From contig CAVVPN010000012.1 in assembly GCA_963750165.1 (NCBI GenBank), positions 1,254,142 to 1,318,141 on the forward strand: a DNA stretch of 64,000 nucleotides. The letters run 5' to 3'. The stretch is from an uncultured Gemmataceae bacterium. GTDB lineage: Bacteria; Planctomycetota; Planctomycetia; Gemmatales; Gemmataceae. Below are positions 1 through 64,000 of the stretch, one piece after another; within the stretch, counting starts at the first letter, position 1; the number at the start of each line of letters is the position of its first letter. Under the pieces are notes generated by a model. That model saw nothing but the letters and a program-made list of their open reading frames with translations. It had not been told where the DNA came from and did no database searches. The translations under genes and the position numbers were made by a program.

Positions 1-696
1 CAGTGCCTCTTCCGGGAACGCCTCCGGCAAACCGAACGCCTTGATGACCGACAGCGTATCGACGCCGGGCTGGCCGCGGGCGCCGAGGATTTCCGTGATG
101 ACGCCTTCGCCGCGGTCCTCCGGCCCGGGAAAGCGCACCATCTCGAAGACGACCTTGTCATCCGGCCGCGCTCCCTTGGCACCCGGGTCGCCGACATAGA
201 TGCTGTGGCTGAAGACGGTGCCATCGACGCGCACATAGCCTTCGCCGCCGCGCTCGAAGTAGGTGCCGACGAACTGCCGTGTCGCCCGCTCCACCACTTC
301 CAGCACTTCACCGCTGGCGCTCTGGTCCGGCCGGCTCGGCTTCTTCAGGATGCGCACCAGCACCTCATCGCCGGTGGCGGCGTCCAACCCTTCGCCGCGG
401 GGGATGAAGATTTCCTGGGGGGCGCCCTTCTCGGTGGGGTGCGGCCGCACGAAGCCGTAGCCGTTGGCGGAACTGCGGTAGACGCCGGCGACGGTGCCGT
501 GCGGTTGCACCAGGCGGATGGTGCTGTTCTTGGCGACCTCAATGCGGCGCTGGCGGTGGAGGGTGCGCAGCACGCGGCGATACTCGGCGTACTGCGGTTC
601 GCCGATGCCCAGCTTCTTCGCCAGCGCTTTCGGTTTGAGCGGCTCGTAACTCTTGTGCTGCAGCGCCCTCAGGATTTGCTGGCTGAGGTCCGCCAT
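1..696 (-). CDS. rnr: Ribonuclease R, N-terminal part (runs off window)
   Basis: Manual translation MADLSQQILRALQHKSYEPLKPKALAKKLG...GYGFVRP...EIFIP...GDEVLVRI...GVITEILG...FGLPEAFPEEAL gives the HTH plus cold-shock OB domains of RNase R. Confidence 0.9.
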   Translation of the reverse strand, partial: MADLSQQILRALQHKSYEPLKPKALAKKLGIGEPQYAEYRRVLRTLHRQRRIEVAKNSTIRLVQPHGTVAGVYRSSANGYGFVRPHPTEKGAPQEIFIPRGEGLDAATGDEVLVRILKKPSRPDQSASGEVLEVVERATRQFVGTYFERGGEGYVRVDGTVFSHSIYVGDPGAKGARPDDKVVFEMVRFPGPEDRGEGVITEILGARGQPGVDTLSVIKAFGLPEAFPEEAL

Positions 697-716
697 GATG
701 TTGGTCCTCGGAGATA

Positions 717-804
717 AGCCACAGAGGACACAGAGGGCACAGAGAGAAGAGAGAAAAGCACTCTCTCTCTTTTTCTCTCTGTGTTCTCTGTGTCCTCTGT
801 GGCT
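717..804. repeat. Intergenic inverted repeat (CCACAGAGGACACAGAG class)
   Basis: agccacagaggacacagag...ctctgtgtcctctgtggct. Confidence 0.85.
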
Positions 805-813
805 AATTACTAG

Positions 814-1827
814 TCATTCGGTGTCCAGGGGCTCAGACAGCATGTTCTCGCTGCCGTTGACGCTGCCCTTGAACAGCCGCCGTTGCAGCGACTGGTTGAA
901 CGGCGTCCACGCCGAGGTTTGGTTGCGGTCCTCGCGGATGTCGCGCGTGAATGTGTGGACCTTGGCGTCCAGGTTGTCCAGGTGGTGCAGCGCGATCGCC
1001 TCGGGCGTCATCGGCAGCTTGGGACTGCCGAATTCATAGCTGCCGTGGTGGCTCACAATCATGTGCTTGACGCGCAGCAGCAGTTCCGCCGGGAACGACT
1101 CGCCCGTCAGGTCCGGCACCTGCGCCACCTTCTCCGTCACCATTTCCACGCCGATAATCAGATGGCCGAGCAGCTGCCCCTCGTCGGTGTAAGCGAAGAC
1201 GCGGCCGAAACTCAGCTCGCGCACCTTGCCCACATCATGCAGGAACACGCCCGTCAGCAGCAGGTCGCGGTCCACGTCGGGGTAGAGCGGGGCCAACCTG
1301 TCGGCGGCGTCGAGCAGTTGCACGACATGCTCCAGCAGGCCGCCGATGTAGGCGTGATGGTTGCGGACGCCGGCCGGCACCGTGCAGAAGTCCTTGACGA
1401 AGGCGTCGTCCATCAGGAAGCACTCGATCAGGCCGCGCAGGTGGGGGTTGCTCATGCCCATCAGCGTTTTGCGCAGCCGCTCGAACAGTTTGCTGACATC
1501 GTGCTCGGTGTGCGGCAGGAAATCGGTGAGCGTGACCTCCTCCGGCGACACCCGCTCCACGTGGCTCAGGATGATTTGCAGCGAGCCCTGGAAAAGCTGC
1601 ACCTTGCCCTTGATGCGCAGGAAGTCGCCCTCCTCGAAGGAGCGGAAGAGCTGTTCGCCGGCGTTCCACAGCCGGGCGCTGATGCCGCCGGTGCGGTCGC
1701 GCAGTTCCAGCTGCAGGAACAGGTTGCCGTTGCGGTTGGCCCGCAACTGCTTGTCCGTGACCAGGTACACCTCGTCCAGCGACTCGCCATCGGTCAACTG
1801 CTGCACAAAACGCCGACTGCTGCTCAT
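814..1827 (-). CDS. yhaM: YhaM-like 3'-5' exoribonuclease (OB fold + HD domain)
   Basis: N-terminal OB fold (LELRDRTGGISARLW), HHAYIGGLLEH, LHDVGK, LDNLDAK motifs. Confidence 0.85.
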   Translation of the reverse strand: MSSSRRFVQQLTDGESLDEVYLVTDKQLRANRNGNLFLQLELRDRTGGISARLWNAGEQLFRSFEEGDFLRIKGKVQLFQGSLQIILSHVERVSPEEVTLTDFLPHTEHDVSKLFERLRKTLMGMSNPHLRGLIECFLMDDAFVKDFCTVPAGVRNHHAYIGGLLEHVVQLLDAADRLAPLYPDVDRDLLLTGVFLHDVGKVRELSFGRVFAYTDEGQLLGHLIIGVEMVTEKVAQVPDLTGESFPAELLLRVKHMIVSHHGSYEFGSPKLPMTPEAIALHHLDNLDAKVHTFTRDIREDRNQTSAWTPFNQSLQRRLFKGSVNGSENMLSEPLDTE

Positions 1828-1862
1828 GCCTGCGGCCTCGCTCTTGCTTGCCTGCCTCACGT

Positions 1863-2626
1863 TTAACGCACCTTGACCAGTTCCACTTCAAACGTCAATT
1901 CGCCCGCCGCCTCGGGGCCCGGCACCTCTGGAATGACCGGCGCAGGCCCGTCCTTGTTGAACTGCAGCAAAGGGGGGACGATCAGCTTGCGTTTGCCGCC
2001 CTGCTTCATGCCCTCCAGGCCCTCGTTGAACCCCGGGATGACCTTGACCGAGCCCAACTCGAAGGCAACCGGCGCCTGGCCTTTCGTGGTGGTGTACTGC
2101 CGGCCCCGCACTGTCCAGCCCGTGTAATTCACCTCGACCTGCGCCCTTTCTTGACCGGCTCGCCCTTGCCTTCCACGAGATCGCTGACGTACAGGCCGCC
2201 GGGTAACACGCGGTAGACGGCGAGCAGGTCCACTTCAAAGGTCAGGTCCGAGTGCGGGGGTATGCTTTGCTGCTCCCCCGGGCGGCTCGGCGAGCCCTTC
2301 TCCCCGTAAGCCATCTTGGAGGGGATGAGCAGCTTGCGTTTGCCGCCCATTTTCATGCCGAGCAGGCCCTTGTCCCAGCCGACGATGACCTCGCGACGGC
2401 CCAGGTAAAACCGGAATGGTTGGCCGCGGTCCAGGCTGCTGTCGAACTTGGTGCCGTCGCGCAGCCAGCCCGTGTAATGCACCTCGATGAGGTCGTCCCG
2501 TTCGGCGGCGGCCCCGGTGCCCTCTTGTAAATCGTTGATTTCCAGCTTGCTTTCGCCGCAGCCGGCGACCAGAAGCAGCCCCAGGCCGACCACCGCCAGC
2601 GAACCACACCGTAACACCCAGTTCAT
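1863..2626 (-). CDS. Two-domain FKBP-type peptidyl-prolyl isomerase, lipoprotein; frameshift near 2140
   Basis: VHYTGWLRDGTKFDSS, VIVGWDKG, LTFEVDL; second domain NYTGW...VIPGFNEG...LTFEVEL in another frame; lipobox LVAGC. Confidence 0.85.
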
Positions 2627-2774
2627 GGGGCATGCCTCCCAGGCGCTTCCCGAGCCGTTGCCGTCTTTCACGAAACTTCATTATAGGGAGAAGGTTGCCG
2701 GCTGACCCGCTGCCGGAGGGCTAACGGAATTCGTCCCTTGCCGGCCGGGGAGGGTGGGCTACATTGCTAACTTC

Positions 2775-3290
2775 ATGGCCAAAGCGAAGAAACCAAACAA
2801 ACCGGTGCCGGAAATCCCCGTGATCGGCGAGGTGGACGACTGGGAGGAGGAAGTCGTCAAGACCTTGCTGGACATCCCGGCCGGCGGTGAGTGCGCCTTT
2901 TACATCGACTCGGCCGGCGGCAGCGTCTACGGCGCCCTGGCGGTGCTGACGCTGTTGCGCCATCGCCGCCATACCGCGACCGCCGTGGTGCTTGGCGAGT
3001 GCTCGTCGGCGGCGCTGCTGCTGTTCGCCGGCTGCCAGCGTCGGTTGGTGACGCGCTTCAGCACGTTCCTCTTTCACAAGATGCGCTGGCAGAGCGAGAA
3101 GCGCGTCGGCTCCGAGGAGGCGCTGCAGTGGGCGAAACACTTTGAGGAAATGGAACAGGAACTGGACAACTGGCAAAATCAACTGTTCGGCGGCGCCGAC
3201 GAACAGCTGCGGACCTGGACACGGATCGGCCGTTACGTGAGCGGCACCGAAATGGTCGCGGCCGGGCTGGCGGAGATGTTGCCGCTGTGA
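2775..3290 (+). CDS. ClpP-like serine protease subunit
   Basis: YIDSAGGSVYGAL, GECSSAA (catalytic Ser), FLFH. Confidence 0.75.
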   Translation: MAKAKKPNKPVPEIPVIGEVDDWEEEVVKTLLDIPAGGECAFYIDSAGGSVYGALAVLTLLRHRRHTATAVVLGECSSAALLLFAGCQRRLVTRFSTFLFHKMRWQSEKRVGSEEALQWAKHFEEMEQELDNWQNQLFGGADEQLRTWTRIGRYVSGTEMVAAGLAEMLPL

Positions 3291-3349
3291 GCGGGAACGG
3301 AGGAAGCCATGATACGTGAGGGTGGTATAGCGCCTGTGGTGCGTGGTTT

Positions 3350-3421
3350 CCTCCCGTAACTCAGCGGTAGAGTCTCGGTCTTATAAGCCGATGGTCGCTG
3401 GTTCGAGTCCAGCCGGGAGGA
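3350..3421 (+). tRNA. tRNA-Ile (anticodon UAU)
   Basis: Cloverleaf: acceptor CCTCCCG/CGGGAGG, D arm ACTC/GAGT, anticodon stem TCGGT/GCCGA with loop CT-TAT-AA (3382-3384), T arm GCTGG-TTCGAGT-CCAGC, discriminator A; CCA not encoded. Confidence 0.92.
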
Positions 3422-3456
3422 CTGGCGGATACCGCCGCGCCCTCCCGGCCGCGGCG

Positions 3457-3976
3457 TCATTTCTTCGGCAGGTTCTTGATGTAGTCGATGACCTTGTCGT
3501 TCGGCTTCGGGCCGCGCTGGGTGCCGGACGCTTTCTTCTTGGTCGTCTCGGCAGGCTCCTTGCCGAGGATAATGTACGGCTCTCCGAGCGCCTCGTTGGT
3601 CTCCCTGTCCACCACGAGGATATGCACGTCCTGGCGAATCAACGGGTCGCCCACGTTGTTGCGTCCGATGGACTTCTCCGACCACGTCAGCCGCACCACC
3701 GTCTTGACGTCCTCCGGTTTGACGGCGCAGATCCTCGGGCAGGCCGAAAAAGACCTCCCGGTCCACGGCCTTGGCCGACGTATCGACGACCACCACCTTG
3801 CCCTTGACGTAGGGTTCGGTCGTGCTTTCCTTGGCGTCGGCCAGGTACTCGGCGATCTTGGCGTTGAACGGCGCAGCCTCCTCGCTGCGCTGCTGCTCGC
3901 GAGTCCACCACCACCACACGGCCCAGGCGATGAGTCCGATGAACAGGATGGCGCCGATGATGCGTACGATTTTCAT
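3457..3976 (-). CDS. Hypothetical membrane-anchored protein; frameshift near 3722
   Basis: N-terminal TM segment MKIVRIIGAILFIGLIAWAVWWWW; continues in ORF 3457..3699. Confidence 0.55.
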
Positions 3977-4021
3977 GCGTTCTCCTGTTAGTTCGGTTCA
4001 CACTTGGTTTGCGCACAGCCT

Positions 4022-4080
4022 GTGGGACGGCTCTCCAGAGCCGTCCTTGTCTCGGAGACGGCTCTGGAGAGCCGTCCTAC
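4022..4080. repeat. REPIN-like inverted REP pair
   Basis: GTGG-gacggctctccagagccgtcc ... gacggctctggagagccgtc-CTAC. Confidence 0.85.
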
Positions 4081-4128
4081 GGGGCGTGATCCATGCGGCT
4101 GTGAACCGCGTTAGTTCAGTACCGGTGA

Positions 4129-4602
4129 TTACTTGGCGATCTTGAGTTTGACCTTGTGGCTGGGGCAGAAGGAGACACCTTTGACGGACGCCTCGGCGAT
4201 CAGGTAGTACACGGCCTGGTCCTGACTCATGAAGGCGGACACCTTGCCGAAGGTCCCCACCACACCGCCGGCGTCCTGCATGCGCTCGGGAAACGCGACG
4301 GAGAAGGAGAACGGCTCTTCCTTGTCCTCCCCCGCCTGCAGTTCGAGCGGGTAGCCGAGGGCCGAGGCGTGGAAGCTGCCCAGGACGAGTGTGTCGGTGA
4401 CGCGCTCCTCCGCCTTGCCCGTCGTGTATTCTTCCACCACGCGCACTTCCAGGCTCAGTACGGTTTTGGGCGACTTGGACTTGAGCAGAACCGCTCCCGA
4501 AATGACCGGATCGGAGCGACTCAGTGGCTCCTTGTATTTCCACAACAGCACCTTGACGCCGCCGATGTTCAACCAGCCTTTAATGGTGTCCCAGAGTCCC
4601 AC
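4129..4602 (-). CDS. Spo0M/arrestin-like hypothetical protein
   Basis: GTG start after GGAGG; MGLWDTIKGWLNIGGVKV N-terminus and beta-rich body resemble the Spo0M family. Confidence 0.5.
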   Translation of the reverse strand: MGLWDTIKGWLNIGGVKVLLWKYKEPLSRSDPVISGAVLLKSKSPKTVLSLEVRVVEEYTTGKAEERVTDTLVLGSFHASALGYPLELQAGEDKEEPFSFSVAFPERMQDAGGVVGTFGKVSAFMSQDQAVYYLIAEASVKGVSFCPSHKVKLKIAK

Positions 4603-4843
4603 GGCACCCTCCGATGAGTAAGAAGTCAGTTGCGTAACGCCCACTCAGTTTGGAAATGATCGGGGCAAGCGGGAGGCGTGTCAACAAAAAAGTCGGCCGC
4701 GCGGCCGGAGTGAGCGTCTCGAAAGGGGGCGGATTGCACAAAGTCGCCGTGACCTGATATGATGACCGTTGAGGTGCCGTGCCGCTGCGGAGGGCGGTGG
4801 CCTCGTTCCCTGACTCTCTTGCCGAAGAGGCCCCATCCACAGC

Positions 4844-6205
4844 ATGAGCACCCACCCCAAGGGGACTTACGCCTTTGTCAGCCTGGGCTGTCCCAAGAAC
4901 CTGGTCGATTCCGAGCGGATGCTGGGCAAGCTCGCCCAGGACGGTTACGCACTGGTGCCGGAGGCGGCGGGGGCGGACGTGGTCGTCATCAACACCTGCG
5001 GCTTCATCGAGCCGGCGCGGCAGGAATCGCTGGCGGTCATCCGCGAGATGCTGGCGCTCAAGGAACAAGGCCGCGTCGGCTCCGTGGTGGTCGCCGGCTG
5101 CCTCGCCGAGCGCCGGGGCGACGAACTGCTGAAGGAAGTGCCGCAGGTCGATCACATCGTCGGCGTCTTCGGCCGCGAGGAGATCGCGCAGGTGCTGGAG
5201 CGCGTGCTCGCCGGCCGGCTGGAACAACGCAGCCTGTTCCGGCCGGCGCCTGTGCGGGCCCAGGAAGACACCGCCCGGCTGCGCGTCACGCCACGGCACT
5301 TCGCCTACCTGAAAATCTCCGAGGGCTGCGACCGCCTGTGTACGTTCTGCGCCATCCCCGGTATGCGCGGCAAGCACGTCACCAAGCCGCTGGAAGAGGT
5401 GGTGCGCGAGGCCCGCGAACTGGCCGATGATGGTGTGCGCGAGCTGATCCTGGTCGCCCAGGACACGACGTATTACGGAATGGACCTGTACGGCCGGGTC
5501 CGTCTGGCCGAATTGCTCCGCGAACTGGATCGGGTGGACGGCCTGGAGTGGATTCGCATCCTGTATGCGTACCCGATCAACTTCACCGACGAACTGATTG
5601 ACGCGCTGGCCGGCGCGACGAAAATCCTGCCGTACCTGGACCTGCCGCTGCAGCACATCAACGACCGGCTGCTGCGGCGCATGCAGCGGCGCGTCCACCG
5701 CGCCGCCACGGAGGAACTGCTCGGCCGGCTGCGCGCGGCGCTGCCGAAGCTGGCCCTGCGGACGACGTTCATTGTCGGCTTCCCCGGCGAGACGGATGCG
5801 GAGTTTGAAGAACTGGTGGCGTTCGTCGAAGAGGTGCGGTTCGAGCGGCTGGGCGTGTTCCCGTATTCGCTGGAGCCGGGCACGCCGGCGGTGAAGCTGG
5901 ACGGTCACCTGCCGGAAGAGGTCAAGCAAGCGCGGCGGAATCGGTTGATGGAAGTGCAGCAGCCGATCGCGCTGGACTGGACGCGGCGGCAGGTGGGCCA
6001 GGAACTGGATGTGATCGTGGACGGCCCGGACCCGGAGGTGCCCAACCACGTGCTGGCCCGCAGTTACGCGGACGCGCCGGACATCGACTGCGTGGTGCGC
6101 GTCAAGGGCAAGCAACTGCGGTCGGGCGATCTGGCAACGATCAAGGTGACCGCGGCGGACGGCTACGATCTGGTGGGGCGTGCCCTGCCCGCGGCAGTGA
6201 GGTGA
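4844..6205 (+). CDS. rimO: Ribosomal protein S12 methylthiotransferase
   Basis: SLGCPKNLVDSE, INTCGFI, radical SAM CDRLCTFC, TRAM C-terminus with DAPDID. Confidence 0.95.
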   Translation: MSTHPKGTYAFVSLGCPKNLVDSERMLGKLAQDGYALVPEAAGADVVVINTCGFIEPARQESLAVIREMLALKEQGRVGSVVVAGCLAERRGDELLKEVPQVDHIVGVFGREEIAQVLERVLAGRLEQRSLFRPAPVRAQEDTARLRVTPRHFAYLKISEGCDRLCTFCAIPGMRGKHVTKPLEEVVREARELADDGVRELILVAQDTTYYGMDLYGRVRLAELLRELDRVDGLEWIRILYAYPINFTDELIDALAGATKILPYLDLPLQHINDRLLRRMQRRVHRAATEELLGRLRAALPKLALRTTFIVGFPGETDAEFEELVAFVEEVRFERLGVFPYSLEPGTPAVKLDGHLPEEVKQARRNRLMEVQQPIALDWTRRQVGQELDVIVDGPDPEVPNHVLARSYADAPDIDCVVRVKGKQLRSGDLATIKVTAADGYDLVGRALPAAVR

Positions 6206-6209
6206 CCGC

Positions 6210-6833
6210 ATGGCGACCGTGACCCCCGGGAAATCGGAACTACCGGTGCGGCGAGAGCCGTCCCCGTTCAACCTGCCCAACCAGTTGACCGCGAGCCGGT
6301 TCGTGCTGGGCGTGGTGCTGTTCGTGTTCATTGAACTGGAATTGTGGGTGAGCGCGATCGTCGTGTTCGCGGTGGCGGCGGCGACGGACTGGCTGGACGG
6401 CTACATGGCTCGCAGGCAGGGGTTGGTGAGTTCGCTGGGCCGCAATCTCGATCCACTGGTGGACAAGGTGGTGATCTGCGGGGCCTATATCTTTCTGCTG
6501 CCGCTGGGCGCGAAGGCGGGGTTGGCGGCGTGGATGGTAACGGTGGTGGTTGGCCGTGAGCTAATCATCACGGGACTGCGGAGTTTCATGGAGAACCGCG
6601 GCGCCAGCTTCGGCGCGGACTGGCTGGGCAAGGTCAAGATGACCTTGCAGTGTGCGGTGCTTTTCGCCATCTTTCTGGTGCTACAGTGGCCGGCGTGGAC
6701 CGAGGACGGGCTGACGGCCCTGACGTGGCTGCGCGACGGCCTGATTTACGCGATGCTGCTGGCGACGGCGCTGAGCGGTCTGCAATACCTGGTGCGGGCG
6801 GCGAGCCTGCTGAAAGCGGACCCGGTGGGGTAA
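6210..6833 (+). CDS. pgsA: CDP-diacylglycerol--glycerol-3-phosphate 3-phosphatidyltransferase
   Basis: NLPNQLT, TDWLDGYMAR...G..LDPLVDK CDP-alcohol phosphotransferase motif; follows rimO. Confidence 0.9.
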   Translation: MATVTPGKSELPVRREPSPFNLPNQLTASRFVLGVVLFVFIELELWVSAIVVFAVAAATDWLDGYMARRQGLVSSLGRNLDPLVDKVVICGAYIFLLPLGAKAGLAAWMVTVVVGRELIITGLRSFMENRGASFGADWLGKVKMTLQCAVLFAIFLVLQWPAWTEDGLTALTWLRDGLIYAMLLATALSGLQYLVRAASLLKADPVG

Positions 6834-6835
6834 CA

Positions 6836-6885
6836 GTCCGAGCCCGAGCGCCAGCGCTGCCCTGCGCTGGCGCTCGGGCTCGGAC
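6836..6885. repeat. Intergenic palindrome (22-bp arms)
   Basis: gtccgagcccgagcgccagcgc-tgccct-gcgctggcgctcgggctcggac. Confidence 0.85.
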
Positions 6886-6900
6886 GGGACACCGACTACC

Positions 6901-7977
6901 ATGACAGCAGAGCGGACGAAACAGCCGGTCGGGTTCGCGATTATCGGCTGCGGCATGATCGCGGGCTTCCACGCGCGGGCGCTGGCGGAGGTGCCGGGGG
7001 CGCGGGTGGCGGCGGTGGTCAGCCGGCAGCTCGACCGCGCTCAGGAGTTCCGGCAGACGCTCGGCCTCGACTGCGCCATCTACGACAACCTGTCGGCGGC
7101 GCTGACGCGGCCGGACGTTCACGCGGTCATCGTGACGACGCCGAGCGGCGCCCACATGGAGCCCGCCGTGACCGCGGCGCAGGCCGGCAAGCATGTCGTC
7201 GTGGAAAAGCCGCTGGAAATCACCCTGGAGCGCTGCGACGCCATCATCGCGGCGTGTGAGCAGCACCGAGTTCAGTTGTGTACCATTTTCCCGTCGCGCT
7301 TCGGCGACGCCAACCGCACGTTGAAGGCGGCGCTGGAGGCGGGGCGTTTCGGCCGGCTGACGCTGGGCGAGACGACCTGCAAATGGTGGCGGCCGCAGTC
7401 GTACTACGACGAGGGCGGCTGGAAGGGCACGCAGGCGCTGGACGGTGGCGGCGCGTTGATGAACCAGGCGATTCACAACGTCGATCTGCTGCAATGGTTG
7501 ATGGGGCCGGTGTCGCACATCTCCGGCTTCACCGCGACGCTGGCCCACGAGCGCATCGAGGTGGAAGACACAGCCGTCGCCTGCTTGCGGTTTGCGATCG
7601 GTGCCCTCGGCGTCATCCAGGCGACGACGAGCGTCCACCCGGGGCTGCCGAAGACCATCGCGGTACACGGCGACCGCGGCACGGTGGTCATCGAACAGGA
7701 CGACGTGCTGCGCTGGGACTTCGCGCCGGAGACGGCGGAGGACGCGGCAGTGAAGCAGCGCTTCGCGCAGAAGAGCGGCGCGTCGGGCGGGTCGAGCAAT
7801 CCCGCCGCGATCTCGCACCAGGGTCACGCCCGGCAGCTGGCGGATTTTGTCGAGGCGATCACAACGGGTCGGCCGCCGCTGGTGGACGGCCGTGAGGGTC
7901 GCAAGGCGGTCGAGATTATTCTGGCGATCTACCGCTCCGCCCAGACGGGGTGTGTGGTGGAGTTGCCGTTGCGCTGA
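6901..7977 (+). CDS. Gfo/Idh/MocA family oxidoreductase
   Basis: IIGCGMIA, HVVVEKP, GGGALMNQAIH. Confidence 0.9.
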   Translation: MTAERTKQPVGFAIIGCGMIAGFHARALAEVPGARVAAVVSRQLDRAQEFRQTLGLDCAIYDNLSAALTRPDVHAVIVTTPSGAHMEPAVTAAQAGKHVVVEKPLEITLERCDAIIAACEQHRVQLCTIFPSRFGDANRTLKAALEAGRFGRLTLGETTCKWWRPQSYYDEGGWKGTQALDGGGALMNQAIHNVDLLQWLMGPVSHISGFTATLAHERIEVEDTAVACLRFAIGALGVIQATTSVHPGLPKTIAVHGDRGTVVIEQDDVLRWDFAPETAEDAAVKQRFAQKSGASGGSSNPAAISHQGHARQLADFVEAITTGRPPLVDGREGRKAVEIILAIYRSAQTGCVVELPLR

Positions 7978-7986
7978 ACCCTGATC

Positions 7987-8043
7987 GTGGGGCAGACATT
8001 CCTGTCTGCCAACCTCAACGGCAGACGGGAATGTCTGCCCCAC
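7987..8043. repeat. REPIN-like inverted REP pair
   Basis: GTGG-ggcagacattcctgtctgcc ... ggcagacgggaatgtctgcc-CCAC. Confidence 0.85.
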
Positions 8044-8066
8044 GTTACGTCAAAGGAGTGACGTTG

Positions 8067-8987
8067 ATGGCCAGGCCGCGTTCCCTTGTTGGCGATTACC
8101 TCATCTACCTCATCGTCCGCCTGTTCGTCTGCTTGATCCAGGCGCTGCCGCCGCCAGCGGCCCGGGCGTTCGCCGCGGGCCTGGCGTGGCTGGCGTACCG
8201 CGTCAACCGCCGCCACCGCATCGTGGCCCGCGACAACCTCCGCCAGGCGTACCCCGGCCGCTACAGCGACGCTGAGCTGGACGCCCTGGTGCGGGCGGTC
8301 TACCGGCACTTCTGCACGCTGGTCATCGAAATCATCCTGATCCCGCGCTTGTTGCAGCCGGCGAACTGGCGGAACTACATCCGCCTGGTCGGTGGCGACC
8401 GCGTGGTGAACTGCCTGCTGTCGGGCCGGCCGCTGCTGTTTGTGACGGGTCACTGGGGCAACTGGGAGATGGCCGGCTACGCGCTGGGTCTGCTCGGCTT
8501 CACGACGCACGCCATCGCCCGGCCGCTGGACAACCCCTTCCTGGACCGCTTTCTGCTGAAGTTCCGCGAGAAAACGGGCCAGAAAATTCTGGCCAAGCAC
8601 GGCGACTTCGCGGAGATGCAGGCGCTGCTGGACGGCGGCGGCGTGATCGCGACGCTGGCGGACCAGGACGCCGGGCAGCGCGGCCTGTTCGTGGAATTCT
8701 TCGGCCGGCCGGCCTCGACGCACAAGGCGGTGGCGCTGCTGGCGCTGCAACAGAACGTGGTGCTGGCGGTGGTTGGCACGGGCAAGGTGGCGGAGCCGAT
8801 GCGCTACGAGATCGTGACGCAGGACGTGATTTATCCGGAGGAGTACGCCAGCCACGCCGACCCGGTGCGGGCGATGACGCAGCGCTTCACGACGGCGCTG
8901 GAGCAGTTGATCCGCACAGCGCCGGAGCAGTATTTCTGGCTGCACCGGCGCTGGAAGCACCAGCCGGCGGCGCGGAAGGCGGCGTAG
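8067..8987 (+). CDS. Lipid A biosynthesis acyltransferase (LpxL/HtrB family)
   Basis: TGHWGNWE, LADQDAG, VEFFGRPA, PEQYFWLHRRWK. Confidence 0.9.
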   Translation: MARPRSLVGDYLIYLIVRLFVCLIQALPPPAARAFAAGLAWLAYRVNRRHRIVARDNLRQAYPGRYSDAELDALVRAVYRHFCTLVIEIILIPRLLQPANWRNYIRLVGGDRVVNCLLSGRPLLFVTGHWGNWEMAGYALGLLGFTTHAIARPLDNPFLDRFLLKFREKTGQKILAKHGDFAEMQALLDGGGVIATLADQDAGQRGLFVEFFGRPASTHKAVALLALQQNVVLAVVGTGKVAEPMRYEIVTQDVIYPEEYASHADPVRAMTQRFTTALEQLIRTAPEQYFWLHRRWKHQPAARKAA

Positions 8988-9000
8988 GTTCCGACTGCTC

Positions 9001-9033
9001 AAAAAGAGAGCCTCGGGCATCAGCCCGAGGCTC
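9001..9033 (-). terminator. Intrinsic terminator between convergent genes
   Basis: gagcctcgggc-atca-gcccgaggctc hairpin with a U-tract on the minus strand. Confidence 0.7.
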
Positions 9034-9060
9034 GTTGAGAATCACGGTTCACGCATCGGC

Positions 9061-9747
9061 TCACGCAGTCACAGGCTGCTTCCGCCGCCGCCAGCGGGAG
9101 TAGCCGGTAAGGCTGGCGATGCCCATGCCGAGCAGGATCAGGCTGGAAGGTTCGGGCGTGGCAGAAGTCAGCGTGAACGTACCGCCGTCGTAATTCTGGG
9201 TATTGGTGAGCATTGAGTAAGTTTGGGCGCCGTTGTTGCCGTAGTAGAGGTTGATCTCAGGCGTGGAACCGATAGTCGTCCCAAACAGCAAACCAAAGTA
9301 GTCAAGATACGAAGGACCTGTGGTAGTAAAGCCTTGCACTCCCTGGTTCGCCCCACCGGCGGCGTTGTTGCCTGGGTAGATCAGGTCGTCAACAATGGAT
9401 GAGCCAAGGGGACTCGAAGTCACAGTCGGGGGCCCGGAGATTGCCAGGAGAGAATACGTCCCGAGGGGCGTATCGGTGGGATCAGCGGAACTGGTCAGGG
9501 TCAGGGTGCCACCGGTAACCAACAAGCTCCCATCACCAAGGCCGGAGTTTTGCGCGTTGAGGGTGCCGAAACCGACATTCCCGGCGATGTTGAAGGTGTA
9601 GTTGAACATCGGGTCCGGCCCCGATGGCGAGTAGGCGAGCGACCCCCCCTGGGTCCCGGTCCCGGTGGACACAAACCCTGCCATCGCCTGCCCCGAGCCG
9701 CCGAGCAGCAGCGTTAGGGCAGCCACCATCCAGGTCAAACGCTTCAT
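9061..9747 (-). CDS. PEP-CTERM sorting domain protein
   Basis: Signal peptide; C-terminal TPEPSSLILLGMGIASLTGYSRWRRRKQ. Confidence 0.9.
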   Translation of the reverse strand: MKRLTWMVAALTLLLGGSGQAMAGFVSTGTGTQGGSLAYSPSGPDPMFNYTFNIAGNVGFGTLNAQNSGLGDGSLLVTGGTLTLTSSADPTDTPLGTYSLLAISGPPTVTSSPLGSSIVDDLIYPGNNAAGGANQGVQGFTTTGPSYLDYFGLLFGTTIGSTPEINLYYGNNGAQTYSMLTNTQNYDGGTFTLTSATPEPSSLILLGMGIASLTGYSRWRRRKQPVTA

Positions 9748-9858
9748 CAATCGAACTCCCTTTGTCGGAAATGGGCACCGCGGGTGGCGGGCGAATCAGG
9801 GTGATTCTCCAGCACCGCCGATAACACTGAGGGTACTAAGCATTTTCCCGAAAGCAAG

Positions 9859-9887
9859 AATTATTTGCAAAATTATTGCAAATAATT
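9859..9887. promoter_or_regulatory. AT-rich perfect 12-bp inverted repeat, operator-like
   Basis: aattatttgcaa-aatta-ttgcaaataatt about 110 bp upstream of the PEP-CTERM start. Confidence 0.5.
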
Positions 9888-9950
9888 AAAGGAGTCCTGA
9901 AGTAAATATGTGTCATCAGACATGTTTGGCTCGGAATTCTGCAACCTGGT

Positions 9951-10663
9951 TCAGGCCAGATACGCCCCGGCCGCCGCCTCCCGGTACGTCGCTTCCAGGT
10001 CCACCGTAACCTCTTGGTGGACCGTGAGCGGCAGGGGCAAGGTCGGCAGGTGGACCCCACGGCCAGCGGCCGCCGCCACACGGCCAGAAGCCGCCCCCCC
10101 GTGGCCGCGGGTTCGCCCACCCGATAACTGACGGCGAAGGGCGCCGGGAGCGGCGGCTGGTCCATTTGCAATTCCGCGGCAATACGGTTCGCGAATGAGA
10201 ACCGCCGCGGCCGGCGGTGAACGTCCACCAGCAGCAAGTTGACTCCCCGGAGCAAATAGCCCACGTAGCGCGTCGCGTAGGTGGCGCGGGCCAAGCGCCG
10301 ATCCTTGTTGCGTGGCGAGACCAACTCCACGGCCGCGATCAAATGCCCGCCGCGCTCGACCATCAAGGCCGGGTCGGGTTGCAGCACGCTCACCGCGATT
10401 TCTTCATCCGGTTCCTGCGCGGCTGCGTCGGTGGGGCTTGCGGAATCGCCATCTTCCCCGGGAAACAACTCCTCACTCAGTCGGCTGTGTACCTCCACGT
10501 CCGGCTTTTCGGCGGGCGCGCCGACGGCGAGGGTCGGTGCATAACCGACGAAAGCCCGGTATTCGGCAGGCAGACGCGGTTTCACCCAGTGGAGTAACTC
10601 CGCGATCCACAGGAGATGAACCCCTTCCCAGCCGGAACGACCTGACCACTCATGAAGCGGCAT
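9951..10663 (-). CDS. DUF4058-family (restriction-endonuclease-like fold) protein; frameshift near 10055
   Basis: MPLHEW...WEGVHLLWI, PDV, AAVELVSPRNKDR, LLLVDV; shifted frame gives LPTLPLPL...VDLEATY. Confidence 0.8.
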
Positions 10664-10810
10664 GCCTGGCCCTCCTTTTTGTCGAACTGCGACGAGTACC
10701 GCCTGGGTTGGGCCGCTGTCCTTGAACACACTAAACCCATATTTAACAGGATACCGGCGCCCTGCGCTGCCTGCCACAGGGTTCGGTCAACGTCCGACGG
10801 AGACGCGCTC

Positions 10811-11691
10811 GTGAAGCCCGTGCTGAAACTCGTGCTGTCGTGCTCGGTCCTCGCTTCCCTGTGGCTCGCCGCCATTCACGGCCCCGAAAGCGGCGCCGCC
10901 AGCCAGGGCGGCGGCGAAGTCACCCTCATCCTCAAGCTGCCCAAGAGCAAGGAATACCCCGAGCGCAACGCGGCGCCAAACTGATCATCGACGGCAAGGA
11001 CCACACCGAGCCGAAGGACACGTTGCGCACCGTCAAGCTGCCGCTCAGGGCGGGCCAAACCACCGTCGCAATTGCTTACGGCTTCTGGCCGAACAATTAT
11101 ACCAACATCGTCCGCCCCCGGACGCTCAAGGTCGAGCCGGGCAAGGTCTACACCGTGGACCTGAACCGCGAGGATCTCGAGCAGCGCGACCATGTGGAGG
11201 TGATCTACGTGCCGACGCCGAACAAGGTGGTGGACGAGATGCTGAAGATGGCGCAGGTGGGGCCGAACGACGTGGTCTGGGACATCGGCTGTGGCGACGG
11301 CCGGCTGGTGCTCATGGCGGTGGAACAGTACGGCGCCAGGCGGGGTATCGGCATCGACATTAGCCCGCAGCGGATCGAGGAGTCCAACAAGAACGCCCGG
11401 CTGTCGAAGGTGAAGGACCGCGTGGATTTCAAGGTCGGCGACGCCCTGAAGTTGACGGACGTGTCCGAGGCGTCAGTGGTGCTGCTGTACGTCGGCAAGG
11501 AGATCAATCTGCGGCTGCGGCCGATCCTGCAGAAGACGCTCAAGCCGGGGTCGCGCGTCGTGTCGCACCGCTTCACCATGGGCGACTGGAAGCCGGACGA
11601 GACCCGCAAACTGAAGGCCAAGAACAACCTCGGCGAGACCGACGAGTACGAGTTGCACCTCTGGACGATCCGGGGGCAGAAAGCGAAGTAA
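10811..11691 (+). CDS. Signal peptide + TIGR03000-like domain + class I SAM methyltransferase; frameshift near 10975
   Basis: IYVPTP..VVDEML, WDIGCGDGR, LKPGSRVVSHRF. Confidence 0.8.
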
Positions 11692-11692
11692 C

Positions 11693-12118
11693 GTGTTGAC
11701 CGCCGAGAACGTCATCCTCACACTCAAGGTCGCGGTGATCGCGGTCACGGTGCTGCTGATCGCGTCGCTGATCGCCCTGTCGCGCGGCCGCTACCACCTG
11801 CACGGCCGCATCAATATGGTCTTCTTCGCCCTGACCGTCACGGCCCTGTTCGGCCTGGAAGTCGTGGTCCGCCTCATCGACCCCAAAATGTTTGAGGAGT
11901 TCTTCGACCGCACCGATGCCTGGACGAAGCTGTATATCCACCTGGCGTTTTCCATGCCGGCGACACTGCTGCTGGTGGGCATGCTCTACACCGGCCTCAA
12001 GCGGCGGCGCACGCTGCACTACCGAATGGGGCTGGTGTTCCTGGTTTTCTGGATCGGCACCTTCATCACGGGCGTGTTTTTCCTGCCGCACCAGGGGCCG
12101 CCACAGGGGCCACCATGA
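11693..12118 (+). CDS. DUF420-like membrane protein
   Basis: Four TM helices with spaced His residues (LHGRIN, YIHL, LHYRMG). Confidence 0.65.
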   Translation: MLTAENVILTLKVAVIAVTVLLIASLIALSRGRYHLHGRINMVFFALTVTALFGLEVVVRLIDPKMFEEFFDRTDAWTKLYIHLAFSMPATLLLVGMLYTGLKRRRTLHYRMGLVFLVFWIGTFITGVFFLPHQGPPQGPP

Positions 12119-12716
12119 CCGAACCGGGCCAAACCTTCTCGGACCTGCTGCACCAACCGTCCGGCTGGCAGGCAGACGAACCCGTGGAGCCGACGCCGCC
12201 GGCACCGCTGCGCATCGTCGAGGCGCTGCTGTTCGTCGGCGGGCCGCCGTTGACGGCGGCGCGAGCGCGCGAGATCGTCCGCGGTCTGACGGAGGAGCAA
12301 TTCTTGCAGGCGGTCGAGCGGCTCAACCACGACTACCGCCGTCAGAACCGGCCGTACCTGATTCAGCCGCAGGACTCGGGCCACGTGCTGACGCTGCGGC
12401 CGCGGCACCGGCCGGTGCTGGACCGGCTGTACGGCTCGATGCGTGAGGCCCGGCTGTCAAACGTCGCGGTGGACGTGCTGGCGCTGGTCGCATACCGTCA
12501 ACCGGCGACCAGGCAGGAGATCGACAGCCTGCGCGGCGCCGAGTCCGGGCGCTACTGCGGCAGTTGCAGCGCCGCGGCCTGATCGCCGTGGTGCAGCGTG
12601 CCGACGCCGAGGCAGTGCGCGAGGTTTCCTACGGCACGACGCCGCGCTTCCTGGAACTGTTCGGGCTGAACAGCCTGGAAGATTTGCCGCGGACACAGGA
12701 CCTGCAGCAGATTTGA
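12115..12716 (+). CDS. scpB: SMC-Scp complex subunit ScpB; frameshift near 12550
   Basis: IVEALLFV, LALVAYRQPATRQEIDSLRG; shifted frame gives YGTTPRFLELFGLNSLEDLP. Confidence 0.85.
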
Positions 12717-12825
12717 AAACGGATTCACCACAAAGACACAAAGAGCACCAAGAAGACCGAAGATTGATTTATCAACTCTTTTTGTCTTCTTGGTGCTCTT
12801 TTTGTCTTTGTGGTAAATCCGTTTT
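12717..12825. repeat. Long intergenic inverted repeat (ACCACAAAGACACAAAG class)
   Basis: aaacggattcaccacaaagacacaaagagcaccaagaagac...gtcttcttggtgctctttttgtctttgtggtaaatccgttt. Confidence 0.85.
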
Positions 12826-13687
12826 ATGCTCGCGCCAAGAACTCGCGGACGGCCTCGGCGTACAGTTCCTGGAGCCGTCGCGTCACCGGCCCCGGCCGGC
12901 CAGCGCCGACCGGCTGGCCGTCCACGCGCACGATCGGCAGAATCTCCGAGGTCGTGCCGGTCAGGAACAGTTCCGAAACCTGGCGCAGCTGGCCGCGCTG
13001 CAGGTACTGCTCGCGAGCCGGGAGGTCCGCCTTTTTGGCCAGTCGCAGGATCAAGTTGCGCGTCATGCCGGGCAGAATCTGCGAACTGTTCGGGCTCGTC
13101 AGCAGGTAGCCGTCCAGCACCGCGAAGAAGCTGCTGTGCGTCGCCTCGGTCATGGTGCCGTCCGGCAGATACAGCAGCGCCTCATGACAGCCCGCCTCGA
13201 TGGCGTTTTGATAGGCCAGGATGTTGCCCAGCAGGTTCGTCGTCTTGATGTCGCAGCGCTCCCAGCGCAGGTCCGGCTGTGTGACGACCGTGACGCCCTC
13301 CTGCCGCTTCGGCGGATAGGGGTCGATGAACTCCTGCACCCACAAAAACTCCGTCGGCGTCGCATTCGTGGGAAAGGCGTGGTTGCGTGGAGCCACGCCG
13401 CGCGTCACCTGGAGGTAAATCATCGCCTCGGCGAAACCGCTCGCGCGCAGTGTGTCCAGCAGCCGCTGTCGCAACCGCGGCAGGTCCACGCCGGTGATGC
13501 GCAGCGCCTGCAGGCTGCGCGTCAGCCGATCCCAGTGCTCCTCCAGCAGCCACGGCTTGCCGCCGTAAACGCGCAACACCTCGTACACCGAGTCGCCGAA
13601 GAGGAAGCCGCGGTCCAGCGCGGATACCTTGACCTCGGTCAGCGGCAGCTGTTCGCCGTTGAGATTCGCCAGCGCGGGACGGGTCAT
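12824..13687 (-). CDS. dat: D-amino acid aminotransferase (class IV PLP)
   Basis: DRGFLFGDSVYEV, YLQVTRG, CDIKTTNLL, ILPGMTR. Confidence 0.8.
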   Translation of the reverse strand: MTRPALANLNGEQLPLTEVKVSALDRGFLFGDSVYEVLRVYGGKPWLLEEHWDRLTRSLQALRITGVDLPRLRQRLLDTLRASGFAEAMIYLQVTRGVAPRNHAFPTNATPTEFLWVQEFIDPYPPKRQEGVTVVTQPDLRWERCDIKTTNLLGNILAYQNAIEAGCHEALLYLPDGTMTEATHSSFFAVLDGYLLTSPNSSQILPGMTRNLILRLAKKADLPAREQYLQRGQLRQVSELFLTGTTSEILPIVRVDGQPVGAGRPGPVTRRLQELYAEAVREFLARA

Positions 13688-14445
13688 GGGCTCTCCTGAG
13701 GTTCGAGACAGGGCGCGGCCGGGGCCGGGGCGGGACGGATCGCGGTGGCCGGCGCGGCTCGCAGGCGCAGCGTGAACTTGGTGCCGCGCTCCGGCTCGCT
13801 CTCCACGGCGATGCTGCCGCCGTGCGCCTCCACGATGCGCCGCGTCGTCGGCAGGCCCAGGCCGGTGCCGCCCTTCTTGGTCGAGAAAAACGGCTCGAAG
13901 ATGCGAGCCCGCACCCCCGGCGGCATACCCTGGCCGGTGTCGATGAAGCTGAGGCACACAACCGGACAGCCATCGGCCCCGGCCGGTTCGCAGGCGGCCT
14001 GGATGGTCAGTTCGCCGCCCTCGGGCATCGCCTGTTCGGCGTTGAGCATCAGGTTGAGCAGGGCCTGCTTGAACATGTCGGCGTGCAGCAGCACCGGCGG
14101 CAGGTCCGCGGGCAGGTAGGGCTTGATGTCGATGTTGGCGGCGCGGGCGGTCGGTGTGAAGAAATCGAGCATCTCCTCGATCACCTTGGCCAGATCCGTC
14201 GGCAGCAGGTCCAGGGCCTTGATGCGGGCGAAGCGCAGAAAGTCGTTGGACAGCAGGACAAGGCGATCACACTCGCCTTGCAGACGCTGGACGCGCGTCA
14301 GGGCGCGGTGCTCGCGCTGGCTCTGCGGCTCCTGGAAGTCCTCGGCCAGCAGTTGCAGATTGAGCCCAAGTGTGCTCAGGTGGTTCTTGATCTCGTGGAT
14401 GAACCCGCCCGCCAACTCGGCCAACTCGTGATAGTGTGCGTTCAT
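13684..14445 (-). CDS. Cytoplasmic histidine kinase (HisKA + HATPase)
   Basis: Own ATG (MNAHYHEL); HEIKN H-box, NLMLNAEQAM, DTGQG, PFFSTKKGGTGLGL. Confidence 0.85.
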   Translation of the reverse strand: MNAHYHELAELAGGFIHEIKNHLSTLGLNLQLLAEDFQEPQSQREHRALTRVQRLQGECDRLVLLSNDFLRFARIKALDLLPTDLAKVIEEMLDFFTPTARAANIDIKPYLPADLPPVLLHADMFKQALLNLMLNAEQAMPEGGELTIQAACEPAGADGCPVVCLSFIDTGQGMPPGVRARIFEPFFSTKKGGTGLGLPTTRRIVEAHGGSIAVESEPERGTKFTLRLRAAPATAIRPAPAPAAPCLEPQESP

Positions 14446-14460
14446 GAGGGGTAATGATGC

Positions 14461-14533
14461 GGGCCGTCCTGGCTGCCGTTTGCGGCTGAGCGGGTTGGAA
14501 GCGCTAAGCTGCAAGCGGCAGCCAGGACGGCCC
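14461..14533. repeat. REP-like inverted repeat between pnp and the kinase
   Basis: gggccgtcctggctgccgtttgcggc ... gctgcaagcggcagccaggacggccc. Confidence 0.8.
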
Positions 14534-14542
14534 GACGCCGGC

Positions 14543-16719
<2,177 letters not shown>

Positions 16720-16860
16720 GGTACATCCCTCATCATGCGCCGGCAGAACAGCCGCAGAGGTGGTGAGGATCTTTTTGTCCGTGGTCCGTGGCCAGCCGGG
16801 TTGCAGCCGCAGATAATCGTCTCGGCGCTCGAACCCGGCTGGCAACGAACAACGGACCAA

Positions 16861-17130
16861 CTACTTGCGCAGCCCGAGTTTGCCGATGACCGCGAGGTAG
16901 CGGTTGCGGTCCTGGTTGCGCAGATAGGTCAATAGCCCGGACCGCTTGCTCACCATCATCAGCAAGCCGCGCCGACTGGCGTGGTCTTTCTTGTGCGTGC
17001 GCAGATGCTCGGTCAGTTCGGTGATGCGCGCGGTGAGCAGTGCGACCTGCACCTCGGGCGAGCCCGTGTCGGTCGGTTCGCGCCGGAACTGGTCAATGAT
17101 CTCGGTCTTGCGGTCCTTCGTAATCGCCAT
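16861..17130 (-). CDS. rpsO: 30S ribosomal protein S15
   Basis: [25 protein letters not shown]; conserved rpsO-pnp order. Confidence 0.97.
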
Positions 17131-17260
17131 TTCAGTCCTCGCCACCTCCGACGGATAGGTTCTGCCTTGAGATTCCGAAAACATCGAAACACTTATTGAT
17201 TTAGTGAATGTAGCAGCAGCAGGCGAGATGGCAAGGGGGATTTTGTCCGCCCGTGGGTTT

Positions 17261-17328
17261 GGCGAGCGGCGCGGCGTCAGCCCGCCGGTACTGCACAACA
17301 CCGGCGGGCTGACGCCGCGCCGCTCGCC
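17261..17328. repeat. REP-like inverted repeat (29-bp arms)
   Basis: ggcgagcggcgcggcgtcagcccgccggt ... accggcgggctgacgccgcgccgctcgcc. Confidence 0.85.
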
Positions 17329-17337
17329 GGAAATGCA

Positions 17338-18351
17338 TCAGAACGGAATCTCGTCCCGGCCGCCGCGCGGCCCGCGCGCCTGGTTGCGCAGCGCCCCGAA
17401 GCCCATGCCGCCGGGCCGGTCGAATTCGCGGCTCGACGGGCTCTGGTCGTCCAGCGAGCGCAGCAGCTTGACCGTATCCTCCAGCGTGTTCCCCAGGCAC
17501 GCCACGCTGATGACCAGTTCCGCCAGCGCCGCGAACGACAGCCCCTCCGTCAGCGTCACCCATCGCAACATGTCTGCCGCCGACAACTCCGGCAACTTCT
17601 TGCCGAGGTACACCTCACGGATGCGCACCGGCGGCGCCTCGATCTTGATGATGCGGTCGAAGCGGCGCGGTCGCGACACGATGCGCCGGTCCAGCCGCTC
17701 CGGGTAGTTCGTGGTGGCGATGTTGATGACCTTGTTGATCTGGTGCGAGCCGTCCAGCCACTGCAACAACTCACTGTCGCCGTGCATCTCAATGACCGCG
17801 TCGATGTCCTCAAACATGCAGATCAGTGGCCGATCCGGCTCGACCTTGCGGAACAGTTCCATGGCGCGCGTCAGCACGCCGGGGTGCTCGCAGAAGACGG
17901 CGACATGGCCGGCCTTGATGATGCGGTGGACGACCTGATGCACGACCGAGCTTTTGCCCGCGCCCTGCGGCCCGTAGAGCAGGTAGCCGCGGCGGTGCAG
18001 GTAACCGTAGCGCTCGAACTTCTCGCCCAGGGCCCAGAAGTTTTCGATTTCATGGAGGATTTGCGACGGCAGGCTGTCGGCGAAGTCGATCAGGTCATCG
18101 ACTTGCAGGTCCTTGGCGGCGAGTTGGGGTTCGCCGTACTGGTTGATGCTGCAACCATAGGCCCCCGCGGGCAGTTTCCGGAAGGTGGTGCCACACGCCT
18201 CGAAGACACCCGGCAAAGCCACTTTCCACTGAATGGGCAGCATCGGCGTCTCGTGCGAGCCGTAGATGCTGGAGCCGGCGAAGTGGTTGTTGTCGGTGTG
18301 CGCAGGCCGTGCGTTGGCATCGCACTGCGTGCCAAAGTCGTTCAAATCCAT
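17338..18351 (-). CDS. AAA+ family ATPase
   Basis: RRGYLLYGPQGAGKS (Walker A), MFEDID (Walker B), TTNYPERLD...RPRRFD. Confidence 0.9.
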   Translation of the reverse strand: MDLNDFGTQCDANARPAHTDNNHFAGSSIYGSHETPMLPIQWKVALPGVFEACGTTFRKLPAGAYGCSINQYGEPQLAAKDLQVDDLIDFADSLPSQILHEIENFWALGEKFERYGYLHRRGYLLYGPQGAGKSSVVHQVVHRIIKAGHVAVFCEHPGVLTRAMELFRKVEPDRPLICMFEDIDAVIEMHGDSELLQWLDGSHQINKVINIATTNYPERLDRRIVSRPRRFDRIIKIEAPPVRIREVYLGKKLPELSAADMLRWVTLTEGLSFAALAELVISVACLGNTLEDTVKLLRSLDDQSPSSREFDRPGGMGFGALRNQARGPRGGRDEIPF

Positions 18352-18462
18352 GGATGCTCCAGCCGAGGTGGTGAGCTCGAGTCTACCTCCCCTTCTGAGC
18401 TATCACGCCGGAGCGCCTCTGTCAAGAACGCATTGCGCGGATTACGCAAATTGCGCCAACGG

Positions 18463-18590
18463 TCAACCTTTTTTGCGCAGCCGGGCCAGGTCCAGCAGGC
18501 AAAACGCCGTCGAGCCGAATGGGCTGACAAGCAGTTGCGTGCCGTCGGGCGAAAAGGCCGCGGCGCGAATGGCAGGACGGTTTTGCAGAG
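18463..18590 (-). pseudogene. Possible WD40-repeat C-terminal fragment
   Basis: IRAAAFSPDGTQLLVS...LLDL with no upstream gene body. Confidence 0.35.
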
Positions 18591-18617
18591 TTGACCTGCC
18601 AGTTGCCCGGCCTGCCC

Positions 18618-18689
18618 CAAGGGCGCCCAATCTCGACGTGTGAAAAAGTTGGCGTTCTTGGCGTCCTTGGCGTCCTTGATCTGACAACC
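18618..18689 (+). repeat. 72-bp repeat, copy 1 (contains three 9-bp TTGGCGTYC-type units)
   Basis: caagggcgcccaatctcgacgtgtgaaaaagttggcgttcttggcgtccttggcgtccttgatctgacaacc. Confidence 0.9.
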
Positions 18690-18729
18690 GCCGCCGGTGG
18701 TGGTCGCGCCGTGCCAGCCGCACGGGGCC

Positions 18730-18788
18730 AGGGCGCCGATTCTCGACGTGTGAAAAAGTTGGCCCCCTTGGCCCCCTTGGCCCCCTTG
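18730..18788 (+). repeat. 72-bp repeat, diverged tandem copy 2
   Basis: agggcgccgattctcgacgtgtgaaaaag followed by (ttggccccc)x3. Confidence 0.85.
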
Positions 18789-18875
18789 CTGCGACAGCGC
18801 AGGCCCCTGCTGGTCAGGCCGTGCCCGTCGTCCCCTCCGTGCGCGAACCGCCTGGGAACCGCTTTGGGACGTGGC

Positions 18876-21800
18876 TCATTTCCAGGAGGTTTCGCGCTCG
18901 CCGTCCAGGTCGCGCAATGCCGTCTGTAATTCTCTTGCCAGCGCCTGGCGCTGGTCCACCGAACAGGGACTCGGTGCCTCGCTCTCGGTCACGCGCAGGG
19001 CCGCCGAGAGCACGATCAGGGCTTTGACCTTGTGCCCCAGACCGGCGTAGGCTCGTCCCAGGTGCAGCCCCATCCGGGGGTCGCGCGGGTGACGCCGACA
19101 GGCAGCCTCATACAGGTCGCCCATCTGCGGATACAGACTTGCCTTGCCGAGTGCGTGGTACACATCCCCGAGGGTGTCCAGCACCTCCGGCCGCAGGTGA
19201 TGGGCGGCCGGAAACCCGTGGCCCGTCGCCAGGGCGCGGTGCAGCACCTGGTAGGCGGCGGTCGGGTCGCGGTACTCGCGGACCAGGAGCCAGGCCAGGT
19301 TGTTCGCCGCCTCCGTCTGTCTCGGGTTGCGGTCGAGGACAGCGGTGTACACCTGCCGGGCCTGTGCCGCCCACCTCACACGATCCGACCCGGCGGACTC
19401 CGCCAGCCGGGCCAAGTACACATCCCCCAGCAGCAACCGTGCGTCCTCGGACTCCGGCTGCTCCGCCAACACCTTCTGACAGCCGAACTCGGCCACGTCC
19501 CAGGCGTGTCCCGCCAGGAAGCCGTTGGCCAGCAGCAGCAGGGTTCGACAGCGACCGTCCTTGCCCGCTTCAGGAGTGGACTGCTGGAGATAGAAGTCGT
19601 TGGCCAATTCCCGGGCCTTCGCTGTCAAGCCGGCCCGCGCCAGCAACCGCACCTGCGCCTGGACAGCCAGCGCGTCCTGCGGCAGCGCCCGCCGCCAGCG
19701 TTGCACCCAGCGGTTGGCCGCCCTGAAATCCTGCTGATGTTCCAGCGCTTCGACCAGCCGGGCGTAGCCGGCCGCGCACGTGGGCTGCCGGGCGAGCAGG
19801 GCTTCGTAGGTGCTCACGGCGGCCGCAAACTTCCCCTGTCGCCGCTCCAGTTCGGCCCGGAGCAGGAACGGCTGAGGATCTCGGGGGAACAGCTTGACCA
19901 GGGTAGTCGCCCTGTCCCACCCGTCAGCGAGCACGGACGGATCATGGGATTCGAGGGCCAGCTGGGCGGCCAGGGTCATCAGTCCGGGATGGTTGGGAAA
20001 TTCCCGCAAGGCCCGGCAAGCCTCGGCACGGGCGTGGTCAGGACGGTCGGCCGCCAGCCAGAACTGGGCGCGCGTGAGGGGGCCGTTGACCCAGTCGCGC
20101 TGCTCCCGGCGGACGGCCTGCTCCCAGGCGTGCAGTGCCGAGGCCAGGTCGGAGCCATCGGTCGTCGGGTTGTCCGGGTCTCCCAGGTCATCGAGTTGCA
20201 GGGCGGCAAAGGCGGTCCCGAGTAACAGACTCGGTTCCTCGGGACGCCGATTCCGCAGTGCGCGGGTGAGCCGCCGGGCCTGGTTCGGGTCGTGTTGGGC
20301 GAGGGTGAAGAGCGTGTGGAGCAACCCCTGCCGGGCCACGTCGCGCACCCGGGCAAACTCAAGGGCTTCGGTAAACGACCGCGCCGCCCCATCCAGATCG
20401 CCAGCGGTCAGGGCCAGCCAGGCGGCATCACAGTGAGCATCCCCTTCCTGTCGATCCGCCCCGGGAGTGGCAGGGTTGGCCACGGCCTTTGGCACCAGGT
20501 TGTCCGTGCCGTTGAGTCGGTTCAGGACGGCCGCTGCCTTGCCCCCCTGATGACTCCGGGCGAGGGCTGCTGCCCGGAGGCGCAACACTTCCGGGCGCCC
20601 CGCAGCCGCCTTGAGTGGCGGGGCTCGGTCGAGGTGGCCGAGTGCCTCCGCCGACCGGCCGGCGGCGGTCAGCCACTCCACCCAGAGGAAATGACCGTGG
20701 AGGTCGTCCGGGTGGTTCTGGAGAAATTGTTTGAACAGAGCCTCGGGAGATGCGCTCCCTTTGGACGGAGATTTGGCCAAGAGGGCGACCCGCAGCCGGA
20801 GCACGTCGGCGTCGGCCGGGTAAGACGCCTGCAGGTGATTGACCTCCACCTCGGCAAGGTCCAGCCTGCCGAAGCGCAGTTGATGGGCCGCCAACCCGAG
20901 CCGCGCCCGCCGGTCCTGCGGTCCCGGGGTCGGCAGCCGTTCCAGGAGTCGGGAAGCGTCCGCCTCATACTGCCGGATGCGCTTCAGGGTCGCCGCCCGC
21001 AACGCCGGGTCGCGCGGGGGCTGTTGATACAGCCCTGTGGCTCTGAACCAGGCGGCGTCGAGGCGGGCCTGGATTTCCAGTGCTAGCAGGTCCGCGGGGT
21101 CACCCACGAACACCTTCACCCAGGTCTGTTCCTCGGGCAGCAACCGCTCGAAGCGGGCCAGGGCCCCGTGGACCGGTTCGAGGTGTTCCAGGGCTTTTTC
21201 CGGCTGACCCAGTTCCAGCCACACCCGGGCCAGGACCACTCGGGACCGCAGAGCCAGTGCCCCGGCGTCCAGCCGTTCTGCCTCCCGCAGTGCCGCGGCG
21301 GCTTTCTCCAACCGCCCTTCCCGGAAGTACAGCGCCCCCTGGATGAGATGGGCCTGCACTGCGCCCGGCGTCTTTCACTCCCCGAAGGGCGTCCAGGTGT
21401 GGGGCGACCGTGGGCCCGGGTTTGCCCGCCAGAAGCTGGAGTTCCGCGGCCCGCGCGTGCAGGGACGCCAGCTCCACGGCCGGGCGCTTCTGTGTCGTGC
21501 CGACGGCCAGGCCGGTCTCGACCCACTGAAGGGCGGCCGGCACCGTGTCCTTGACCGAGCCCTGCTGACCCTCCCGGCGGATCACGTCCGCCAGCACTCC
21601 GTAGGACGCCGGCAACCCACCGTGCCGGTTCACCGCCCGGTTCGCCATCGCCTCAAGCCGTTTCAGTTCCCGGCCCCAGGCGTCCCGGTTCGCGGCCGCG
21701 GCGTAGGGCTGAGCGCGGGCACACACCGTCAGCGCCGCAGCCAGGGCCTCCGCCTCTCGTTCTCCGCCCGCGACGGCCAGGCGGTCGGCCAGGGTCACGG

Positions 21801-22841
21801 TCGCCGTCAATGTCGATGACAGATCCCCGCGATCCGGTTTCAGAAGCCAGGCCCAGGGGGAGTGCAGATCCTGAACGCGACATTCCAGGGCCAGCCGGTG
21901 CAGTTCCAGCAGGGCCCGGGCCTCAAGCGGGCCCCACTGGTCCGGCGATTCCTGGGCGCCCGCACCAGAGGGCCAGTCGTCGGGTCAAACAACAGGCGGC
22001 GCAACGCCGCTCCCTCCCGGTTGGCCTCCGCGTCCTTGCCGGTGCGGCCGTAATAATCCGCCAGCCAGCTGTGGACCTGTGCCCGCAAGCCGACCACTCC
22101 CCAGTGGGGACGAGGCCCCGAATCCCGGAGTCGGTCCAGGTGTCCAAGCGCCGACCGCACCCGGCCAGGGCGCCGGTCCTGCCAGGGGGTCGGGGGTTGC
22201 TCGAATTCCAGCCAGGCCAGGGCAAAGCGGCCGTGAAAATGTCCATCCTCCACGTCCACCAGGCGGCGGGCGAATTTCTCCACCCGCGCCCAGCGCACTG
22301 GCCGCCATTGCAACTCGGCTCGCAGCGCTTCCAGCTGGACCTCGGTACGTCCCGGCAACCGCTCGGCTGCGTGGAACAGGCACACGAAGGCTTCCCGGCG
22401 GGACAGGTCTTCGGCCAGTTGGTTCATGTCCCGATAGGGACGGCCAGTAATGGGATCGACCGACGCGGGCAGCGGCCGGCCGACCTGTTCCGACCAGGCG
22501 TAGGCGCGGTCGCGCAGAACCTGGGCCTTGAGCCAGTAGGTTTCTCCCTCCCGGTGCAGGATAGCCTTGCGCCCCTCGTCGGTGCCCTGGTTGCGCCGCC
22601 GCTCCACCTCGTCCAGGACGCGACCGGCAAACAGCAGCGCCTCGTCGAAGGCCGTGACCGCGGCGGCCCGATCACCATTTTGCCAGGCGGCCAACCCACG
22701 CTCGTGGGCGGACTGGCAGCGCCGCAGCCACTCCTCCGGGCCCTCGGAACGGCGGTCAATCAGATGGACGGCGAAGCACAGAACCGCCGCCGCCAGGACC
22801 GCGAGCCCACCCAGTTTCAACCAGCGCCGAACGGTAGCCAT
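18876..22841 (-). CDS. Large (~1300 aa) membrane-anchored TPR protein, exosortase-associated; split by frameshifts near 21900 and 21360
   Basis: Consecutive ORFs 21840..22841, 21100..21810 and 18876..21359; N-terminal TM; TPR motifs including EAANNLAWLL and EVLDTLGDVY. Confidence 0.7.
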
Positions 22842-22858
22842 GCGGCCCTCCGGAAAAA

Positions 22859-23581
22859 TCAGGACCGTGGCGGGGCGATGTCCGTCACCCGTCGCCAGTG
22901 GATCGGAAGCGGCTCGCTACTCAGGAAAGCGTTTGCCGGCAGGTGTCGGGCACGGAGCGCCACATCCACCGCCCGCAGCAAGTCCGTCTCCACCAGAGCC
23001 ACACGCTCCGGCCCGAGGTCGGTACACACCAGTACGGTGAGACTCGGGACAGGGTGACCCACCCGCCAGTGCAGCATTTGTAGCGGAGACTGGGCGGTCG
23101 CTTCGGGGGGCATGGCGTAGTGCCAGTAGTAGATGAAGGTGTAGTGCGCCGTACCAGTACGGAACCGGTAGCGGCGCACCGCCTGCTTGCCTTTGTCCAG
23201 GGCGATGGACTGTCGCCAACCGGCGTCCTCGGGAAGTCCCTGGGCGTCCCGCAGACAGTATTCCGGGTGGTGTTTGCGGTCTTCCCCCCTGTGGGAGTAA
23301 AGGAGGTAAACCTGCGCCTCCGCATCCGAGATACCATGCCGATAGGTCCGCACCAATGTTTCGTCGGCAAAGTGCAGCGCGGGCAATTTCCCTGCGTCCG
23401 GTCTTGCCTCCCAGGCACTGGACAGTCCCTCCAGTCGCTCGGGAAAGGCAGACACCTCCCGCAACAAGCCAGCCGCCTGGACGGGGCGAACCGAGTCCAG
23501 GTGCCAGCACAGAACACGGTCCCCAAGGAGCCCGAGAGCCAGCATCCCGGCGGTCAAGACCAGTCGCGCCGACAGACTCAT
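22859..23581 (-). CDS. Exosortase-associated EpsI-family protein
   Basis: N-terminal TM, VRTY, RKHHPEYCL (HxPxxC), YYWH; overlaps the exosortase stop. Confidence 0.75.
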   Translation of the reverse strand: MSLSARLVLTAGMLALGLLGDRVLCWHLDSVRPVQAAGLLREVSAFPERLEGLSSAWEARPDAGKLPALHFADETLVRTYRHGISDAEAQVYLLYSHRGEDRKHHPEYCLRDAQGLPEDAGWRQSIALDKGKQAVRRYRFRTGTAHYTFIYYWHYAMPPEATAQSPLQMLHWRVGHPVPSLTVLVCTDLGPERVALVETDLLRAVDVALRARHLPANAFLSSEPLPIHWRRVTDIAPPRS

Positions 23582-24447
23582 GGTGTTGGTTCCTCCGACT
23601 GGTCCGGTCGAGGTTTCCCGACGAAACATCGGTCGGTCAGGACGAGCAGTCCAAGTCCCAGGGGCAGCGTGAACAGAGCCGGGGTGTGGTGGAGCCAGCC
23701 TTCCAGCAGACCGGCGCCGCCAGCGGACACGACGAGGGCAATCGCCAGAATGCGGACCACGTTGGCCCCGATCGCCAGTGGCACTGCTGCGAACAACAGG
23801 GGCAGGCGGCGGGGCCACCTCCGACCTCCAAGATGGCCGACCAGGGCGGCACAGGCCACGAACGCTTCCAGTTGACGCAGACCGCTGCACTCCTCCGCAA
23901 CCACCAGGGGCTCATCGACGCCGGCCAGGCGGATGACGTTGCCGTATCGGTAGCAAACGAGGAAGCATTCCAGCACGGCAGTGCTCGACCAGGACACGGC
24001 ATCCATGAGCCACAGTCCTGCGGCGGCGGTCCATCGGAATGGCAGTGGGAACAGGAAAAACAGGAACGCCAGGGGGAAACGGAAGCGCCGCGCCCAGGCC
24101 AGCCCGCCCAGCACCAGGGCCGCCCCGCGCAGGACCAGCACCAGGCCGACGTAATCCACCAGCGGCTGACCCAGGACTCTGGCGGCCAGGTGCAACAGAC
24201 ACCCCGCCAGGATTTCCAGAGACCCGAGTCCCGGCCGAGCCTCGCCCCGGAGTGGCCCCTGACGGGCACAGCGCCAGGCCAGCCAGGCGGCGACCGGCAG
24301 CACCAGGAACCCGTGCGAATAGTTCGGATCGGACCCCCAGAGTGCCAGTAACTCGACGACGGTGCCGCCGTACAGCGCCACCACCAGCAGCGCACTCAAC
24401 CCACCCCCGAGTACCATCCGAACCGGGCAGGAAGACTGGGCTGACAT
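23578..24447 (-). CDS. Exosortase
   Basis: DPNYSHGFLV, VAEECSGL (catalytic Cys), ANVVRI (Arg), WLHH (His); multi-TM. Confidence 0.9.
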   Translation of the reverse strand: MSAQSSCPVRMVLGGGLSALLVVALYGGTVVELLALWGSDPNYSHGFLVLPVAAWLAWRCARQGPLRGEARPGLGSLEILAGCLLHLAARVLGQPLVDYVGLVLVLRGAALVLGGLAWARRFRFPLAFLFFLFPLPFRWTAAAGLWLMDAVSWSSTAVLECFLVCYRYGNVIRLAGVDEPLVVAEECSGLRQLEAFVACAALVGHLGGRRWPRRLPLLFAAVPLAIGANVVRILAIALVVSAGGAGLLEGWLHHTPALFTLPLGLGLLVLTDRCFVGKPRPDQSEEPTP

Positions 24448-24995
24448 TTCCAGACTTTCCGGGGAGAGGGGATGGCCCCCCGGGGAAAGACCCGCGTTCA
24501 CCTGAGAACCTCGCCATCGTACCGGCTCGAACCCACTGCTAGAAACCAGGACCCGGAAAGCCGGGGAAGAGAAATCGCGCAAGGAACTATGCCCGCCGTT
24601 TTCCTGGCGACCAAGTTGTTGCGGTCGCTCAATACGGGATTTTCCCAGGGCCGGTGGTAAACCGGAACAAGGGTAGGCAATCTGCCGGCAAGCCCTGACA
24701 GGGAACCGGGAAAAATTACAAACGCCTCTTTGCGGAACGTGGACTATGGTTAATCTGATGGACAAACTCCCAGGCCGTACTGGGGAAAAACTTAGTACCA
24801 CCCTTGCGTTTGCTCCCTCGGAGAGTCCAAGAAATTCACCCATTCCGTCCCGCCCGGTCGGAAGCGAGTCTGCGGCGTCCCAGGGACGGATTTGGTAATT
24901 CGCGCCGTGAGGTTCAGGAGGATATTTCTGGCAATTTTCAGGCGCAGAGTCGCGCAGAGGGGGGAACGCAGCACAGGAATCGCTGGAGAATCCTA

Positions 24996-27900
24996 GTGAC
25001 TGTCCCCTCGCGCAACCGCTTTTCCGCATTGATTCGCAAGTGGTTCTTGGCTGACCGGCGTCTCCCCCACTCCCGATCAACACCCGTCCGCCGGGTTCGA
25101 CTCTCCTTTGACCAGCTCGAAGACCGGACGGTTCTGTCCCCGGTGCCCCTGGCCACGCTCAACGTCCCGGCCCAGAACTTCATCGGCGAAAACCTGGATT
25201 TCGATGTCAGTTTTCAGAACGCCAGCGGCACGCCTACGGATGTGGGCTACGGCCCGTTCATCGACCTGGTGTTGCCGTACAACGGCGCCCTCGGCAACCA
25301 CGGTACGTCCACGCCCAACGGCATCAACTTCCTGAGTGCCACTTACCTCGGCCAGCCGGTGACGGCCACGGTCCAGACCTTCCCTGGTCCCGGCGTCACG
25401 GGGACCGTCAACGATCCCTACGCCGTGGATACCACCAACACCCCGCTCCCGGTCCAGGGCACTGCTGGCGACGAACTGGTGACGCTGCAGCTGCCTTTCG
25501 GCTCCTTCACGCCGGGACAGCCCGCGGCCGATGTGGTCGTCCACACTTCGCTGAGCAATCTGGCAGTCCTGGGCACGCCACTGCCCATCGAAGCCCGCGC
25601 CGGCTTCCAGTACGGAGCCGACCCACTCAACGACCCGTCCACCGACCCAAGCATCGTCAACTCCTTCAGCAACAACAGCGCCACCTGGAGCAGTGAGTCG
25701 GTCACACCCACACTGATCAAATTGACCAAGACCTACCTCGGACCGGAGCAGGAAACCGCCACGGGCCCGGACTTCCCGCACCAGTACCTCCTCAACGTGG
25801 ACGTGGCCAACGGCCAGACGATCAACAACCTCGACATCACCGACGTGCTGCCGAACAACATGCAGTTCGTGAGCGTCAACTCGGTCACCGGCACCGGCAC
25901 CACCCTGGTGACCACGCCGGCCGGGAACACCGCGACCACCACCACCCCAGGCGGTATCCTGATCCGCCAGCTGAACCAGGTGACCGGCACCACCGGGAGC
26001 GACGATGCCCAGCTGCTCTTCACCTTTTACATTCCGCGCGACGACAACATGGGCAACCAGGTGCTGGACCTGACCAGCGGCGCCTTCACGACCTCGACCG
26101 ACCAGGCTTCCGCCCAGGGCACCTGGACGCCCATCGACCCTCGGCAATCGACGACGACCGTGACCAGCAACGTGGCCACGAACACCATCACCGACAAGTC
26201 CATCGCCATCCAGAAATCCGTGGCGGACGTGATCGACACAGGCGCCCTGGGTCCGACCCCCGGCGACACCTTGCTGTACACGCTGAACATCCAGGTCTCG
26301 GATTTCTTCGCCTTCAACAACCTCGTCGCCCTGGACCAGTTCTCGGACGGCCAGAGCTTCGACCCCACCTACATGCCGACCCTCACGGTGACCGAACAGG
26401 GCAGCACGACCTCCGGAACCCTCGCGACCGCCAACTACGTCCTGGGCAGCCAGGACGGCACGACCGGTATCACCCCGCTCACCTTCAATCTCTCGAACGA
26501 ACTGCTCAGCCGGGCGTTCTTCGGCGGCATGATGCTGGGCGGGTCCATCCCGCCTGGCGGCACCGGCAGTTCGGCCACGCTGCCGAGCCCGACCCCGAGC
26601 TTCGGGGCCGCCACCGCGACCATCACGTTCCGCACGACGATCAACGACGCCTACAACGTGACGTACCCCAGCGGCGACGCCGCCGTGGACGAAGGCGACG
26701 TGCTGTCCAACAACGTGAACGTCACCGGCAACGTCCTGAGTTACAGCAACCTGACCCCGGACGGCAACACCCGCACCGACAACAGCAGCGCGGGAGTGAC
26801 CATCGCCCGCGGCGTCCTCTCCAAGTCCATCTACGCCATCAACGGGAACACGACCGTCCCGGCGACGTCCCAGGTGTCCCCCGGCGACATGGTCACTTAC
26901 CGCCTGCAATACACCCTGCCGACCTCCTCGGCCGAGAGCGTTGTGCTGTCCGACTTCCTGCCGCTGCCGGTCTTCAGTGCCACAGAAGTGACGACGTTCA
27001 ATAACACTACCACGGGCATTCCCGCCGCCGGCCAGGCCCAGTACGGCCCCGGGGCCACGTTCCACAGCATCTTCCCGACCGCGGTGCCGACCGTGACCAC
27101 GGACGCGGCCGCCAACAGCGTGGCCTTCAACTTCGGCACCTTTAACGACCCGCAGAATCGCACTTCCACCATCGACATCCTGTTCACGGTCACGGTCAGC
27201 GACCAACCCTTCGCCGACGGGCTGTTCCTGACCAACCAGGCCCACGAGTCCGAAGGCAGCACCTTCGACCAGACCGCGACCGCCAACGCCATCGTCCAGA
27301 TCAAGGTGGATGAGCCCTCCATCGTGGCGATCCGTAAGGGCATCGTCTCGACCGACGACCCCGCCAACCAGTTCTCGGCTCCGATTTCACCGGCCGGCGT
27401 CACCTTCCAGGCACCCGACCAGCCCGCCAACGGCGGCGGCGGCCAGTTCACTGGCCTGATCGACTCGGCCAACCTGGGCAGTTCCCTCAACGCGAACGTC
27501 TCGGGCGTGGACGCAGGCGACCTGGTGAAGTTCGTCCTGACCGTGCAAAACACCGGCTCAAGCCCCCACGGCGCCTTCGACATCACCTTCACCGACAACC
27601 TGCCGGCCGGCTTCGCCATCCCGAGCACCGTTCAGGGCCTCAACCTGAACATCACCGATGGCTCCGGCATCCCGCTCAACTATGTAGGCCTCGGCGGCGG
27701 TCCCGACGGCATCAACGGCACCCCTGACGACCTCTTCGGCAATGGCATCGAACTGGTGGACCCGAGTTCCACCGAGGGCGCCCTGGCCCCCGGGCAGGAC
27801 GCGAACGGCAATGTCATCGCCGACGGCCACAACATCGCGATCGTCACCTTTGATCTGGCCCTCACCGGCTCGGTCACGCCCCAGGAGACGATCACCAACA

Positions 27901-30900
27901 CCGCGACGCTGGCGAACTACGCGGGCACCCCGGGCGGCCCGAACTACACCGGCCTGAACGGCAACAACACCGACACGGCGACTACCACGATTGCCAGCCC
28001 GTCGGCCTCGAAAATCCTGGTTGGCACCTCCATCACTAACGCGAATAACAGTGCAACCCAGGCGGTCATCGGCGAGACGGCGACCTATTCCGTGACCGTC
28101 ACCGTGCCCGAAGGACAGTCGCCGAACCTGGCCGTGGTCGATACGCTGGGCCCCGGCCTGGCGTTCGTGGCTCTCACCGGAGTGAGTCGGTCGAGCACTG
28201 ACCTGACCACCACCCAGGGCACGGGCGACTTCTCGCAGGTCAGCGACTTCGCACCGACCGTGACCGGAAACGGCCTGAACGTCACCTTCAACCTCGGCAC
28301 CGTCACGAACGCCAACCGTGACAACAGTGTGGCGGAAACCATCACGTTGACTTACACCGCCGTGGTGCTGGACGTTGCCGGCAACCAGAGCGGCACCCAG
28401 CTACGCAACTCGGCCCAGGTCACCTGGGCAGGCGGCAACATCGCCTCGGTGTCGGCGCCCAGCGTGACGGTGATCGAGCCGAAACTGCTCTCCACCAAAA
28501 CCGTGGTGGTCAACGGCAGCGGCACCACCGGCGACGCGGGCGACCCTGTCTTATACACCATTACCCTGAGCCAGCCCGCCGCCAGCCAGACCGACGCCTT
28601 CAACGTGACCTTCCTCGACAACATCTCGACCCTCATCAACGTCGCCGGTTACAGCGTCGTGGACAGCGCCGGCCTCGTGACCGCCGCGGACATCACACTG
28701 ACGGGCAACACCCTGCAAACCGCCTCGGCGAACGGCTTCGACTGGCTGTACAACCCCTCCCGGACCATTACCATTACCGTCACCGGGACGTTAACCCAGG
28801 CGGTGATGCCTGGTCAGGTCATCCCCAACAACGCGGACCTGTACTGGACCAGCTTGCCCGGCAACCCAGGACAGATCTCCTCCTACAACACGAACTCCAC
28901 GGAACGAACCGGGGCCGGCGGCGTCGATGACTATTTCTCCCAGAGCACTGCGGACGTTCAGATCGTCACCCCCACGCCGGTCAAGATGGTGGTAGCGACC
29001 TCGGAAGCCTCCACCGCGGGGAACAACGTGGCCATCGGTGAGATCGTCCACTACCACCTCGCCACCGTGATCGCGGAAGGCTCTGCCCCAGGCTTCGTGC
29101 TGATCGACAACATGCCGGCGGGACTGGAATTCCTGAACGACGGCACGGCCACGGTCGCCTTCGTGGCCAACCAGGCCGGCATCAGTTCCTCGGGGCCCCT
29201 GGCCATCAGCGGCGCTGGCCTGGACATCACCGGCAACACCGGGAACGTGACGCCGACCTTCGCCCTGCCGGACATCAACGTCTCCAGCAGCGCCACCAGC
29301 AACGTGGACAATTACGGCTCCGGCACGTCGGTGTACTTCAAGATGGGCGACCTGGCCAACGGCGACCGCGACGCGGACTCCGAGTACGTCGTCGTGGAAT
29401 TCAACGCCCTGGTCCTGAACGTGACCGGCAATCACCGGGGCGTGAACCTGGACAACACCTACACGGTGCAGGTCAACAACACCAACATCGCCACCTCCGC
29501 CGCCGCCCGCGTGACGGTGGTCGAGCCGAACGTCACCGTCGCCAAGACCGTGACGACGGTCCCCACCGACGCCGGGGACACGGTCGTGTACAGCATCGTC
29601 ATCACCAACAACACCAGTGTGGGGAACGTCTCGACGGCCTTCGACGTTCATGCCCTGGACACCCTCAATGCCAACCTGACCATCAACAACCCAGCCACGG
29701 ACGTAGCCGTCGTCAGCCAGCCCGGCTACGCCACCGTCACCAACAACTCGACCGCCGGCGCGGTGGACGTATCGATCAACCAGCTCCAACCGGGCAACTC
29801 CGTGACGCTGCAGGTAACAGCGCATGTGTCCGCCACCGCCGTGGCCGGCGTGACCATCCCCAACAGTGTCGCCGTCACCTACACCAGCCTGCCGGGAACC
29901 GGCACTCAGGGCAACCCGACCGGCTCCAACACTCCCGGCGGCAGCGGCGCCGGCAACGGCGAGCGCGACGGCTCCGGCGGGGCGGGCACCCTCAACGGCT
30001 ACGACAGCAGCGCATCCGCCAGCGTGACCCTAGCCACGCCGCAGATCACGAAGCAGTTCGCCGACGTGCCGGATCCGACCAGTGAACCGTCCACCACCGG
30101 CAGCAACGTCGCCATCGGCGAGACCGTGTCTTACGACCTGCTGGTCACGCTGCCCGAGGGCGTCACCCAGAACCTGGTGGTGACGGACACGCCAGCTGCC
30201 GGCCTCGGCTACGTCGGCTACAGCATCATCACCACGGCCGGTGGCCGGCTCGCCGCCGACTACAACGGCACCCTGCCGGCGCCCGTCGTGACCGCGTCCG
30301 GCGGCAGTGAACTGTTCACCTTTGGCAACGTCACCACCGCGGATGACAATGTCGCCGACAACAACGCCTTCGTGATCCGGGTCACCGCCCACGTGCTGAA
30401 CGTCGGTGGCAACGTCACCGGCACCACCCTGCCCAATCACGGCTCCCTGACCTACACCAACGGCACCAGCGGCACCAACACCACGGTCAACAGCCCGATG
30501 GATCCGACCGTCACGGTGGTGCAACCCCAGCTGACCATCGCTAAAACCTTCAGCATTACCCGCGGCGACGCCGGCGATCCGGTCACCGTGACGCTGACGA
30601 TGCAGAACACCGGCAACGCCACCGCGTTCGACGTGACCCTGGCTGACCCCATCAATCCGGCCAACCTCACCAACATCGCCGCGGGTACCACGCCGGCGGG
30701 GTTCACCTTCGGCTACGCCGCCAACACCGTGACCTACACCGGCCCTTCCATCGCTCCGAACACCACCCTCACGTTCGCCTTCACCGCCAACCTGACCACC
30801 ACGGTTGCCCCGGGCACGACGGTCGGCAACACCGCCACCGTCACGCAGTACTCAAGCCTGCCGGGTGCTGTCCCAGGAGAGCGGACTTACGGGCCGGTGT

Positions 30901-32639
30901 CGGGCAGCGCCACGCTTACCGTGAACACCAACGCGATCAGCGGGTTCGTCTATCGGGACAATAACAATAACGGCAGCTATGAGCCGGGCCTGGGCGAAAC
31001 CGGTATCGGTTCCGTCGCGATTTCCCTCACGGGCACGGATTACCTGGGCAATACTGTCAATGTCATGACGACGACGGCGGCCAACGATTCGTACAGCTTC
31101 ACAGGCTTGCGGCCGGGGACGTATCAGCTCGCCGAGACGCAGCCCGCGGGGTTCCTGAGTGGCAAGGACACGTCCGGCACCATGTTCGGCGGCACCGCCA
31201 ACTCGGCGGCGGATCAGATCACGGGGATCACGATTCCGCGCGAATCCAACACTGCGGGTGTGAGCTACAACTTCGGCGAACTGGTGCCGGCGAGCGTGGC
31301 CGGCTTCGTGTACGAGGACAGCAACAACGATGGCATCAAACAGGCCGGCGAGCCCTTCATCCCCGGCGTGGCGATCACCCTGACGGGCACCGACGACCTC
31401 GGGAACATGGTGAACCAGACGACCACCACCTCGGCGGTGGACGGTTCGTACAGCTTCACGAACCTGCGACCCGGCTCCTACGGGATTCAGGAGACGCAGC
31501 CGGCGGCGTACCTGGACGGCAAGGACACCATCGGCACGCAGGGCGGCACCACGACCAATGATCGCTTCAGCGTCAACCTGAATGCGGGTGTGACCGGGAC
31601 CATGAACAACTTCGGGGAGTTGCGGCCCGCCCAGATCGGCGGGTTCGTGTACGACGACAGTTCAAACGACAACGGCGTCAAGGATCCCGGCGAACCAGGT
31701 ATTAGCGGCGTGACCCTCACCCTGACAGGAACCAACGACCTCGGCAACATGGTGAGCCAGACCACGACCACCGCGGCGGACGGCTCGTACAGTTTCGGGA
31801 CACTCAGGCCGGGCACTTACCAGATCACCGAGACGCAGCCAGCGGCTTACCTGGAGGGCAAGGACGCGGTCGGCACGCAGGGCGGGAGCAACACGATCAA
31901 CGACGTGATCTCCGGGGCGGTGCTCACTGAGGGAACCAACGGGCAGAACAACAACTTCGGTGAACTGCGGCCGTCGAGCCTGTCCGGCTTCGTGTACCAG
32001 GACACGAACAACAACGGCATGATGGATCCCAGCGAGAACGGCATCCACGGCGTCACCGTGACCCTGACGGGGACGGACGACGTCGGCAACGCGGTCAACC
32101 AGACGTTTGTGACTGGTAGCACCGGTGCGTACTCGTTCACGAACCTGCGGCCGGGTACGTATACGGTCGTGGAAACCCAGCCGAGCAACTGGGTGGAAGG
32201 CAAGGACACACTGGGCATCTCGAGCGGCAACGCCGCCACTCAGGACCAGTTCACCAACGTCGTCCTGGGGGGTGGCGTGAACGCCACTGGCTACCTGTTC
32301 GGCGAACTGGCGCCGGTGGTGACCAATATCACCGGTCAGGTGAAGACGACCCTGTGCGGCCTGGTTTACAACCGCAGCACGAGACTGTGGTCGGAAAGTG
32401 TCACGTTCACCAACACGAGTGCCGTGACGATGACCGGCACCTTCCAGATGGTGCTCAACAACCTGCCGCCGGGGGTGACGCTGACGAACGCCAGCGGCTA
32501 CACGCCAGGTGGCAGTCCGTTCATCCTGGTGACCCAGAGTTCGCTGGCGCCCGGGGCTACCCTGTCGGTGTTGCTCCAGTTTTCGACGACCGGGGCGCCC
32601 GTCAGCTTCACGACGCAGTTGTACTCCGGCGTTTATTGA
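24996..32639 (+). CDS. Giant (~2550 aa) surface adhesin: planctomycete LEDR motif, DUF11/isopeptide-type Ig repeats, four SdrD-B-like repeats
   Basis: RLSFDQLEDRTVLS; repeated xxEPxxxxxK...GD/ExxxY...LxN units; four SGFVYxDxNNNG...LTGTD...LRPGTY..ETQP repeats at about 30940-32310. Confidence 0.85.
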   Translation: MTVPSRNRFSALIRKWFLADRRLPHSRSTPVRRVRLSFDQLEDRTVLSPVPLATLNVPAQNFIGENLDFDVSFQNASGTPTDVGYGPFIDLVLPYNGALGNHGTSTPNGINFLSATYLGQPVTATVQTFPGPGVTGTVNDPYAVDTTNTPLPVQGTAGDELVTLQLPFGSFTPGQPAADVVVHTSLSNLAVLGTPLPIEARAGFQYGADPLNDPSTDPSIVNSFSNNSATWSSESVTPTLIKLTKTYLGPEQETATGPDFPHQYLLNVDVANGQTINNLDITDVLPNNMQFVSVNSVTGTGTTLVTTPAGNTATTTTPGGILIRQLNQVTGTTGSDDAQLLFTFYIPRDDNMGNQVLDLTSGAFTTSTDQASAQGTWTPIDPRQSTTTVTSNVATNTITDKSIAIQKSVADVIDTGALGPTPGDTLLYTLNIQVSDFFAFNNLVALDQFSDGQSFDPTYMPTLTVTEQGSTTSGTLATANYVLGSQDGTTGITPLTFNLSNELLSRAFFGGMMLGGSIPPGGTGSSATLPSPTPSFGAATATITFRTTINDAYNVTYPSGDAAVDEGDVLSNNVNVTGNVLSYSNLTPDGNTRTDNSSAGVTIARGVLSKSIYAINGNTTVPATSQVSPGDMVTYRLQYTLPTSSAESVVLSDFLPLPVFSATEVTTFNNTTTGIPAAGQAQYGPGATFHSIFPTAVPTVTTDAAANSVAFNFGTFNDPQNRTSTIDILFTVTVSDQPFADGLFLTNQAHESEGSTFDQTATANAIVQIKVDEPSIVAIRKGIVSTDDPANQFSAPISPAGVTFQAPDQPANGGGGQFTGLIDSANLGSSLNANVSGVDAGDLVKFVLTVQNTGSSPHGAFDITFTDNLPAGFAIPSTVQGLNLNITDGSGIPLNYVGLGGGPDGINGTPDDLFGNGIELVDPSSTEGALAPGQDANGNVIADGHNIAIVTFDLALTGSVTPQETITNTATLANYAGTPGGPNYTGLNGNNTDTATTTIASPSASKILVGTSITNANNSATQAVIGETATYSVTVTVPEGQSPNLAVVDTLGPGLAFVALTGVSRSSTDLTTTQGTGDFSQVSDFAPTVTGNGLNVTFNLGTVTNANRDNSVAETITLTYTAVVLDVAGNQSGTQLRNSAQVTWAGGNIASVSAPSVTVIEPKLLSTKTVVVNGSGTTGDAGDPVLYTITLSQPAASQTDAFNVTFLDNISTLINVAGYSVVDSAGLVTAADITLTGNTLQTASANGFDWLYNPSRTITITVTGTLTQAVMPGQVIPNNADLYWTSLPGNPGQISSYNTNSTERTGAGGVDDYFSQSTADVQIVTPTPVKMVVATSEASTAGNNVAIGEIVHYHLATVIAEGSAPGFVLIDNMPAGLEFLNDGTATVAFVANQAGISSSGPLAISGAGLDITGNTGNVTPTFALPDINVSSSATSNVDNYGSGTSVYFKMGDLANGDRDADSEYVVVEFNALVLNVTGNHRGVNLDNTYTVQVNNTNIATSAAARVTVVEPNVTVAKTVTTVPTDAGDTVVYSIVITNNTSVGNVSTAFDVHALDTLNANLTINNPATDVAVVSQPGYATVTNNSTAGAVDVSINQLQPGNSVTLQVTAHVSATAVAGVTIPNSVAVTYTSLPGTGTQGNPTGSNTPGGSGAGNGERDGSGGAGTLNGYDSSASASVTLATPQITKQFADVPDPTSEPSTTGSNVAIGETVSYDLLVTLPEGVTQNLVVTDTPAAGLGYVGYSIITTAGGRLAADYNGTLPAPVVTASGGSELFTFGNVTTADDNVADNNAFVIRVTAHVLNVGGNVTGTTLPNHGSLTYTNGTSGTNTTVNSPMDPTVTVVQPQLTIAKTFSITRGDAGDPVTVTLTMQNTGNATAFDVTLADPINPANLTNIAAGTTPAGFTFGYAANTVTYTGPSIAPNTTLTFAFTANLTTTVAPGTTVGNTATVTQYSSLPGAVPGERTYGPVSGSATLTVNTNAISGFVYRDNNNNGSYEPGLGETGIGSVAISLTGTDYLGNTVNVMTTTAANDSYSFTGLRPGTYQLAETQPAGFLSGKDTSGTMFGGTANSAADQITGITIPRESNTAGVSYNFGELVPASVAGFVYEDSNNDGIKQAGEPFIPGVAITLTGTDDLGNMVNQTTTTSAVDGSYSFTNLRPGSYGIQETQPAAYLDGKDTIGTQGGTTTNDRFSVNLNAGVTGTMNNFGELRPAQIGGFVYDDSSNDNGVKDPGEPGISGVTLTLTGTNDLGNMVSQTTTTAADGSYSFGTLRPGTYQITETQPAAYLEGKDAVGTQGGSNTINDVISGAVLTEGTNGQNNNFGELRPSSLSGFVYQDTNNNGMMDPSENGIHGVTVTLTGTDDVGNAVNQTFVTGSTGAYSFTNLRPGTYTVVETQPSNWVEGKDTLGISSGNAATQDQFTNVVLGGGVNATGYLFGELAPVVTNITGQVKTTLCGLVYNRSTRLWSESVTFTNTSAVTMTGTFQMVLNNLPPGVTLTNASGYTPGGSPFILVTQSSLAPGATLSVLLQFSTTGAPVSFTTQLYSGVY

Positions 32640-32692
32640 GGCGCGGCCGCGGGCGGAACCGGGGCCCTTTTGTTTCCGAGACCGAGACCGAG

Positions 32693-33385
32693 ATGACCGC
32701 CATGTTCAGCCTCCAACTGTGGAGCCGAGTGGGGATCGCCGCGCTGGCCGGGGTGCTGGGGTTCGCGGCGGGGGGGCGTGTTTCGGCCGGGCCGATTTAT
32801 TACCAGGTGCAGGTCAACACCTCCGCCCTGGCCGGTCAGACCGGAGACATCCTCTTCCAGTTCAACCCGGCCAGCGCCGCCACGGCCCAGGCCAAGGCCG
32901 TGGTGAGCAACTTTCAGGTGCAGGGCGGTGCAGTCCTGGGACCGCAGCAGTTCGGCCCGGGCTACACTGAGGGCTCGGTCTCGGGCTCTCTGCCCGGCCC
33001 CGCCACGCTGAATAATGCGTTCCCGCCGCCCAACTCCATTGACCACGTCTTCACCTATGGATCCGGCTTCAGCTTCAATGTGGAATTCACCGGGCCAGGG
33101 ACGATCACGCCGTCCCCCAACGGCGAGTCGAGCTTTTTCACGCTGTTCCTCTACGACCAGAACGGCAACACGCCCCTGCAGACGGACCCGAGTGGTGCGT
33201 CCCTGGGCATCTGCGTCGGCGGCAACTGCCAGAACTTCGGTGACCCCGTGGCCATCGCCACCCAGGTCCACCCGACACCCGAGCCCGCGTCCCTGGTAGC
33301 GTTCGGGGCCGCCCTGGTGGCGGCGGTGTACTACTCGCGCTGGCGTCAACGGCGCGTCCTCGCGAAGCCTTCCCGCCCTGCGTAA
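32693..33385 (+). CDS. PEP-CTERM protein (NF038129-like)
   Basis: Signal peptide; YQVQVNTSALAGQTGDILFQFNP; C-terminal TPEPASLVAFGAALVAAVYYSRWRQRR. Confidence 0.88.
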   Translation: MTAMFSLQLWSRVGIAALAGVLGFAAGGRVSAGPIYYQVQVNTSALAGQTGDILFQFNPASAATAQAKAVVSNFQVQGGAVLGPQQFGPGYTEGSVSGSLPGPATLNNAFPPPNSIDHVFTYGSGFSFNVEFTGPGTITPSPNGESSFFTLFLYDQNGNTPLQTDPSGASLGICVGGNCQNFGDPVAIATQVHPTPEPASLVAFGAALVAAVYYSRWRQRRVLAKPSRPA

Positions 33386-33493
33386 GCGCACCGGGGTGAT
33401 CTCAGGTGGTCGAGTCAGCTCCGACCGGTTCGCCGATCCATACAATGCCGGGGTGGGCACTTCGGCGCAGGAAGTCCCGAGAGGAGGACCACG

Positions 33494-33931
33494 ATGAGAC
33501 AATGCACCCCAGGCGCGAGACTGGTGGCGGGCTTGCTGGTGCTCGCCGTGCTGGCCGGGGCGAACGCCCAGGAAAAGACGACGCCGACCTTTGGCCGCCC
33601 GCAGATCGACGCCGTCACCGGGCCGGCGAAAGTCCTCGACAACGCCCGGGTGGTCAACTTCGACAAACTCATCTACCAGGGCAAGATCGATATCAACCCC
33701 ACCCTGGGACGCATCCGCGCGGGCAAGGCCCTCAAGTACAAGAACGACGGCGCCATTTTCCTCAACCGTGAGGGCCGTGTGCCACGCCAGAAGGATCGCG
33801 AGTATTACCGCGAGTTCGTCATGGAGATGAAGGGCGTACCACGGCCGGGACCGCTCCGCGTCGTCATCGGCAAGAAGGGTGAGGTCTACTTCACCGGCGA
33901 CCACTACCAATCCTTTACGCGAGTCCGCTGA
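33494..33931 (+). CDS. Secreted guanyl-specific ribonuclease (barnase/RNase Sa family)
   Basis: Signal peptide (ANA-Q); DGAIFLNREGRVP, YYREF, RVVIG, YFTGDHYQSF. Confidence 0.9.
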   Translation: MRQCTPGARLVAGLLVLAVLAGANAQEKTTPTFGRPQIDAVTGPAKVLDNARVVNFDKLIYQGKIDINPTLGRIRAGKALKYKNDGAIFLNREGRVPRQKDREYYREFVMEMKGVPRPGPLRVVIGKKGEVYFTGDHYQSFTRVR

Positions 33932-34383
33932 TGTCCATTCCCCCTTTCGACACCCTGCTGGCCGAGTGCCGACAGTCGGACGGCCCCGCCGTTGTGCTGG
34001 CCGACGCTCTTTCGCCGCAAGAGGCGGATCGGCTGGCTGCCGACCTGGCCGCCCACCACATCCAGGCCCGCGTGATCGACGGCGCCCGGTTGGCCGGCAA
34101 GGCCGAACTCCTGCAGGCGCTGGCCGCCGCCTTCGACTTCCCGAGCTACTTTGGCCACAACTGGGACGCCCTCATTGATGTCTGGTCCGACCTGTCCTGG
34201 CTGCCGGCGCGCGGCTACGTGTGCGTGCTGCTGAACGCCGACGCCTTCGCTCACACCGACGCCGCCGCCCACAACACCCTGCTCAACCTGGCCGGGCACG
34301 TGGCCGACCGCTGGCACAGCGATGACGAACAGTTCGTGTTCAAGTTGGTTCGGGGCGCCGACTCCACCCCGACAGCGGGTTGA
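33931..34383 (+). CDS. Barstar-family RNase inhibitor
   Basis: FDFPSYFGHNWDALID..SDLSW; TGATG overlap with the RNase gene. Confidence 0.9.
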   Translation: MSIPPFDTLLAECRQSDGPAVVLADALSPQEADRLAADLAAHHIQARVIDGARLAGKAELLQALAAAFDFPSYFGHNWDALIDVWSDLSWLPARGYVCVLLNADAFAHTDAAAHNTLLNLAGHVADRWHSDDEQFVFKLVRGADSTPTAG

Positions 34384-34411
34384 CCGTGTGCCCACTGGGG
34401 AGGGTGAACGG

Positions 34412-34924
34412 ATGGACCCGCTGGCCGGCAACCCATTCGCGGTGCTGACGTTCATCGTCGCGCCGGCGGTCCTGACCAACGCCTCGTCCGTCATGGGTCT
34501 TCAGACCGCCAACCGCTTCGCCCGCGCCATCGATCGCGCCCGCAGCCTGGAGGCCCAGCTCCGGGGCAAGAGCCCCCGCGAGCACGAATCACGTCTGCGT
34601 ATGCTTCAGCTGGACTTCGCCGTGCGGCGGGCGCGGCTGCTGGTCCACGCCCTGACCGCCTTTTACCTTTCCGTCGGCGCCTTCGCCGGCGCCAGTTTCG
34701 CGTCGCTGCTGGGAACCGTTTTCGTCGCCACGCACCTGGATGTCCCGCTCGCCGCCACACTGGTGGTGGCGCTGGGGTGCGGTGTTGCCGGTGTCGGCGG
34801 CGTGCTCACCGGCTCGGGCATCCTCGTCTGGGAGACGCGCCTGACCCTGCGCATCCTCCAGGCGGAGACGGAGTTATTGCGGCGGTCGCTGCCAAAAGGG
34901 CCAGAGGAGGTCGCTGGTCTGTGA
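34412..34924 (+). CDS. DUF2721-like membrane protein
   Basis: IVAPAVLTNA...NRFARAIDRAR and three TM helices. Confidence 0.7.
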   Translation: MDPLAGNPFAVLTFIVAPAVLTNASSVMGLQTANRFARAIDRARSLEAQLRGKSPREHESRLRMLQLDFAVRRARLLVHALTAFYLSVGAFAGASFASLLGTVFVATHLDVPLAATLVVALGCGVAGVGGVLTGSGILVWETRLTLRILQAETELLRRSLPKGPEEVAGL

Positions 34925-35003
34925 TCGTGTTTGCCCCGGGGGCCGCCGCGTGCTACGGTTGCGCTGTCGAGCGCGCCCCCTACGCACGGAGACGGAAAAG
35001 ACC

Positions 35004-35522
35004 ATGGCCTCCCCAACCCTGGCAAACGCCGGCCTGCTGGCGTGGTGGAGTTTGTTTTTGATCGGGCCGGCCGCGATCGGCTTGCTGGTCGCGTGTGCCG
35101 TCGGCCTGCTGCTGCTGCGCCGGCGGCCCGAGCCGATAGCGCCGCCAGCCCCCGCCAGCCCCGGTGCGGCTCCGCCCGACTTACCCCACGACCCCTTTGA
35201 AAAGGGCAGCCGCACCGAGCAGCGCCGCGGCGTCCGCCGCGATGGCAGCCCGATCGAGGTGCGGGTCGCTACCTGCGAGGCCGGCAAGGACCGGCCGCTG
35301 CGCGGCTGGGTGCTGGACCGCTCCGTCGGCGGCGTGTGTCTGGAATCGCCCACCGCCTTCCCCGAGGGCACGCGCCTGAACCTGCTGCCGACCCACGCCC
35401 CCCAGATGACACCCTGGACCGAGGTGGAGGTGCGCTCCTGTCGGCAGAAGAAGGACGGCTACGAGGTCGGTTGCCAGTTCGTCAAGACGCCGCCGTGGGC
35501 CATCCTGCTCCTTTTCGGTTGA
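35004..35522 (+). CDS. Membrane-anchored PilZ-domain protein
   Basis: EQRRGVR (RxxxR), DRSVGG (DxSxxG), VGCQF. Confidence 0.8.
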   Translation: MASPTLANAGLLAWWSLFLIGPAAIGLLVACAVGLLLLRRRPEPIAPPAPASPGAAPPDLPHDPFEKGSRTEQRRGVRRDGSPIEVRVATCEAGKDRPLRGWVLDRSVGGVCLESPTAFPEGTRLNLLPTHAPQMTPWTEVEVRSCRQKKDGYEVGCQFVKTPPWAILLLFG

Positions 35523-35549
35523 AGACTCGTGGGACAGGCTGGAAGCCTG

Positions 35550-36176
35550 TCAACCTTCCGGCGGCGGCAGTGCGTCCAGTTTCTCCAGCTCCGGCCGCAC
35601 CACCTTGTCAAAGCACTCCGGGCAGATGCCGTGCGAGAAGCGCGTGTCCGAGTGGGCGCTGATGTACGTCTCCACCTGCTGCCAGTAATTCTTGTCGTCG
35701 CGGATTTTTTTGCAGTAGCAGCAGATCGGCAACAGCCCCTGCAGTTGCTTGATGCGGCCGAGGGCCTCTTCCAGCTCGCGGACGCGCTCGGCCAGGCGGT
35801 GCTGCAACTCCACGTGCCGCTGGCCCACGATCAGCCGCGCCCGCAGTTCCTCGCGGTTGAACGGCTTGGTCAGGTAGTCGTTGGCGCCGCCCTCCAGACC
35901 GGCCACCAGGTCTTCCTTCGCGTCCCGGGCGGTCAGCACGATCACGTACACAGGGGTGCTGCTCGGCAGGGCCCGCAGTCGCCGGCAGACGTCGATGCCC
36001 TCCAGGCCCGGCATGATCCAGTCGAGGATGGCCATTGGCGGTGCGCCCGGGCCAGACAGCACCGTCAGGGCCGTGATGCCGTCCTGGACGGCTTCCGTCT
36101 CGTACCCCCAGCCGGCCAGCGTCGCCAGCAACACACGGCGGTAAATGGGGTCGTCCTCGGCGATCAGCACTTTCAT
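35550..36176 (-). CDS. Response regulator with C-terminal Cys/His-rich domain
   Basis: IAEDD, LDWIMP, DYLTKPF; LPICCYCKKIRDD...FSHGICPEC. Confidence 0.88.
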   Translation of the reverse strand: MKVLIAEDDPIYRRVLLATLAGWGYETEAVQDGITALTVLSGPGAPPMAILDWIMPGLEGIDVCRRLRALPSSTPVYVIVLTARDAKEDLVAGLEGGANDYLTKPFNREELRARLIVGQRHVELQHRLAERVRELEEALGRIKQLQGLLPICCYCKKIRDDKNYWQQVETYISAHSDTRFSHGICPECFDKVVRPELEKLDALPPPEG

Positions 36177-36967
36177 GGGCTCAGTTCCTCCGCGAAGGTT
36201 CGCAGGTGGGCGCGCAGGGTTTGCAGTTGCTGCTCCAGGGCAGGCAGTTCAGCGACGGCCCGATCCGGCTCAGGACCGGCGGCCAGGCGGTGCAGCCGGG
36301 CCAGCGCTGCCGCTGCGGGGCCCGCACCAAAGAATAGCACCTGGCCCTTGAGGCTGTGGCAGGCCCGCCGCACGCGGTCGGTGTCCCCCTGGGCCAGGCC
36401 GGCGCGCACCTGACCCAGCAATTCGACGCTGTCCACCTGAAATAGTTCGACGACCTCGAGCAGCAGTGCCGGGTCGTCGCCGACGCGCCCCAGTGTCGCG
36501 GCACGGTCGAACTCGGCTGCGGCAGTCGGCAGACTAAACCGGGCGTGCAGATGCACAACCCCCGCGTCGTCCGCCCAGACGCGTCCGCCCAGGGGCTCCG
36601 CCAGCAGTGCCGCCTCCCACTGCGCCGCCGCGGTCGCGGCACGGACGCTGAAGTGCAGCCAGACCCCGTCCGCCGCCGCCGCCTCGCGCTCGACGCACAC
36701 CGTCCCACCACCGGGCTCACCGGGGGCACTCCCGACCAGGCCGGCGAGGGTCTGCAGAAGCTGGGACGGGTTGCCGAGCAGTCGGTCAGGCACGTCCGCC
36801 GCGACCGTGCAGGCCGGCAGCGGTGCGTGGTCCGGTAACAGTTCCGCCAGGCGGGCGCGGAGGTCGAACGCCACCGCGGTCGGTTCCGGCGGCGGCGCTT
36901 CAGGGAGGGCAGGGCCGGGCGGTTCGGGGGAGGTGCTCCCCGGGTTGGGGTCGGTGGGTGTGCTCAT
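36173..36967 (-). CDS. Hpt-domain protein with degenerate HATPase-like N-terminal part
   Basis: RACHSLKG Hpt motif; DVPDRLLGNP...LHFSV remnant of a kinase ATPase domain. Confidence 0.7.
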   Translation of the reverse strand: MSTPTDPNPGSTSPEPPGPALPEAPPPEPTAVAFDLRARLAELLPDHAPLPACTVAADVPDRLLGNPSQLLQTLAGLVGSAPGEPGGGTVCVEREAAAADGVWLHFSVRAATAAAQWEAALLAEPLGGRVWADDAGVVHLHARFSLPTAAAEFDRAATLGRVGDDPALLLEVVELFQVDSVELLGQVRAGLAQGDTDRVRRACHSLKGQVLFFGAGPAAAALARLHRLAAGPEPDRAVAELPALEQQLQTLRAHLRTFAEELSP

Positions 36968-37237
36968 GGCGACGCCTCAAGGGTGACTGCCTCAAAGGTG
37001 TCCCACTCGGCGAACCAGCGCGGCAAGGTCGAGGCAGGGTGGGCAAGGGCAGTTCTCTTTTGCTATCGTGACAGCCACGGCGGGCGGCCGCAAGAGCAGT
37101 CGGGCCAAATGCACCTTCGGCCTCTTCGGGGGAGGGAAAAGGGCAGGAGAAGTGTTACCCCAGGACAGCATCCGAACAGGGAACGGCCGGGGGCGTGAGT
37201 GCCTGTGGGTTGGCACGGCCGGGCGCTGGGTGGCGTG

Positions 37238-37309
37238 GGTTGTCAGATCAAGGACGCCAAGAACGCCAAGAACGCCAACTTTTTCACACGTCGAGATTCG
37301 GCGCCCTTG
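37238..37309 (-). repeat. 72-bp repeat, copy 3 (inverted relative to copy 1)
   Basis: Reverse complement matches 18618..18689 at 70 of 72 positions. Confidence 0.9.
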
Positions 37310-37397
37310 ACCGGTGGCGCTGGCACGGCGGGACGTTGGGCGGCACTCTTGTATGGTCCGCTGCGTCCGTTTACCATCTCCCCTCCCGGTCGTCATT

Positions 37398-38884
37398 TCA
37401 CCCGCAGCCGAGCACCACCCGCAGCCCGCGGCCGTGGTAGCCATTCTCCCGCGGAAAATACACCTGCTGCAAGACCACCTCGCGCATCCCATTCCTGACA
37501 GCCAGGTCGCGCAGATAGGCCAGCGAGTGGGCGAAGTGCATCCACGGCGTCAGGCGGTAGTCCTCGGGGCCTTCGAGCAGATCGAGCGTGAAGGCAAAGC
37601 GGCCGCCGGGCCGCAGGGCGCGGCGCACAGCCGCGAACAACGGCGCCAGGTCGCCGAAGTAGAGCAGCACGTCGGAGGCCACGATGAGGTCAAAGCGGGC
37701 CTCGTAAACCTGTAACACGGTGAACAGATCGCCGCGGATCAGCTCGTCATACAGGCCGCGTGCCTCGGCCCGGGCGAGCATGTTGGCGGAAGCGTCCACG
37801 CCGACCAGGGTATGCGCCCACGAACGGAAGAGTTCGCCGCACAGGCCCGTGCCGCAGCCGAGGTCCAGGACGGCCAACTCCGCCCCCGCGGCGCCGGCCC
37901 AAGGGCGGCCTGCAGCAGCGCCGGGCTACGGTCGCCGCGCCAGCGCACTCGCTGGTCGAAGCGCTCGGCCAGCGCGTCGTACTCAGCGGCCAGGAAGTCG
38001 GCGGGCATCCGTGTCAACCGCGTGCCATTGGCGAGTGTCTCCGCCAGCAGCCGCGCCCGGGCGTCGCCCGGCCGCAGCTCCAGCACTTGCCGGAAACAGT
38101 TCAGGGCCTCGGCGTCCCTGCCCAGGCAGTAAAAAATGTCCCCCAGGGCGGTATGCAACCGGTAGTCGGACGGGTGCCGTGCCAGGCTGTCCCGGAGGCA
38201 GGCCAGCGCCTCGTCCCATTGCTGTAACGTGCTGTGAACATCGGCCAGGCCACACGCCGCCTTCACGTCCCCCGGCTGCGCCCGCAGAGCACGGCGGAAG
38301 CAGTCGGCCGCCTCGTCCGTCTGACCCTGAGACAGCAGGGCGTTGCCGAGGTTGGCCAGCGCGACGACGTGCTCCGGTTCCAGGGCCAGCGCCTGCCGGT
38401 AGCAGTGGATGGCGTCGTCCAGCTGGTGCTGTTGCAGGTGTGCCCAGCCCAGGTTGCTCCAGGCGGTGGCGTAGCGCGGGTTCAGCTCCAGGGCCCGGCG
38501 GTGCGCGGCCACGGCCTCGTTCCACTCGCAGCGCAGGGCGTGCGCGAGTCCCAGGTTGTTGTGGGCCTCGGCGAAATCAGGCTGCAGACGCAGCGCCTCC
38601 CGGTAGCAGGCCATTGCCTCGTCCAGCCGGCCCTCGACGGCGCTGGCCAGGCCGAGGTTGTAATGCACGACTGCGGTGTCGGGGCGTTCGCGCAGCAGCT
38701 GCCGATACAACGGCACGGCCTCCGCGACGCGGCCCTGCAATTGACAGACCACCGCCAGACGGTAGCGGGCGTTGGCGTTCCCTGGTTCGGCGTCGAGGAC
38801 CTGGCGGTACATCGCCTCGGCCCGCCCCAGGTCGCCGGCCTGCTGATACCGCCAGGCCAGGGTCAGCGCTTCGTCAACGGTCAC
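37398..38884 (-). CDS. TPR-repeat protein with C-terminal SAM methyltransferase; frameshift near 37880
   Basis: Multiple TPRs (AEAHNNLG, AWSNLG); VLDLGCGTGL, DLIVASDVLLYFGDL. Confidence 0.85.
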
Positions 38885-39051
38885 GGTTCCCCCTCCTCAC
38901 GGCGAGGATACCCTGCGGCTGTTCCTGGAACGCTACCGGAACGGGAGTGGGGTCGGATGAAACAACTGGAACCGATGGCGTTCGATTACGCGCTTTGCCG
39001 CAAGCAGGTGGGCGAGTTGTGGTCCACGCGACTGGGAACCGCTCAAGAGCA

Positions 39052-40074
39052 TCAGCGCGCCGCGGCCGCCTCCGACGGGGCGCCGCGCAGCAGGGCGTCC
39101 AGCACCAGCCGGTTCTGTACCTTGTGAAACTCGCCGGCCCGGCCCACCTGCGTCGTCAGGAAGCCGACCTCGGCCACCTGCCACGGCGTCCCCTCGAACC
39201 ACACTTCCTGCGCCTTGTGCGACCGCAGTTGCCAGCCGGCCGTCACGTCCGGCAGGTAGTCGCGCAGCAGCCAGGCCGCCAGCCCCAGCAGAGCCAGCGC
39301 CGCCAGGCCGATGAGCACGCCGGCGCCGGACAGCAGCACCGCCACGGCCAGAACGGTCGTGCCGCCCATGATGCCCAGGGAGGTGTAATGCGTGGCCTTC
39401 TTTTCTGCCGCGCCGAGGCCCTCGGCTGTCCCCACCTCGCGCACCCAGCGGGAGCCGAGGCCGCCGACAAACAGCGCGGCTCCGGCGGCCAGTAAGTGTT
39501 GCGTGAACTGCCACAGGCTCAGGGCGGCGCTGCGGGTCAGCGGCCAGTCAAAGGAGTCGGCGGCGATCAACAGCACGAGCAGCACGGCCAGGACGTAAGC
39601 CCCCGCCGCCACCGCGCCCGCCAGGTTCCGGTGCGGCGCCGCGGCTGCCCCTGGCTTCGGCAGGGCCTGGAGACACTCCAGCAGTCGGTGCGACAGCACG
39701 CTGCCGAGGCCCAGGGCGGTGACCAGCACCACCGCCACGCCCCAGGTCCGGCGCAGGGCCAGGCTCAGGGTAGCGGCCAGTTCGGCCTGGCCGTGCCGGT
39801 GCGCCAGCCACCACGCGGCCGCCACCCAGATGGTCAGGCGGACGAGGATGCCGGCGACCAACGTCGGGGTGAAGCCCCGATTCGCCTCAGGGCCGGTCTC
39901 GGCCCCCGGCGGCCGCAGGGCGGCATCGAACTCCCAGCCGCGCAGGGTCCGGGTCACCAGCACCCCGAGGAAGTGTCCGCCCAGGAGCGCGGCCACAGCC
40001 ACCCCGCCGTCCTTAAGCAGTGTTTGCGTTTCCGGGGAAATGTTTTGCCACCAGGTTGTCAGTTCTTCGAGCAC
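39052..40074 (-). CDS. Multi-pass membrane protein (possibly MscS-like)
   Basis: GTG after GGAGG; many hydrophobic helices; short beta-rich C-terminus. Confidence 0.55.
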   Translation of the reverse strand: MLEELTTWWQNISPETQTLLKDGGVAVAALLGGHFLGVLVTRTLRGWEFDAALRPPGAETGPEANRGFTPTLVAGILVRLTIWVAAAWWLAHRHGQAELAATLSLALRRTWGVAVVLVTALGLGSVLSHRLLECLQALPKPGAAAAPHRNLAGAVAAGAYVLAVLLVLLIAADSFDWPLTRSAALSLWQFTQHLLAAGAALFVGGLGSRWVREVGTAEGLGAAEKKATHYTSLGIMGGTTVLAVAVLLSGAGVLIGLAALALLGLAAWLLRDYLPDVTAGWQLRSHKAQEVWFEGTPWQVAEVGFLTTQVGRAGEFHKVQNRLVLDALLRGAPSEAAAAR

Positions 40075-40474
40075 GTCCACCTCCGCGCACGGTGTATGAC
40101 GGGAATGCCAGGCTATTGGGTTTACGAGGGGGAAGCGAGATAGGGCAATCAAGGGTAGGCCACGGGGACAGGAAGTCAAATAGCCCGCGCATCAGTGGCT
40201 GACCGGCGGCCCAGGTTCGGGGAGCGGCCTGTCGGGGTTCAGGCCGGCCAGGTCCAGGCGCGGGCAGCGCGCAATGTTCATTCGCGCCCCAGCAATTTTT
40301 TCCCATCATTTTTGCAACTTCGCCATTTGTAAACTATTCTTCTTGAAAAGCTACACAGAACCCAGGGCAACTCCCTGAGTTCCGGCGAACGAACCGAGAC
40401 TCGTCACGGACGACCGTCGGCCGGGCCGTCACCGGTCGTCGTCCGCTCCCTTCCCCTTACGCCGGAGACCCGTC

Positions 40475-41860
40475 ATGCACTCGCAGCCTCTCGGCCCCCG
40501 CACGTCCTCACCGAAGCTGGTGAGGCCCGATGCGCCGGGCGACACCCCCAGCCGACCCCGTCCCGCCAGGGACGCCCTGCCAACAGTCGAGGGCCACGAA
40601 CTGGTCGAGGTGATCGCCCGCGGCGGCATGGGCACCGTCTACCGTGCGCGCCGGCACGACAACGGCCAGGCCGTTGCCGTCAAGATTCTCGCGTCCGAGT
40701 ACGTCACCAGTTCCGTGGCGCGCAGCCGCTTCGAGCAGGAGTTCCGAACGGCCTCCCGTCTCGATCACCCCAACATCGTTCGTGGCATCGACTGTGGCCA
40801 GTCCGAGACCGGCCCGTACTTCGTGATGGAGTTGGTGGACGGGGAGAGCCTCGGCGACCGCATCGCCCGCGAGGGGCCGCTGCCGCCGGCCGAGGCGCTG
40901 CGCCTGATCGTCCAGATCGCCGCGGCCCTGGAATACGCCCACAAGGAAGGGTTGATCCACCGCGATGTCAAGCCGGACAACATCCTGCTCACGCCGGATG
41001 GCCGGGCCCGGCTGACGGACTTCGGGCTGGTCAAGCACCAGGACGAGGATCTCGACCTGACGGTGCCAGGCCGCGGTCTGGGCACGCCGAACTTCGTCGC
41101 CCCGGAGCAGCTGGCAAACGCCAAGTCGGCCGACCGGCGCTGCGATGTCTACGGCCTGGGTGCCACCCTGTACGCCGCCGTCACCGGCCGCTGTCCGTTC
41201 GCGGCCCGCACCACCATCCAGGTTCTCAAGAAGAAGTCGCTGAACGAATTGATCCGGCCGCGCCAGCTGGCGCCGACCCTCAGCAGCCGCCTGGAAGAGG
41301 TCATCCTTCAGGCCATGCACCCCGACAGCGGCCAGCGCTACGGGTCGTGCGCCGAGTTTTTGCAGTGGTTGACCGACAGCCGGGTGCCGGAGGCCGCTGT
41401 GCCGTCGGCGACACCCCCAAGCCGTCCCATTCCCGTCGTCAGCCCGACAGCCCTGTCCGCGCCGACCCGGAGCACGGTCACGGACCGCCTCACTCCGCCG
41501 GTGGAGCCGATGCCTGACGAGCCTGCCGGCGGCGCCGCGTGGCGCTGGCTCCTCGGAGGCGCGATCGTGCTGGGCTTCGGCCTTGGCGCGCTGGCGGGTG
41601 CCTGCCAATGGGCCTGGCGGCGGGCGCATCAGCGCTACCGGTCAACGCGCGCGAAACGTAAACGGGGTCAACCGGCGGCCGCTCCCGGGCCTCCCAGCCA
41701 CTGCTCCAGGATGGCCAGGTCGATGGGCTTGACCAAATGCTGGTCAAAGCCCGCTTCCTGGGAGCGGCGATGGTCCTCTTCCTGTCCCCAGCCCGTGACC
41801 GCGATAATCACCACGTCCTTGCCCCAGGGCTGTTCCCGCAGCCGGCGGCAGGTGTCGTAG
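40475..41860 (+). CDS. Hanks-type Ser/Thr protein kinase with C-terminal TM (true stop probably near 41660)
   Basis: ARGGMGTVY, VAVK, IHRDVKPDNIL, DFG, GTPNFVAPE; ORF tail overlaps the convergent gene. Confidence 0.9.
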   Translation: MHSQPLGPRTSSPKLVRPDAPGDTPSRPRPARDALPTVEGHELVEVIARGGMGTVYRARRHDNGQAVAVKILASEYVTSSVARSRFEQEFRTASRLDHPNIVRGIDCGQSETGPYFVMELVDGESLGDRIAREGPLPPAEALRLIVQIAAALEYAHKEGLIHRDVKPDNILLTPDGRARLTDFGLVKHQDEDLDLTVPGRGLGTPNFVAPEQLANAKSADRRCDVYGLGATLYAAVTGRCPFAARTTIQVLKKKSLNELIRPRQLAPTLSSRLEEVILQAMHPDSGQRYGSCAEFLQWLTDSRVPEAAVPSATPPSRPIPVVSPTALSAPTRSTVTDRLTPPVEPMPDEPAGGAAWRWLLGGAIVLGFGLGALAGACQWAWRRAHQRYRSTRAKRKRGQPAAAPGPPSHCSRMARSMGLTKCWSKPASWERRWSSSCPQPVTAIITTSLPQGCSRSRRQVS

Positions 41861-44131
41861 CCGTTCAGCCTCGGCAGGCCGATGTCGAGCAGGATCACGT
41901 CCGGTCGGAACGCTTCGGCCAGCTCCAGCGCCTCCAACCCGTCGTGGGCGATGCGCGTGTCGTTGCCCAGCAGAGACAGCATCATGGACAGGCTGGTCGC
42001 CGCGTCCCGGTTGTCGTCCACGACCAGGACGCGGCGCCGCGGCCCCTGGGGGCGTACCTCCCGGGCCGGATCGGGAGACCAAGACGGCTCCGTGGTCATC
42101 GGCAGGCGCACGGTGAACTCACTGCCCTGCCCCGGCCCGTCACTGTGGGCCGCGACCGTGCCGCCGTGCATCTCCACCAACCCCTTGACCAGTGCCAGCC
42201 CGATGCCCAGCCCCCCCTGCGCGCGCTCCAGATTGGTTTCCACCTGCGAGAACAGGGCGAACAGCGAGGGCAGCGCTGCCACGGGAATGCCGATGCCCGA
42301 GTCGCGCACTGTCACCACGACCTCGGAACCGTCCAGCCGGGCCGACAGCACGATGCGGCCGCCCGGGTCGGTGTACTTGGCGGCATTGTTGAGCAGGTTC
42401 CAGAAGACCTGCGCCAGCCGGGTCAGGTCGGCGTTCAGGAAGACCGGCTGCGGCGGCAGCGCCACGCTAAGAGCCTGTCCCTTGGCGTTGAGGAGCGGCC
42501 GGACGGTCTCGACGGCGTTCTCGAGTACCGCGGCCAGGTTCACGCGGGTCCAGCGCAGCTCCAGCTTGTTGCTGGTAATGCGGCTCACGTCCAGCAGGTC
42601 GTCCACCAGGCGCACCAGCTGAATGACTTGCCGGTCCATCATGGCCTGGGCCTGCGCGGTTCGCCGGGTCGTCCGTCAGCGCCAGGGCTTGCAGGGCGGT
42701 ACGGATGGGGGCCAACGGATTTCGCAGCTCGTGAGCCAGCGTCGCCAGGAACTCGTCCTTGCGCCGATCCGCCTGGCGCAGTTCTTGCTCCGCCCGCTTC
42801 CGCGCTGTTATGTCCTGGCGCACCCCCACCAGGCGCACCGGCCGGCCCTGGTCGTCGCAGAAGACCTTGCCCTTGCCGAACAGCCAGCGCTCGCCGTCGT
42901 CCGTCGCGGCACTGCGGAACTCGACCTCGAACTCGGAACCGGTCGCCAGGGCGTCTTCGTAGGCCCGGCGAACCGCCGCACGGTCGTCGGGGTGGACGAG
43001 GGCGTCGAACCCTTCCTGGGAAGGCGGCACCGTCCCGGCGGGCAGGCCGTGCACCGGTTCGAAGTTGTCCGACCACCACATCTGGTTGGTGGCCGGACTC
43101 CACTCCCAGACGCCCATGCGGCCCGCCTCCAGGGCCAGGTGCAGCCGCTCCACGCTGTCGCGCACGGTCTTCTCCGCAGCCCGCCGCGCCGTCACGTCGC
43201 GGAAGACCAGGACGACACCGAGTGTCCCGCCGTCGTCTCGGATGGGAGCGGCGCTCTCCTCAATGGGTCGCCGCGTCCCGTCCCGGGCGACGATCGCCAT
43301 GTGGTGGGACAGGCCGGCCAGTTGGCCCTCGCGCAGCACCTGGACGACCGGGTTCTCGGCCGGTTCGCCGGTCTGCTCGTTGACGATGTGAAACACGTTC
43401 TCCAGGGGCCGCCCCTCGGCCTCGCCCAGGGGCCAGCCGGTCAGCTGCTCGGCCACCGGGTTGAGGAAGATCACCCGGCCCTGGGCGTCGGTGCAGACGA
43501 CCGCGTCGCCGATGCTCGCCAGGGTGATGCGGAACCACTCGTGCTGTTGCCGGACGGCCTCGGCCTGCTCCTCCGCCGCCCGGCGGGCCGCCGCCTCCTC
43601 CCGCAACCGCTGGGCGTCCGCCTCCGCCTGCTGCCGCTCGGTCAGGTCGCGCGTGATCTTGGAAAAGCCTCGCAGGTTCCCGGCTGGGTCGCGCAGGGCG
43701 GTCAGGACCACGCTGGCCCAGAAGCGGGAGCCGTCCTTGCGCACCCGCCAGCCCTCTTCCTTGTACGCTCCCTCGGCGGCGGCCGTCCGCAGCCCCTGCT
43801 CCGGCCGGCCCGCCTGGACCGCCTCGGGCGGGTAGAACAGCGCGAAGGACTGGCCGAGGACCTCCTCGGCCCGGTACTGCTTGATGCGCTCCGCCCCCGG
43901 GTTCCAGGAGGCGATGCGGCCGTCGGGCCCCAGCAGGTAGATGGCGTATTCCTTCGTACCCTCCACGAGCAGCCGGAAGCGCTCCTCACTGGCCCGTAGC
44001 TCCTCGATCTGTCGCTCCAGCTCGGCGTTGGCCTGTTTCAAAGCGCCCTCGGCCCTGACGCGAGCCGTCACCTCGCGCTCCAGTTCGGTTGTGTTGCGCA
44101 TGGTCAGGAGCCTCGACATGAATTCGAACAT
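41668..44131 (-). CDS. Multi-PAS hybrid histidine kinase with receiver; frameshift near 42655
   Basis: Three PAS domains ([11 protein letters not shown]), [29 protein letters not shown]. Confidence 0.88.
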
Positions 44132-44463
44132 CAACCGACCGCCGGCCGATGTATTGAACAAGACCACCGAGGTGGTCGCGCGGCACCATCAACACCCGGT
44201 CCTGCGCCGTTTCGCGAAGAACAAGCGATCATGAACCGGCGTAATCAGGTAAGTGATTCCCTCAGCCGTCATGGCCGGAGGACAGGGAAGGCCGCCTCTC
44301 GCAAGCGGGTGTGTAAGCAAGATCATTGTACTGCAAGCTCGGCAAGCCCGGTAGGGCCGCTGTTCAACGCGGCGCCGTTTCCGTAAACGAACCCTGGCCG
44401 GGCCGCCTCGGGCCGGCCGGCGGCGGCCGCCGCCCCCGTGTACGCCAACCCCTCCAGGATCGC

Positions 44464-45568
44464 ATGAAGATCACCCGCATCCGCGCCTACCGCGTGGACC
44501 TGCCGCTGCACGAGGGCAGTTACAAGTGGTCCGGCGGCAAGGCCGTCACTGTCTTCGACAGCACTGTGGTGCGCATCGACACCGACGCCGGCGTCGCGGG
44601 CTACGGTGAGGTCTGCCCGCTCGGCCCCTTCTATCTGCCCGCCTACGCCAGCGGCGCCCTGCGCGGGCATCGCCGAACTGGGGCCGCACCTGCTCGGCGA
44701 AAATCCCCTCGAATTGCAGAAGCTCAACCGCCGCATGGACGCCGCCCTGCAGGGCCACCCCTACGTCAAGTCCGCCCTGGACATGGCTTGCTGGGATCTC
44801 CTCGGCAAGGCCACCGGCCAGCCGGTCTGCACGCTGCTCGGCGGCCGCCACGGCGAAGATTTCGGTCTGTATCGGGCCATCTCGCAGGAGGCGCCGGAGG
44901 CCATGGCCGGCCGCGTCGCCAGCTACCGCGCCGAGGGCTACCGCCGCTTCCAGTTGAAGGTAGGCGGCGACCCGGCCGAGGACATCGAGCGCATCCGCGC
45001 CGCGGCGGCCCAGCTGCAACCGGGCGACCGCCTCATCGCCGACGCCAACACCGGCTGGCTCATGCACGACGCCCTGCGTGTGGTCCGGGCCGTGCGCGAT
45101 GTGGACGTGTACATCGAGCAGCCGTGCCGCAGTTACGAGGAGTGCCTGACGGTGCGCCGCCACACCGACCACCCGTTCGTGCTCGACGAGGTGATCGACT
45201 CGCTCGACGTGCTGCTGCGCGGCCACGCCGACCGGGCGATGGACGTGGTCAACCTCAAGATCAGCAAGCTCGGCGGCCTGACAAAGACGAAACAGGTTCG
45301 CGATCTGTGCGTGGCCCTGGGCGTGGCGCTGACGCTGGAGGACAGCTGGGGCGGCGACATCGTGACCGCGGCCATCGCTCACCTGGCGCACAGCACGCCG
45401 CCGGAGCTGCTGTTCACGGCCACCGACTTCAACAGCTATGTGACGGTCAGCAACGCCGAGGGGGCGCCGCGGCGCGTCCACGGCCGGCTGGCGGCGCCGG
45501 CGGTGCCCGGCCTGGGTGTGACGCCGCGCTGGGACGTGCTGGGCGCCGCGGTGGTGGATGTGGGGTGA
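44464..45568 (+). CDS. Enolase-superfamily (MR/MLE) enzyme, hydroxyproline dehydratase/epimerase-like; frameshift near 44657
   Basis: [51 protein letters not shown]. Confidence 0.8.
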
Positions 45569-45693
45569 CTTTCTCGTCTCGGTGGGGAGTCACCTGGCCA
45601 CCTGGCCACATGGCGCGCCTCCCATCTCACCACAGGTGACAACCAGCGGCACCGCCCGACACGCTACCCCCGCGCGCCACGCGCTCCGGCGCA

Positions 45694-45778
45694 GTTTGCG
45701 TTTGGGTGTAGCGGAAGTCGCCAGACTTCCGAAGCCGCTCCGGAAGTCTGGCGACTTCCGCTACACCCAAACGCAAAC
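45694..45778. repeat. REPIN-like inverted repeat (GTAG class)
   Basis: gtttgcgtttgggtGTAGcggaagtcgccagacttccg ... cggaagtctggcgacttccgCTACacccaaacgcaaac. Confidence 0.88.
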
Positions 45779-45851
45779 CGCTCTAAAATGAGGGTGTCTC
45801 TCTCCGTGGAGAGCCCAGTGGTCCCGTCCCGCGGCAAGCGCGAGGAGTCCC

Positions 45852-47168
45852 ATGAATCAACAACGTCATGTGCAAGGTGTCGTCGGTCTGCTGCTCGGGC
45901 TGACGCTGGCGTGGCCGGCCGTCGGCGGCCCGGGCGGCGGCCAGAAAAAGGACCAGCCCCCGAAGCAGAAGCCGGACCTGCGCACCGGCATTGCGGTGTG
46001 TCAGTCGCCGACCGGCACACTGATCGCCGCCTACGGGCCGGGGCCGAACAGTCTCGTCGTGCGCGGCAAGGGTGTGCTGTTCCCGGACGACCTGATGCTG
46101 GCGCTGCCGGGCTACCGTGCCGAGGTGGAGACGCTCAAGGCGGAGGCGCGGCTGGCGCTGGTGGGCAACGTTCAGGTGTCGGCCACGCCGGTGCGCGAGA
46201 GCGCTGTCCGGCTGCACAAAAGTGCCGGCGTGCCCCTGGATTTCACGCTGGACCGCGGCCGGGTGTTCGTCCGGGCCCACCAGGCCAAGGAACCGGTGCG
46301 CGTCCGCGTGCGCGCGTTGAAGGAGGTGCTGGAACTGGAGCTGGAGCCGGGCGCGGAGGTGGCGCTGGAGCGCTTCAGTCGCTGGCTGCCGGGGGTGCCG
46401 TTCCTGGCGAAACCGAAGAAGGGCCACGAGCCGGTGACCGAGGTCCACCTGTTGCTGCTCAAGGGCCGGATCAAGGCGAAGCTGAACGACGACCAGGGTG
46501 AGCAGACGTTCCAGGGGCGGATGCTGTATCAGTGGAACAGCGACCGCGGCGTGGTCGGGCCGATCGCCTTGAAGAAGGTGCCCGACTGGGCCGCGGACAA
46601 GCCGGAGCCACTCGCCAAGGACGTGCAGGCGGCGCTGGAGAAGTTGACCAGGGCGCTCTCCAAGAAAGAGCCGGCCACGGTCATCGAGGAGAACCTGGGC
46701 TCCAGCGACGCGGCCACGCGCGCGTTGATGGTGGCCTGGGCGGAGGCCATCGACCAGCCGGGCCGCGTCTGGGAAGCACTGAACGACAGCAAACACGCGG
46801 ACGCGCGGGCGGCGGCGGTCCTGAGCCTGCGTCACTGGATCGGCCGCGGCACCGCCAACGACGTGGCGCTGTATCGGCTGCTGCTGAACAGGAAGTTGAA
46901 GCCGGCGCACGCCGAGATCGTCATGCAGCTGCTGCACGGCTTCACGGACGCGGATCGGGCGCGGCCCGAGACGTATGAGGCGCTGATCGGCTACCTGGAT
47001 CACGACCAGCTGGCGATCCGCGCGTTGTCGCACTGGCATCTGGTGCGGCTGGTGCCGAAGGGCGGCGACATCGCATACGACGCCGGCGCCGCCCAGCGCG
47101 CCGCCGGCGTGGCGGCGTGGCGCAAACTGGTGCCGGCGGGACAGCTGCCCGCAGCAGAGAAAAAGTGA
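45852..47168 (+). CDS. Hypothetical exported protein with helical C-terminal half
   Basis: Signal peptide; GAGGAG RBS; long intact ORF. Confidence 0.65.
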   Translation: MNQQRHVQGVVGLLLGLTLAWPAVGGPGGGQKKDQPPKQKPDLRTGIAVCQSPTGTLIAAYGPGPNSLVVRGKGVLFPDDLMLALPGYRAEVETLKAEARLALVGNVQVSATPVRESAVRLHKSAGVPLDFTLDRGRVFVRAHQAKEPVRVRVRALKEVLELELEPGAEVALERFSRWLPGVPFLAKPKKGHEPVTEVHLLLLKGRIKAKLNDDQGEQTFQGRMLYQWNSDRGVVGPIALKKVPDWAADKPEPLAKDVQAALEKLTRALSKKEPATVIEENLGSSDAATRALMVAWAEAIDQPGRVWEALNDSKHADARAAAVLSLRHWIGRGTANDVALYRLLLNRKLKPAHAEIVMQLLHGFTDADRARPETYEALIGYLDHDQLAIRALSHWHLVRLVPKGGDIAYDAGAAQRAAGVAAWRKLVPAGQLPAAEKK

Positions 47169-47344
47169 GCACCAGGGAAGGCGTGACCGGGTGGCCGGGC
47201 GGCAGGAGATACCCTCGTTCCCAAACCGGAGTTCGGAGCCAAATTCCTCCCTGCCGCAGAGGGTTCTCGGGACATTCTAAAGATTTCCGAGGTGGCTATT
47301 CTTTTCCCTGGCGCACTTCTTGCTTTCCGGTTCCGGGGATGTTC

Positions 47345-47385
47345 CGCTCTCCCGCAAGCGCTGGGCCAGCGCTTGCGGGAGAGCG
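47345..47385. repeat. Perfect 20-bp inverted repeat before attI-like copy 1
   Basis: cgctctcccgcaagcgctgg-g-ccagcgcttgcgggagagcg. Confidence 0.85.
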
Positions 47386-47444
47386 TAAAACCTGAAAAGT
47401 GATTTTTGTTAGGGCGCGCGGCGCCCCAAATCACCTGGTTCGGG
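47384..47444 (+). other. attI-like integron site, copy 1
   Basis: cgtaaaacctgaaa...tgttagggcgcgc...gccccaaat-cacctg-GTTCGGG; direct repeat of 47593..47654. Confidence 0.6.
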
Positions 47445-47523
47445 CGCCCAGACAGCGCCGGCCGGTTCGGTGGGTGTCGGCTTGCCCTCTCCGGGCATTT
47501 CCGATAAAAAAAGTGCGCGCTTA

Positions 47524-47552
47524 TTGACTTTCGAGATTCGACCGATTACGCT
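47524..47552 (+). promoter_or_regulatory. Sigma70-type promoter (Pc-like) facing the cassettes
   Basis: TTGACT-17 bp-TACGCT. Confidence 0.65.
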
Positions 47553-47592
47553 CACCCGCGGGCGCTCCGCTCCGCGGGGGCTTGCTGGTGAA

Positions 47593-47654
47593 CGTAAAAC
47601 CTGAAACAGTAACCTTGTTAGGGCGCGCTGCGCGCCCTAATCACCTGGTTCGTG
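47593..47654 (+). other. attI-like integron site, copy 2 (crossover G/TTCGTG at 47648/47649)
   Basis: GCCCTAAT-CACCTG-GTTCGTG resembles the attI1 simple site; GTTCGTG is the exact complement of the downstream R'' box CACGAAC. Confidence 0.7.
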
Positions 47655-47675
47655 AGGGGAGCGGGGGGGCGTCGC

Positions 47676-48293
47676 ATGGGCAACAAGGCGTGGCTGACAA
47701 CGGCGGCTACGCGGCAGACCTACCCCAGCCTCCAAGAACCGGCTTACAACGCCGCCCGGCATTCCGTTGCCTGCTGCGATTGGGGTATCCCGCTGCTCTG
47801 GCTCCCACTGTTCCGGCCGTCGGACCTGCTCGTCGAGAGCGTGACCGTCGAGTGCGGCAAGACGTATCGTGACCCTGCGCCCGTAGTGGACACCCCAAGG
47901 GCGTTGGAAAGGCTGGCAGGAGCCGTGGCCCGGCTCGATGCGTTGTTCCGGGAGCAGGGCTCGGTCGCTCGGTACGCAGCCATGCTCCGTGAGGCAATCG
48001 CATCGACTGCCCGGCCCTTCGTCACCTTGGAAGCGGCGGCGCTGGCCGGGGCGGGCGCGCCAGAGGAGTTCTATCGAAACCTGGAGCGGGCATTGGCCTA
48101 CTTGGATCAGCCGGATAGCTACGAGGGGCGGCATGAGTTGCTCTACTTGACGCCTACAGTCAGCGAGCCAGAGATGCCATTCCCGAACCCCGAGGAAGTG
48201 GGGGAGGAGAGTGACATCGAGGGGATGGAGATGCTTCGGTTTCTGCTTGGCGAACGGTGGGAGCGACCTGTGCCCTGGGAACCGATGCGGTGA
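47676..48293 (+). CDS. Integron cassette hypothetical protein
   Basis: Single ORF between the attI-like site and an attC half-site. Confidence 0.7.
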   Translation: MGNKAWLTTAATRQTYPSLQEPAYNAARHSVACCDWGIPLLWLPLFRPSDLLVESVTVECGKTYRDPAPVVDTPRALERLAGAVARLDALFREQGSVARYAAMLREAIASTARPFVTLEAAALAGAGAPEEFYRNLERALAYLDQPDSYEGRHELLYLTPTVSEPEMPFPNPEEVGEESDIEGMEMLRFLLGERWERPVPWEPMR

Positions 48294-48304
48294 GGAGCGT
48301 CTGG

Positions 48305-48329
48305 CACGAACAAGCCGCTACAGCGGACG
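48305..48329 (+). other. attC left half (R''/L''), truncated
   Basis: CACGAAC-aagcc-GCTACAGC-ggacg, 11 bp after the cassette stop; right arm absent. Confidence 0.65.
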
Positions 48330-48363
48330 ACCCCCACACCGGAAGAAAAAGGAAGAAAAAGAG

Positions 48364-48638
48364 TGCCATGTGCCAATGAGATGACGCGGTATTTACGGAC
48401 GGTGTACGCCACCGCCCATTGACGGCTTCATCAAGGAGTCGCGGAGTAGCATTTGCAGTGCCACGAACCAGCCTCTCTCGTTGGTTTGATCACCGTCTCG
48501 CCATACTGGTATATCAGGGGAGTGACCCCACGGTGCCGTATCAGGCGTTGGTGATCCGAGAGAGCGCAAGCTTTTCCTAGGGTTCACCCCTTGGGGACAA
48601 AAGGCGTTCTCGGCTCGCGATCCCGCTCCGGCGGAGGT
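48364..48638 (-). ncRNA. Putative bridge/seek RNA region of the IS110 element
   Basis: About 275-bp structured non-coding region 3' of the transposase, with two 8/9 matches to the reconstructed circle junction. Confidence 0.6.
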
Positions 48639-50204
48639 CTACTCCCCTGACGCTGCTGATTGTACCGCGCCGACCCCCAGGCGCGCCAACACGATCGGCA
48701 GGATGTCCCCCAGCAACTGGGGGCCACGCCGATGACCGTCCTGGATCTTTTGCAACTCCTCGGCCAACGGCCTGGCCTCGGCGGCATGTTCGCGCGACGG
48801 GATTTGCCCGATGGCCGCTTGCAGGTCGCGCAGCACCTCGGCCATGCCCGTGTCGTGGTCGCGGTGGAAGGCCGTCAGCTTGTCGAGGATGTAATGGCGA
48901 CCCTGGATGCTGGGGTGGCGAAAGACCTGGCGGCCGGCCACCATCTGGAAGGCGATGCGGCAGAAGCGCAGCGCCACCTTGACGCGCGTGTGCCGCGGGT
49001 CCTTGCCCTGTGCCGCCCACTGCGTCGCCAACACCCCGAAGTGGTGGTTGCAGACGATCAGGTTGTCGGCGATGCCGAGGATGGCGGCGCGGAGGGAACG
49101 GTTGCAGTTGCGGACCAGCGGGCCGTTGGCTTTGTCCACTTGGTCACTCTGATAACGGGACGGTCGCAGGCCGGCGCGGCCGGTGATGGCCTTGGCGTTG
49201 GCGTAGTGTTCGATCGGCCCCATCTCGCCGGCGAAGTCGGCGGCGCTGACGACGTTGACGCCGGGGAAGGACAGCAGCAGCACGTAGGGCGTCTGCACCA
49301 GCCGGCCGGCGATGTCGCGTTCCAGGGCCAGAATTTCCTGGGTTTTTTGCTGGCGATCGTGGTAGTAAGGCCAGGGCAATGCGGCGGTGCTGCTCGGCGG
49401 CGACATCGCCCGGCGCGGCCTGGTCGGCCCAGTCGAGGACCGTTTGCACGGTGCGTTGCTGGAAGCGGATGCCGGCCTGACGCAGGGAGTGACAGAGGGT
49501 TGTCAATCCGGCCTCGCGCAGTTGGTCGGCGGTCGGGAAGTGGCGGAGCAAGTGCCAGGGGACGGGACTCTCCCAGAGCTTGTCGAAGCAGGCGGCGAAC
49601 CCGGGCAAGGCGGCTTCGAGGTGGTCGCGGATCTGGCAGTTGAGGGCGGCGCCTTTGCGGACGAGGTCGCGGCGTTGGCGGATGAGCAGGAGCAAGGAGG
49701 TCCAGGCCTCGTCGCGGGTGGCTTCGAGCAAGGCGCAGCCGGTGACGGTGGCGCGATGAATGGCGGCCAGGTCGGTGTCGTCGGTCTTGTTGCCGGGATC
49801 GACGGGTTGGCGATACTGCTTGGTGACGAAGGGATGGAGGATGCGGGTCTCGAAGCCGGCGGCGGCGAAGGTGCGTTGCACGATGCGGTGATAGCGGCCG
49901 GTGCGTTCGATGGCGACGAGGCCGTCGCGGAGCTGGTGCTCGGCGAAAGCTTGGCGGACCTGGGCGACGGCCGCGTCGAGGTCGGGGCGGTTGTGGGCGA
50001 CGGTCGTGGGTGGCATGCAGGACGCGGCCGTAGAAGTCGGCGAGGAGGAACTTGGAGCGTGCCTTGGCGCAGTCGAAGCAGACGATGCCGAAGTGTTCGG
50101 GCCCGACCCGCTGGACGCGGGGATGGAGCACGCCGTGGGGCTTGCCGAGGGAGGGTGCCGGACGACGGGACGAGGGACGGTTTGTGGGTACGAGAAGTGG
50201 CCAT
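48639..50204 (-). CDS. IS110 DEDD recombinase/transposase (several frameshifts)
   Basis: FGIVCFDCAK (D), IERTG (E), KTDDTD (DD), SFPGV, GLRPSRYQS (Ser). Confidence 0.88.
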
Positions 50205-50320
50205 GAGACCTGCCTCCGGTAAAAGAGAGAGGGCTCATCTCATTCTGGCAGCTGGCTCGTCGGAATGGGTTATTTCTTTGCTAAAACCCACATACCAGGG
50301 GACGCGGACATTTTTCTTGA

Positions 50321-50410
50321 CCCGAACCAGTCGTTGCACGTGACGGGCCATCTACGGTCAATCTAATAATATTTAGTCGAGCGGCCCGCACGTGAACTGA
50401 GTTGTTCGCC
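50321..50410 (+). other. Complete attC site (90 bp)
   Basis: R'' CCCGAAC, 5-bp spacer, L'' GTT[G]CACG, TG[A]CGGGCC/GGCCCGCA stem, L' CGTGAAC, 6-bp spacer, R' GTTCGCC; two extrahelical bases. Confidence 0.85.
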
Positions 50411-50429
50411 AGCTTGGGAGGGGTCCGTC

Positions 50430-50721
50430 GTGCCGAGCGATGTCCAAACCGTCTGTGAGGCGATCGCTCGTCAACGAAAGTATGGCCACCTTACATGCGC
50501 GGTTGATGACGGGAGCGCGGCCGTCGATCCGCGGGGTTGCCGCGTAGTTCTGGATGAGTTTGTTGGGACCTTTGGATTCAAGGGACTTGCTGACGGGTGG
50601 ATCGAACTCAGCATCCAGGCCGCCAAGACACTCGTGCGCGAAATCTTACTCAAGGATTTAGCTTACCGCATCGCCATGATGTCAGAAGAAGAGGCGGCCC
50701 TGCTCACCGAACGCTTTTTTG
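50430..50721 (+). pseudogene. Second cassette ORF, 3'-truncated by ISL3
   Basis: GGAGG plus GTG start just after attC R'; ORF runs into the ISL3 terminal repeat. Confidence 0.65.
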
Positions 50722-52181
50722 GGTTCTTCCGTTTTTAGGTGCAAGCGCCTGAGAAAATGGCCCGGAAGCCCGCCACCAGTTCCCGAATGTGGGCGATGGT
50801 CTGCCGCACCAGATCCTTGCCTCGGTTTAGGTCCAGGATCAACCGGCTCCACAGACTGTCCGCGGACTTCAGCCCGTAGGCACGCTTGACAATCACGCGC
50901 GCCTTGTTGTTGATCCCCTCCACTGGCCCACTCGTCTGCCGGCCCTCGAAGTAGTTCAGGATCTCGTCTTGCCAGGTCTCGAAGGTCACGATGAACTTCT
51001 CCATCGCCGGGAACTCCTCCAGGATGTCCAGCCACACCCCGGTCAGCCACCGTAGCGCCTGCCGCCGGTCCGTGGCCGTGTCGAAGATCTTCTGGAAGCG
51101 CACGCGGATCTCGTACAGCCGCCGCAGCCGGGGCAACTGCTCAAACAAGGCCTCCAGCTTCGCTTGCTCTGCCTTGGTCAGGTCCTTGGGGTTGCGGCGG
51201 AACTCCCACATCAACGAGCGAAATTCCTTCCGTTGCGCCTTCGTGAGCTTCTGCTTGTGGCCCCGCGTGATTTTTTTTCCGCGCCTGGTCCACGACCTCG
51301 TTGAACTTCTTGGCGACGTGGAAGCGGTCGATGACCGCCTGGGCGTTGGGCAGCAAGCCCCGACAAGCGGCGTGGAACGCCGGCCCCATGTCGGCCCGGT
51401 AGGTATGCACCTGCAGGCGCTGCGCCGCGGACAACTTCTCCAGGCACTGCTGCGCCGCCGCCGCGTCACGGCCTGCGGTCACCGCCAGCACTTCGGGCCG
51501 GTCGGGGTTGGTCAGGTCGGTCAGGATCGTCACGTAGAGCTTGTGCCGCTTCTTCAGGCTCAACTCGTCAATGCCCACGTCCTGGATCACGCGCTGGGGG
51601 TCGATCGTCTTGGCCTGGGTGTCGGCCAACTGGTTGCGGACGATCAGGCCGACCGTCTCCGCCGAGATGCCCAGGCGGCGGGCCACCTCCTCCTCGTTAC
51701 TGCCGATCAGCGCCCGCAAGACGTGCTGCTCGAAGCGGTAGGTGTAGCTCGTGTCCCGGCGCTTGAAGGGCGGGATCAGGTGTTGTCGGTGATGGCAGTG
51801 GGGGCAGCGGTGGAAAACCGGTTGGTAGATCCAGAAGCTCGGTTGGCCCCAGAGTTCCAGGTCGCGGACGACTTGCACCGTCTCCTTGAACTCCAGGTGC
51901 GCGTCCTCCTCGCGGCGGCAGCGGTCGCAGCGACAGCGGTTGGGCAAGGGCCAGGAGACTTCAAAGCCGTGGCCGTCGCCGTGGCGCTCGTAAGCCACGA
52001 TGGTGACGCCTTCCGGGAGATCCACGTCGATAGTGATGGTGGCCATGACCGTCCCTGACGAGCAAGCATCGAGAACCCCAGGGCCGGCCGACGCACGGCA
52101 CCTATCCAGAAATGTAAGCCCCGCACGCCGCCCAGAAAAAGCTCAAAAATCCAGGCACTCGCACTTTACCCCGGAAGAACC
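50722..52181 (-). mobile_element. ISL3-family insertion sequence
   Basis: Imperfect ~30-bp TIRs ggttcttccg...gtgcaagcgcctg / ggttcttccg...gtgcgagtgcctg. Confidence 0.85.
50735..52046 (-). CDS. ISL3 transposase, -1 shift at an A8 tract (51271-51278)
   Basis: Zn finger CDRC/CPHC, VGIDE, ADMG, IDRFHV, TSGPVEGINNK..KRAYG. Confidence 0.88.
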
Positions 52182-52577
52182 ATTTTTTTTCGACCCGCTT
52201 GCGCCCGCCGCCCTGGCGGCGGATACGTGAACCGAGTTGCGGGTCAGGCTGGGCCAAGTCCCGTTGGCCACGCCGGATGGTATCGCGACTCAGGCCCGTG
52301 ACCTGAGCCAGGCGGGCAATCCCGCCACGACCGTAGCGTTGTGCCAAGAGACCGACGACTAACCGTCGGGTGCGCTCGTCCAAGGTAACCACCAAGTGAT
52401 TGATGGCACAATGTTGCGCCGCGAACGCGCTGGTCGGGTGCTGCTGGCAGTCCGGGCAAGGGCAACAGCGGGCAGTTGGATGTTCGGAGTTTTTCATGGA
52501 ATGCCTCCGCCAAGGCCGAGAGGCTGCCCCAAGTCATTCTATGAAAACGACGAAGTTGTTACCGGGCGCCGCCTTAG
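52182..52577 (-). mobile_element. ISAzo13-family remnant (left end and N-terminal HTH, CDS start 52497), cut by ISL3
   Basis: LDERTRRL..GRGGIARLAQVTGLSRDTIRRG..RIRRQGGGRKRVEKK. Confidence 0.7.
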
Positions 52578-52909
52578 TGTAAATAGATCGGGAGGGTTGA
52601 ATGACAACTGGAGCCAGATCGCGCAAGCTACTCAAGCCCGAAGAAGTACTGGCGCTCAATCCGCGCGTCGCCATCACGTTCACGCCGGGCTATCGGCCCA
52701 TCCTGACCCGCACGGTGCGCTGGTTCGAGGAACCGGGCCTCTTCCGGCGCTCGTTCCTTGGCAGATTCACGGCGTCATGTAAGGCGCTGTTCAGGGCGTT
52801 TGTGTTCATGGTTCTGGGACTGCTCGCTGCCTACGTGGCCTCGGCGGTCGCATTGGAGCGGGAGCGATACCATCCGCCGGAACACCCGGCATTTCAGCAG
52901 TGGAGGTGA
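52578..52909 (+). pseudogene. Probable C-terminal remnant of a TraG/VirD4-type coupling protein
   Basis: WSQIARKLLKPEEVLAL..AITF..G.RPI resembles T4CP C-termini; 5' part removed by the IS. Confidence 0.4.
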
Positions 52910-52912
52910 GTG

Positions 52913-53194
52913 ATGCAGGACAGGAGTTGGGTGGAGAGAGTGAAGGACCACTTGACCGAGCGTGTCATCCCCGAGGTCGGGGCTGAAATGAAACGGCTCG
53001 GCGTGCAAGGCCAGATGGAACTGGCGAATGCGATGTGGAACGGCAGCGCCTTCGTCCCCTACGGACCAGGACAATACACCCCATCCGGGAACGAGCAAGG
53101 CGTCCACGGCCCGCAGGAGAACCCGCAGCAACAGACTCAGGGCGATCCTGAGTTGCCCCAGCAACAGCAAGAGCGGGGAGGGAGGTCACTCTGA
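52913..53194 (+). CDS. Hypothetical protein (integrative element)
   Basis: GGAGG RBS; Gln-rich tail. Confidence 0.5.
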   Translation: MQDRSWVERVKDHLTERVIPEVGAEMKRLGVQGQMELANAMWNGSAFVPYGPGQYTPSGNEQGVHGPQENPQQQTQGDPELPQQQQERGGRSL

Positions 53195-53312
53195 TGTTGG
53201 AGGGTTTCGTTTTTATCGTGTGCTGCGCCGCCCTCGGAGTCCTGATCGGGACGACCAGCTGGGGCCAGCAGGCAATCGCCTGGTTGCGCAACCGGAAAGG
53301 GGAACAGCCGTG

Positions 53313-53465
53313 ATGTTCGCATTCACCGACGGATGCTCGTGGTTCGGACCCGCCCTGTTGGTGTTCGCCATCTGGTGGTCGCTCAACTGGCGGAAATTTT
53401 TGAACAAGGACAACGGCGGGAAGGCGGCGCGGACGGCCGTCCGCTGGTGGCTGGGCAGGAAGTAG
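53313..53465 (+). CDS. Small membrane hypothetical protein
   Basis: RBS and a hydrophobic segment. Confidence 0.4.
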   Translation: MFAFTDGCSWFGPALLVFAIWWSLNWRKFLNKDNGGKAARTAVRWWLGRK

Positions 53466-53522
53466 AAGACCAGGCGGGGAGGGGCGGGCAACGCCCCTCC
53501 CCTTCACTCAGGAGACGAAACG

Positions 53523-54149
53523 ATGGCATGGCTTTCAGAATTCTTCGCGGGGCTGTTCGGGTTGGAGGCTCCTGGCGGCACGCAAGACGATTCCGAGGAG
53601 GACGAACTCCCGGAACTACCGGAGGAACTCGCCGACGCAATCTGGGACATCCCTCAGCGCTACGGCCAGACCTACCAAGCGGCGGACAGCCTGGATAAGG
53701 CCCTGCGGCTGATGGACCCCGAGCTTATCATGGATACCGCCATTGAAAACACGAAAGCGGTGTGCCTCTTGCTCATTGACGAATGGGACATCCCCGCCAG
53801 CAAGCTGATGAACTACTTGAAGCCCCTCGCCGAGGCGGTCGAGGAATACGCCCCGCTGTACGGGCAGTTCTGCGCGGAGTACGCGGGCATGTGGGAAGAG
53901 CTGCCTGCGAAGGCCCGGCGGTGGGGGGCAGCGGGTGCACAGTTGGGGCGAGCATTCGGCATGTGGGGCGAGGTCGCCGGGGCGCTTGGGGCGGCGTGGC
54001 TCGCTGGCGGCAACAGCGGGGAGCAAATGGAAGCGGCGTTCCGGCAACTGGAGTCCGCCTTCATCGACGTCGGCTGCCAGTGGGACGAATGCTCGGAGCA
54101 AATCCACGAACGCTGCGCGCGCTTGCTCGCCCGAAACGCTTCGAGGTGA
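53523..54149 (+). CDS. Hypothetical acidic protein with glycine-zipper-like segment
   Basis: AGGAG RBS; GAAGAQLGRAFG..G..AGALGAAW. Confidence 0.6.
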   Translation: MAWLSEFFAGLFGLEAPGGTQDDSEEDELPELPEELADAIWDIPQRYGQTYQAADSLDKALRLMDPELIMDTAIENTKAVCLLLIDEWDIPASKLMNYLKPLAEAVEEYAPLYGQFCAEYAGMWEELPAKARRWGAAGAQLGRAFGMWGEVAGALGAAWLAGGNSGEQMEAAFRQLESAFIDVGCQWDECSEQIHERCARLLARNASR

Positions 54150-54152
54150 CCC

Positions 54153-54347
54153 GTGAACGAACACCTGATCCATGACACGTCATGGTCGGCGGCGTACAGC
54201 ATGGTCGAGGTGGTGGCCCCGTGCCTGCGGGAGGAGGAGCAGGCCGAGGCCTTCCACGCATTCTACCGGCGCGTGCGAGCGGCCCTGGAAGCCTACGCGA
54301 TCATGAGCGAGCGGGGATGGCGGTGCGCGAACCCGTCGAGGAACTGA
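54153..54347 (+). CDS. Small hypothetical protein
   Basis: Operonic spacing and GAGG RBS. Confidence 0.5.
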   Translation: MNEHLIHDTSWSAAYSMVEVVAPCLREEEQAEAFHAFYRRVRAALEAYAIMSERGWRCANPSRN

Positions 54348-54350
54348 GTC

Positions 54351-54758
54351 ATGAAACACCGGGACTGGATCGGCAAAGCCGCCCCGGCCCTCACGCCGGA
54401 GCAGCGGGCCGCTGTCGTTCGCGAGGCTTTCGAGGCCATCGTGGCTGTCGGGTTCATGAAGTGGAAGGCCGAGGAACTGATGGGCTACGGCTACGAAGCC
54501 GGCGAGCAGGACCGCGAGCATTACGCTCGCCTGTACGAAAAGGACCATTTCCGCGCATTCGCTGCAAGGGCCGCGGGGGCGACCGACGCACGGCTGCTGG
54601 AGACGCGGGCCTACTGGATCGGCAAGGCGAAGACGATGGACCTTGGCGCCTGGCTGGAGGTTCAGAGCAAGGGGCGGGGCGGAGACCCGTTTTACGAAAC
54701 GGTGGCGCGCGAGGTGGAAGCCCGGCAGCTCATCCGGGCCGGCGGCCGGGAACACTGA
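54351..54758 (+). CDS. Hypothetical protein
   Basis: GAGG RBS, operonic, typical codon pattern. Confidence 0.55.
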   Translation: MKHRDWIGKAAPALTPEQRAAVVREAFEAIVAVGFMKWKAEELMGYGYEAGEQDREHYARLYEKDHFRAFAARAAGATDARLLETRAYWIGKAKTMDLGAWLEVQSKGRGGDPFYETVAREVEARQLIRAGGREH

Positions 54759-54767
54759 GGTGCGCCT

Positions 54768-54917
54768 ATGACTGTGAAAGATGCGGCCGCCCGCCTCGGC
54801 GTGTCGGCCTACACGGTCTACGGGCTGCGTACGCCCACGCAGTTGCGCCATTCGCGCGTGGACCTGGGGCGGGGCAAAATCGCCAGCAGTGAGGAGATGA
54901 TCGCCGAGTACCTGTAA
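54768..54917 (+). pseudogene. Degenerate excisionase-like HTH gene
   Basis: MTVKDAAARLGVSAYTVYGL, then shifted LRHSRV..GRGKI. Confidence 0.55.
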
Positions 54918-54938
54918 CGGAAGAGATCGAGGTGGGGC

Positions 54939-55175
54939 ATGTTATCCGTCAAGCAGGCGGCCGAGCGGGCAGGGGTGTCGGTCAGCCTGATCTATGCGTG
55001 GTGTGCAGCTGGGGCACTGAAGCATTCCCGCTTCGGTCGTCCCGGAAGACGCGGCACTATTCGGGTCGAGGAAAACGATCTGGAAGCGTTCCTGAAGGAT
55101 TGTCAGCTGGAGGTACGGCTTCCTGCCGCACCTCCGCAGCCACTACGGCACATCACACTCCCGCAGCCTTCTTAG
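54939..55175 (+). CDS. Excisionase-like HTH protein
   Basis: MLSVKQAAERAGVSVSLIYAWC...IRVEENDLEAFL, convergent with the integrase. Confidence 0.75.
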   Translation: MLSVKQAAERAGVSVSLIYAWCAAGALKHSRFGRPGRRGTIRVEENDLEAFLKDCQLEVRLPAAPPQPLRHITLPQPS

Positions 55176-56220
55176 CGGCCTCGCGCATGTGGTCCACCCT
55201 GCCGGCGAGGTGCGCGTAATGCTGGCTCACCATGCTGGTGTCCACGTGTCCCATCAACTCGGCGACCTGGGCGATACCCACGCCGTTGACAAGGGCCTGC
55301 GTCGCGAACGAGTGCCGCATGGTGTAGCTGATGACGCCTGCCATGTGCGGCAGTTTGGCCCGCAGGTTCCGGAAGCGGCAGCGGACGCTGTTGCGGGTGT
55401 AGCCGCGCTTGCTGCGCGGGCCGCGGAACAGCGGGCCTTCCGGATATTTCGCCATCAGGTTGCGGGACAATTCGACCATCGCCGGCGTCAGGTAGATGAC
55501 GCGTGGCCGGCCGGTTCGTTTGGCGGTCTTGTGTTCTTTGAAGATCCACACGCCCAGTTCCAGGTTGACGTGGGCCGCGGTGAGCTTGCGGACCTCTCCG
55601 GGCCGGGCGCCGGTTTCGACCATCGCGAGGACGAAGTCACGGAACGATTGGTCCTTGATCGTGCCCAGGATCTCCTCCCGCTCCGCAGGCGACAGAATGC
55701 GGTCGCGGTGCCGCTGTGGGGGTTTCGCGACTTTCTTCACCGGGTTGAAGGAAAGCAGGCCCTCGGCCTCGGCCCAGTTGAACACGCGCTTGACGGCGAT
55801 GATGGCATTGCGGCGGCAGCCGTTCCATCCGGGGTGGGCGTCGAGCCAGCGGGTGACGTGCAGCGGCTTGAGATCGGCGGCGAGCAGTGTGCCGAACATC
55901 TCGCAGAAGTCCTGAAGGAATTCCCGGTAGCCGCGGTAGGTGTCCGGGGTGCGGTGCTTCTCGGAGTAGTCGAGGAACAGCTCGCACACCGTTGCAACGG
56001 GGAGCTTTTCCGCCTCGGGGAGCTTGCCAGCGCCCGAGGCCATGACGCGGAAGTAGGCAATCTCGATTTCTTCCGGCGGCTTGGGTGGCGGATCACCCCG
56101 TTTCCGTTTCCGGGGCGGAGGAAGGTGGGCCGGGTGATGCCCGAGGAACTCTTGCCGGCCGCCGACCTCGACGAACCAGGCATTCTTGGAAGCACGATAC
56201 CAGGGATGATGCGGACGCAT
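55153..56220 (-). CDS. Tyrosine integrase (phage/ICE type)
   Basis: TGARPGE (R), HKT (K), YTMRH, LMGH, QHY; sits next to a tRNA att site. Confidence 0.92.
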   Translation of the reverse strand: MRPHHPWYRASKNAWFVEVGGRQEFLGHHPAHLPPPRKRKRGDPPPKPPEEIEIAYFRVMASGAGKLPEAEKLPVATVCELFLDYSEKHRTPDTYRGYREFLQDFCEMFGTLLAADLKPLHVTRWLDAHPGWNGCRRNAIIAVKRVFNWAEAEGLLSFNPVKKVAKPPQRHRDRILSPAEREEILGTIKDQSFRDFVLAMVETGARPGEVRKLTAAHVNLELGVWIFKEHKTAKRTGRPRVIYLTPAMVELSRNLMAKYPEGPLFRGPRSKRGYTRNSVRCRFRNLRAKLPHMAGVISYTMRHSFATQALVNGVGIAQVAELMGHVDTSMVSQHYAHLAGRVDHMREAAKKAAGV

Positions 56221-56352
56221 GAGCCAAAGCCTCCCATGACTGAAGCCACGGGTAAGCCGGAAGGCTTGCTCAAGCCTGCCCTGCCTGTCACAACCAGGTG
56301 GGGCAGGTGCGTTTCCTGCCTAGTTTCCTGCCCTCATCGTAGGGGGCAAAGT

Positions 56353-56389
56353 CAAGGGCCGCCGCAACTTCTTATTGCGACGGCCCTTG
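56353..56389 (-). terminator. Hairpin just downstream of the tRNA 3' fragment
   Basis: caagggccgccgcaa-cttctta-ttgcgacggcccttg. Confidence 0.55.
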
Positions 56390-56394
56390 CGATG

Positions 56395-56441
56395 TCGGGC
56401 CGAGAGGATTCGAACCTCCGACCTCCTGAACCCCATTCAGG
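56395..56441 (-). pseudogene. 3' half of tRNA-Pro(GGG), att-site duplication
   Basis: CCTGA-ATGGGGT-TCAGG-AGGTC-GGAGG-TTCGAAT-CCTCT-CGGCCCG-A; no D arm or 5' acceptor strand. Confidence 0.85.
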
Positions 56442-56730
56442 AAGCATCGCAACCCAACCCGTTAAGTGACAAGGTAGATACGCCGATCTCGTCTCTCGCT
56501 TGCACCACTGCTTGCACCGGCAAGGCGGAAACCGCTCAACCTGTCACCGTGGAAGCGCTGGCCGCGGCGCTGCTGACTCTCTCGGCAGACGACCGGGCGC
56601 GGCTGGTGGCCCTGCTCCTGAGCCAGTCACCGGACAAGCCGAAGGGGTAACGCCCTCTGGTAGAACGGCACCAGGGGCGACACTCGCCCCTGGTGCGAAG
56701 ATCGGGCACGAATGAAAGCGAGTTACCGCA

Positions 56731-57439
56731 ATGATCGCCGCAAAGAAACCTAGCGCGAACGGCTTCCATGAGCGCAACGGTCATGTGCCGCAGGCCAAAC
56801 CCGCCGCACCGTTAAACACCGTTTCAGACGGTGCGACAGCGGCACCGCCCCTAGCGGTCCCAGCCCCCGAAGGCCGCACCGCGAAGGGCACATTCGCCCC
56901 CGGCAACAAACTTGCTCGGGGCAACCCCCACGCCCGCCGCATGGCCGCCCTGCGCCTCCGCCCTGCTGGACGGGCTGACGCCCGAGCGGATGCAGGCGCT
57001 GGGGGCGAAGCTCTACGACCTGGCCCTGGCCGGCGACCTGGCGGCGGCGAAACTGCTGCTCACCTACGCCATCGGTAAGCCGCCCGACGCCGTGGACGCC
57101 GACCGGCTCGACCTCGACGAATGGCGAATCCTCGACGCCGTGCCCACGCTGGCACAGTTCCTGCGCCTGTCCGCGGACGGCATCGACCCCCAGGACGCCG
57201 CCGCGCTGATCGGGAAACTCCGCCCCCAGGACGAAGCGAAGGCCGGGGAAAGGGTCCTCGCCGCTGTCACTGGCATGGATGAGGCGGCGGACCTTGGCGA
57301 ACCCTGGCAATGGGAGAATTCTTCGCCAGGGAACGGAAGGCACGCATCGGCAAATGAAAACGGGACAGGCCGCCTCAAGCTGGGGTCCGTGAGTGTGCCC
57401 CAGGTGCTAGGCCCCGAACCTGTGGCCGTTCGGGGCTGA
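56731..57439 (+). CDS. DUF5681/small-terminase-like protein; frameshift near 56955
   Basis: GTFAPGNKLARGNP, then ALLDGL...ALAGDLAAAKLLL..AIGKP. Confidence 0.5.
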
Positions 57440-57455
57440 GAGGAGGTGATAGGGG

Positions 57456-57887
57456 ATGAGCGCTGGCAGCAAGTTGACCCGCAAGCAGGAGGTCGTGATC
57501 GCCGCCCTGCTGACCGAGCCGACGCACGCCGCCGCAGCCGCGAAGGCCGGCGTGGGAGAGGCTACGCTGCAGCGCTGGCTGCTCCTGCCAGAGTTCCAGG
57601 CCGCGTATCGGCTGGCCCTGCGCGGCATCGTCGAGGCCGCCATCGGCCGGCTGCAGCAGACCACCAGCAAGGCCGTCGAGGCGCTGGAGCGGAACCTGAC
57701 GTGCGGCCACCCCGGCAGCGAAATCCGGGCGGCGCTGGGCATCCTCGACCAGTCGCTCAAGGCGGTCGAGTTGATCGACCTGACGACCCGTGTGGAAGAG
57801 ATGGAGCGCCTGATCGTGGCGCAGACCGGCCAGCACCTGGACGCCTCCGAGAAAAGCCCCTGGGGAGGCCAGGCCGACGGGGCGTGA
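57456..57887 (+). CDS. HTH protein resembling phage small terminase HTH
   Basis: KLTRKQE..IAALL....AAAAKAGVGEATLQRWL..PEF. Confidence 0.55.
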   Translation: MSAGSKLTRKQEVVIAALLTEPTHAAAAAKAGVGEATLQRWLLLPEFQAAYRLALRGIVEAAIGRLQQTTSKAVEALERNLTCGHPGSEIRAALGILDQSLKAVELIDLTTRVEEMERLIVAQTGQHLDASEKSPWGGQADGA

Positions 57888-57931
57888 GCAGCGGGACGCC
57901 TGACGGGCCGCAAAACGGGGAGGGCCTGGCA

Positions 57932-58222
57932 ATGGGCTACAACGGCATACCTCGGCGACTCAAGGCGGTCGGCAACGCACTCCAGGCGTACCGCTGGGAG
58001 GAGATCACCCGCCTGTGGCCGCCGCAGACGCCGAAGCAGGAGGCGGCGCTCTTCGGGCTCTGCACCGGCGCCACCACCTACCACATGGAGCACGGCGGCA
58101 CGTTGGATGAGGTCCTGGATCGCTTCCCGGCAACCCTGTCGGAAGGGCTGATGCAGCTATGGCTGAAGGAGTCGGACGCCGGCGCCGCCAACACCGCGGC
58201 GGGTGGTGAGCCACGGGCTTGA
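57932..58222 (+). CDS. Hypothetical protein
   Basis: GGAGG RBS; short ORF. Confidence 0.4.
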   Translation: MGYNGIPRRLKAVGNALQAYRWEEITRLWPPQTPKQEAALFGLCTGATTYHMEHGGTLDEVLDRFPATLSEGLMQLWLKESDAGAANTAAGGEPRA

Positions 58223-58361
58223 GGCTGTTCTGATCGCCGGGCGTGGCCGCGCCGCCGTTCGGCCAGGGATTTTCGTTTCGCAGGGGCCTGCCGCCGGGTA
58301 GAATGGCGGTCGAGTCGATGAATCGCCCTGACGCGCCCAGGCCGCCGGGTTTTCAAGCGGC

Positions 58362-58417
58362 GAATTCCGGAACAGATTTCAAGGGTTTTCGCCGCCATTA
58401 TTTCGGCGAGGAGGACA
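58362..58417 (-). repeat. IS481-type end A
   Basis: Reverse complement tgtcctcctcgccgaaataatggc is identical to the first 24 bp of end D (61039). Confidence 0.8.
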
Positions 58418-58556
58418 GATTCCAGACCCGCAAGGCGCCCCAGGTGCTCTGCGTTGGGACGTGCCGGGTTACTTTCGGGGGAGTGACGGGACATGGCAAC
58501 TTGTGGTAAACGTCAACACTAACACAGTCTTACACTTTAACTTCGTCTCAAATTAG
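58418..58556 (+). pseudogene. Orphan C-terminal tip of a probable polymorphic toxin
   Basis: IPDPQGAPGALRWDVPGYFRGSDGTWQLVVNVNTNTVLHFNFVSN*, no start, lower GC, 7 bp before the next gene. Confidence 0.5.
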
Positions 58557-58563
58557 GTGGCCA

Positions 58564-59058
58564 ATGAAGTTTCACATTATGCCGTGTGAGTCGCCTCTGC
58601 AGGGACGGCTCACCTACTCGGTTGAAGACTACTCTTTCATCTTCACCTCAGAGATTCTTCCACCCGCCATCACGACACTGCTCGTGAACACGTTGCAGCT
58701 TTCGGTCGATGAAGAAGGGCAGGTGCTGTTTATCTGGGGATACTGCCCGTTGATCCGATTTCAGTTGACCGAAAAAACCCCGCCCAATTCGATTCCAGGC
58801 CAATTATTCGCCGAGGTTCATGAGGAACTGATTCCCGGTGTCTCAAGAGAAGTGAATCATGGAGGGCTCTGGCCGGTTTCAATTAATTCCGAGGCCGGCT
58901 GGGTATGTCTTGGTAATCCTGATCTCCGCGTTGATGTTACTGCTGTTGAGTTCGCTCAGGATTGTGTTGCTGTGCTGAGCAGCGGTTCTCTGGTGTCTCT
59001 GTGGTTGCATCCTCAGCGTTTGCCGAACGAGGCTTTCGTTCCTCACCCGATTCAATAG
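58564..59058 (+). CDS. Low-GC hypothetical protein, candidate immunity protein
   Basis: Intact 164-aa ORF directly after the toxin-like tip; atypical composition. Confidence 0.55.
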   Translation: MKFHIMPCESPLQGRLTYSVEDYSFIFTSEILPPAITTLLVNTLQLSVDEEGQVLFIWGYCPLIRFQLTEKTPPNSIPGQLFAEVHEELIPGVSREVNHGGLWPVSINSEAGWVCLGNPDLRVDVTAVEFAQDCVAVLSSGSLVSLWLHPQRLPNEAFVPHPIQ

Positions 59059-59243
59059 CATTGAGATAGCAAAGGGGCGATTTTAGAAGGTAACTGTGGA
59101 GGGGAATTGGGGGGAATTGGTGACGCTTTACGCAAGCAACTGCTGCCATTCTTCTTGCGAATTCTTCTTTTCGAGAGTTGGAAGTGGACGCATTTTGGCC
59201 GGGTCCGACGACGGTGAGGTGCCGGCGACAACCCCTGCGACGC

Positions 59244-59802
59244 CGTGCCCCCTACGAAATAATGGCCGTAAACTCGGGCGAAATGCGTTCCGGAATTCGC
59301 CCGCCCGGATACCCCAGGTTCGTTCCCCGGCCATCCTACCCGGGAGCCGGCCGGAAGGAAAGCCAAAATCGCTGCCAGCCGTCCAGGACTCCTGAACGGG
59401 TGTTCCTGCTCGCCAACCGACGGCGAAGCCGAGTCCCGGGGACACCGCCTGCACCCGGCCCCGGCCTGAGCCGGCGCGGCCGCCCACCAGCACAGGCGAA
59501 GGGGCAGACGAGGCACCGACACCTTCACCGTGGGTGCGCTTCGCCGCAGTGGTGACGCCCGGTCCCGATTTTCCCCTGGACACCGCGCGGCGGGTGGGAT
59601 ACACCAAGAGCGGTTCACTACGGCACCCCCGGCCTTGACGTGGGCCGCCTGGGTGTCAACCGCCCCCCAGTGGGTGCCAGTGCAGATGACGAGTCGTTCA
59701 GCCGTCACGTCCGCGTCGGGCGTGACGATCTTCGGTTTTGGAGGGTGGAATTCCGGAACACATTTCAGCCCCAAGCGCGGCCATTATTTCGTGGGGGGCA
59801 CA
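59244..59802. mobile_element. Non-autonomous element bounded by IS481-type inverted ends B and C
   Basis: (c)gtgccccctacgaaataatggccg...gttccggaattc and its inverse ending in gcaca; no convincing ORF inside. Confidence 0.7.
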
Positions 59803-60033
59803 ACAACGTGGCCCGTGCGGGTCAGAACTTGCCCCCGGCCCGGCACCTGAATGTTCGCCAGGACAACGGCGGTGGCGTCGGCGACATCCTGTTCCCGCTG
59901 GGCGGCATTCTCAGGCAGTTCCAGAACTGAACCTTCAGGAAGTCGCCTTGACCGGAAGCAGCCTGTTCGTGTTGCAACCGCCGACGCTTTTGACCACAAT
60001 GTTGGTGGCCTTTTCCCCTACAAGGAGGTTGTC

Positions 60034-60924
60034 ATGACGCAGCACTTTGCCCTGTTGCTGACCAGACTTCTCCCTCGTCGCTGGCGACCCCGCAAGCAAA
60101 ACCCCGCCGAAGAAAAGGGCAGCGGCAGCCGTCAAGAAGCCGGGAGGCAAGGTCGAGATTGATGCAAGAAGCAAATCGGTCGTGTCGGTGAACCTGTTCG
60201 GCGTGACGCTGCCAAAAGGATGGGTTGGCTTTCCTGCACTACCTCGCCCAACACCAGGGAACTTAACCTGACCCTCGTGCAAACGCCGGCGAGAGAGTTG
60301 GCTGACCTGAAGGGGTTGCCCCATCTTGAGAAGCTGTCGCTGCTCGGCACGCTCGTCAAGGATGAAAGCCTGGCCCACCTGAGCGGACTTTCGGAACTTC
60401 GGCTGTTGTCAATTAGCGGCGTAAAGCTGACGGAACCGGACTCGGCTTACCTGGAAAACTAACCAAAGTTCAACAGGCAAACATCATTGCAGGCACCTGG
60501 ATCACAGCCAAAGCACTATCCTCCTGAAAGAGTTGACTAGACTCCGAGGGTTGTCGCTCAATAATTGCCGTGTGACCGATGAGGGTATGGCTCACCTGAA
60601 AGGAATGATCGAACTTGAGCATCTGCATCTGGCCGGTTCATACATGACGGATGACGGGCTGAATCACTTGAAAGGAGCCACGAAACTTCGGACGCTAGAC
60701 ATCGGAGCCACCAGAGTAACCGATGACGGACTGGCGGTGTTGAAGGGGATGACTAAGCTGCAAAAGCTGTACATCGGCTATACCCAGGTCACAGACGCCG
60801 GCCTGGATCATTTGAAAGGCTTAACAAATCTGCGGGAGTTAAACCTCCGATCAACGAGCGCCGGCCGGAAGAAGGTATCCGACAACTCAAACGATCATTG
60901 CCTGGCGTGAAGATCATCAAGTGA
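60034..60924 (+). pseudogene. Leucine-rich repeat protein, degraded
   Basis: VTDEGMAHLKGM..LEHLHL, VTDDGLAVLKGM, VTDAGLDHLKGL repeats; several frameshifts and stops. Confidence 0.8.
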
Positions 60925-61038
60925 CATACCCAAGGCTCAAACCACCACCTTGTCCCCGCTCCTGGCATCGAGCAGCCCCTTCTCGAAGATGCTAGCCGGC
61001 AGGCCTGTGTCGGCTTCCTCCACGTCCAGGTACGGCAG

Positions 61039-62380
61039 TGTCCTCCTCGCCGAAATAATGGCAGCCTGATCGCTGGAAATGGGTTCCGGAATTCGGCCCT
61101 CCCCCTCGCGGGCTCCCCCGCACGAAAGGAGGGCGTATGTCCACCCCGACCCCCACCCCCGACCCGTCCGCGGCACCGCCGCGGCCCGTAACCCAGGTCC
61201 CGGACCCCGACCCACCGGACCCGCAGACCGCCGCGCCCCCCAACGCCCGCCCCGGGAGCGGCCCCGCCTGCAGCAGCCCGTCCGCGGCCGACGCCTCGCC
61301 CGGCCCCCCGACGGCACCGCCTCGCCCCTGACCGCCGCACAGCGGTTGCTGGTGCTGGACACCTGGCAGCGGAGCGGGTTGCCGGCCGGCGACTTCGCCG
61401 CCCTGGTCGGCATCTCCAAGCACACCCTGTACGCCTGGAAACGGAGGTTCGACACGCAGGGGCCCGCCGGCCTGGACGACCACCCCCGCGGCGCCCCCGC
61501 CGGCAGCCGGCTGCCGGAGCTGACCCGCCGCACCATCCTGATGCTCAAGACGGCGAACCCCGATTGGGGCTGCCAGCGGATCAGCGATATGCTCCTGCGC
61601 GGCCCAGCCTTGCCGGCGAGCCCCCGGCCGTGGCCCGGGTGTTGCACGAGGCGGGTTACGTGTTGGAGGACGTGCCGACGCGGCCGCACCCGGACCACGT
61701 GCGGTCGTTCGAGCGGGCCAAGCCGAACCAACTCTGGCAGACCGACCTGTTTACGTTTATGCTCAAGCGGCAGAACCGGCGGGTCTACCTGGTCGCGTTC
61801 CTGGACGACCACAGCCGCTACATCGTCGGCTTCGGGCTGCACGCCAGCCAGTCGACGGCGCTGGTGATCGAGGTGTTCGCGTCGGCGTCGCCAACTACGG
61901 CCCGCCGGAGGAAGTGCTGACCGACAACGGCACGCAGTACGTGACCTGGCGGGGCAAGTCGGCCTTCACCAAGGAACTGGAGAAGCGCGGCATGCGGCAG
62001 GTGGTGGCGTCACCGCGGCGGCCGCAGACGCTGGGGAAGGTGGAGCGACTCTGGGGCACGCTGTGGCGGGAGTGCCTGCAGGCGGCGGTGTTCGTCGACC
62101 TGGCCGAGGCCCGGCAGCGGATCGGGCTGTTCATCGACCACTATAACTTCCAACGCCCGCACCAGGGGGTGGACGGGCTGGTGCCGGCAGATCGATACTT
62201 CGGGGCGGCGCCAGAAGTGCTGGCGACGTTGCGGCGCGGGTGGCGGCCAACGCCCTGGAGTTGGCCCGGCACGGCGTGCCCAAGGAACCGTTTTACCTGA
62301 CGGGCCAGGTGGGCGGCCGGCCGTTCAGCGTGCACGCCGAGGGCGAGCGGGTGATCCTGACCGATGCGGGCGGCGGCCGC
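61039..62380 (+). mobile_element. IS481-family element: left end D plus frameshifted, 3'-truncated transposase (CDS from 61137)
   Basis: TGT terminus; HTH (GISKHTLYAWK), WQTD, LDDHSR, LTDNG, GKVER, HYNFQRPHQG. Confidence 0.8.
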
Positions 62381-62533
62381 CGTGACGGCGAACCGTGTGG
62401 AGAGTTGCCCAGGTCGTCTTGTTCGGCGTGCGCAGCCAGACCGCCTTTTCCGGCCCTTGCTCTTGGAGCAGAGCAGACCGCCTTTCAGGATGCTGGGCAA
62501 GTTGCGAACCACTGTCGCATGGCGTAGCAACAC
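62376..62533 (-). pseudogene. Truncated small protein with LRHAT..NLPSIL..GL motif (ART/Tpt1-like fold possible)
   Basis: VLLRHATVVRNLPSILKGGLL; frameshifted and cut at the transposase junction. Confidence 0.35.
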
Positions 62534-62597
62534 GGGTACTACCTTTCTCGTGCTGGGTGGCAGGGGGTGGGCGTTCCCCCCTGCCGTGATCCCGTGG

Positions 62598-62941
62598 TTA
62601 CACCTGGCCAGCCTTGACCACGCCGCCAGCCCGTCGGCGTGCTTGCATTGTGCCACCGGGCATGGCCCTTGCAGCTGGACGTCTGGCTGTCACCGTCGAT
62701 GTTGACGTGGTAGGCATCCACGGGCGACTGCCGACCTTCTCGACCGTGAAGTCCCGGCCGAGTCGGCACGGAACTGGGTCGAGGAAGAAGGCAGCCCGGT
62801 CCTTGCCGACGGTGATCTGCACCACGCCGGGGTTGCCGTCAAAGGGTTCTCCAGGAGACCAACCCGCGCACTGGCGCGAAAGAAGTTGACCGGGGTTTCG
62901 TGTCGTACGGCGGCCGCGGTTGCGGTAGCGTTCCTTTCCAT
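62598..62941 (-). pseudogene. Degenerate SWIM-type zinc-finger phage-like protein
   Basis: YHVNIDG...SCKGH.RWH.CKH spread across shifted frames. Confidence 0.45.
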
Positions 62942-63081
62942 AGAAGGAATGCCGCGGGCCGGGGGTGTTGGTATAACCGCCGGCCCAACTTCGTTTCGAG
63001 CCCCGTTTGCCTCTCTTCTGTGTGCCGGCGACTCCACAATGGCTTCACGCCGGCAGTCCGGATTGTCAAAGATCAGGTTGC

Positions 63082-63147
63082 AGCCAAATGGGTGGACCGT
63101 GACAAGAATAATAAGCCAGATGGCCACAATTACAAGTCCAGTTGGCT
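63082..63147. promoter_or_regulatory. Three palindromic operator-like boxes between divergent genes
   Basis: AGCCAaaTGGGT (63082), AGCCAgaTGGCC (63114), GTCCAgtTGGCT (63136). Confidence 0.5.
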
Positions 63148-63177
63148 ACATTTATAGGATTTTATTGAGGTGAATTC

Positions 63178-63453
63178 ATGGCGGCATCCGCATGGATCGG
63201 GGCTCGGCTGCGGGAGTTGCGGGAACAGAAGGGGCTGACCCAAGGTCAGCTCGCCGAACGGGTCGGCGTGAAGCGGGACGCGGTCATGTGCTAGGAAGAC
63301 GACGCCAGGGAACCGGGTTGGTCGAACGTCGTGGCGTTGGCGCAGGCTCTCTACGTGACCTGCCTGGCGTTCCTCGAGGCCGAGCCTGCGGGGCGGGAAC
63401 CGCCAAGTCGCGGGGTGCCTGCCGAAGGCACAGGAAAGCCCCCCGCCACCTAG
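63178..63453 (+). pseudogene. XRE-family HTH repressor with an in-frame TAG at 63292
   Basis: GARLRELREQKGLTQGQLAERVGV....C*E...REPGWSNVVALAQAL. Confidence 0.75.
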
Positions 63454-63599
63454 GCGGCCGCGGGGCTGACCCAGGAAGGCGGAATGATCCTTGCTGCGCA
63501 TTCCTCCAAAAAATGTAACCTATGTTGTTGGCAGAACAGGGAGAGACGAAGAGGGCGAACCCTATGCCGTACTCCGACTGAGACCGCGCCAGGGACTAC

Positions 63600-63895
63600 C
63601 AATGCGTAACACCTCAGGAAACCCCCGCCGGTCCGGCCACGATCGGACAACCCCCGGTACAACCCCGATCCCGCTGCCATTCCGGCTGCAGACCGCTGCC
63701 AATGTGCCCCACCTGCTGGAGGAACAGGTCACGGCTGTGCGGGCGGAGCAAAGAGGTGGGCACACTCGAAAAGGCCGCGCGATCGGTTACCTGGCCGGCA
63801 TCACCCTGAAGGCCATCGAGGCCGGCAGACCTGGCCGCACGCCTGGAGATGCTGGGCATCATGGTTCACACCGTTACCGAGACGGCCGGCTATGA
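63600..63895 (+). pseudogene. Degenerate phage/satellite-like hypothetical gene
   Basis: LLEEQVTAVRA...RAIGYLAGITLKAIEAG with frame disruptions. Confidence 0.35.
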
Positions 63896-64000
63896 ACACC
63901 AAGGCCATTGCCAAGTTGTACGTCCGCTCGGCCCCCCGCTACTGCCTCCCCCCTGATCGTCGCGGCTGCTCACCGGGGCGACGAGGCCGAGGGCCCTGCG

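Follow-up and report, generated by a model that had tools for sequence, protein, structure and literature searches.

The DNA analysed here, a stretch of 64,000 nt referred to below as the window, carries two tandem units downstream of a 438-aa gene (45852–47168, plus strand). This ORF has no relation to integrons and no Pfam or NCBIfam family, and its N-terminal signal peptide was recognized by eye only. The two direct repeats of ~60 bp noted at this place in an initial annotation, starting at 47384 and 47593, were confirmed by alignment (86.9% identity over 61 columns, 50/59 aligned bases identical), and were found to be the terminal parts of two modules of ~190–210 bp. Each module consists, in this order, of a σ70-like promoter, a hairpin, an inverted repeat, and an attI-like core. 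The claim of two stand-alone units is upheld, but they start further upstream than proposed (47231 and 47465), and a cassette was demonstrated only for unit 2.

Unit 1, a type A module, extends on the plus strand from a 5′ GTT to its R box (47231–47444). Its predicted promoter (47320–47348) combines a −35 box TTGCTT (47320), a 17-nt spacer, and a −10 box TCCGCT (47343), in which C replaces the A at position 2 that is kept in the 18 other copies listed; judged from the sequence, this change likely weakens the promoter. The foot of hairpin 1 (47342–47388, 19 pairs) overlaps the −10 box. Core 1 (47409–47444) comprises a short inverted repeat, a variant L box (47425–47431), 6 nt, and the R box GTTCGGG (47438–47444). 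The next element is unit 2, and unit 1 has no gene and no cassette of its own. The start of unit 2 is displaced by 27 nt from R box 1, and this stretch (47438–47464, from R box 1 to the unit 2 start) is missing from a similar tandem on contig C11 in a pairwise alignment. Unit 2, a type B module, likewise runs from a 5′ GTT to an R box on the plus strand (47465–47654), with a predicted Pc at 47524–47552 (−35 TTGACT at 47524, 17 nt, −10 TACGCT at 47547) and an imperfect hairpin of 21 pairs (47546–47597). Its core (47618–47654) holds an inverted repeat, the L box CCCTAAT (47635–47641), 6 nt, and the R box GTTCGTG (47648–47654), with the crossover predicted to fall between 47648 and 47649. Both cores show the layout of a simple attI site as described in PMC3146285, i.e. 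an L box, 5–6 nt, and an R box starting with GTT.

The −35/17/−10-like motifs proposed earlier are thus present with 17-nt spacing in both units, but with a variant −10 box in unit 1. A consensus promoter scan returned no site because the best match (8/12) lies below the threshold of 9. Counting the promoter motif across the whole genome gave eight matches with a 17-nt spacer and none with spacers of 15, 16, 18, or 19 nt. Folding of the promoter-hairpin-core regions was far below that of shuffled sequences (z −5.65 and −3.73; 0/200 shuffles in each case), which bears out the annotated hairpin in each unit. By a terminator scan, which returned no site, the hairpins are not intrinsic terminators. 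In an Rfam search no family attained its gathering score, and the only matches, three microRNA hairpin models, scored well short of it. A cryptic attC was considered for the long hairpin and rejected, as there are no flanking R boxes.

Downstream of unit 2 lies a cassette ORF of 205 aa (47676–48293, plus strand) without a Pfam or NCBIfam family, for which 17 other homologues with 50–80% identity were found. It is followed by the left half of an attC (48305–48337, plus strand; R″ CACGAAC, 5 nt, L″) that lacks a right half and fails to fold (z 0.89). Between this half site and the next attC stands a transposon end (48338–50320) that is interrupted by a frameshifted IS110-family element (about 48366–50297, left boundary inferred), with a transposase in two minus-strand ORFs (49144–50238 and 48639–49406; PF01548, PF02371); an IS-free version of the transposon-end layout is present at C12:1093227–1093132. 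The whole attC annotated at 50321 was confirmed (50321–50410, plus strand). It belongs to a family common in the main cassette array of the genome, scores 32 by rule (the highest class) and 56 bits by profile, and folds (z −2.71) into a bottom-strand hairpin with R and L boxes and extrahelical bases. A cassette-like ORF of 102 aa follows (50430–50738, plus strand) and is cut by an ISL3-family insertion sequence (50722–52181, minus strand; PF01610, terminal inverted repeats), which ends the visible array and has a 99.8% copy at C11:491679–493142. The window thus contains one whole and one half attC, and sister loci with three to four attC sites fall within the definition of CALINs. A second copy of the tRNA-Pro end, which would make the locus the border of the island at positions 53–56 kb, was sought and not found.

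CACGAAC at 48305 complements the R box of unit 2 (GTTCGTG, 47648) at every base; the complementarity reported earlier therefore stands, but the attC in question is a left half only. CACGAAC occurs in 1 of the 96 attC left-half motifs of the genome. Matching of R and R″ is the rule in the main array (27 of 38 neighbouring pairs, versus 7.6 when shuffled), and the module R box is the complement of the first R″ at five of six testable sites, with 6/7 bases agreeing at the sixth. Two type B copies diverge right after GTTCG, at the G/TT crossover; their first cassettes are unrelated, and each copy's R box matches the R″ of its own first cassette. This is as expected of an attI site, in which cassettes join at G/TT and the R box comes from the first cassette.

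No intI adjoins the units, as the initial annotation had stated. The only tyrosine recombinase near them (55153–56220) reaches 30 bits on TIGR02249, far from the cut-off of 265, and the one match above this cut-off (465 bits) is the single intact intI of the assembly, on another contig (C4:1198586–1199911). Another intI could be missing, as the assembly is 93% complete. A search for intI, or a remnant of the IntI C-terminus, upstream of 26 sites found none, and two positive controls were detected. The C4 intI heads an array of ~50 cassettes, in which 48 attC were found by rule. Its adjacent attI is of another type, with 20-bp direct repeats and a divergent intI, and was missed by genome-wide profile searches. 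Its core weakly resembles that of the modules (12.4 bits over the last 42 profile positions; 0/100 shuffles), and since only this core scores, recognition of the modules by the C4 IntI is not assured. The attC of the satellite arrays match those of the main array, and cassettes with 95–97% identity recur between satellite arrays. No cassette bodies were common to the main array and the satellites at ≥90% identity, and the shared blocks resemble insertion sequences in size and copy number.

The unit pair is not unique in the genome. Twelve strong copies (E<1e-16) were found at 10 loci, together with about 10 weaker or partial ones, all on five contigs, so that further solo copies do exist and mostly stand before cassettes: an attC follows on the same strand within 3.2 kb at nine of the 12 strong copies (7/10 loci), as compared with 0/520 random stretches, and three strong copies have no downstream attC. 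Across 26 sites the figure is 15, or 13/24 when excluding two that were found by looking upstream of attC. Conversely, of the 11 multi-attC clusters that lie away from the main array, 8 have a head upstream, which is a promoter-attI module in full or in part. Unit 2 and C11:455430–455593 are identical at 157/164 aligned bases (96%), and the latter begins exactly at the R box of another type A unit. Four near-identical, diverged copies accompany transposon ends and lack attC, and many units and cassettes in the genome are damaged by insertion sequences.

In relatives, the unit lies just 3′ of a co-oriented intI, an architecture observed in three genomes (G255, G217, and G231). G255 carries a promoter-hairpin-inverted repeat-core unit 36 nt past the stop of an intact intI, and the unit also occurs there behind a decayed intI end and without any intI; the decayed end upstream of one unit shows that solo units also arise through simple loss of the gene. 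In G217, two copies identical at 122/133 positions were found, one of them behind intI and the other solo. Solo units with cassettes were found in eight genomes from five genera, promoter boxes in relatives are close to consensus, and G186 holds a hairpin-core unit inside an array. When the core profile was applied to the intI-adjacent sites of relatives, 4/11 scored and 7/11 gave no match. The two tests by which the initial annotation could have failed both favour it: other copies mostly precede cassettes, and the repeat resembles the intI-adjacent sites of its lineage, weakly for the site in its own genome and with the full architecture in G255. The dispersed family, the tie to co-oriented (‘reverse’) integrons, and the broken first attC had been missed by the initial annotation.

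A BLAST search with the intergenic region as query and 30 relatives as targets gave no match. A sequence model run over 150 genomes of the family found two genomes, but it was insensitive, with 21 candidates scored per genome. A family-wide core pattern showed no enrichment over a reversed control, and we therefore rely only on loci that were inspected for stem, attC, and intI. With a similar pattern, 10 of 400 genomes of the phylum matched, none with intI, one with a weak attC, and three resembling rRNA gene ends; accordingly, no claim is made beyond the family. The 12 matches of a strict module pattern in all species genomes fell in unrelated taxa and were judged from their titles to be chance, and a second pattern gave two AT-rich chance matches in metagenomes and none in viral contigs.

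Judged from sequence comparison, we consider it probable that the units are copies of a dispersed predicted Pc-attI module that stands apart from any intI and likely receives cassettes from a distant integron integrase. The best reading is that the modules are likely detached Pc-attI heads of reverse-type integrons, probably served in trans. IntI made in trans would insert circular cassettes by recombination at the core G/TT, the promoter with its 17-nt spacing would transcribe the first cassettes, and the hairpin, which covers the −10 box and start site, would likely tune the promoter. As to origin, Pc and attI of co-oriented integrons may have detached as a single piece, which is feasible because both lie wholly downstream of the intI stop.

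A different history, which we regard as unlikely, is that whole co-oriented integrons captured cassettes and later lost their own intI, leaving inactive relics without service in trans. The series in G255, where one unit type is preceded by an intact intI, a decayed intI end, or none, fits such decay, as do the damage by insertion sequences and the lack of cassettes common with the main array. Around ten clean and independent intI deletions would be required, however, with no remnant left at 26 sites, and neither modules that start at the R box of another nor 96%-identical copies with different first cassettes would be explained. Still less probable is that the unit is a gene-less promoter cassette, the 3′ end of which is a favoured secondary (attG-like) site or a collapsed attC instead of a true attI. 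Promoter cassettes and attG insertion have been published (10.1101/2023.11.21.568050; 10.1101/2022.09.11.507474), modules start with GTT as cassettes do, the main array counts a promoter-only relative among its cassettes, and the G186 unit lies within an array. Yet the modules end in an attI-like core and not in an attC: the core does not fold as an attC does, having neither an R″ box nor a long stem with extrahelical bases, and in relatives it stands between intI and the first cassette; moreover, attG sites are described as unlike attI. That the repeat is some small element of another kind, mobile or RNA (MITE, REP-like, or leader RNA), and gathers with cassettes in variable regions by chance is very improbable. 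Strong hairpins and the four copies at transposon ends are compatible with this, but no Rfam family reached gathering score, the same-strand linkage to attC and the R/R″ complementarity would be unexpected, and the intI-adjacent copy in G255 largely refutes it.

How the modules may spread is the least certain part of the proposed mechanism. Type A similarity begins at a GTT 83–91 nt upstream of the −35 box; mean pair identity among nine type A copies is 0.24–0.29 before it and 0.58 in the next 7 nt, where the GTT was chosen by searching for GTT and the copies are related by descent. At C11:455430 and C4:1102302, a second module begins at the very position of an R box, and the promoter-only relative in the main array starts at an attC crossover. 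A module that travels in an IntI-made circle together with a cassette would explain the GTT starts and why unit 2 lies on the docking point of unit 1 or beside it. From these boundaries we tentatively propose, at somewhat less than even confidence, that the promoter-attI head is itself cargo of IntI: a mobile ‘platform cassette’ that would be excised together with its first cassette and then insert anew at a GTT of the chromosome, within an array, or in the attI of another head. Empty sites were sought within the genome from the flanks, and none were found. Exchange between attI sites is another possible route to tandems; this reaction is reported to be 3–4 orders of magnitude rarer (PMC4792948).

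A literature search found no published description of such modules, and they share features with several known systems. ‘Reverse’ integrons, reported for Treponema denticola and Blastopirellula marina, likewise have a block of promoter and attI before the first cassette (PMC6557892), and in relatives of the present genome this block follows the intI stop on the same strand, as in reverse integrons; here, by contrast, there are many copies, no intI beside them, and tandem nesting. The attI1 of class 1 integrons, about 65 bp with L and R boxes and direct repeats (PMC4792948, PMC3146285), is likewise simple, with its crossover at G/TT and accessory boxes upstream, whereas the accessory box of the module pairs with the L box as an inverted repeat. 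The DR1 of attI1 as printed in PMC3146285 equals the heptamer at the foot of the module hairpin, a match that may be chance, as the heptamer is located ~100 nt upstream, where it also serves as the −10 box. Published gene-less promoter cassettes share the lack of an ORF, the start at a crossover GTT, and a promoter for downstream cassettes (10.1101/2023.11.21.568050; PMC6557892), but as described there they end in attC and remain in arrays, unlike the module, which ends attI-like and occupies many chromosomal places. CALINs and SALINs are similar short arrays far from intI, for which trans mobilisation of cassettes is allowed (PMC4889954; 10.1101/2022.09.11.507474); attC is the sole criterion of their definition, and they are explained there as split or decayed integrons or attG insertions. 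According to PMC4889954, CALINs cannot be expressed by Pc, and most attI sites are not searchable. The arrays described here differ in having their own predicted promoter and attI.

Arrays that lack an integrase are no rarer than complete integrons, and the usual interpretation is that they are decayed or split integrons or stray insertions (PMC4889954, PMC9668308, 10.1101/2022.09.11.507474), a reading as leftovers that arises because the tools miss most attI sites. If the platform-cassette reading is true, satellite integrons with a promoter each would form a network that is seeded and served by one integrase. If service in trans works, the integron would be a distributed system with many first positions that capture and express cassettes, and many arrays now counted as silent leftovers could be active.

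In the window (C12:1254142-1318141) of this genome, probably that of a planctomycete (assembly of 9.6 Mb in 12 contigs, 93% complete), the two proposed modules, unit 1 (type A, 47231..47444) and unit 2 (type B, 47465..47654), were inspected. The direct repeats reported by the initial annotation at 47384 and 47593 were recovered with 86.9% identity over 61 columns. As described, promoter-like boxes with a 17-nt spacer come before each repeat, together with a hairpin that overlaps the -10 box at its foot. At the 3' end of each repeat lie a short inverted repeat, an L-box-like heptamer, 6 nt and a GTT box. The predicted promoter of unit 1 keeps the spacing, but has C at -10 position 2, where 18 other copies have A, and its L box is a variant. 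Neither a consensus promoter scan nor a terminator scan gave a site at the units.

The boxes follow the convention RYYYAAC/GTTRRRY. The R'' box at 48305, behind the 205-aa ORF that follows unit 2 (cassette 1), is indeed the complement of the R box of unit 2. This match is informative: among 38 adjacent attC pairs of the main array on contig C4, 27 have an R' box complementary to the R'' box that comes next (shuffled mean 7.6, maximum 16), and the heptamer at 48305 occurs in only 1 of 96 attC left halves in the genome. The R box of unit 1 also complements an R'', the one at 50321, though this heptamer is widespread (19/96). Two tandem units are present, but unit 1 has no gene after it. The whole attC at 50321 was verified, but behind cassette 1 stands just the left half of a site, which does not fold. 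Next comes a transposon end, interrupted by an IS110-family element, and after it the attC at 50321. The same order without the IS is found at C12:1093227, so the 50321 site probably served as the attC of cassette 1 until the IS arrived, with an inferred left IS boundary. The next ORF, of 102 aa, is interrupted by an ISL3 element.

As the initial annotation had noted, no intI is adjacent: IntI homology was absent within 10 kb of every unit, except for a phage-type integrase at 55153-56220. This gene belongs to the remains of an integrative element (52601-56461) beside tRNA-Pro (56394-56461), together with an HTH_17 excisionase-like gene and small ORFs; no att copy matching this element was found. 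Elsewhere in the window, ARAGORN predicted a tRNA-Ile (3350-3422) whose anticodon, TAT, is uncommon in bacteria. When the 700 nt preceding each of 26 sites were searched with a profile of IntI C-termini, no remnant was found, although two controls were detected (75 and 14 bits).

On C4 lies the one intact intI of the assembly (465 bits against the TIGR02249 cut-off of 265). The array that it heads has 48 attC sites found by rule, or 56 when profile matches are added. This intI is divergent from its own cassettes, and the adjoining attI has four 20-bp direct repeats. Genome-wide profile searches missed this attI, but over the last 42 profile positions it scored 12.4 bits, a value reached by none of 100 shuffles. 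The IntI encoded at this locus (L001:1189-2514) is 441 aa long; its N-terminal domain is duplicated, and its C-terminus is slightly extended. Within the array, C4:1189800-1190731 holds a truncated copy (98.8%) of the 5' part of intI together with its attI and a cassette, with a transposon end at one edge, and an ORF-less cassette start at C4:1158148-1158040(-) carries the module promoter without hairpin or attI.

A family search with a profile built from 11 copies revealed 12 full copies at E<1e-16 in 10 loci, besides about ten weaker or partial ones. All 8 matches of the promoter and hairpin-foot motif had a spacer of 17, and spacers of 15, 16, 18 and 19 gave none; the box-to-box spacer is variable in sequence and constant in length. 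The hairpin arms diverge while their pairing is kept, and 11 of 13 out-fold all 100 shuffles, the remaining two being shortened. Detection of attC sites relied on a custom rule, on BLAST and on a profile made from the 48 array sites, not on IntegronFinder, and linkage was defined as a same-strand attC of at least 12 bits within 3.2 kb. Linkage was found at 9 of the 12 strong copies, which are thus mostly ahead of cassettes, and at 15/26 sites overall versus 0/520 random stretches; two of the 26, of a second attI type, came from looking upstream of attC clusters, and without them linkage is 13/24. Conversely, of the 32 attC clusters that lie away from the main array, 14 have a whole or partial head (predicted Pc plus attI) upstream, as do 8 of the 11 that contain at least two attC, counts that include the two second-type sites and one weak match. 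The second-type heads, solo and attI-like, at C12:348566(-) and C3:2406650(+), each have a predicted promoter ~250 nt upstream and precede arrays of 4 and at least 3 attC. In their core they are similar to sites found behind intI in another genome, G053.

No attC was found by the linkage criterion at three strong copies and at four near-identical diverged copies beside transposon ends (C12:63801, C3:2669082, C3:2672862 and C3:2678133, three of them within 10 kb). These four have the upstream flank and downstream transposon end in common and therefore seem to have been copied as passengers. Separately, six repeats of one family (C11:1655711, C3:26053, C3:481615, C3:941708, C3:2870100 and C4:610288) match the attC left-half motif, without right half or profile support.

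Sequence similarity reaches other genera poorly, but the architecture does reach them. In the relative G255, the stop codon of an intact intI is followed after 36 nt, with strand unchanged, by promoter, hairpin, inverted repeat and core, with cassettes beyond, which bears out the expected likeness to an intI-adjacent site; by eye, the small protein of the first cassette behind the co-oriented intI of G255 (L080, C40) resembles ribosomal protein S21. Of 251 family genomes, 34 contained the core pattern, at 43 places in all, which does not exceed the count for its reversed control; 37 of the 43 were therefore inspected singly. Ten had intI or an intI piece alongside (nine co-oriented, one divergent), six were solo with attC downstream (one weak) and 1.7-6.1 kb of intI-free upstream DNA, two had attC and upstream DNA too short to judge, one lay within an array, six had a good stem and no attC, and 12 were chance-like. 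With two extra solo sites from the promoter-hairpin pattern, solo heads with cassettes are found in eight genomes of five genera. An intI above cut-off is present elsewhere in five of these, and none was found in the other three (82-89% complete). A solo head in G217 is identical at 122 of 133 positions to a head behind intI, the likeness beginning near the stop codon. Another G255 head sits behind a decayed intI end, making intI gene loss one real route to solo heads. A similar pattern gave nothing convincing in 400 genomes of the phylum beyond the family. In G186, a hairpin and attI-like core without -35 box (L108, C994:3366-3401) interrupts a cassette ORF mid-array. At two modules of G124 (L053, C2:2423279; L056, C11:408775), the R box is followed by a tyrosine-recombinase gene and the start of a transposase that we take, by its motif, to be IS91-like.

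Unit 2 and C11:455430-455593 are identical at 157 of 164 positions, hairpin deletion aside, and part ways directly after GTTCG; their first cassettes are unrelated, and in both copies the R box agrees with the R'' of the cassette that directly follows. The type-A partners upstream of these type-B copies are just 137/200 identical. R and R'' match exactly at five of six testable sites. Different satellite or solo cassette loci have three blocks of 380-870 nt in common (95-97% identical). Between the main array and the satellites no cassette body was common at 90% or above, the common blocks being about 1.4-1.6 kb, multi-copy and IS-like. Judged from sequence, there are signs that heads may have been active after copying.

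How the heads spread can be addressed from their boundaries. GTTC precedes the -35 box by 83-91 nt in eight type-A copies, with GTTT in a ninth, one more copy at 118 nt and a G124 copy likewise at 84 nt. Ahead of this GTT the identity between pairs is no more than background, and over the 7 nt after it, 0.58; because GTT was picked by the search and the copies are kin, this counts as a single boundary common to the copies rather than as nine separate events. At C11:455430 and C4:1102302, a second head begins exactly at the R box of the first; in the window it begins 27 nt further downstream. A promoter-only relative begins at an attC crossover within the main array. A head plus first cassette could form a circle, reinserted at attI or a chromosomal GTT by the ordinary attC reaction, which would explain the GTT starts, the nested heads and the promoter-only relative alike. 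The nested heads might alternatively stem from attI x attI exchange, but this is reported (PMC4792948) as 3-4 orders of magnitude rarer. Empty sites, sought from flanks within the genome, were not found. Spread by IntI itself through such circles is a tentative possibility, somewhat on the doubtful side.

The literature consulted describes CALINs, SALINs, attG insertion, reverse integrons, in-trans action on CALIN cassettes and promoter cassettes (PMC4889954, 10.1101/2022.09.11.507474, PMC6557892, PMC9668308, PMC4792948, PMC3146285, 10.1101/2025.06.18.660453, 10.1101/2023.11.21.568050). No published description of multi-copy Pc-attI heads without intI was found there or, judged by title or opening of the abstract, among the papers that literature searches listed; a prior description is possible.

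We conclude that the feature is genuine, consisting of integron heads separated from intI, amplified and cassette-loaded. In co-oriented integrons of relatives, Pc and attI lie wholly downstream of intI, so that the head forms a block of 150-200 bp complete in itself. Because it spans the -10 box and predicted start, the hairpin would more likely tune the promoter or act as a 5' leader than terminate transcription. Such a head could detach as one block from a co-oriented integron and could go on serving as a substrate for IntI from another locus and transcribing inserted DNA from its predicted promoter; the heads of this genome are probably served in trans by IntI.

Follow-up and report, generated by a model that had tools for sequence, protein, structure and literature searches.

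The region at 48360-50298 of the window (the whole stretch of 64,000 nucleotides analysed here) is very probably a damaged copy of a planctomycete IS110-family bridge-recombinase element. Comparison with related elements shows its ends, a CT core, a conserved predicted two-loop RNA fold and four guides in the order found in IS621. The mechanism was already described in 2024; the branch to which this copy belongs differs by its unusually long enzyme.

Element boundaries and recombinase

In the sense of the gene, which lies on the minus strand of the window, the element measures 1937 bp with one core and is made up of a left end of 92 nt (50205-50296), the gene (50204-48639) and a right end of 277 nt; in related elements the left end spans 79-155 nt and the right end 273-372 nt. 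The core, AG on the plus strand and CT in gene sense, is duplicated at 48360-61 and 50297-98. Relatives start with CT-GGTATG and finish with ATGGCACT-CT, after which their flanks diverge, so that the second core lies at 48360-61 and the bases at 48362-63 are the last two of the element. A reading made from the window alone, without database searches (the sequence-only reading), had taken the AG dinucleotides at 48362-63 and 50297-98 as the ends; both exist and the latter is a core, but the former lies 2 nt off. The empty site, GAAGAAAA-AG-GGGACGCGGACATTTTTCTTGA, is present uninterrupted twice in the same genome (G000, C12:1093156 and C12:288646), and one joined right-end/left-end junction, at locus L079, carries both of the extra bases, although this may be a tandem copy. 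Since the empty sites and this junction place the left core at 48360-61, the circle junction would read acatacc-AG-agtgccatg and the empty site gaagaaaa-AG-gggacgcgg, in place of the acatacc-AG-tgccatg (which lacks the two extra bases) and gaaaaag-AG- proposed earlier. A short core at both ends, the absence of terminal inverted repeats and a specific target are all as in the IS110 family.

The core at the left-end junction (50297-50298, minus strand) is CT in 88 of the 89 parsed left junctions and GT in one, a count to be read with the fact that the anchor motif of the parser favours CT, the invariance of the core and of the right donor being partly built in by motif-based junction anchors. 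The core at the right-end junction (48360-48361) was placed by empty sites and relatives, and the 2-nt core of the sequence-only reading stands, relatives having CT at both ends. Comparison with relatives gives the right donor arm, GGTATG, within the left end, and the left donor arm, CATGGCACT (48362-48370), at the terminus of the right end. Outside the element, the empty sites define the right target arm TTTTCTTC (48352-48359) and, together with motif counts in the genome, the left target arm (50299-50321), a REP-like motif (AAAA-AG-GGGAC on the plus strand); all these arms are given on the minus strand. The left end also contains GGAGG (50213-17) and a TG..A.AAT motif (50242-50), possibly a -10 box, which is found in 33 of 37 relatives of at least 75% identity and in 39 of 98 overall. 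The promoter and terminator scan found no sigma-70 consensus promoter and a single terminator-like site, inside the gene and at chance level.

The gene (48639-50204, minus strand) encodes a DEDD recombinase, matching PF01548 (E 1.7e-14) followed by PF02371 (E 3.2e-10), the arrangement that defines the IS110 family, as the sequence-only reading had proposed. In numbering of the protein P0002, D44, E99, D141, D144 and S352 are conserved in at least 90% of 44 sequences; the motifs of the catalytic residues are readable in the broken frames of the window, and the serine motif is G..P...QSD, not SG. P0002 matches NF033542 at E 1e-30 and 107 bits, under the 140-bit cut-off of that model. Among 5996 candidate proteins, 1824 passed E 0.001, and 280 clusters (50% identity) of relatives passed 1e-30, intact relatives being mostly of 520 aa. 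The branch is present in 18 of 200 genomes of the family and 27 of 400 of the class, and a query with the C-terminal part found it in 2 of 400 genomes of the phylum. Titled records of the branch are mostly from Planctomycetota, 3 of 31 being from other phyla. A search of viral contigs found no relative of the element, and none of 35 left-end pattern matches there had a target-like flank. In plasmids, 577 records matched, none covering 80% of the query; the nearest annotated plasmid matches are IS110 transposases, 20-30% identical, the top four from Actinobacteria.

The ten best structural matches of the predicted fold of P0002 (pLDDT 87) are to IS621 and ISCro4 (E 2e-10 to 8e-9). In the model, the coiled coil carries a helical insert (about 199-268) and there are four further helices towards the C-terminus (438-507), in which K441 and E475 are invariant, so that the long C-terminal extension noticed in the sequence-only reading is borne out both by conserved residues and by the predicted structure. 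When the extension was folded alone from P0244 (pLDDT 74), Foldseek returned no match under E 0.001, the best VIA match (Z 7.7) was to generic helical repeats, and the Atlas matches were without Pfam. These searches establish neither a new fold nor a function, and we describe the predicted structure as a conserved four-helix extension of no recognised fold.

As assembled, the window copy would yield no full-length enzyme. Single extra bases near 50180, 50018 and 49367 interrupt a frame that is intact, at 520 aa, in relatives; the three frameshifts are seen against seven intact relatives, the first being blurred by adjacent gaps in three of them. The search of the genome turned up no further copy of the gene. 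The breaks could be assembly errors, the copy being intact in the cell, a reading that concerns the status of this copy and not the mechanism, and to which we give somewhat less than an even chance. Near-identical repeats within the assembly differ by 1.0 gap per kb and ordinary genes nearby also appear split, but the copies of two other IS elements differ by only 0-2 gaps per 1.4-1.5 kb, rpoB is intact in the same assembly, and in the window copy 1.9 kb contain three gene frameshifts together with a missing base in an RNA stem. Elsewhere in the window, an enolase-like gene (44326-45568) and a PAS histidine kinase (42467-44167), as we take them to be, look frameshifted and may be assembly errors. 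An ISL3 transposase (50735-52046) occupies two frames, split at an A run, and the same split recurs on C11, in a near-identical full copy, and on C12, in an interrupted one.

Predicted bridge RNA and guides

Downstream of the stop codon lie two modules that share one plan, ACGCC-left guide-hairpin-right guide-NN-UGGCG; a long stem connects them and an outer stem encloses the whole. We infer from the alignment a bridge RNA of about 160 nt (48462-48619, minus strand, as for all RNA features below) in which the target loop precedes the donor loop, as is standard for IS621, and which is closed by the outer stem 48612-19/48462-69. The putative target-binding loop spans 48565-48608, and its closing stem is without one base near 48570 in the window: the target-loop pair 23-68 is retained in 47 of 48 alignment rows, the window row having the gap. 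The putative donor-binding loop (48499-48549) sits on the long stem 48550-64/48473-94. RNAalifold recovers both loops from an alignment of 48 sequences, namely the window and every second of 93 RNAs under 190 nt. In the scored structure, 92.4% of cells are paired, versus 86.4% in shuffled and 43-53% in slid controls, with the proviso that the structure was derived from the same sequences, which favours it over the slid control. Both sides have changed in 17 of the 35 pairs, and the outer stem is weaker (71% paired). The long-range pairings ctctctcg/cgagagag and gatcacc/ggtgatc pointed out in the sequence-only reading exist and are conserved with compensatory changes. The single-sequence fold of the right end is weak (z -1.63), the structure being carried by the alignment, and Rfam gave no match to the right end at E 1. 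Of the 24 sequencing runs checked, 21 had small shares (at most 0.14), and the four that were aligned gave contigs of relatives throughout.

Guides were read from 165 loci with the 3' end of the gene; RNA motifs that take no account of the target parsed 140 of them, and 25 stayed unparsed. The parsed loci gave 118 distinct element-site rows, reduced to a single row per RNA for 107 distinct RNAs; L048, whose end was misparsed, and L079, the junction, were left out, and the right target guide of the window was shifted by the one base missing from its stem. Covariation was judged against 2000 permutations, with 85-92 related RNAs per guide. In the window, the left target guide UUUUGUCCCC (48593-48602) would form six Watson-Crick pairs and a wobble with the target, and the right target guide GGAAAAG (48571-48577) seven pairs, one of them a wobble; the left donor guide ACGGCACC (48532-48539) tracks the donor end, and the right donor guide UACCAG (48506-48511) has near-invariant matches.

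Across relatives, the left target guide scores 507 matches to the flank (permutation mean 393, maximum 424, n = 85) and the right target guide 539 (mean 414, maximum 443, n = 89), the flank at +1 agreeing with all 13 non-consensus right target guides. The left donor guide scores 574 matches to the element end (mean 479, maximum 497, n = 92) and, at two positions, agrees with the donor in every non-consensus row (30 of 30 and 27 of 27). A wrong-loop control is at chance (294 versus 300). Kinship was handled by disjoint nearest-neighbour pairs on a tree of 95 proteins, among which double changes are Watson-Crick matched in 27 of 41 cases for the left target guide, 33 of 53 for the right target guide and 7 of 7 for the left donor guide, versus 3 of 29 and 4 of 27 in wrong-arm controls of the same test. 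The right donor guide is almost invariant (538 versus 534 by permutation), so its role rests on conservation: it matches in 87-89 of 89 rows from the core to +3, in 74 at +4, 21 at +5 and 3 at +6. The 9-mer AUAUACCAG, singled out in the sequence-only reading as a donor guide, is indeed present and is this guide, of which only the UACCAG part is conserved. Two of its weaker target-guide candidates (48571-78 and 48593-98) turned out to be the true target guides and the third (48516-21) part of a hairpin. As judged from these alignments, the target and donor loops covary with the target and with the element ends, as in the IS110 family, and an RNA-guided recombinase with a downstream-encoded RNA, as predicted earlier, is thereby supported.

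The pairing is not perfect. Target matches fade beyond -3 (left target guide, 59 of 85 at -5 and 57 of 85 at -4), one-base slips are common, and many insertions fit the left target guide poorly or with such a slip. The left donor guide mismatches at position 2 in 89 of 92 rows and at position 8 in 48 of 92; 79 donors carry an additional base ahead of the core, and opposite it the guide has C in 45 of them, T in 32 and G in 2. Handshake pairing is at or below chance in all four registers (16/93, 19/93, 24/86 and 4/86). At L066, the core is GT and both right guides end in AC. The right guides of L066, L065 and L125 point to a GT core, and L141 and L149 have an altered right donor guide, the five together amounting to natural donor-side reprogramming.

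A short donor pairing (about 5+6 nt), imperfect beside the core, in an RNA located 3' of the gene, would also be compatible with use as a seekRNA, in which the cell would rely on a short target-loop RNA only and leave recognition of the ends mostly to the protein. Such use has been proposed for IS1111 elements, and in CazIS110-1 a target-loop-only RNA is reported, in the part of 10.1101/2025.10.25.684509 at hand, to make up 90.4% of transcripts. We consider this improbable here: the donor loop appears to be under selection, because the left donor guide covaries with the element end at both non-consensus positions and in all the pairs of the kinship test, and the 11-13 bp subterminal repeat is absent.

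Target repeat and integron context

The target, already suspected of being repeat-like, is a REP-like motif. G[TA]CCCCTTT occurs 108 times in the genome, 21 of the 108 with an inverted partner within 150 nt, and GTCCCCTTTT occurs 24 times versus 5.8 expected. REP sequences around RAYT genes are arranged as inverted pairs. Among four Y1 transposase matches in the genome, two lie between inverted pairs of the target motif or a close relative of it, a third comes with one copy and the fourth with none. Y1 (RAYT-like) genes adjoin copies of the target motif at C4:530805, C11:134093 and C12:61001.

An integron attC-like site (50322-50408, plus strand; hairpin z -2.76) closes a probable gene cassette, whose ORF (47652-48293) has no NCBIfam match; these are the lone cassette-like ORF and attC in the window. 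The attC-like pattern has 74 copies in the genome, some by chance, 40 of which lie in one array on C4 that adjoins an integron integrase (TIGR02249, 465 bits). The element is inserted 22 nt outside the attC-like site and 10 of the 108 target-motif sites of the genome adjoin an attC-like repeat, which might suggest that attC sites are what it targets. We hold this to be very improbable, as a search pattern built from the attC of this genome places an attC-like start in the 120 nt beyond the left end at only 2 of 80 insertion sites, and the guides fit the REP-like motif, not attC; it is this rarity of attC-like neighbours that identifies the REP-like motif as the target. Insertion inside attC, the habit of the IS1111-attC group, was not seen for this element.

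Three further observations were made in this context. The integron on C4, at about 1.10-1.20 Mb (L195:3087-4412), is chromosomal and has a 441-aa integrase with a duplicated N-terminal part. A second IS110 element of the genome, with a 443-aa open frame in two copies and a long 5' non-coding end, is found inside attC at the same position in three copies (C3:2408521, C4:1180667 and C4:1187154). Upstream of the cassette ORF (window 47400-47650), a sequence of about 60 nt (CGTAAAACCTGAAA...TTGTTAGGGCGCG...AATCACCTGGTTCG) is present twice, about 200 nt apart.

Relation to known systems, and element footprints

As IS621 and ISCro4 (IS622) are described in the accessible parts of the reports (PMC11208160; PMC11208158; PDB 8wt6-9, 9t56), the branch shares with them the DEDD and serine residues, the CT core, a REP target, the best structural match, a subterminal repeat of about 3 nt, and two simple internal loops, target then donor, with the left guide first. 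It differs from IS621, on the same sources, in having the RNA 3' rather than 5' of the gene, an enzyme of 520 instead of about 326 aa (14-16% identity), longer right guides (6-7 nt versus 4) and shorter left guides. It differs further in a helical insert of about 70 aa in the coiled coil and a C-terminal extension of about 90 aa, in the extra T before the core of most donors, and in the lack of handshake pairing in the simple register. The layout put forward in the sequence-only reading, with donor guides AUAUACCAG then CGUGGCACU, a donor read in reverse and non-standard loops, is scarcely tenable: both 9-mers fit the window ends at 8/9 with a wobble, but the boundary used was 2 nt off, the donor is followed almost perfectly by a different 8-mer, which lies in a symmetric loop, and CGUGGCACU, which is indeed present but is no conserved guide, varies freely among 27 relatives with 78% identity or more (4-8 of 9 matches to the donor arm, median 6) and overlaps a covarying stem, its first four bases lying within the outer stem. 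The test that this reading had itself named, the boundaries of other copies and the covariation of the 9-mers, went against it; the donor has the normal orientation, and the loops and guides follow each other as in IS621.

As far as the text of PMC11208160 and PMC11187229 goes, the RNA usually lies 5' of the gene in the IS110 group and 3' of it in the IS1111 group, though exceptions exist. The branch resembles the IS1111 group (ISEc11, ISPa11, ISKpn4; PMC11187229, text available in part) in its long downstream non-coding end and short left end. It departs from that group in its subterminal repeats (mode 3 nt instead of 7-17, usually 11-13, bp; perfect repeats are of 3 nt in 39 of 80 elements, of 7 nt in 2 and in none longer), in the IS110-type guide order, with the bottom-strand guide before the top-strand guide, and in an enzyme far above 330-350 aa. 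The repeat, absent or of the 2-3 bp type, and the guide order are those of the IS110 group; a long non-coding end is usually 5' in that group, a tendency with known exceptions and not a strict criterion. In the same partly available source, the branch is like the downstream-RNA exceptions of the IS110 group, which have a 3' RNA and lack long repeats, and like the IS110 subgroup of 395-455 aa, which has a long variable region, whereas its 520 aa exceed the reported range of 315-455 aa. On these features, the branch appears to work like IS621 and to have neither the repeats nor the guide order of IS1111. A literature search found neither the branch nor its C-terminal domain described; a description may exist in supplements or in subscription papers. 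Related work includes 86 RNA (covariance) models (10.64898/2026.10.21.760802, as far as its available text goes) and three reports accessible in part (PMC13626964, PMC12288879, 10.1101/2025.05.14.653916).

By analogy with IS621, the RNA would be made with or after the gene transcript and would bind a recombinase tetramer. The first loop would pair with both target strands, over about 6+7 nt of G[AT]CCC-CT-TTT[CG], and the second with the joined ends, over about 5+6 nt of ATGGCACT-CT-GGTA; the DEDD residues and the conserved serine would cut and rejoin at CT, and the element would move via a circle or by direct strand transfer. The target being a host REP-like repeat, insertions would fall between genes.

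Ends of the element are also found apart from the gene. In G419, ten left ends continue into the gene; in G419, G512 and G543 together, 11 of 27 left-end pattern matches are gene-less fragments (one further match is not a left end), two of which, 67-nt copies in G512, stand in tandem before a full element. The window's own genome has two such fragments (C3:2678035-2678105 and C11:878553, the latter split by another IS). All 13 left-end footprints of these four genomes follow a target-like arm. A breakpoint could be computed cleanly for 11 of them; CT lies within 3 nt of it in 9 (background 25%) and, in the other two, one base beyond that, as part of a shared CTTT. A further two footprints end at CT by eye. 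The footprints (G419 L208, L222; G512 L198, L201, L204, L218, L213/L210; G543 L197, L206, L215) are 14-110 nt long and most run into T-rich, target-like sequence. Right-end remnants of about 16-90 nt also exist, seven among the 30 of 47 matches listed (G543 L248; G512 L226, L230, L237, L240, L243; G419 L250). Those of L248 and L243 have the right end after an intact target arm and CT, and that of L250 has its end hairpin between A and T runs, like a terminator. At G419 L232, L241 and L244, gene-less cassettes keep the last 40 or so codons, the whole RNA and the right end; they have a different left target guide and a shared unrelated sequence in front, and are possibly non-autonomous elements.

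Such footprints would arise if an internal half-match recombined with the right junction, or by one-ended transfer followed by repair; ordinary deletion at short shared sequences might also yield them, given that right-end remnants occur as well. One-sided recognition of CT, as in the half-match and direct-transfer reactions described in the accessible parts of recent reports (10.64898/2026.08.31.748434; 10.1101/2025.10.25.684509; 10.64898/2026.08.14.744561), would explain them, although those reports concern in vitro products, off-target insertions, partial circles and expansions, whereas the footprints here are chromosomal. One might speculate that the branch is a distinct variant, in which the four-helix C-terminal domain changes the way the RNA or the ends are held and in which an internal CT of the left end often recombines with the right junction, or only the left junction is transferred; we regard this combined proposal as possible but rather unlikely.

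The element is a well-supported new member among the IS110 bridge-RNA elements, on its own unsurprising to a specialist, and with the surprising layout of the sequence-only reading gone, the leads of the branch are its extra C-terminal domain and its footprints. The window copy is a poor starting point, and intact relatives exist. The value lies in a well-resolved, naturally reprogrammed branch with more than 100 RNA variants with readable guides, in a 3' RNA whose loops resemble those of IS621, in an additional protein domain, and in right guides that are naturally of 6-7 nt, a length that raised the specificity of IS621 when engineered, according to the accessible text of PMC11208160 and 10.64898/2026.08.31.748434. 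The footprints could open the half-match and cut-out questions to the study of natural sequences. If the branch is indeed such a variant, its footprints of 14-110 nt would be re-targetable, as the tandem 67-nt copies of G512 may illustrate, would keep a possible outward promoter, and would form a natural chromosomal record of half-match bridge recombination.
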